DNA of 64,000 nucleotides from positions 489,344 through 553,343 of the forward strand of contig CBFFRP010000066.1 in the NCBI GenBank assembly GCA_965644295.1. The letters are read 5' to 3'. How positions within the stretch are numbered: position 1 is the stretch's first letter; every line of letters starts with the position of its first letter. The notes under the pieces were generated by a model, which ran no database searches, was not told the origin of the DNA, and saw only the letters and a list, made by a program, of their open reading frames with translations. The stretch comes from Paraphysomonas bandaiensis. Lineage: Eukaryota; Protista; Chrysophyceae. Shown here piece by piece: positions 1 to 64,000 of the stretch. Made by a program: the position numbers and the translations under genes.

Positions 1-1
1 C

Positions 2-1675
2 AACGGCCCCACCAGAATTGTCGCTGACGTTGGGCGTGGGAACAGTAACGATGTTCTTCCTTTAGGGTGCTTGGTGGAAGTTCGATTTGGTAAAGGCGGA
101 ACATTTTACCCGGGTAGAATATGTGGTAACACTGGTGGGTCGAACGGGACGTACGACATTGACTACGATAATGGTAATCATGAATCGGGCGTAACACGAG
201 ATATGATTCGAGTGGTTGGCGGTGTGCTTGACTCGGCTACTAAGTTCAAACCCGGCGAGCGGGTTGAAGCCATGTTCACTGGGGATGGCAGTAATAACTG
301 GTACAAAGGAGTTGTGTCTGCCGTGAATGACAACGGGACCTATCGAATCGACTACGACGATGGAGACAGAGAGACTGCAGTCCTCGAAGAAAATATCAAG
401 TCGTTGGAGACAGATCAGGGGCGGTTCAAGGTGGGCGACAGGGTACAAGGTCTCTTTGACGACTCGAATTGGTACCCCGCCACTGTCGCAACCGTGACAG
501 GAAACAAATATAAGCTTGACTACGATGACGGCGATGTCCAAGAGGATGTTACCGAGGATCGAATGAAGCCAATGGCTGCTCCAGACTTGAAGGAGCCACA
601 GATGGAGTCTAAGTACCGAGTGGGTGATCGCATTCTTGCAAAATATGGCGGGAAGACTAAGTATTACCCTGGTGTGATTAGTCAGGTCAGAGCGGACGGT
701 ACCTATGACATTAGATACGATGACGGCGAGTCAGAAAAGAATGTACCCGATCATTTGATAAAGCCAAAGTCGAGTCAATCTGCAACGGGTTTGAAATTTG
801 CAACTGGGGATTACGTTATGGTCAGGTACCGTGGGGGAAAAAAACAATATCCCGGAACCGTTCGGAAGGTATGGTCCAATGGCACGTACGATATCGACTA
901 CGATGACGGCGAAGAGGAGCGATTAGTGCCTGAAAATATGGTGGAGCACGTAGGGGGACACATTCAAGCTCCATCTCCAGGTCCATCCACGTATTCCATT
1001 GGTGCTAGAGTTCAGGTGCAGTATCGTGGGAAAGGAAAGTTCTTCCCAGCTGTAATTTTGCGGCGTTGTGATGGGCAAGATGAGCAATATGATATTGGAT
1101 TTGATGACGGAACGAAAGAGGAGAGGGTGGGAATCGCTCACATTCGGCCCCAAGGAGAAGACAAGCAACCCTCTAAAGCAGCAAACAGTCCTCACAAACG
1201 CGATGAGTTCAAACATGGGGATATGGTGGAGGCAAAGTTTGGGGATGAAAATAAGTTCTATAGAGGTGTAATATCTGGGGTTAATGACGATGGAACCTAT
1301 GTGGTGGAATACGAAGACGGTGATCGCGAGTCAAAAGTGTTACCTACTAATATGCGAAAGGTCGACAGTAACTCTGTGAAGAAAGATGCTATTGAAAACT
1401 CTGTGGAGAGTGCAGTCCCCAAACCAGTTGTTTCGTCGCAGGGTGAAGAGTACAATACCACTCAAGAAACGACAGGAACGGCAGGGGAAGCCCCGGCTCC
1501 CGATAAAGTAGTTGATGCCGACCTCAATGACTATTTCGCTTGGTTATGTGATGAGGATGATAATGATGACGAAGAAATTGGAGCGAATCTGGATGCCGGA
1601 GAGAGTGGGCAGATTCCACCTTATGACCTCGATGCCGATGCCAATGATGATTATGGCGAAGACTTCGAAGATTGA
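2..1675 (+). CDS. Multi-Tudor/Agenet-like repeat protein, 5'-partial
   Basis: Frame is open from base 2. Seven repeats of F/YxxGxxVxxxF/Y...Y-P-G-x-V/I...TYDIxYDDG-x-x-E-x-x-V, then an acidic tail. Confidence 0.85.
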   Translation, partial: NGPTRIVADVGRGNSNDVLPLGCLVEVRFGKGGTFYPGRICGNTGGSNGTYDIDYDNGNHESGVTRDMIRVVGGVLDSATKFKPGERVEAMFTGDGSNNWYKGVVSAVNDNGTYRIDYDDGDRETAVLEENIKSLETDQGRFKVGDRVQGLFDDSNWYPATVATVTGNKYKLDYDDGDVQEDVTEDRMKPMAAPDLKEPQMESKYRVGDRILAKYGGKTKYYPGVISQVRADGTYDIRYDDGESEKNVPDHLIKPKSSQSATGLKFATGDYVMVRYRGGKKQYPGTVRKVWSNGTYDIDYDDGEEERLVPENMVEHVGGHIQAPSPGPSTYSIGARVQVQYRGKGKFFPAVILRRCDGQDEQYDIGFDDGTKEERVGIAHIRPQGEDKQPSKAANSPHKRDEFKHGDMVEAKFGDENKFYRGVISGVNDDGTYVVEYEDGDRESKVLPTNMRKVDSNSVKKDAIENSVESAVPKPVVSSQGEEYNTTQETTGTAGEAPAPDKVVDADLNDYFAWLCDEDDNDDEEIGANLDAGESGQIPPYDLDADANDDYGEDFED

Positions 1676-3363
1676 GCTAGTTTCGGAATTCGCACTGATG
1701 AGTGCCTCTTTATATATAGCGAGTGTTGAATATTATTATGTGGTATAATGTATGATGAATGAAAGGTACTTCAAAGTATTTTATCTGCGTCAATGGGACC
1801 ATGGTAGTCTATTTCACTCTGATATGACTTAATATTTAGTTAATAAGGTGTGCATGACTCTGAACTAGCAAGACTAGTGGATAGAACTTTTAGAGTAAAT
1901 ATTAGAAATGGCCCTTATTTTATCACAACAGAAACCTTATTCAAACAAGCATAAAATGAATTTAATACTTTCAGTATTCGTTTATACATGGTACATGCCA
2001 ATCATCGTTAGCTTCACTACCTTTTCGGTACACACAGTATTGGGTTTAGATTAAAGTTGAACGATTATAACCATTAAAGAAAAATGCATTACATAGGTTA
2101 AATTGAGTGGTATGAAAGATGGTGACTGTTGTATATGATCATCACTGTATACTGTCTGATACTACTATCTCATTGTTTGCATGATGTGCAGTTAATCGAT
2201 TCAGAGAGTTGCAATGACTACAGAAGAAAGTAATAGAAATATAGTTGTAACTGCTTGAGTTCTATGCTCAAAAAATGTCAACGATGTCAAGTTTATTGCA
2301 TACAGAAGTATACAATATAGTGTTATTGTCTATTAAAAGTTTTATATCACATATGCTAATACATCATAATAGTTTTAGTTCGTCAACTATGCTGTTGAAA
2401 CGTGTCTGCTTCGTCCAGCAAGCATAATATGTACACGATTTGTAATTTACTTTCGAGCACTGTTCCAAATCTACTCCGTAGATGTAGCTGGTATCTACTG
2501 TACAAGATATCTTGTATGAATATCATCAACGGTCGGCTCAAAGTACCCTATTCTGTAAGTAAGTAACACTGTCGATAGCCGCCATTTTCAAGCTGGCGAT
2601 GACGTTCATGCAGATGTATATGTGGAGTTGACAGCAGCGCACAGCATTCATAGAGTCACAGTGACGACAGCTAACCCTAATCAACATCGACGAAGAGAAC
2701 CAGCCAGCACATGAATTCAAGCAACAGCGAAAGAGACGCAGCTGTGGATAGTATGACTATGATGAAGGCCTGCTCGTCAGTTCCCCACCTTCACTCTCAT
2801 CACTGTCACTGTCACTGTCACTGTCCTCATCATCTAACCCTCTCCGTTGATTGATCAATAGACATACAGAGCGGACTCCTTCCCTGCATGGATGTGCGTG
2901 TAGATAGGCCAGATATTACATGAAACCCCCCTTTTCTATTAAAACATTGATTTCTGTCGGATTGTTCTAGAAAATGAAGGTTTTCAACATGACACAATTC
3001 TATAATGTTCAGAAAGCTGTTTTTTTGTGCGATATGTCCAGTTTCCAACACACTCCACGTATGAAATAGAACTACGACGTCGTATATAGCATTCGTACTT
3101 CTCTATACATACATACAGTGCCACAGTACACCAAATATACACTATATAACCGTTAGTTTTCTGGTATGTACTGCTGCACTCTATAGAATGTACCTATACA
3201 CTATATGTCTATATATGTACATGACATGCAGGGGAAGCATGTCTAGATGTAGACTGTAACGAGTACGCCCCCATGCATCCAGCAGTACACTCTACGCATA
3301 GCTCGCTATCTCATACATACAACACCCACATCAAGCAGAGTGTCTCGAGTAATGCCCCCATAG

Positions 3364-4785
3364 ATGACACATAACATCAAACACACCGTTCTCAACCTCC
3401 CGTGTGTCCTGGAGGCCATCATTGAGTACCTGTCATGTCCCTCTACTCCCCCACTGCAGTCGCCCTCGTCTCTGCCCCTCATCCTCTCATTCAGACATCT
3501 CTTCGCATCATTCAAACAGCAGATCGATTCATGTGGGTATAAGCCCGTCATACTCATAGCATGCGAGAGGCGGAGGCTCATACGGTCTCTTCATATGGTA
3601 AAGTGGGCGATATCGATCGGCTGTTCGTTCCGTGTAAACTCGTCTGATTATCTGTGTCGCTATGCTGCTGAAGGAGGACACTTTGATATCATTCAATGGG
3701 CAAGATCTCAGTCAAAGCCTTATCCGTGGAGCTCGAAAACTATTGCGGCTGCATGTAGTTATGGTGATATCGCGATACTGGAGTGGCTGCGGTCTCGTGA
3801 TCCTCCGTGCCCCTGGGATCCCTCTGCATATGTGGCCGCAATTAAAGCTAATCGCATGGATGTGTTGAAATGGCTACGTTCAAAGGATCCGCCGTGCCCG
3901 TGGGATGAATCACTTTGTTCGGCAGCCGCAGCAGCTGGAAACACGCATATACTTTCGTGGCTACGTGCCCAGGATCCTCCTGCTCCATGGGATGAATGGA
4001 CATGTGCTGAAGCTGCTAAAGCTGGTCATTTTGAAATTCTTCACTGGGCACGCACGGAGCGTTCGCCGTGCCCTTGGGGTCCGTGGGTTTGCGCTTACGC
4101 CGCTCTGGGCGGTCAACTTGACATTCTGCAGTGGCTTCGATCAAGAGATCCCCCTTGTCCATGGTGCGATTTCACTAATATATTTGCAGCTCAGGCGGGA
4201 CACCTAGAAATACTTGAGTGGATTCAGACAGATGAGTCGCCGTGTCCTCTAACGTCTCGTGTGTGTGCGTGTGCGGCCTTAAAAGGTCATCTTGATATCA
4301 TTCAATGGGCGCGACAGCAGACACCTCCGTGCCCTTGGTATGAAGATACTTGCGCTAATGCTGCTCGAGGGGGGCATCTAAAGCTTATTCAATGGATAAG
4401 GGCACAGTCTCCACCTTGCCCTTGGGATGAAAGTACCTGTGCATACGCTGCTGAAGCAGGACATTTACATGTTCTCCAGTGGGTAAGGGCTCAAACTCCT
4501 CCGTGTCCATGGAATTGGAGGGCTTCATTCCATGCTGTCAGAGAGGGACAACTCCATGTTCTGCAATGGATGCGATCCACAAATCCACCATGCCCGTGGA
4601 ATGAGAGAAATTGCCGCCAACACGCTCTGCAGGGGTGTCACTATGATATTGTTAACTGGATAGACAGTCAAAGAAAACCTAGTACAGCTTTAAGTACTAA
4701 ACTCAAAGAAAGAGCTGTTCTTTATAAGCCTTCGAAAAAAAATTCATCGAAGCCTACTCAAAATCGTACCAATAGAGTCAAGTAA
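3364..4785 (+). CDS. Ankyrin-like repeat protein (CPW-type repeats)
   Basis: Intronless 473-aa ORF with ~11 repeats of C-x-x-AA-x-x-GHLxxLQWxRxxxPPCPW. Confidence 0.85.
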   Translation: MTHNIKHTVLNLPCVLEAIIEYLSCPSTPPLQSPSSLPLILSFRHLFASFKQQIDSCGYKPVILIACERRRLIRSLHMVKWAISIGCSFRVNSSDYLCRYAAEGGHFDIIQWARSQSKPYPWSSKTIAAACSYGDIAILEWLRSRDPPCPWDPSAYVAAIKANRMDVLKWLRSKDPPCPWDESLCSAAAAAGNTHILSWLRAQDPPAPWDEWTCAEAAKAGHFEILHWARTERSPCPWGPWVCAYAALGGQLDILQWLRSRDPPCPWCDFTNIFAAQAGHLEILEWIQTDESPCPLTSRVCACAALKGHLDIIQWARQQTPPCPWYEDTCANAARGGHLKLIQWIRAQSPPCPWDESTCAYAAEAGHLHVLQWVRAQTPPCPWNWRASFHAVREGQLHVLQWMRSTNPPCPWNERNCRQHALQGCHYDIVNWIDSQRKPSTALSTKLKERAVLYKPSKKNSSKPTQNRTNRVK

Positions 4786-5886
4786 AGAAAGATGTGTCGT
4801 TTGTATCGTGGTCTGTCATGGAAACACTTAGACGTCAGTATTCATATGGCGTTTGTCAATAAATATTATAGATACGGGGTTACTGTGATTTTATTCGAAT
4901 AGAACTTCAGTGTTAGTTGTTTTCATATTAGTGTATCAAGTAGCTAATAATTCTATTCTTTTTAGCAGTAAAATTTAACTTGAAACAGTAGAACACAGGT
5001 AGATTCACGAAGTACTAAATTGATGAGATAGTTGATCATATCAGTGTGATTTATGATTTACTGGTTAAATTTTTGTTCTGGGCATTGCAGCTGAAATTAT
5101 ATTGCTGGGTTGTGGGTTGGGCTCGGAATATATATTGATATATTGTATGTCAATATCAAAACAAAATAAATCTGTGATATTGCAATTCAGCCACCAAAAG
5201 TTTTAAGTGCTAAAACCGTTAGTATTAGTATACAGTTGTCACTGTACAATATACAATTAGGATTCAGCTTAATACAAGATTGTAGCTGTGAGTTATAATG
5301 TTCAATGAAATATATCATGAACTGCATTAGAGAGAGTATATGTTGAAGATACATGATCGTCATCATAACGTCGTCATTATCAGTTACACTTCTAACTATT
5401 CCGTTGTGTATAATAGTTATGTTTTATGTTGCTATTCATAATTCTCACTTCACTGTATTCATTACTTTACACTCTAATAATCACAACATTGGTTTACTAT
5501 TACTAAAATCAATTCTTTATTTATACTTATTCAGTATCGTACTACATCAAGCACTTACACTTTATACTATACACAGTGATGGATTGTAAAATATAAAACC
5601 AACTTCGTATCCTCGAGGTCATAAACTTTAAAAATACTCTCAAACAACATGTATACAATATTTAACATTGTTATTTTTATTCGTATAGAAGACCGAGACG
5701 CGGATTTCTCTATTTATGTCAGTTGTCATAATACGGTTTGACTATATTCAATACCGGCACTGAGAGTCTATATAGCAATTTAAAAGAAATAAAACAGAAA
5801 TATCAGCATCTCATATATTGGAGAGTTGCATTGATAGCCTTGTATGTATGAGCCGCAATCACCATCCTCTACAGCCAGATTCAGAA

Positions 5887-8531
5887 TTAGCGATGTCGTG
5901 CTTCCAATATTCTCCTATTCCGTGCAACTTGGCTCCTCCTATACTCCTCGAACAAGGACTTCTCGTCGACAGATGAGATATCATTATTGGGTGCATCGCT
6001 GAAGCTCAACACAGAGCTAGCTCTCATTTGCTCCCCCACCTCGGACATTTCTTCACTGTCCATAGATTCCCAGCGAGGAGACTTGGTACTGTAGATAATG
6101 AAAAAACAGTATATGAGGGCAGCCACTCCAACAGAATATTCCTACCTCAAGATACCATCGTCGTTCTGCCAAGTCACTAGCCCACTGCGCGTAAATAGGT
6201 AGAGGTTTATCACAATAACCACACCACATAGTCCCCAGAATACAACAAGTCCATGTTTGTAATTTAAAAGCTGGTCAGTGTATCTGCCACGCATAGAAGT
6301 TAAGTAATTTATTACACACACTGTCAGGCCATGCAAACAAGTCATCTAGCAACATTTAAGCTCATACCCTCCATCCTCTTGAAAGTTCATGCCATACACC
6401 CCAGCAAGAAATGTCATAGGCAAAAAGACTGTTCCGATCAGGGCCAGGTTAGTCTGTTCATACAGTGTAGTAGCAATTGCTAAGTACATATCCTGCGACA
6501 AACATGCACGATACACACCTGGTTGTATTCGGATCGGATACTAGTAACATGGCTCATAGCTACAGGAAACCTTGAGTGTCGCATTACAATAATAAGAACA
6601 GAAACCCCACCATTTTCCACAGCGAGGACATCGTGCAGCTGGCGTTCCAGACAAGTGGATTTAAATACGTAGCTGTCCACCAAGCACGATATAAAAACAA
6701 GATGCTCCCAATTGATGTGATTGTTCGATGAAAGGATCTCAAATTGACCTATTAATATTCATTATTCGATTCTACTGGCACATTTAATACATACTCGATG
6801 TTTTGTTCATAATAGCTTGAAGGTTCTGGTGAATCTCGTCCACTAATCGATCCATCATCTTCAAAACCGCGAGTAAACTTCAACAACAACAGGAATTAGA
6901 TTCCACAACAATCACAAGGACCACACACACATTCCAACTTTGCGATGAAAGTGTAGCTTTTGCTTGTACGAGATGTGTCGGTGCACCTGTATTATGATGT
7001 AAGAACCTGTCCCTCATTCCGTCTTACAACTGACATACCTGTTGTTTGAGATAAAATATAGTCCTACTGATGAATTCAATCAAGCTGTCAGACTCTGCAA
7101 GAACTTCAGTGCCTGTTAAATAACACGAGTTTAAAGGGGTAATGTAGGCAGCGAATTCATACAAACCTATCTCATACATCATGTAGAAGGCCCCTCTTTT
7201 GCATACAGTATCATACATCTTCACCGTACAGTTAGATTTAGATAACAAGTGATAAACTCGACATACCTCTTGCGTCATTCTAGAGATGAGATTACAGATA
7301 GCAGATGGCTTTTCAGTTTTGAGGTAGACGCCTATGAGAGAACAATAAACACGACAGAGTGATGCTGTGGTTTAAATACGCATGCAATGTACTGTACTTG
7401 ATTTACGGGCAAGTCCCCCAGGGTGCCTTGCAACTGGGCTGCCTACAGGAGCTGGATGCCCATTTAAACCAACCTCGTCTTTTCCTGGACCACCGCTTCT
7501 TTCTGCCCGCAGTTCTCCATTCAAGGGGTTTGGAGAAACCCACTCAGGCGGAAGAGCATCACCACTAGGTGTCAGGGGCTGCGGAGGTTCGTAAACAGCT
7601 GCACCGACAGTAGTTGGAATGTTGGACTTTGCATTAGCCTGGCGATCCGGTGCAATAGATGAATCAGATTCATCATCCGGCTCACAGATTAATTCTCTCT
7701 CGTAAGTGATCACAAACCTAATTGTATATTAATATCCGATTACGGGAGCAAAATTTTCGCACCGATTAGTGTTGAACGTGTAGATCTGCAACAAAGAATA
7801 AGGTAAACACCATGCTACTCCGTTATGGGTACCTTGTGCATTTCAGCATCATCACCAGCCAGCACCATTGTACAAAATGACACCTAGGACCTTATTAGAA
7901 ACAACTACAGAACCTACTTTCAAGTACATACAAATAACCCGTTGTCAATCGCACTGATAGCAGAATGGCCTCTACAAAAAGTGTAATCGGTTATTGCAAT
8001 GTATTGCCACTGATGTTAATTCAAGCATACCTTAAATCGTAGAAATGAGAAAGAGGAATCGGATGAACTTTTAGTTTTTTCCCGATGGCAGCAAGTGCTC
8101 TTAGGTCTTTGACGTTAAACCATGTTATCCCTCTAACACACAGTCTGCTATTAAAGAAAGCAACAAACAACTCGTAGCTCATGTCCGTACCCCTCTGGGA
8201 TCTGATAGGAACTGAGAGTGGCCTCTAAGTCAGCGTATATAATAGCCCGGGGCTTCTGTACAGTGCCGCCCTTATGAAACTCCACCACCTCACACACCAC
8301 CTCATGAGGGGGCATATCTCCCATCTCTTTCGTGTAATCAAAGTCACCTGTTGCTCTGAATGTGTGATGATTGTTGTGGAACTCCAGTGATCTGTGATAG
8401 AGATAGTCCAGAGACACTAACCGCTTCTGGTCCAACACGGTCCATGTCGAGGGAATATCCGCCCAGAAGAAGCCCTCCTGGACACTGCGGTTATCGCTAG
8501 ACACTGATTGATGAGGGGGGTTAGGGGCCAT
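5887..8531 (-). CDS. CorA-family Mg2+/divalent cation transporter (multi-exon)
   Basis: The minus strand at ~6380-6450 reads LALIGTVFLPMTFLAGVYGMNF (CorA GMN signature), followed by a second TM segment. ATG at 8531; many short GT-AG introns. Exact exon borders not all resolved. Confidence 0.85.
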
Positions 8532-9025
8532 AGGGAGAGGGGGTGGCGGGGTTGATAGGGTGTTTATTATGGATATGTGTGGTGTCTCTCTCTATATACA
8601 CGCTCTCTCTATACATACATAGACATGCACATATTCATCCATCTGCTGCTGTGTATACGTACATGGTAGATGCTGTGTACATGAATGCATACACTGCTGC
8701 TCGTGCTGTATGTGATTGTGGTCGATGTATATGTACATGTCTAGATGTGTACTGCTGCTGTACACAGCAATGTACAGTATCCCATAGATGGAATAGATAT
8801 TACCAATGTACTGCTGTAGTGCTGTCAAGAATTTCGAGTACAGCAGTACTCTGTCTATCAGTACACCGCACTCTCCCTCCACTGTACACATACGTATCTC
8901 TGCAGGTATACGCAGTCTCCATGTACTGGACATGTACGTATATCTCTATATACAAGCGTCCATATCTATTTCTATATCTAGAGATCCTCTATGCCCCACC
9001 CCACCTCTTCCCCTCAACAAACACC

Positions 9026-12000
9026 ATGACCCTCCCTCTCCTCCTCTTCCTCTCCCTCCCCCTCCTCTCCTTATGCCTCCCTTATCCTCAGAGGAGCGGG
9101 TGTACAGGCGTCATGGGCGACTCCCTCTCATTGTCGTCTATAATCATTGGAGCTCCCGCATCATTCAGCCCACAAGATACATATTTCGATACAGGGACTC
9201 ACATGGTCAATAGCTGGATACTGTTCGCTCAGTGGATTAACTTACAGCGAGGAGGAATTCATATCAATGGTGAGAATGTCTCTGTCACAGTGACGTACAT
9301 AGAAGACTACTCGGACTCCGCTTATGTCTCATCTGCCACTGATTATCTCCTATCTAAAGGAGTTGATTTCATGTTTGCTCCTTACTCCTCATCTCTTACG
9401 ACTACATGCAGTGATATCACTGAGAGGAATGCAACTCTTTTAATGGCCGGGGCCGCTTCGTCGGTATCTCTTGACGTTAATTTGACATTACTAACTCTTC
9501 CGGACGATATAAGTTCATTGAGGTCATGCTTCAGGGCTTTCGTCGATATGGATGCTAGTAATGTAGTCGTTATCAAAGATAATAATGTAGCACGCTGCCA
9601 ATATTCCGATGTGGTATTCGCTGCCCAACATGAGAAAATAGAGCTAGCCGGATTCTATGAACTAGATCCACTTGACGCCAACTACCACGAAAATCTAACG
9701 ACTATAATAGCGACATTGAAAAGCAGAGGCGTGGAAACTTTGCTAGGATGCAGCTTTGATTCACTTTGTTTACAGGTTAGTTGCTTGCGTCTCGCAAGTG
9801 TCATGTGTTTCAGTAAATTCCTACTTCGTAGATACCTCGTATCGCACAGTCTCTGGACTACAACCCTAGCGGCATGTCATTCTCAATATGTCTCTCTAAT
9901 TTGCGTGTAGTGGAGGAATTGGGACGCTTTGCCGAGTATTTGTACACCACCACTCCTTGGGCACCACTCGATAGCATTGTAGGGACCATCACAGGATGGT
10001 CTGCTTCAGAGTTTGATGATATCTATTATGCCAATTTCTTACAGCATCCTCCCTATCAAGCAGCTAGTGTCTTTGCTAGTGCACTTCTGTTATCAACTGC
10101 TATCGAGATGACTCAAACGCTTGATCCATACATCCTTTCAGACTTCATTAAAAAAGAAAAGTTTCAGACTTTCTATGCTAATATTTCATTTAATGATTCA
10201 TCACAGACATCTTTTGATTCGTTGATTCAGCAGGTAGGTGTGGCATTGTGTAAAAACATGGTGAGGGGCGATATTGACGGTTACGTAGATGCTGTATACG
10301 GGTCGGAATGGAGATTACAACCTCTATGTTGTTAAACCCGATGCATTTCAAGAACGGGCTCCTGTTTTCCCGATGCCTACATGGCGTGAGCGCGAATGCA
10401 ATGATAACACCGATTATTGTAGTGGTCATGGCATATGCACTGATCAAGGAAATTGTACTTGTGATGCCAACTACTATGGTGGAAACAACGCGGCATCGTG
10501 CGACACTTATTGCGATGGGGATATCACAGGGGGATATTGCAAGTCTAACAGGGTCCTCTACGTCGGCGGGATGATATCAAGCACGCTTGCTGAGTATGAC
10601 GAATATTCCTCAGCTCTTCGTTTGGCAATCGACCTTGTAAACAACAAATCAGACGGGTGGTTTGACGACACTCCGCAAATCACAATAAAAGTGCGACTAA
10701 ATGACACACAATGTGATGGCGACGTAGCTTATGCTATGGTACTTGACCAAGAGAATTGGGCCCGAGAAAACAACAACGGCAACGAACTGGATGGTGTGAT
10801 AGGTGCACTATGTTCAGATGCCAGGTTTACAGTAAATATATAATAAAATTATTTGATTTTCTGTTCTTCAGTGAAGCGATTGCTGGCTATGGAACAAGTG
10901 TGTCTCTACCACAGATCTCATTCGCCTCTACTGCTGATGACCTCAGTGACACAGACACGTACTCTTATTTTTCACGTACATGCCCGTCGGACTACTCCCA
11001 AGGAACTATGTTGGCAAACACACTGAATTACTTTGGCATTAAACCATATGTGACAGGTATGCTAATGCTTCGTTTTATATTTGTGTGATCTTCTTCATGT
11101 TATCTGTAGTTGTCTACATGAATGGTTTCAGCCCTACAGGCTTGACGAATGACTTCATTGCTGCGTAAGCTATGTCTGTATTACAATTAATCTTTGGGTA
11201 AGAGTTTAATTTTAGGTGGGAAGGCAGCGGCAACATAGTATTGAAGTCTGTGCTGCTTGAGAATGAAGATGAAGACTCGTCATATGATGACGTAATTGAT
11301 GCTATTGCTGCCACAGGCGCCCCCGCCGTTGTTCTTGTTCTTTATCAAGAAGAAGTGGGAAAAATATTACGCGCTGCTCAGAAGAATGACAGGACGTCAA
11401 GTACAGACATAGTGTGGTTAGGAGTTGAGTACTGGACAGATACTCAGATTGACGACCCCGATTCTCTTGTAAATGGTATATTGGGTCTCTCGCCCTATGA
11501 GTCAAATTCAACTTTAACCCGAAATTTTTATGACTTGTGGGCGTCATTAGATTCAAGTCAATATATTGATTCTGATGGTGACCGTACCACACTTTCTCCG
11601 TACACTACTTTTGTAGTGGACGCTGTGTTTACATTAGCGTTAGCTTATCAACAGGCCATTGACGACAACACTGGGCTAGATGGTTCACTGTTTCGCCAGT
11701 ACGTTTTCCAGGTGATTGCAGGATCAATACAGTTTGATGGTGTATCCGGATTTAAAGATTTTAATACGTACGGGGACCAAGTAAGTCCGTTGTATACAAT
11801 AAAAAACTACCAAATATCAGATGACGGTAGTACCGGTTGGGTTAACGTGGGTTCTGTTAACATTTCCACTACGCTTGATGTTGACCTTAGCACAGTACTA
11901 TGGCCAGGTAATGAGTCCGATATGTCTAATTAGCTTTTAAAATCGTAGTTCAGATGGATCTGTTGGCATAACATCATCATATAGCTCTCAGCTTTCTTTG

Positions 12001-13875
12001 TATTGTCCTGAAGGGATGGAACCAGTCCAAATATCCTTGGGGTTCCGTGTGTGCACGCAATGTGCTGTTGGTTATTACAGTCCCAACGTTGGCCCAGGTG
12101 CTTGTAAGAAATGCCCTGTCGGGGCAGACTGCAACGATGTTGGAGTAGTCGTTCCCTGTGTACTTCCAGGATACTGGCGCCCCGTTCCCCCACAGGATGC
12201 TATAGGCGACTTTGAGAAATATAAGATATACAGCTGTGATGATTTTGAGAGCTGCTTGGGGGGATGTGTCTTGAATACAACCTGCAGAGATAATCGTGAC
12301 CAAATCGCACCTGTATGCGCTGTGTGTACGGACGGATACTACCTGCTCGGTGGACAATGTCTAGAGTGTTCACAGTCCTCGGAGAAGATTGGTTTTATGA
12401 AATTTCTCGTTGAAGCGTTCTTTGTATACTTTGTTCTGGTTGTTGTTGTTTGGATGCATATTAGTTATAAAGGCCATGAGAGATATTCTGTGTCTAGTAT
12501 TGTTCCTCGCAATACATCTGAAGCTTTTGAGAAGTTGCTCCCTCGTACTGCTGTCACATTCAAACTAGTTATTTCATTTTGGCAGGTTATGACAGCGGCT
12601 TATTATAATCTTTCTGTTGAGTGGCCACAGTCAATTACCCATTTCTTCGGTGTATTGCGATTCAATCCGTTTGATCACCTTTATTCATCTGCTGCATGTG
12701 CTGACGTCTCATTTTTGTCCGCTTATTCAGTGCTGATTCTTTTCTTTGTACTGCCGTTTGCGTTTCTACTCACTTTAGTGATGTCGTTCGCCACAGTGTT
12801 CTACTTCGGCGTACATAAGTATGAAGGTAAAAGCGATCAGTGGGTAAGACAGTCTCTCAAAAGTATGTGGGACTGCTGTGCAAGAATTTTTATATGGTTC
12901 TGTCTTTTGATATTTACTCAGGGATCATCAGTGTAAGTGTCATATAGATTCCTATATTGGTATCTTCATATATATGCATTCAGGATGATTTCGTTTTTCA
13001 ATTGTCGTGACTTTGGAGTGGTGGGGGTATATCTTAAAGGAGATTACACAGTAGATTGCTCCAGTGACACTTACAAATCATATGCTGTGTTAGCTGCGTT
13101 GGGAATTTTACTTTATCCTGTAGGAATTGCGTTTTTATTTTTTGCGGTTATTCGCTACCGCGACCATCCTCTTTTTGAGAGATGTTCTATGCTTCTGTAT
13201 AGGAACTTCGAACCTCAGTGGAGATACTTCGAACTCTATGAACTTTTCAGGAAAATGCTTTTGACATCTTTGTTTCTATATGTTTCTGACCCGGAGTCTC
13301 CGTCACGAGCCCTTTATCTACTCATTGTTGATATTATAGGGCTGATTGTTCTATCATTTTGTCGGCCCTATATGTTTCGAAGTGATGATATCTTGAGCAG
13401 CGCGTTTGTAATGGTGGAATGTTTTACATTCCTTGTTGCACTATTGGTGTTGTCAGGTGTGTCGGATACCGACAATTATCATCAGCATGTTCTATATAAT
13501 ACGCTTTTTGCATGCTTGATCCTTGTCATAGCTATTATTGTTCCATGTACTTTCGTGGTTAAAATTGATTACGTGAATAGTAAGTTATATGAGTACAGCG
13601 GTGTCGCTGCAAATAAGCTTCCTGATACTGGCCGTACCGCCAAAAATATAAAATCTCTTACGCGTGATAGACTTCAAAATATTCTACAGTTTGTTCGTCG
13701 CCGCAGTTCAGGCCTCTCCAGTATGGAGAGTAGTGTTGTTGGGAGATGCAGTGCCACTACTGAGATGACTGAGATTACTCATGTTCATCCGTCTGACGAA
13801 TTAAAGCAACGAAAGAGAGCTGCAACTATAATGGGTAGTGAGAAGAATCCAATCAAACATGATATTGATGTATAG
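9026..13875 (+). CDS. Large membrane receptor/channel-like protein: signal peptide, Venus-flytrap domain, EGF-like module, second Venus-flytrap domain, Cys-rich repeats, multi-TM C-terminus (multi-exon)
   Basis: Signal peptide MTLPLLLFLSLPLLSLC. PBP type-1 motifs (WINLQRGGI; FMFAPYSSSLT). EGF-like CSGHGICTDQGNCTCDANYYG. ANF-receptor-like PQISFASTADDLSD..YSYFSRTCPSD..QG. CxxC repeats. TM region with FWQV, YLKGDYTVDC and YFELYELFRKMLL. ORF pieces are joined by ~50-bp introns (e.g. 12933-12983). Confidence 0.8.
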
Positions 13876-14068
13876 TTGTGTGATATCCTGGTGTCAATTT
13901 GTGTGGTGTCAAGAGAACAGCATAAAATGCTAATTTTGATGTTGTTTCGTCGTCAGTGGTTAATCGTATTGTTATTTTGATTTTTCCACACTGAAGTGAG
14001 ATTGTGTTCATTGCCTGACTACACGGCTACCTGCAAATTTATCAATGTCTTCCAAGCCCAACTTATCT

Positions 14069-14170
14069 AGTGAATGTCTTGTTAGCAACAGTCGTGAAAG
14101 AGTCAAAACTAATGTAGCATTGAAATTTAACTAACTTGTGCTTAACTCTTATATCCTACTATTTAGCGCT
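14069..14170 (-). mobile_element. 3' fragment of the dispersed SINE-like retroposon family
   Basis: Matches the tail of the copies at 43178-43260 and 43560-43675. Confidence 0.7.
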
Positions 14171-14173
14171 TTT

Positions 14174-14847
14174 TGTTGAGTTTTGCTGTTTAAGCAATTA
14201 AAAGCTGTAATTCTATGATATTGGAATTATGACGGTTACTGGAGAATACAGTAGTGGTTAGCTGTATTATGAGAAGTAATGAGAACTGAATATATATTGA
14301 CCATACAATAAGATAGTGACGATATAAGATCGTACTAGAAATGAGTGGTAGTAGAGATAACGTGATATATTGTTTATTATATTTATTATAATCTTCTCTT
14401 ATATTAACTTGATTCATGAGTGAATACACGTCCAGTTAACTTACTAATCATCCAATTGTGTCATATCTTGACATGGTAGCGGATGGTAGTTACGATCTAC
14501 CGACCTAGGTTATGGGCCCAACACGCTTCCTCTGCGTCATAACCTAGGTCGGTAGATCGTAACTACCATCCGCTACCATGTCAAGATATGACACAATTGG
14601 ATGATTAGTAAGTTAACTGGACGTGTATTTACTCGTTAATCAAGTTAAGATGAGGGAAGATTATAATAAATATAATAAGCGATATATCACGTTATCTCTA
14701 CTACCACTCATTTCTAGTACGATCTTACATCGTCATGATATCACTTCTCATAATACAGCTCATCACTACTGTATTCTTCGACTAACGGTCATAATTCCAA
14801 CACCTTAGAATTACAGCTTTTAATTGCTCAAACAGCAAAACTCAACA
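14174..14847. mobile_element. Inverted pair of Copia-type LTRs (14174-14473 and 14579-14847) joined by a fold-back tRNA-iMet copy; 5-bp TSD CTTTT
   Basis: Each arm is TGTTGAG...TTGACA. CTTTT at 14169-14173 and 14848-14852. Perfect 92-bp inverted stem 14423-14514/14538-14629. The same LTR occurs at 57067-57368 next to a polypurine tract. Confidence 0.85.
14474..14540 (-). pseudogene. Reverse-transcribed copy of mature initiator tRNA-Met (about nt 8-76 including CCA); extended primer-binding site
   Basis: Minus strand: TGACGCAGAGGAAGCGTGTTGGGCCCATAACCTAGGTCGGTAGATCGTAACTACCATCCGCTACCA. Shows the iMet D-loop GGAAGCGTG, GGG-CC-CAT-AA anticodon arm, ATCG T-loop and encoded CCA. The 5' acceptor strand is missing. 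Confidence 0.85.
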
Positions 14848-14965
14848 CTTTTGGGACAGCAATTAATAATTTAGTACATCCTGCGTCATTTAATCAACGC
14901 GCAATTGTTACGTAGCCCTGATTCTTGTGCAAAAACCAAAAACCAAAATGATTAAACTTATTATT

Positions 14966-15151
14966 CGGAAGTGGTTGCACCTTGGTGCTTGCGGCGACGC
15001 ACAAGCAGCTTCTGTAGCGTTAAATAGTAGGATAATAGAATTTGTGCTGATTAGTTATGGGTAGAGGTCTAACTAGTAGACTAGTATTCAACTAGCCGCT
15101 ATATCGGAACGAGTTTTTAACGCCTATTGCTAAATAAAAAGACATTCAATA
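14966..15151 (+). mobile_element. 5'-truncated non-LTR retroposon copy with 13-bp TSD
   Basis: TAAACTTATTATT at 14953-14965 and 15152-15164. Near-identical to 36272-36459. Ends in AATAAAAAGACATTCAATA. Confidence 0.85.
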
Positions 15152-15525
15152 TAAACTTATTATTAAACTGTATGTGTACCACACAGTGTTACTAGAGCAC
15201 TGTGGCATATAGAAAAATAGTTAAGTCGTACACATGATCATGGAATACAATTAAAATTTTGCTTCTGAATATATAGTTCAGACCGAACGTTTAGATTTAT
15301 GATGCTGCTTTCTATATTTTATATTTTAAATCCTTTAAATACTGCCTAGACACCTTATAGGACAAATGAGGTATACATTGACTCTCTCCATAGTTGCACC
15401 AGTTATTTATTAGGGCCTCAACATCAACCTAGTGAATACTACAGCAGTGCAAACTACAGCTGCATACTAAATATATATCCACAGCATAGCCAACTTATTA
15501 TTACCAACACGTATATATACACCAC

Positions 15526-18500
15526 TTAACTAAAAATCTCTGCCACGCTGACCTTTTTAATATTCTTGCGGACATTGTTCGAATCACGGCTACTCTGCTT
15601 TCGAAGATCTGGTTGATGTGGCAACGGTTTGTGGTGATGGCGTGCACTGAAGTGCTTTGACAGAAATCCTTTCTTCGTAACGTCTATTATAGGGTGTTTG
15701 ACCTGCAAAAAGATGAGGTTGATAAATTTCTGGTAATTTGGCGTTAACAAACCGCGGAACTGGTAAATACGTCGTTGTGATGCGTTGTTGCTGTTACATG
15801 GGGCTTTGCTATTTTTTCTTGAAGTTTCTTCGAAAAAGTATAAGCCGCACAGTAGATGACGATATTTCGACTTACCTCCATATGTATCTGTAACTTAATC
15901 GTTCGCATATAATCCTCGGCTTTTGTTTCTTCAGGATCGACACTGCGTCTTTGCATCGCCCACCTAGAGTTTAGGCACTTTTCTCGCTTTCTCCGTGGGC
16001 TGTAACAACGGGTTATACATCTCTTCTGGGACATAACCATATGAACTATGACCTGTGAGGAGGTGGTGGAACAGCATTCTTGGCTGACTTCACTGCAGAC
16101 TCTTGCTTTAGCTGCAAAAAATCTGTGTCCTTCGGTTTCCACGTGTTCTTCAGATTGATATCCCACACTGTATACATCACATTATACGGGGAAATACTGG
16201 TCATCTGGAAGTACCCGACACTCCAAATGTTCCCACAATATCTCCACTGGTCGTCCATATGTGTGTATCCTGGTCGTCACTACAGGTTACAATGTAACCT
16301 TCGTGCTGCCCAAACTCCTCCTCGTCAAGGGTAATATACTCCACTACATAAATCATCAACACGTATTATAGCATAGCGCGCATCACATACTTCTCAGAAC
16401 AGCTGATCCATGGGCATTCCACTCAGACAACAATTGCAGAGGAGGGACAGCGAGGCCGGTCAGCAAAAAGTCTCGCTCTTGAAATCGTAAACTTGTCAAG
16501 CTCTGAAACGAAACAATCCAAACCTTCACATCTCCATTAGTGTAGCCACCTGATCAATATTAAAAAGAAAACAAATTCAACGTTGGATACACACCAACGA
16601 GTATATCTTGATTTTCGTTTGTGGAGAAGCACATCAACATCGAAGATGGCACGGCATCTACAAACTCGCTATTGTTAGTAGAAGCGTGTGTAGAATGAGG
16701 AGTATCGTCAAAAGGACATGAGCACAAAACTTTGCCAGTCTCCAAGTCCCAGAATCGAATTATGAAATCCGAACATGCGCCTGAACATGGAACCTTGATT
16801 TATCGAAATTGTAATATATTCGTAAGCTTATACCTATAGCAATCTTTTGAATTCTGAGCGCTGTAACACATGTTATGGCTACACCTTGCTCAAGAGAACT
16901 ATTGGAAAAGTTAATGCTGTAGTAGATGACAACACTAGATTCACCTCATGTCAAGCTTGTTCGTTTCAGGTATTTCGCGGACATCTTGAGGACCCGATTT
17001 ACACTTAGACTCTACAGTTTCTGGTGCTTCAGCCGTGTCTTCAGCTTGTGCACGGTCAAAGTGCTTGCTATCACACGGCCTTTCCTCATAATTGCTCACT
17101 GTAGAAGACACTTCAGTTACTCGTCGTCCAGCTGACACAGTATTCTTTCGGGTGGGTGGCTCTTTCGAAGGTAGCAATGGGTCAAGAGAAGGGCGTTGGA
17201 AAGATGCTTTGGCGACACCTATCACAGCGGGTGGAGCAGGGTTATCAATTACAACGTACGATGGGAGGGGCGTGTCTTCCTCGTCGATCTGTTGTCTCCG
17301 CGATACATGCTCGGAGTATACTACCGAGAGGCGCTTGGGGGGGTTATGTACAGTTGGTCGGGTGGGACAAATGATACTCTCTTGACTTCTACTTGCCTCT
17401 TTTCTCCCTTCCACCGAAGTATTATCTGGCGGAGGATATACACAGTCCTGGTTCTCTCTTGAATTAGGAGGGTCTGTGATTGCAGCCGTTGGTGGATTCG
17501 GAATCGGACTATCCATTGTTTTATCGCATAAAGAAACATTCTTGGGAATAGAAACACGCGGCTTGGAGGATCGAAAACTACGACCTCTGGGGGCATTTAC
17601 TCTTGACTTTGATCCCCTTTGAACACTGCTTCTTGATGCTAGACCTCTCCGACGAAGTGCAACGAATGGTACACCAATACCGTCACTGGGACTGAGCTCT
17701 ACTCCTTGGGTAGCTCTCTCCAAATCCCAGTGCAGCACTGTGCCATTTTGATAGCCAACAAGTACGTAATTCTCAATCGAAGGAACTATCCACTTCACAC
17801 TCAGCTCTCGCTCAGCACTCCCACTTTCCCCAGTAGTAACAAAAAACTTCAGCTTCTTCCCGTCAAAAGCTGTCTTTACAAGATTAAAGGATGGTTCTTC
17901 GTCAATGTCTTCTGACGACTCCAACATACTTGACACTACCCCAATATCAGTGCCGAAAGTAATGAGTTTTTTCAAAGACCGGGAAGGGCCACTGTACACG
18001 TGTTCATACATGACACAGGTTATGTCATAGGGTCTAGCGTTCGCGGGGAGTGGCGTATTGCTTGCCACAGAGTAGTACGTGCTTGGGATACGCGGTCTGA
18101 TTGTTTTCACACATTGTCCGTTGTGAAAGTTCCACATATGAATATGTTCTCCGTCACTGGAAACAATCATCAGTCTCCGCTGAGAATGATCCAAGGTAGC
18201 ACACCGGATACCATAGTTTGAAGCAGCTTTATTTTTGTGATTGCTATGGCTGCAAGTGTCATTTTGAGAAGCAGAAAACTTGGAAACCAGATGGCCATCG
18301 AACATACTGTATACACTAACTACACCACCAATGGTGACAGTAATCACCTGGTGGAAATTTCGATTGAATAAAACAGTCAACAAGTCGTCATCTTCAGAAA
18401 CGGTCAGACTTTCATTTGTTCGCTCCAGTTGCCAAGCCGACAAGCGGCTGCCAGCTGTGTAAAGCGTGCTAAGTGAAGGTACCCATAGCGCGGCAGTCAT

Positions 18501-19910
18501 AATATTAATCGGTAGTTGTGTAGACGTATCGTACACCACAGGTTGAGCCTCAAACGTTGCTGCATCCCACATTCGAATTGATTTGTCTTCAAGAACTACC
18601 ATAATATAGTTAGCTGCATCATTCATGCCCAGATAAACTATGAGAGAAGGAAGACCATCTAGCTTCGTTGCTATTTGCAATGTATACGGGTCCCATATCA
18701 TGAGTACTCTGTCTGTCCCGGCAGAGACTAGAAATTTCGCCGTATTGGACCATGCCACGAATCTTACCCCCGCCCCCTGCTCGAATACTCGGTCTACTGC
18801 AACGTTCTGAACATTAACCAGGGACACCGTGCCGTCCAGTGAACCAATCACGAGTCTGTTAAGCTCTGTTACAAATACCATGGAGGTAATCCACTCCTTA
18901 TGAACTTTCGCATTAGTCATATTATCCACAGCAACTTTCATTAGCTGTTGATTCTTCTTCTTAGAACCAGCATCTACCGATACCCCGAACTCCTTGTCGA
19001 AGGCCACAAGGTGCAGGTAACCCTTGGAATCACCAATCGCGAGGTATTGATTGATCGTGTCCCTGATCTTATCTACGATGACAAACGCTTCAAGTGTAGT
19101 TGGTATTTCAGTGAAACTAGATATTCGGCCACATATTTCTTGAGTAGATAACTCATAGAGAGCAACACAGCAATCTCCAGAGCTAACACATATATGACCA
19201 GATTGAGGCATTACAGCCAGAGAGGTAACGAGAATGGCCTTCTTTGAACTTGGAACAGGGTTATTCACTGCACTCTTCGCCACCATAGCTCGCTGATGAA
19301 TATTCATTGAAGACATTAGCCCATTTAGAAAAACTCGACTCTTGTCAATGTGGGATACTGTGCCAATATGTTTCAAGTCTGGTTGATTCCAAATAAATAT
19401 TTGACCATCTCTTGCTGCAGTTGCAAGTATAGGAATCGGCTTTGCACTGAAACAGATCATATCAATCATATCTCGATGATTCGTCGAGTTAAATTCTTGT
19501 TCCATTTTGAGTGTAAATATATTGGTCTGAGTTTTCGACACTGTTCCGACACCAGCTTCTGATGTGGTCAAAAAACCAGTGAATTCTTGCCAGTCCACAA
19601 AGCCGTCATCGTTGACATCGATCTTCTTGTATAATCTCTCAATCTCAGATCGAGGGAGAAACTCAGAGAGTGTATCAATGAACTCCGCGGCTGTCAATGA
19701 CTCAGTGTTCGCTTGTTCAGTGTTCTTAACGAATGCCTGTCTGATCTTCCCCAGCACATCCATATTGAGAAGCTCAGCGAAGTTAACATCCGCCTGTTTC
19801 TTCACTTTATGAAACTTGTCGATCTTCTTCCGATGATATGAGAACAGTTTCACTTCTTCAGCGAGTACTCCGATTGAGGGTGTCTTTGTTTGTTGAGGAG
19901 GGGCCAGCAT
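15526..19910 (-). CDS. EF-hand + WD40 repeat protein (WDR49/EFCAB8-like), multi-exon
   Basis: EF-hand loop DVNDDGFVDWQEF and multiple WD repeats in the 989-aa ORF. Further short exons with a WD motif (IRFWD at ~16750) run down to a stop at 15526. Confidence 0.8.
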
Positions 19911-20705
19911 TGCTTATATATGTGTGTATGTATGTGTGTGTGTGTGTAGAGGCTAGAGGGGCGTATACAGACCCCACATATCCATACAACGCTACCAGTG
20001 GTCAAGAGAGAGGACTCTAGAGAGAGGTGAGGGGCAGCACAGTGTGATCAGTCTGTCTGTTAGTCTCCTGAGGTAACTATCAGCATACTGGTGCTGTACT
20101 GTATGCGTATCATTGCCTCGTATGTGTATATGTGAGCTGAGCTGTGTATATATGTATGTATGTACAGTATACGTATACGTATATGGATAGGTCTAACGTG
20201 TATGTGCCGTATATCATACATACACAGCAGTATATTCCTACACATAACAGTATCCTCCTGCCGTATACAGCTGTATGAGGCAGTATACAGTATAACTGCT
20301 ACACCTCTAGTCTGTCCAATACAGTTAGTATACCATGGTATACGGAACGGTATACGGCCTCGCTTTTTCTGGCAAAGATCCCCACCAACGGCGGAACTTT
20401 CTAGTATACAGGACGCGAATATCACTATATTTCGCCTATTTTTATACATACAGTATATCAAAATCACAAAATCTACAGAATAAAACTAAAAACCCAAGTT
20501 TTCTGCAGGTATAATCCTATAGAGCACACACTCGCACGTCTGGCAGAGCACTTCACTGACTCGTATGGTATAGCATGGTATGGTATAGCATGGTATGCCT
20601 CCCACTGCATGCTGTGGGACCCTCGTGACCTCATCCTGTACTCCTGTGTAGGTACTGTGCAGCAGTATATAAGATCCATACGCTCCTATCTGACAACACA
20701 CACAC

Positions 20706-21607
20706 ATGACCAGCACCACCACCACCAGCAGCACCACCAGCAGCAGCAGCAGCAGTGTTCCTGGTATACGAATCGTCTGCATCTCTGACACCCATGGCGC
20801 TCATGGCGGCATGTCTCCTCTGCCCTCAGGAGATGTGCTGATTCACGGAGGAGACTTCAGCAGGACGGGTGTGCTCAATGGCGTGCAGTCCTTCCTCTCG
20901 TGGCTGGACTCACAGCCTCACGCTCACAAGGTGTTCATAGCGGGCAATCACGACACCTCTCTGCACAGAGAGTACTATAAAGCCACTGGAGCACAGCGGT
21001 TTCACAGAATCTCAGACGATAAGAAGGCTGATGAGGTCTGCGATCAGTGCAGAGAAATGGTCGATACGGCCGCCAGCACCTACCTTGAAGACAGTGGTGT
21101 CACTCTGACTTTCTCGTCATCAATGGGTGCAGATGGAGGGCCAACTCATTTAAGTGATCCATCTCATACTATAAACATATATGGATCGCCGTGGCAGCCA
21201 TCTTTTTGCAACTGGGCATTCAACCTCGAACGTGGAGATCCTTTACGGGCCGTGTGGAGTGCTATTCCACAGGACTGTGACGTATTAGTCACTCATAGTC
21301 CTCCACATGGATTAGGCGACCGCAATAGTGAGGGGATGAATTGTGGTTGCGAAGACTTACTTTATGAGGTTACCAGCAGAGAATCGCCCCCAAGATTGCA
21401 TATTTTTGGTCATATACATGACGACTATGGTAGGGTGTTTTCTAATTGCTTTAACTATGCCTTTCATGTAAGTTTCTAGGGTGGTGGTCGAATGGAAAAA
21501 CTCTCTTCGTGAATGCATCCACGTTTGACTCTTCTGGTGATCCATCCAATGCCGCTGTGGTAGTCTTTCTTCCTTTTGACAAGAATCTTCCCGCAAGTGT
21601 GGTGTAA
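20706..21607 (+). CDS. Calcineurin-like metallophosphoesterase (MPPED1/2-like)
   Basis: Motifs ISDTH, HGGD, AGNHD, YGSPWQP, THSPP, FGHIH. Intron 21430-21479 joins to exon GWWSNGKTLFVNAST...; stop 21605-21607. Confidence 0.9.
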
Positions 21608-22101
21608 GTCTCACGACCTTGAAGTTAACTTTGGTTTTCTTCGTATTTGAGGATCATCTAGTGATTGAACGGTACCTAGTAATCGTTAAAGGCTACGTAA
21701 TTGATGCCAAATTCCCGCAATGGTCATTTATGGTAGCGTCAATGACTAACTCGATATTTTCGCTTTTAACAGGTGGTGTGGTCTTAGTATTAAATAGGTT
21801 AATATCGTAACTGCTCTAACTACATATCATTATTGCTCTCGCTCTCTACTTGCACATCAGGATCTTCATGCAAGCCTTCCTGGAGCGTGGTAACATCCCA
21901 CAATATGTATTGTGAGCTATTTTTACTTTACCCAAATATATATATGTCGTATATAAAACAACGAAAGTGTGAACTACAAGCACCACGAAGCAGATACGTC
22001 AATTGTCGAGTATGTTTGAGATCACAACACTATTTTCTATTCTTATAGCTTTAAGTTTGCCGCTGATAATTTACAAAGATATATCGCAAAGTAGCTGAAG
22101 A

Positions 22102-22199
22102 GCAGTAGCGAATGTCTTCATATTAGCAGTAGAGGCAGTGCTTAACTCTGATATCCTACTATTTAACACTACAAAAGCTACTTGTGCGTCACCGTAAGC
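22102..22199 (-). mobile_element. 3' fragment of the SINE-like retroposon
   Basis: Shares GTGCTTAACTCTGATATCCTACTATTTAAC...CTTGTGCGTCACCG with the other copies. Confidence 0.7.
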
Positions 22200-23601
22200 C
22201 AGGGCTGCGTATCAATTTATTACCAATTATTGAAATTGGGACATCAAGTCATAATTGCAATTATAATTGACTCCAGCTCGCTTCAATTAATTGATATGAA
22301 AATACCACGTTTTCATGCTAAAATGTTTTAATGAAAAAATCCAATTTTTAGGATAAAAACCGAAGATTGGTGAAAGACTATAGTATCCATACGATTATCT
22401 CACATAGTAGTTAATTTAATTAATCAGCGATATGAGCGATAAACTGGCACCAGAAGCTTTTTGAGAAAGTAAATAGTAATAACGAAGAGGCTACTAGATA
22501 TTTGTCCTGTAGGAAAAGTGGCTTCACATTTTCCATGATTGACCGCTACTTGCTCCTATCTAATCATTTGCGATCATGCGAGACTGTTTCTGACGTGCTA
22601 AGTCTAATACCAAGTGAAAAGGAGTATGTCAAGCTCGTAAATTAGAATTGTTTCAACTTAGCTAGTTTCCTTACAGTTACAGAAGTAAGGTAAACAAGAG
22701 CTTGACCTCCACGACGTTTGTACATTGTTTGACGAACTCATCATAAGGCATTCGATTGAGCGACAGTGCTGCTATTATTCATAACGCTGCATTCAAAAAG
22801 GCAGTTGTGAAGATTAATGTGGCAACGAAGCTGTAACTCGGACGGAAAAGGATCAAATTAAAACATTCTTGCTCGATGAGGATTAAGAACATTATGACGG
22901 TGCGAGTCTAGTTCCGAATATATTGGTATTATTAGCAATAGGCGTTAAAAACCTGCACCAACTTAGTAGCTAGATGAATGCTAGACAAACTAGTTAGAAC
23001 TCTACCTGTAACTAATCAGTACACACATTTTTCATCCTACTATTTAACGCTACGGAAGCTGCTTGTGCTTCGCCGCAAGCACCAAGGTGCGACCACTTCC
23101 GCTCTGAGTTCTTAAGGTGAACATCCCGGATGCTTGACTTGAGCAGGCAGCCCAATACCCCGGTTACCCTTCAGGTGGGCCCTGTCCCGGATGTCTGTTT
23201 ATTCGTTAGGGCCTAAAGACGTCTACACAAGCGATCCTTATTGGTGTCCCTTGTACCACACAAGCATTCGGCTATGCGTGGGGGCAGGAGAATATCTGCT
23301 GACTATGTTTGCGGCTCACGTTAGTTTCCCAGAGAGAATCTCTCCGGTACTTATTCCCAAGAACACCACGAAAAGGTGCGAGTCCGACTTTGTTGAGGGT
23401 AGTTCCGAATGACGACGCAACGTTTGATGGTAGCAGGCAGCGGAAGCGAGCAAGACTTAACCAGCGAACTCGCTACCGCAGCATGAATCTATAGAGTAGG
23501 ACATGGTAATTGTTGATGGGAATGTCGTCTTCAGCACAGTGTGGGGACATATTTAATTAAAGGCAAATTATAGTTGGGCTGTTAATGGTTACCAGGCCCT
23601 G
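22200..23601 (+). pseudogene. Degenerate hAT-like DNA transposon (transposase remnant), interrupted by a retroposon
   Basis: Ends CAGGGCTGCGTA... and ...TACCAGGCCCTG. Frameshifted peptide pieces (SMIDRYLLL; LDLHDVCTLFDELI; AIIHNAAFKKAVVKI) resemble oomycete-type hAT-like transposases. No clean TSD. Confidence 0.6.
22920..23399 (-). mobile_element. Full-length-type SINE-like retroposon copy with 11-bp TSD
   Basis: TAGTTCCGAAT at 22909-22919 and 23400-23410. The 5' end CCCTCAAC is shared with the copies ending at 36706 and 58231. Confidence 0.85.
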
Positions 23602-23963
23602 ATATAGAGTATAAACTTGATGGAGTTTTTCCATAAAATAGAGAAGATACTACTATATCAAAAGGGTCAAAGGTGTCGTACACTATGCATTACTTTTTAC
23701 CGATACAATAGTTCACTTTTTCAATTAAACCCAAATAATTATGTACATAAAATAAGAATCTATTAAAAAGACAACGCACATCAGGTGTGTGCAATACTAC
23801 GATTACGCAAACATATACTCCAAAATTCATATCAACAGAAACACATAAACGTCGCCTCAGATTACATATACACTGTTATTGCTTATACATTGCCTATATA
23901 TTCTGCAGTCAGCTTTTTACTTCCACAATAGAGCAGTCACTTTTCAAAGCTAAAAGGGCCAAC

Positions 23964-26900
23964 TTAAACGCGAGTTCGTCCATATTTTCGTTTGAGGCGA
24001 CTGGGACGATAGAGTGGGCGGGCATATTCTGATGTCAATCCAGGGGAGGAGGAGAGTTCGCTACTACTAGTATTATTTCGAAGAAAATGTGACCAGACCG
24101 AGACAGTGGATTTTCTATTCATGCTCGGCAACACAGAGGTGTCTGGTTCTGATACACCATTTTCTCCTTTTATAGGACCCCTACCTTCACTCTGGTTTTC
24201 ATCCATATCGCATGCAAACAAGGATAAGCAACGTTTATCTATATCTTCCAACGCAATTGGAATTACAACATCGTTTCTTTGGCTAATTATGTCCGTGGTA
24301 GACTTGGCGCCGCACATATCGCTTTCAAGACAATCCCCACTGTGGAAGGCAAATTTTGTTACACTGCCACTTCCTAAGGGTGGGTTATTCGGTGAAATAG
24401 CCGAGTAGGATGGCTTCCCTTTTATGCAGGTCTCGTGTTTTTCACCATTATCCAAGGAGTCGCACAGAGGGAAGCAATCGCTACCGTCAGTATTCAGCAT
24501 GTGGACTGGAGTGGTGTAGACAACAGCTGTCAGCTCTGAATCCTTATCAACAGGACCAACGAGACGATTATTAGATCCTGAGATCATATTGTTATCGCAC
24601 CTATTGCTATTTCGGTCCCCAGTAGACTGCTGTGAGGAAGTACAACCAGCCACCTGCTCCGCATCAGTCCGCTCTGCAATGTTTGTATTTTCAGTTTCAT
24701 TATTTACTCCATTCTCAGCATCAGTATTTCTACATAAGGGCTTAGTATAATCAGGGCGAGGGTTATTCACGAATCGGCCACAGTACACCACACGCCCCCT
24801 CCTGATATTATGCTGTCCCGGGAAGCCCTCATCTGGATGACGAAACTTTCCTAGCTTACCACAAGTGGAACACTCTGCGACCCACACTACATCAATACAA
24901 TAAGATTCAAGCACAAAAGAAACAGTACATAGTCATACCGTATCTCCGGTCGAAGTATTTACTATAATCTACTTTAGTACAGTTGGACGGGGGGAGGGGG
25001 TGTGCTTCAGCGAATGCACGGAGAGAGCTTAGAACACTCCGCTTCTTCCGAGCCCTGGGTAGAGCGTGCACAGAAACTAAATCCTTATTAACAGGATCAG
25101 CGAGACGATTACTAGATCCTGAGGTTGTATTGTTATCACGCCCACTGCTCTTTTGGCCGCCAGTAGACTGCTGGTCCCCAATGGACTGCGGGTCGTCAGT
25201 GGACTGCTGGTCCCCAATGGACTGCGGGTCCCCAATGGACTGCGGGTCGCCAGTGGACTGCCGATCCACGTGGTCCCCAATGGACTGTGGGCCGCCAGTG
25301 GACTGTGGGCCGCCAGTGGACTGTGGGCCGCCAGTGGACTGCGGGTCACCAGTGGACTGCCGATCCACGTGGTCCCCAATGGACTGTGGGCCGCCAGTGG
25401 ACTGCTGGTCGCCAGTGGACTGCGGGTCGCCAGTGGACTGCTGGTCGCCAATGGAATGCGAGTCGCCAGTGGACTGCGGGCCGCCAGTGGACTGCTGGTC
25501 GCCAGTGGACTGCGGGTCGCCAGTGGACTGCTGGTCCCCAATGGACTGCAGGTCGCCAATGGAATGCGAGTCGCCAGTGGACTGCGGGCCGCCAGTGGAC
25601 TGCTGGTACCCAGTAGACTGCTGTGAGGAAGTACAACCAGCCACCTGCTCCGCATCAGTCCGCTCTGCAATGTTTGTATTTTCAGTTTCATTATTTACTC
25701 CATTCTCAGCATCAGTATTTCTACATAAGGGCTTAGTATAATCAGGGCGAGGGTTATTCACGAATCGGCCACAGTACACCACACGCCCCCTCCTGATATT
25801 ATGCTGTCCCGGGAAGCCCTCATCTGGATGACGAAACTTTCCTAGCTTACCACAAGTGGAACACTCTGCGACCCACACTACATCAATACAATAAGATTCA
25901 AGCACAAAAGAAACAGTACATAGTCATACCGTATCTCCGGTCGAAGTATTTACTATAATCTACTTTAGTACAGTTGGACGGCGGGAGGGGGTGTGCTTCA
26001 GCGAACGTACGAAGAGAGCTTAGAACACACCGCTTCTTCCGAGCCCTGGATAGACCGTGCACAGAAACTAAATCCTTATCAACATGATCAGCGAGACGGT
26101 TATTAGATCTTGAGGTTGTATTGTTATCACGCCCACTGCTCTTTTGGCTCCCAGTAGACTGCTGGTCCCCAAAGGACTGCTGTGAGGAAGTAGAAGCAGC
26201 CACCTGCTCCGTATCAATCCATTTTATAATATCTGCATCTTCAGTTCTATGAGACAGAGTACCCCCAGCATTAGCATTTCTACATAAGGGCTTAGTATAA
26301 TCAGGGCGAGGGTTATTCACGAATCGGCCACAGTACACCACACGTCCCTTCAAAATGTTATGCTGTCCCGGGACACCCTCATCTAGATGACGAAACTTCC
26401 CCAGCTTACCACAAGTGGAACACTCTGCGACCCACTCTAAACCAACACAATTAGAAAGACATGTAACACTCTATACAGACTTAGAGAGACATCCTAGAGA
26501 ACAACATACACAGGTAGAGATATAGCCATATACAGGTAGATATAGAAGCATATACATGTAGAGATATAACAATATACAGGTAGAGATATAGCCATATACA
26601 GGGATAGATATAGCCATATACAGGGATAGATATAACCATATACAGGTAGAGATATAGCCATATACAGGGAGACATATAGAGATATACAGGGATAGATATA
26701 ACCATATACAGGGATAGATATAACCATATACAGGTAGAGATATGGAGATACACAGGTAGAGATATAGCCACATACAGGGAGAGATATAGAGATATACAGT
26801 GATAGATATAACCATATACAGGGATAGATATAACCATATACAGGTAGAGATATAGCCATATACAGGGAGAGATATAGAGATATACAGGGAGAGATATAGC

Positions 26901-28888
26901 CATATACAGGGATAGATATAGCCATATACAGGGAGAGATACAGAGATATACAGGTAGAGATATAGAGATATACAGGTAGAGATATAGAGATATACAGGTA
27001 GAGATATAGAGATATACATGCAGAGATATAGAGATATACAGGTAGAGATATAGAGATATACAGGTAGAGATATAGAGATATACAGGTAGAGATATAGAGA
27101 TATACAGGTAGAGATATAGAGATATACAGGGAGAGATATAGAGATATACAGGTAGAGACATAGCCATATACAGGTAGAGATATAGCCATATACAGGGAGA
27201 GATATAGAGGTAGAGATGTAGAGGTAGAGATATACAGGTAGAGATATAGAGATATACAGGGAGAGATATAGAGATATACAGGTAGAGACATAGCCATATA
27301 CAGGTAGAGATATAGCCATATACAGGGAGAGATATAGAGGTAGAGATGTAGAGGTAGAGATATAGAGGTAGAGATATAGAGGTAGAGATATAGAGGTAGA
27401 GATATAGAGGTAGAGATATAGAGATATACATATAGAGATATAGAGGTAGAGATATAGAGATATACAGGGATAGATATAGAGGTAGAGATATAGAGGTAGA
27501 GATATAGAGATATACAGGGATAGATATAGAGGTAGAGATATACAGGTAGAGATATAGAGATATACAGGGATAGATATAGAGGTAGAGATATAGAGATATA
27601 CATATAGAGATATAGAGGTAGAGATAGACAGGGATAGATATAGAGGTAGAGATATAGTGATATACAGGGAGAGATATAGAGATATACAGGGATAGATATA
27701 GAGGTAGAGATATAGAGATATACAGGGAGAGATATAGCCATATACAGGTAGAGATATAGAGGTAGAGATATAGAGATATACATATAGAGATATAGAGGTA
27801 GAGATATACAGGGATAGATATAGAGGTAGAGATATAGAGGTAGAGATATAGAGATATACAGGGAGAGATATAGAGATATACAGGGAGAGATATAGAGATA
27901 TACAGGGATAGATATAGAGGTAGAGATATATAATGATATACAGGGAGAGATATAGAGTTATACAGGGATAGATATAGAGGTAGAGATATAGAGATATACA
28001 TATAGAGATATAGAGGTAGAGATATACAGGGATAGATATAGAGGTAGAGATATAGTGATATACAGGGATAGATATAGAGGTAGAGATATAGAGATATACA
28101 GGGAGAGATATAGAGATATACAGGGATAGATATAGAGGTAGAGATATAGAGATATACAGGGAGAGATATAGCCATATACAGGTAGAGATATAGAGGTAGA
28201 GATATAGAGATATACATATAGAGATATAGAGGTAGAGATATACAGGGATAGATATAGAGGTAGAGATATAGAGGTAGAGATATAGAGATATACAGGGAGA
28301 GATATAGAGATATACAGGGATAGATATAGAGGTAGAGATATATAATGATATACAGGGAGAGATATAGAGTTATACAGGGATAGATATAGAGGTAGAGATA
28401 TAGAGATATACATATAGAGATATAGAGGTAGAGATATACAGGGATAGATATAGAGGTAGAGATATAGTGATATACAGGGATAGATATACAGGTAGAGATA
28501 TAGAGATATACAGGGATAGATATAGAGGTAGAGATATAGAGATATACAGGGAGAGATATAGCCATATAGAGGTAGAGATATAGAGGTAGAGATATAGAGA
28601 TATACATATAGAGATATAGAGGTAGAGATATACAGGGATAGATATAGAGGTAGAGATATAGAGATATACAGGGAGAGATATACAGGGATAGATATAGAGG
28701 TAGAGATATAGAGATATACAGGGAGAGATATACAGGTAGAGATATACAGGGAGAGATATACAGGTAGAGATATAGAGATATAGCCATGTAGGGAGGATAT
28801 GCGTACCGTATTTCCGGTCAATCTCATTCTGATCTGTTGATTTGGAGCTCCTGCGCCTCTTTGGCTTACGTGGTTGTTGTGTAGGCAT
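23964..28888 (-). CDS. Unknown protein (~816 aa, 4 exons) with three copies of a CxxC...H...C motif and a QSTG repeat
   Basis: Exons 28888-28807, 26436-25930, 25877-24939, 24886-23964. All introns are GT-AG phase 1. Total 2451 nt, in frame. Each junction rebuilds Y-(E/V)-WVAECSTCGKLGKFRH. Confidence 0.8.
25160..25622 (-). repeat. Coding 18-bp tandem repeat (QSTGDP/QSIGDQ-like hexapeptides)
   Basis: Repeated CCAGTGGACTG(C/T)GG.. units inside exon 3; they explain the spurious ORFs in other frames. Confidence 0.9.
26505..28787. repeat. Degenerate purine-rich satellite made of 6-bp blocks (GATATA/GAGGTA/CAGGTA/CAGGGA/GCCATA), inside intron 26437-28806
   Basis: Directly visible low-complexity array with 12- and 18-bp periodicity. 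Confidence 0.95.
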
Positions 28889-30631
28889 TGTTGACCTGCT
28901 TGGATAGCGCTCAGAGTATCATCGTAATATACTTATCAACTATATCAACTATGAGGTCTGTCACATATACACCCACATACATACATAGATATACACATAC
29001 ATATACACATACATATACACATACATATAGACATCACATCGCTCATATGATTTGAATTTTGAATGCGCAGAATCTATACAGATGGACGTAGAATTCCTAT
29101 ACAGAGAGTGTATACCTCTCGAAGTAGAAGTCGAAGTGTATGAAGTGAGAAGTGAAAGTATGCTGGTATGACTACCGTATACGGATGGAGGTATACAGGT
29201 ATACCGCTATACGGTATAGTGGTATGTGGACAGGTGTACTATGCATGGGTATTGGTTGTAGTCTGGCTGTATATGGTACGTATGGTACGTATGGTATGGT
29301 AGCTGGATATGTACACACAGCTGTCCACATGCATTCATCCATCTGATACCGCTGCTGTTTATAGTTATCACAGTCACACCCATCGAGTGGAGTGTCAGTA
29401 TACTGTACTCTATCATTTGAACCACAGTGTATAACTACTGATGCTTCTGCCCCATTCCGAGGGCGTCCCTAGTAAAGTGAATCGGGGGGTCTTCAGGTTA
29501 CTCCCTTGTGTGGCAGGGTTGTATGTATTTCCGACAATGCGGGTCAGGAGTGCACTTCACATTATTTGAAATGTGATCAGTGTGGGTTCGTGGTGAAAAG
29601 CCTGCAAGGATTGAGGACCCACCAGACAAGGAAGCATTAGATCTGCCATGCAACCTTTGAAATAATGGGTGAAATTAAACACACCATCAGACACTGTGTA
29701 TGTATCGCAGTACACTTTCCTACAACACGACATTACCAGCATATGACTACATGACTTCTGCTTTTTATGCTTCCTTGTCTGCTTGCACCTGGACCGTTCG
29801 GTGCTTTGGCTTGTATCTGTATATAATACTATCACCTTCTCGTCTGCATTGTCTTCTCATGCTGTATATCGGCCTTTTTCACTGTACCATCGGATATACA
29901 TGATAAATTTCTAAAGGTAATTACAATTATGACGTAAGTATTAGCGAAAGAGTCTGTAAGTATTGGCGATAAAGTTACAACTTTGTTGATTGCAACTGAG
30001 TTATGAAAATAATGAGGATTGTCCCCACTCTTTCTCTCACCTTTTCTCCAGCCTACAAGACTTTATCTTATCTACTACCTACACACTTTGTCGTGGCTTT
30101 CTACTGAGATAAGCTCAAACTAACTTTTAGGCGATAATGAATGATAATCCAGTTCATATTTCATCCTTTTCTAGCATAATTCGTGTCATCTCATTAATTC
30201 ATGTAACACTGCTTTCCACACTACTGCATTCTTCTGTAACGATCATTACTAAAAAACATTAAGACAGTACTTCTAATTGCATACTGCATACCAATAAGCA
30301 AAACTCAACAGTCTCAAATTTCAACACCTGATCTGGTCTAAACAACTTTTTTCTCGAGTGATTCTTTGGTTGATGCTAGATTGCTTTTTGTGGTGATCTA
30401 TCGCACTCGATCCGATATGAGCGCATAACCAATACTACATAGAATCTGATTTACAATAGTAGCACATATACTTTAGTTTACATTGCAACAAAAAGTTACC
30501 ACTTCATGACAAAATAATTTGTTTGGACATTGTTTATATGCGCAAAGATAACACATTTTCCCATATTGGTTTGTTCACGACTTCAAATGTTCTCATATAG
30601 GGTTCATTGAAAACTTCAGCAAAAAGAGATC

Positions 30632-32068
30632 CTATATATTTCTCAGTACAAGGAAGGGCTCGTTAAAAAAATCTGCGCCTGGGTGACCGTCTAAGTAAAT
30701 ATTTCCAAGTACATCCACTACTTCCCACCCATTCAGTAGGTAGGGTAATCTGTGGCGGCCGTAAATTCTGTGCGCGTTGAATGCCAGCAGGTCAGGACCA
30801 GTGGGCACAGCCAAAAAGAGTATTCCTCCTGGTTTAATCAAGCACTTGGCATGCTTCATAGCTCTCAGATCTCCCCATGGATCCAGTGGATCTCCATACC
30901 TACCAAGACCACTGTGCTCAAAGGTGGAGTAGGATACACCAAAGTCAACGGGGTCCGTAGCCTTATCTAAGTAGGCCTGGGCGAGTTCTACAGGCGTCTT
31001 CGTTTGAAGCCTTGGGTTATCAGTGACAATGGGTGTATACTCTATAGTGGTCACACTCGCAGCTCCAAGCTCCAGTAGTGTGCCTTCAACCCAAGGAGTA
31101 ACTGACCCGAAAACGACGCCAGTTGCTCCAGAAAAATCATACTGTCCACTCCGGAATAATCGGTCACATGTGCCCCGTTTATAGTTCGGGGGGACGTGCT
31201 CGTACCGTACTTCTATATGGTCATCACCCCAAACACCCTGTTTTATCGCTGCTAATCCATCTACGTCCTCATTCCACAGTAACACTGAACCCCCACCGTA
31301 TGGGCGGTAGTGATGAAAGCACATATTCGTAAATGCCATTGAAGATACCTTTTCCATAGGCCAGTTATGCCTTGAGCTGATAGAGTTGCATTCGTGCTCA
31401 ACGAAAAACAGATGCAAAGGAACCTTACCATACAGCGTGTATTCCGCTAACTGCGCATCCGATACGTCTTCCAGACCTCTGCATGATGTGACGCCTTCAT
31501 TGGAAAGAGTTTTGTGAACCACGTCATGGAAGACCGCCTCACACTCAGACGAGCCGAAATAATAGCCCGTCATATCCTCCAACTCCGGCGCTTGGCGCAG
31601 TACATGTTGGATTTTCTCAAAGCCTGTCGATGAATCGACGGCGTCACCTGATTCCCAATGCTTTTCATAACCACATATATAAGGATAATCGGAGTTACAT
31701 GCTGTGTATGAATCAGAGGAGTCACCCTCATGTCGACTGAACACTTGAACCCTGTGGTAGTCCCCATGATCGCTGCAGTTAGCTCGTCTCTCTCGCCTCA
31801 TCACACTCTGCAGACAGTCACTGCATCCATAGCACTCTCCGTTATGATGCAATCCGATGACATCGTGATTGTGATGCACTCCCCACTGCATGCATATCCT
31901 GAGTGTGTCCCTCACTATGACTGACGATCCGATTTTGTTTCGGGCATATGTGAAGGTGGATCCGTCCAGAGCATCATCGACACACCCCTCCCACACCCAC
32001 ACCACTGCACAGCATGAGCACAGACACAGATAGAGGGACAGTGTACGGGGAGATACTGTTGGGACCAT
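30632..32068 (-). CDS. DUF268-family SAM-methyltransferase-like protein with N-terminal signal/anchor
   Basis: VFGSVTPWVE...GAASVTTIEY...STFEHSGLGRYGDPLDPWGDL...KPGGILFLAVPTG.D...FNAHRIYG. Confidence 0.85.
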   Translation of the reverse strand: MVPTVSPRTLSLYLCLCSCCAVVWVWEGCVDDALDGSTFTYARNKIGSSVIVRDTLRICMQWGVHHNHDVIGLHHNGECYGCSDCLQSVMRRERRANCSDHGDYHRVQVFSRHEGDSSDSYTACNSDYPYICGYEKHWESGDAVDSSTGFEKIQHVLRQAPELEDMTGYYFGSSECEAVFHDVVHKTLSNEGVTSCRGLEDVSDAQLAEYTLYGKVPLHLFFVEHECNSISSRHNWPMEKVSSMAFTNMCFHHYRPYGGGSVLLWNEDVDGLAAIKQGVWGDDHIEVRYEHVPPNYKRGTCDRLFRSGQYDFSGATGVVFGSVTPWVEGTLLELGAASVTTIEYTPIVTDNPRLQTKTPVELAQAYLDKATDPVDFGVSYSTFEHSGLGRYGDPLDPWGDLRAMKHAKCLIKPGGILFLAVPTGPDLLAFNAHRIYGRHRLPYLLNGWEVVDVLGNIYLDGHPGADFFNEPFLVLRNI

Positions 32069-32406
32069 ATCGTCTCGTCACATCATACGTGCATTCCTGA
32101 GTTGCTTGATGGGTCAGCTTAACAGACCAGCCCATCCTGCTGTGTATGGAGCACTCGTACTGCAGTATGTATCATAAACAGTGCAACAGTACAGTGGTAT
32201 GTCCATATACAGAGAGTACTGTAGAAGGTGAACGTACTGTAGTACACCATGCTCTGTATGTTCAGGTACAGCAGTGTAGTACAGCAGTATATATATGTAT
32301 GTATGTATGTAGGTAGGTAGGTAGGTAGGTATGATGTCGTATGTGTATGTATGTATGTGTTGGTATTGTATGGTGAGATGGTCATTATGTTCTTGTAAAG
32401 AGGACG

Positions 32407-35400
32407 ATGTTTGATCCTGATGAATTAGGTAAAGGCCGAGTGGTATGGGCCCGTGTGGTGGGGTTCCCCTGGTGGCCCGCCCGTCTTAGTTCTCCCCCTG
32501 AAACAGAGGGTATGGAGCGCACTCGTCCGTCCTCATCTCGTCCTCTCATTCCCGTCACATTTCTCGGATCATCTCTACAGAGGTAAGGATATATATGTGG
32601 TTATAGTGGGGGGGTGATGTCCGTACAGGGGATGGGTCAGTGAGACATGCATAAAGCTGTTCGATGCGGAGTCTGTTAGGTCGAAACTGAGAGTGAAGAC
32701 TCTCAAGACGGACAGAGCGTACTGCGAGGCGGTCATAGAGGGCATACGCATTGAGAGTGCAGGTGGAGGCATCTCTTATTCGTGTGGTTGTGTTTATAAT
32801 GCGTGTCTTCTCAGCTGGAAGTTTCTTTCCTAAAGATATTATTGATAGTGTGGAGGCTGTGCAGGTGCCACTCTCACCTTACACTGATAGCACGCCGTGA
32901 TAAAATTGTTAATTAGGATGTGAATTGGGACCGGGAAGATGATGTGTGTCGTATTTGCAAAGGTACCGAATGGAGCGGAGATTCGCTATTATGCGATCGT
33001 TGCGCACAAGGAGAAATCCATCTGCACTGCCTCGCTACTCCCATTTTGACGCCCCCCGAAGGAGATTGGTATTGCCCCACATGTTGTAAGGTCTACTTTT
33101 CATTTTGCTGCCTACTTTTCTTTATTAGTATATTTTATAGGAGCTTGGACTTCCGGAGGATTATATGCCTGCCGTAAAATCGGTCACTCCTGCCCCGTCT
33201 GCCTCATCTGCAACTGTGAAATATTCTAAGAAGCGGCCGGCTACGAATGGGAACAACTGTAGCGAGGAGCCTACCAGTAAGCGTTCAAACCTTTTAACTG
33301 AAGTGGAAACTACGGTTACTCAAGAGCCCCGGCGTGAACGGAATCAGAGTGACTCCACCCCTATACCAGAACCAGAAAAAGCAATTGAGTACTGCTTTGT
33401 ATGTCGTACTGGGGCAGGGGTGTCATCCATGGGAAGATTGATGTCGTGCAATTTCCCTAGCTGTCATCGCACATATCATCCGGTACGTTTGCTGAGTTTA
33501 TATGTTTCTCGTCTATGTATCTTATGTGTGATGTGATGGCAGGTGTGTGTGGCTGCTAGACTTCCGGGCCCAATCTTGGACAGTAGTGCTGATATTTCCG
33601 AGCCATGGTTCTGTCCTGCTCACTTCTGTTCCGCCTGTGACTCCTTAGAAACTTATCGTACGACACCAGAGGTGTTTCCAACACAGGTACTTGCCACTGG
33701 AGCACACCTATCTGGGGGCACGGAGCTACACCACTGCAGTACATGCCCGTTCTCCCTGTGCTTGTCCTGTGTATGTGGGGTGAATTCACAGCGGTATCGG
33801 GCAGGCAGTGGGAGCGGTGGCATCGGAGCTCTCTTTAGAAGCGTAACAGCACACACTCTTCTGACGAATGAAGTGCATCTTCCACTGCTCGCCATCGCAA
33901 CAGCATCTAGTACGAAGAACCCGAGAAACTCAAAGGTTGACTTCTCTTTCGTTTCATGTCATGTATAATATCAAGCAATATATAGAATTCAAGATCAGAA
34001 ATTAAGGACGGAAAAATCAAGTGTTGTTTAAATTGCGCTTTACCCAATCCTCGTTTGGCGCTAGCTCGTTTTCTAGAAGAGATATGGGTGGAGATAGCAT
34101 GTAATCGTCTCGCTGATCCGTTTCTGCGACCTTTGTTACCTGGGGTACTTGACTGTACAAAAGACTTTACTTCTGTGCACCCCGTGCCCTCTCCTTCTGA
34201 CTCGACCAGTAACAGTAGCGTGAGTAGCATCTCTACACCCGTTTCGTTGCAGAACCAGGATATGCTAGGACTTTTAGAAAAGATTAGGTCTCTTGAGTAT
34301 GATTCTCACGAAGCATTTGCTGCGGATATCTCATCACTGCGGCAGTATTTGGAGAGGAGTTTACGCGGTGCTCTTGCTATGCAATATGGCTCTGATATTA
34401 ATAGTGAAGTAGAAGAGTCCATCGTGTGCATTCTGCAAAGCTTTGATTCCATTACCCACGATGCTTTGCATCTCTCATATAATCGACGGGTAAGACTCAC
34501 TGGTGTTGAAAATCTGAAGAAGCAGTATAAAGCGAGGGCAAGTGTGTCTGCTGAGGAGCACCTGGTATCGCTCTGGAGGCGAGAGTGTGAGTATAGAATG
34601 GCAGGAGATGAAGGCGACGGGGCACGAAGTGTTTCTCGTTCCATGTCGGAATGGTGTAGATTTATTGATTCTGCAGGACTCTGCGCCGAACCTGAAGAGC
34701 AGAATACAAGCAATGACGCCAGTGATGTGAGTTTATTAGACAATTTTTGTGTGATATATTAATCTATTCTCAGCTTCAGACCACTTTTTTTGACGAGAGT
34801 GGAAGTGAAGCTGTGGATCGATTATTAGAACTGGTGAGCCTGCGTTATATTCGATGAATGAAATCGTGCTCTGAGCTCTAACCCTAATCGATATACAGGC
34901 TGCCGCGGACGCATTGGCTCATATACATGACTCAACTACCGATTATGATATAAAGAGAGATGACGATAAAGCGGAGCCAATACATACGGCCCCTTGCGGT
35001 TCGTGTTTTGGGGATAATCATAGACATGGTGTTTATGGAGATGCTTTGAACGTCATTGAGAGGCTCCATGAAGTCACTACTACCGCTTTGCAACTACAGG
35101 TACCTTTCATATACAAGTCCTCTTGCTAAAATATGTATATATAGACTCAGCTGAAGCGGGATTTAGTTAGTCGTCAAACAGCGAATTTGCATCTCGATGG
35201 AGATAATTATGTGTCAGAGGTGTCTTTTGGTATGTTTCACACATGCATGTTTCAATACTTAAATACCCTATGTAGATGACATGCACGTACTGAGAGAGTT
35301 GAAGTTAGTGAATGACAACCTGAAGTGGAAATTGCGAAGACAATCGATGGCGTTACAAAAGGCGACAGAGATGATTCGGTCTTTAACAACGCAAAATGAT

Positions 35401-35451
35401 ATATTAACGAATAGAATATACCAGTTGAGCGATAGCAAAGGCACTGTATAA
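32407..35451 (+). CDS. Chromatin reader with PWWP domain, PHD fingers and a bromodomain-like region (multi-exon)
   Basis: ATG 32407, VWARVVGFPWWPAR. PHD CRICK...LLCDRC...HLHCL..P...PPEGDWYCPTC. Second PHD-like CFVC...CNFPSCHRTYHP/WFCPAHFCSAC. ADPFLRP...LLEKIRSLEYDSHEAFAADI. Stop 35449-35451. Confidence 0.85.
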
Positions 35452-35651
35452 GTGTATAATATTAGTATAACATTCTTGTAGTACGGTGCTATTTTTGAAG
35501 TCGTTTTTCAATTTATATCTTGTTATTAATTCAATCCCGATTCCGGTATAGTACACCACTTCAATGAAATCATCAAAATTTTACAATTTCGCTCATATCT
35601 CAATTCTTGATGTGCTAGAAAAAGTAGTCGGCTCATCATCTATTACAAAAT

Positions 35652-36706
35652 GGTAGTGAATGTCCTAATATTAGCAATAGGCGTGGAAGAGTTAGTGCTA
35701 AATGCTTAAATCGGATGTCCTACTATTAAATATTTATCGCTACGGAAGCTGCTTGTGTCACTGCAAGCACCAATATGCAGAATGTTGATATACCTAGCAT
35801 CTGTTGACTTCAGGATTTTTGAGTCCTTATAGTACACAGCCCGGATGCTGCGGCCGCATCGAAAACATAGACAGAAACGGAAACGCCTAAGGGTGCTAAG
35901 AGTACTAGGATTCCACAGACGAACCGAGACTAGAACACCGCCCACCGCACCTATGAACCTTACCAACCATACGCAAAGGACCATAGCACCGGACCGTATG
36001 ACACCAACAGGCCCTAGACAACGGCGACGACGTCTCCGGCAACTCCACCTATGCCCAACGCCCAGACGGTGCATGGCGACACCGCCATATTCCACCACAC
36101 CATCAACCTCTCAGTGCACACATCTAGTGCTCGGTACGCTCAGGACCTTAATACAGAACCCTGTACCTCAGAGCCAGGCGGAACCTTATCCCAAGGGGAG
36201 ACCCCCGGACAACACGCGCCAGTGAGTCCTCAGACACACGAGCAGGGCGAACTCACACACAACATCAAGAACGGAAGTGGTTGCACCTTGGTGCTTGCGG
36301 CGACGCGCAAGCAGCTTCTGTAGCGCTAAATAGTAGGATAATATAATTTGTGCTGATTAGTTATGGGTAGAGGTATAACTAGTAGATCTAGCATTCAACT
36401 AGCCACTGTATCGAAATGAGTTTTTAACGCCTATTGCTAAATAAAAAGACTTTCAATATACAGCCCGGATGCTTGACATGTGCAGGCAGCTCAATATCCC
36501 AGATGCCTGTTTATTTGTCCAGGCCCAAAGACGTCTACACAAGTGACACTAATTAGTGTCCCTAGTACGACATAAGCATTTGTCTGTGAGTGGGCAGAAC
36601 AATACTTGCTGACTATTTATGCGGCTCACGTTAGTTTTCCGGATAAATATATCCGGTACTTTCCCCCAGAACACCACTAAAAGGTGCGAGTCCGATTTGT
36701 TGAGGG
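35652..36706 (-). mobile_element. SINE-like retroposon copy split by a younger insertion
   Basis: 35652-35849 and 36474-36706 join into a copy colinear with 57766-58231. Confidence 0.8.
35850..36459 (+). mobile_element. 5'-truncated non-LTR retroelement 3' end with 14-bp TSD, nested in the opposite orientation
   Basis: ACAGCCCGGATGCT at 35836-35849 and 36460-36473. The last ~190 bp match 14966-15151. Confidence 0.85.
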
Positions 36707-62585: not shown

Positions 62586-63120
62586 ATGAAAATTAGAAAA
62601 AGTTATAAAATTGTTGTAAGGCAATAACAAGCCACAAGTTGATAGTAATGATAGTGTTATTAACTTGTTTTATCAGAGGTTATCTGTGATAATAATGACT
62701 AGCATTCTAATCTGTCTTCTATCACAGACTACACCTACAGCTTACACTTTGGACATATATATGCCCTTACACTATACTAATCCACTGTACATATTGGACT
62801 GTACATATCCTACACCGTATTGTCATCATACACCGTATAATGGTATACCGTTACCCTACTGTAGCTGGCTGTCTACACTGTATATATCCTGTATACTATA
62901 CATCCACAGTATAGTGCAATATACAGCAGTATACTATCAAACCAAGCTTTCACTCCAATGACAGCCAACCTCCTATACGGGGATGACAACACACCCTCCT
63001 ATGTTCAGTCCAACGCCTGATCTCCTCTTTTCGTCCATAAAATATGAACCTATAAATAAATATTAAATACCGTGACATCAATCGGCTATTGCTCGACTAA
63101 GTCACAACCGCCCCCCCATA

Positions 63121-64000
63121 ATGCTCTGTGTCATAGGCTTAAACCCAAATGATACGCAGGCCTTTGCCTATAGACAACAAAAAGTGCTCTGTGTCATAGG
63201 CTAAAACCCAAATGATACGCAGGCAATTGTCTATAGACAGAATAAAAGAATGCTCTGTGTCATAGGCTTAAACCCAAATGATACGCAGGCCTTTGCCTAT
63301 AGACAACAAAAAGTGCTCTGTGTCATAGGCTAAAACCCAAATGATACGCAGGCAATTGTCTATAGACAGAATAAAAGAATGCTCTGTGTCATAGGCTTAA
63401 ACCCAAATGATACGCAGGCCTTTGCCTATAGACAACAAAAAGTGCTCTGTGTCATAGGCTAAAACCCAAATGATACGCAGGCAATTGTCTATAGACAGAA
63501 TAAAAGAATGCTCTGTGTCATAGGCTTAAACCCAAATGATACGCAGGCCTTTGCCTATAGACAACAAAAAGTGCTCTGTGTCATAGGCTAAAACCCAAAT
63601 GATACGCAGGCAATTGTCTATAGACAGAATAAAAGAATGCTCTGTGTCATAGGCTTAAACCCAAATGATACGCAGGCCTTTGCCTATAGACAACAAAAAG
63701 TGCTCTGTGTCATAGGCTAAAACCCAAATGATACGCAGGCAATTGTCTATAGACAGAATAAAAGAATGCTCTGTGTCATAGGCTTAAACCCAAATGATAC
63801 GCAGGCCTTTGCCTATAGACAACAAAAAGTGCTCTGTGTCATAGGCTAAAACCCAAATGATACGCAGGCAATTGTCTATAGACAGAATAAAAGAATGCTC
63901 TGTGTCATAGGCTTAAACCCAAATGATACGCAGGCCTTTGCCTATAGACAACAAAAAGTGCTCTGTGTCATAGGCTAAAACCCAAATGATACGCAGGCAA
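63121..64000. repeat. 129-bp tandem repeat made of alternating 62- and 67-bp related subunits; runs off the window
   Basis: Subunit A starts at 63121 and 63250, subunit B at 63183. About 6.8 apparently identical dimers. Confidence 0.97.

Follow-up and report, generated by a model that had tools for sequence, protein, structure and literature searches.

An inverted pair of LTRs joined through a copy of initiator tRNA-Met in Paraphysomonas bandaiensis: a probable integrated by-product of faulty reverse transcription

How do two LTRs come to face each other in a chromosome with a folded-back copy of a tRNA as the only sequence between them? Such an arrangement is present in the window, that is, the whole stretch of 64,000 nucleotides of Paraphysomonas bandaiensis DNA that was analysed. 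It consists of a 674-base insertion (window positions 14174-14847) with CTTTT on either side, which was delimited by sequence reading, a repeat search and a pattern search. A sequence-only reading had described the locus as a 300-bp LTR followed by antisense tRNA-iMet, sense tRNA nt 34-76 and an inverted LTR of 269 bp, all flanked by CTTTT. Every one of these parts was found in its place:

14169-14173, no strand: left copy of the target-site duplication CTTTT, read directly; 5-bp duplications are also present at the solo LTRs L006, L007 and L009
14174-14473, plus strand: left LTR, 300 bp, TGTTGAG...TTGACA; by copy comparison, positions 1-222 are A-type and positions 223-300 B-type
14474-14536, plus strand: antisense tRNA-iMet, 63 nt, from the CCA back to nt 11, aligned to the tRNA-iMet genes of the genome
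14474-14491, plus strand: the normal 18-nt PBS of the family, complement of tRNA-iMet nt 59-76 including the CCA; the same 18 nt follow normal 5' LTRs
14492-14536, plus strand: read-through part, antisense tRNA-iMet nt 58 to nt 11, with A at position 58 (sense T) and CCTAGG in place of the CCCAAAGG of the genes; by alignment, a variant unique in the genome
14523-14537, no strand: true centre, the D-arm complement, folding into a 4-bp stem ACGC/GCGT with the 7-nt loop TTCCTCT
14537, no strand: single T, the base expected opposite A25' after self-priming
14538-14578, plus strand: sense tRNA-iMet nt 34-76 with CCA, 41 nt; exact reverse complement of 14474-14514 by repeat search, pattern search and alignment
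14579-14847, minus strand: right LTR, inverted, 269 bp, of the B' lineage (without the 32-bp segment) and with a foreign patch at LTR positions 224-249, by copy comparison
14848-14852, no strand: right copy of the target-site duplication CTTTT, read directly

Two details of the turn-around had to be corrected. The antisense tRNA had been thought to reach about nt 8, but the alignment puts its stop at nt 11, and a CAT/ATG microhomology proposed for the turn was rejected, as the join reads ...GCG-T-CATAAC.

The outer ends of the palindrome coincide exactly with the U3 terminus of the LTR, and the length of the duplication agrees with that found at the solo LTRs of the family. According to a hand calculation, a 5/5 match of the flanks would arise by chance with a probability of about 0.0014 at the local base composition. 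The repeat search resolved the inverted repeat into an inner block of 198 nt (95% complementary) and outer blocks of 70 and 38 nt (90-92%), and an RNA copy of the palindrome folds into one hairpin of -478 kcal/mol, compared with -144 kcal/mol for shuffled sequences. The locus shares with a canonical LTR retrotransposon the 18-nt tRNA-iMet PBS, which stands in register after the LTR end in both arms, and a target-site duplication of the length usual in its family. It departs from that plan in the orientation of the LTRs, which are inverted instead of direct, and in the internal region and PPT: solely tRNA-derived sequence lies between the arms, whereas normal copies carry the tract GAGAGGGAG.

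Chimeric fold-back reads classically produce palindromes, and for this reason an artefact of the assembly or of long-read sequencing has to be considered. Moreover, neither the centre junction nor the CCA-plus-T-arm read-through pattern was matched in metagenome contigs, a collection from which records of this genome were possibly excluded. However, fold-back artefacts lead to identical arms of arbitrary DNA beside a break, while the arms of the palindrome differ by a lineage-specific indel of 32 bp and about 20 substitutions, its centre is asymmetric, its ends are LTR termini and a 5-bp duplication surrounds the whole. An artefact is thus very improbable.

The LTR family from which the arms derive is abundant in the 62.5-Mb assembly that was searched, with about 700 first-look candidate copies. 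In six copies (L005, L016, L017, L022, L026 and L029), the 18 nt TGGTAGCGGATGGTAGTT directly follow the LTR and are themselves followed by a leader unrelated to the tRNA. The tract GAGAGGGAG, which is the PPT of the family, precedes many LTR copies. Solo LTRs are flanked by the 5-bp duplications TGTTC, GCTAA and AGCAG, and paired LTRs lie 1.5-2.2 kb apart. No ORF of at least 110 aa was detected inside the copies examined, and therefore the family, as seen here, is non-autonomous. Downstream of the 5' LTR-PBS copies, host genes (gelsolin, WD40) and no gag-pol were found, and none of 40 PBS-leader sites is located close to the 150 best RVT_2 matches in the genome. Two features, its 5-bp duplication and its tRNA-iMet PBS, make the family a candidate member of Copia. 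A 7.6-kb copy on the minus strand of another contig (C435:164342-171967, within C435:164182-172082), which carries this LTR at both ends and is apparently nested in a solo LTR of the family, may be the coding partner.

The window contains a second stretch of the family at some distance from the palindrome:

57065-57370, minus strand: diverged LTR of the family, recognised by similarity, with the PPT GAGAGGGAG at 57371-57379
to about 57470, minus strand: PPT-plus-U3-start module beyond the PPT of the diverged LTR, recognised by sequence comparison

The same LTR as in the palindrome had been suspected behind a Copia-like PPT at 57067-57380. A family member does stand there behind the family PPT, but it is a diverged variant. 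The internal 3' end of the family also shows one to three tandem modules, each of which consists of a PPT, the first 42 nt of U3 and a spacer of about 60-120 nt (window 57380-57470, and upstream of 3' LTRs in L004, L010, L025, L027, L028 and L030). These modules look like products of repeated mis-initiation or slippage at the PPT.

The tRNA-derived centre provides the key to the origin of the palindrome. ARAGORN called no tRNA in the window and Rfam calls none at the palindrome; the identity of the centre was therefore established by direct alignment to the tRNA-iMet genes of the same genome. These genes (L034, L035 and L037) were located by similarity and confirmed with ARAGORN, and they show the initiator hallmarks in their sequence, namely a pairing of A1 with T72, an anticodon stem with three G:C pairs and the T-loop ATCGAAA. 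Rfam returned sub-threshold matches of 46-52 bits to the microRNA precursors mir-3718 and MIR1033 at window positions 14448-14604, which are not evidence because any long hairpin yields such matches. An automatic annotation could mislabel the long hairpin at these positions as a microRNA precursor.

Since the PBS of the family is the complement of tRNA nt 59-76 including the CCA, strong-stop DNA of the plus strand normally stops one base short of A58. The expectation that such DNA copies at most 18 nt of the primer thus holds for this family. In the palindrome, the tRNA copy extends 45 nt beyond the end of the 18-nt PBS, through position 58 to nt 11. The additional 45 nt do not originate from the RNA of the element, because its normal PBS stops before A58 and is followed by the unrelated leader. 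A tRNA gene does not account for them either: the palindrome lacks nt 1-10, carries the CCA, which the tRNA-iMet genes do not encode, and has T at position 58 in both arms of the alignment, whereas L034 and L035 lack the CCA and have A58. The CCA and T58 indicate a copy of a mature, modified tRNA, and the stop of the copy before G10 agrees with such a processed template, whose modifications are presumed. Judged by its sequence, the tRNA part of the palindrome is therefore a copy of the mature tRNA, and derives neither from element RNA nor from a gene.

Blocking methylations are present on G10 and G9 in many eukaryotic tRNAs. By analogy, we assume that A58, G9 and G10 are modified in the tRNA of P. 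bandaiensis. The modified base m1A58 is the strong-stop signal and is needed for the stop in retroviruses; in its absence, reverse transcriptase copies further into the tRNA and the product is reported to fail (PMC8599865). Furthermore, reverse transcriptases that pass m1A misincorporate at that site (PMC4787781).

The shape of the centre suggests how the copy turned around. When the antisense tRNA tail is folded as DNA, its 3' GCG pairs with CGC of the D-arm complement in both the minimum free energy and the centroid fold, and the T at 14537 is the next base that would be templated after this pairing. On the right side, 8 nt (tRNA nt 26-33) are missing, which appear as an 8-nt bulge on the left side of the fold. 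Self-priming at the D-arm, combined with a skip of 8 nt or their later deletion, would describe the centre exactly, while a snap-back alone would leave the 8-nt gap unexplained in the folding model. Moreover, the tRNA sequence (41 nt) and the final 51 nt of the LTR do not differ between the arms. Both arms contain CCTAGG where all tRNA-iMet genes and the other retro-copies have CCCAAAGG, and this CCTAGG occurs nowhere else in the genome. Because the variant is private to both arms, the centre of one arm was copied from that of the other, and the arm centres have one origin.

The sequence-only reading had left it open whether the palindrome is a one-off fossil or belongs to a class of inverted-LTR elements, and had suggested counting the copies of the junction. 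This count was carried out on the genome, and the centre junction was found at one place in 62.5 Mb; likewise, neither the 108-nt centre nor the CCTAGG variant nor the CCA-plus-T-arm pattern occurs elsewhere, except in the tRNA genes and three retro-copies. Since the junction is single-copy, the palindrome is a one-off and the idea of a class, for which several copies at independent sites would be expected, was abandoned. Some retroelements have inverted terminal repeats, as in DIRS, and others target tRNA genes, which would make a mobile class of inverted-LTR elements or two LTR elements that had inserted on both sides of a tRNA gene conceivable in principle. However, apart from the single-copy junction, part of the tRNA is present twice, as an inverted duplication, its nt 1-10 are missing, the tRNA sequence meets both LTR ends in the PBS register and, unlike the tRNA genes, it carries the CCA. 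Both versions are therefore extremely improbable.

Whether a single molecule folded back on itself can be judged from the arms, for which the LTR copies were compared directly with one another. The left and right arms are only 82% identical overall. The 32-bp segment that distinguishes them is absent from the right arm and from the 268-bp 'B' copies (L025, L026 and L028-L030), and present in the left arm and in the 'A' copies. Indeed, each arm is nearer to LTRs elsewhere than to the opposite arm: L002 and the left arm show 3 differences in the first (outer) 222 positions, and the copy on C655 (C655:14529-14797) matches the right arm at 98% identity over 269 nt and at 94% over the last 90 nt. 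Thus, the single LTR that had been assumed for both arms is a single family represented by two variants.

Both arms are also mosaic. The last 78 nt of the left arm are B-type, with a CT-AATC end motif that is found in none of 20 other A copies and in all six B copies. The differences between the right arm and C655 are almost confined to the last 90 nt and cluster at LTR positions 224-249, a patch in which the two best of the few diagnostic sites look A-like, so that its lineage can be given as A-like at most. The B-type U5 of the right arm is identical to that of the left arm. Written as U3, patch and end, the left arm reads A, B, B and the right arm B', A-like, B. Since the arms come from two different LTR lineages and their mosaic patches are reciprocal, a simple snap-back is insufficient, and the comparison indicates that at least two templates took part or that the arms recombined afterwards.

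One way to bring two templates together is a 3'-to-3' joining of two independent read-through strong-stop DNAs, which end at nt 11 and nt 34, and integration of the resulting dimer. Reverse transcriptase could have achieved the joining by jumping from the end of one template to that of the next, with one T:A pair added without a template, or the host could have joined the ends, and the stop at nt 34 could stem from a primer tRNA that had been cut in the anticodon loop. The two lineages of the arms and the absence of microhomology at the join are in line with this scenario, and end-to-end template jumping is a known activity of reverse transcriptases. However, both arms carry the private CCTAGG, which is absent from every tRNA gene and the other retro-copies, and they share an identical B-type U5 end even though the left arm is otherwise A-type; independent molecules are not expected to have both features in common. 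In addition, the T at the join is exactly the base that D-arm self-priming predicts. We consider the joining of two DNAs unlikely.

Alternatively, the palindrome could have started as a perfect, one-lineage product of pure snap-back, and the arms could have diverged later by ectopic gene conversion and exchange between the arms; an exchange between inverted repeats turns the centre round. The same mosaic pattern could be the outcome if the arms recombined at a later time, with each other or with ectopic copies. The family offers hundreds of copies, many of them with mosaic LTRs, as partners for conversion, the patch at 224-249 looks as if it had been swapped reciprocally between the arms, and long palindromes are known to be unstable (PMC7999016). 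On the other hand, this history requires at least two separate events and a conversion tract that spans nearly the whole outer arm but spares the ends, the duplication and the centre, whereas an intermolecular strand transfer combines the U3 of one lineage with the R-U5 of another in one step. Divergence by later conversion appears a little less likely still than the joining of two DNAs.

Taken together, we think it quite probable that the palindrome arose when the reverse transcription of a small non-autonomous LTR retrotransposon, with initiator tRNA-Met as its primer, went wrong and the by-product was integrated. The core of the earlier proposal, namely read-through into the tRNA, a snap-back or template switch, a palindrome with two U3 ends and its integration as a unit, is retained in this explanation; the pure snap-back is not, since the arms represent two lineages. 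The sequence itself shows the read-through, the origin from a mature tRNA, the common centre, the two lineages and the duplication; the order of events, the position of R (at about LTR positions 223-249 in this model), the shared particle and the part of integrase that follow are a reconstruction. One particle would package one A-type and one B'-type RNA, a detail to which we assign slightly less than even weight. Both minus-strand strong-stop DNAs would then jump to the opposite RNA, which would give rise to a first LTR with the structure U3(A)-R(B')-U5(B') and a second LTR with the structure U3(B')-R(A)-U5(A). Plus-strand strong-stop DNA from the first LTR would read past tRNA position 58, leaving a T there, and come to a halt at nt 11, beside G10 and G9. 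Its 3' end would fold on the D-arm complement (GCG on CGC), prime its own extension and add the T; the 8 nt corresponding to tRNA nt 26-33 would be skipped during copying or lost later. The self-primed strand would copy tRNA nt 34-76 and about 50 nt of the B'-type U5 and, between LTR positions 249 and 270, switch by homology to the strong-stop DNA of the second LTR, which it would follow to the U3 end of that strand. Both ends of the product would be U3 termini (...CAACA-3'), which are close to the normal U5 end (...TGACA-3'), and integrase would join the two identical ...CAACA-3' ends to the target with the 5-bp stagger of the family. It is the duplication that suggests this use of two U3 ends by integrase. 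The palindrome as such is unable to transpose further.

Read-through of this kind has happened more than once in the genome. A second fossil is located on the minus strand of another contig (L033:1463-2190, about 120.35-121.08 kb of contig C182). It comprises an LTR of a different Copia family, interrupted by a 380-bp insertion, which is followed by antisense tRNA-iMet nt 76-10 with A58 changed to C and then by a second copy of the 37-38 nt at the end of the LTR (U5). The fossil is flanked by ATAAG and ATAAA, and its LTR belongs to a Copia element with an open frame of 1681 aa. A normal copy of this Copia, with its 5' LTR at L033:2572-3065, lies 1 kb from the fossil and has a PBS of 8 nt of tRNA-iMet (TGGTAGCG), followed by AG and the gag start codon. 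The read-through tail of the fossil appears to have returned to U5 by a jump at a CA dinucleotide and thereby to have regained the proper U5 end. This event is independent, it took place in a different family and its resolution was of another kind, which shows that read-through to nt 10-11 is recurrent in P. bandaiensis. Outside the palindrome, two CCA-bearing, 5'-truncated copies of tRNA-iMet were found, and neither has A at position 58: the copy in L033 has C and the copy in L039 (L039:1500-1560) has T. A further CCA-bearing copy (L036:1501-1575) is full-length, carries T at position 59 and adjoins a fold-back of about 230 bp and, on the opposite strand, a truncated Copia gag.

The insertion site itself has a history. 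The left flank (window 14068-14170) belongs to an old dispersed repeat, of which it represents the first 103 nt, and ends within 3 nt of the insertion, and a comparison with relatives of this repeat did not reveal its usual continuation to the right of the palindrome. Since the repeat is cut at the insertion and its remainder is not on the other side, either the site had undergone rearrangement beforehand or something other than a clean insertion by integrase took place. At a second locus (L022:900-1035), a related repeat breaks off at this base too and borders on the first 27 nt of this LTR; at the two unrelated loci the repeat ends in ...TTTAGCGC or ...TTTAACGC, 0 or 4 nt from the 5' end of the LTR. 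There is a small chance that this shared end-point reflects a rearranged or favoured insertion site.

A relative of the left-flank repeat, a very young dispersed repeat of 188 bp, is located on the minus strand at window positions 14966-15153. It is represented by about 2000 first-look candidates, many of which are 98-100% identical. The copy in the window is flanked by a 13-bp duplication (AATAATAAGTTTA), the duplications of other short copies measure 12-13 bp and longer copies extend past 188 bp. Because of the long duplications, this repeat does not fit an LTR element. The neighbouring ORFs encode ANF-receptor, EGF, ephrin-receptor-like, TRP and WD40 domains. Among them, the ORF pieces with ANF-receptor, EGF, ephrin-receptor-like and TRP-channel domains on the plus strand (window 8543-13875), which end about 300 bp before the palindrome, probably form one multi-exon receptor or channel gene.

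A single natural sequence thus records steps that are usually confined to laboratory observation, namely the priming tRNA, its maturity and modification, the misread site at position 58 and the final stop at nt 10-11. It probably also records that two different RNAs were together in one particle, and it suggests that integrase is able to use two U3 ends. Furthermore, the palindrome could serve as a ready marker for the modification of A58 to m1A58 and of G9 and G10 in an organism with unstudied tRNA chemistry. The products of a failed stop in the tRNA have been regarded as dead ends in vitro and in cell culture, and the palindrome and the fossil on contig C182 indicate that they reach the germline of a free-living eukaryote. 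The palindrome is a single event and not a system, and its value lies in the evidence of mechanism and not in new biology.

The inverted arrangement invites comparison with Mu killer of maize, which is a DNA rearrangement of a DNA transposon and has been demonstrated to cause silencing. Like Mu killer, the palindrome duplicates part of a transposon family in inverted orientation and is a candidate source of a long hairpin directed against that family. It differs from Mu killer in its origin, which lies in reverse transcription instead of DNA rearrangement, and in the role of the hairpin, which is hypothetical here and demonstrated there. If either LTR promoter fired, inward transcription would produce a hairpin RNA of about 330 bp. 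That such a transcript is made, enters a small-RNA pathway and silences the whole LTR family, with its roughly 700 candidate copies, is a long shot. If it were true, a replication accident would have turned into a 'killer' locus that is inherited, comparable to Mu killer and its target MuDR in maize, and the hairpin could also silence any element with a tRNA-iMet PBS.

Inverted long terminal repeats are also a feature of DIRS elements, which encode a tyrosine recombinase, leave the target unduplicated and occur in many copies. The palindrome shares the inverted repeats and none of these three other properties. The parent family resembles TRIM and LARD elements in that it has LTRs, PBS, PPT and 5-bp duplications and no coding capacity, and Helenus elements likewise contain a tRNA-like sequence (PMC10886601). 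The tRNA-like part of Helenus is located inside direct LTRs and is probably derived from a SINE (PMC10886601), whereas the palindrome carries a copy of the primer between inverted LTRs. For copy-back retroviral DNA and for strong-stop transfer in Ty1, earlier reports exist on which we do not rely. In a literature search, no integrated dimer of inverted LTRs with a copy of the primer tRNA at its centre came to light; as this search covered the older retrovirus literature thinly, our claim is limited to a new variant of a known accident and does not extend to a new kind of element.

The closest counterparts come from retroviruses. Strong-stop DNA of HIV-1 (tRNA-Lys3) and MLV (tRNA-Pro) contains, as in the family described here, a primer copy of 18 nt that stops one base short of position 58. 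The junctions of retroviral 2-LTR circles resemble the palindrome in that aberrant ends may keep primer-derived sequence beside U5 (PMC5618025). These circles have direct LTRs and short insertions, whereas the palindrome is a linear inverted dimer with 63 and 41 nt of tRNA that was integrated with a target duplication. When retroviral reverse transcription continues into the tRNA, the read-through tail is unable to pair after strand transfer (PMC8599865). Retroviral read-through has been observed in vitro and in infected cells, and its products have been described as unable to integrate; here, a copy-back product of the same failure is found integrated in the germline genome of a protist.
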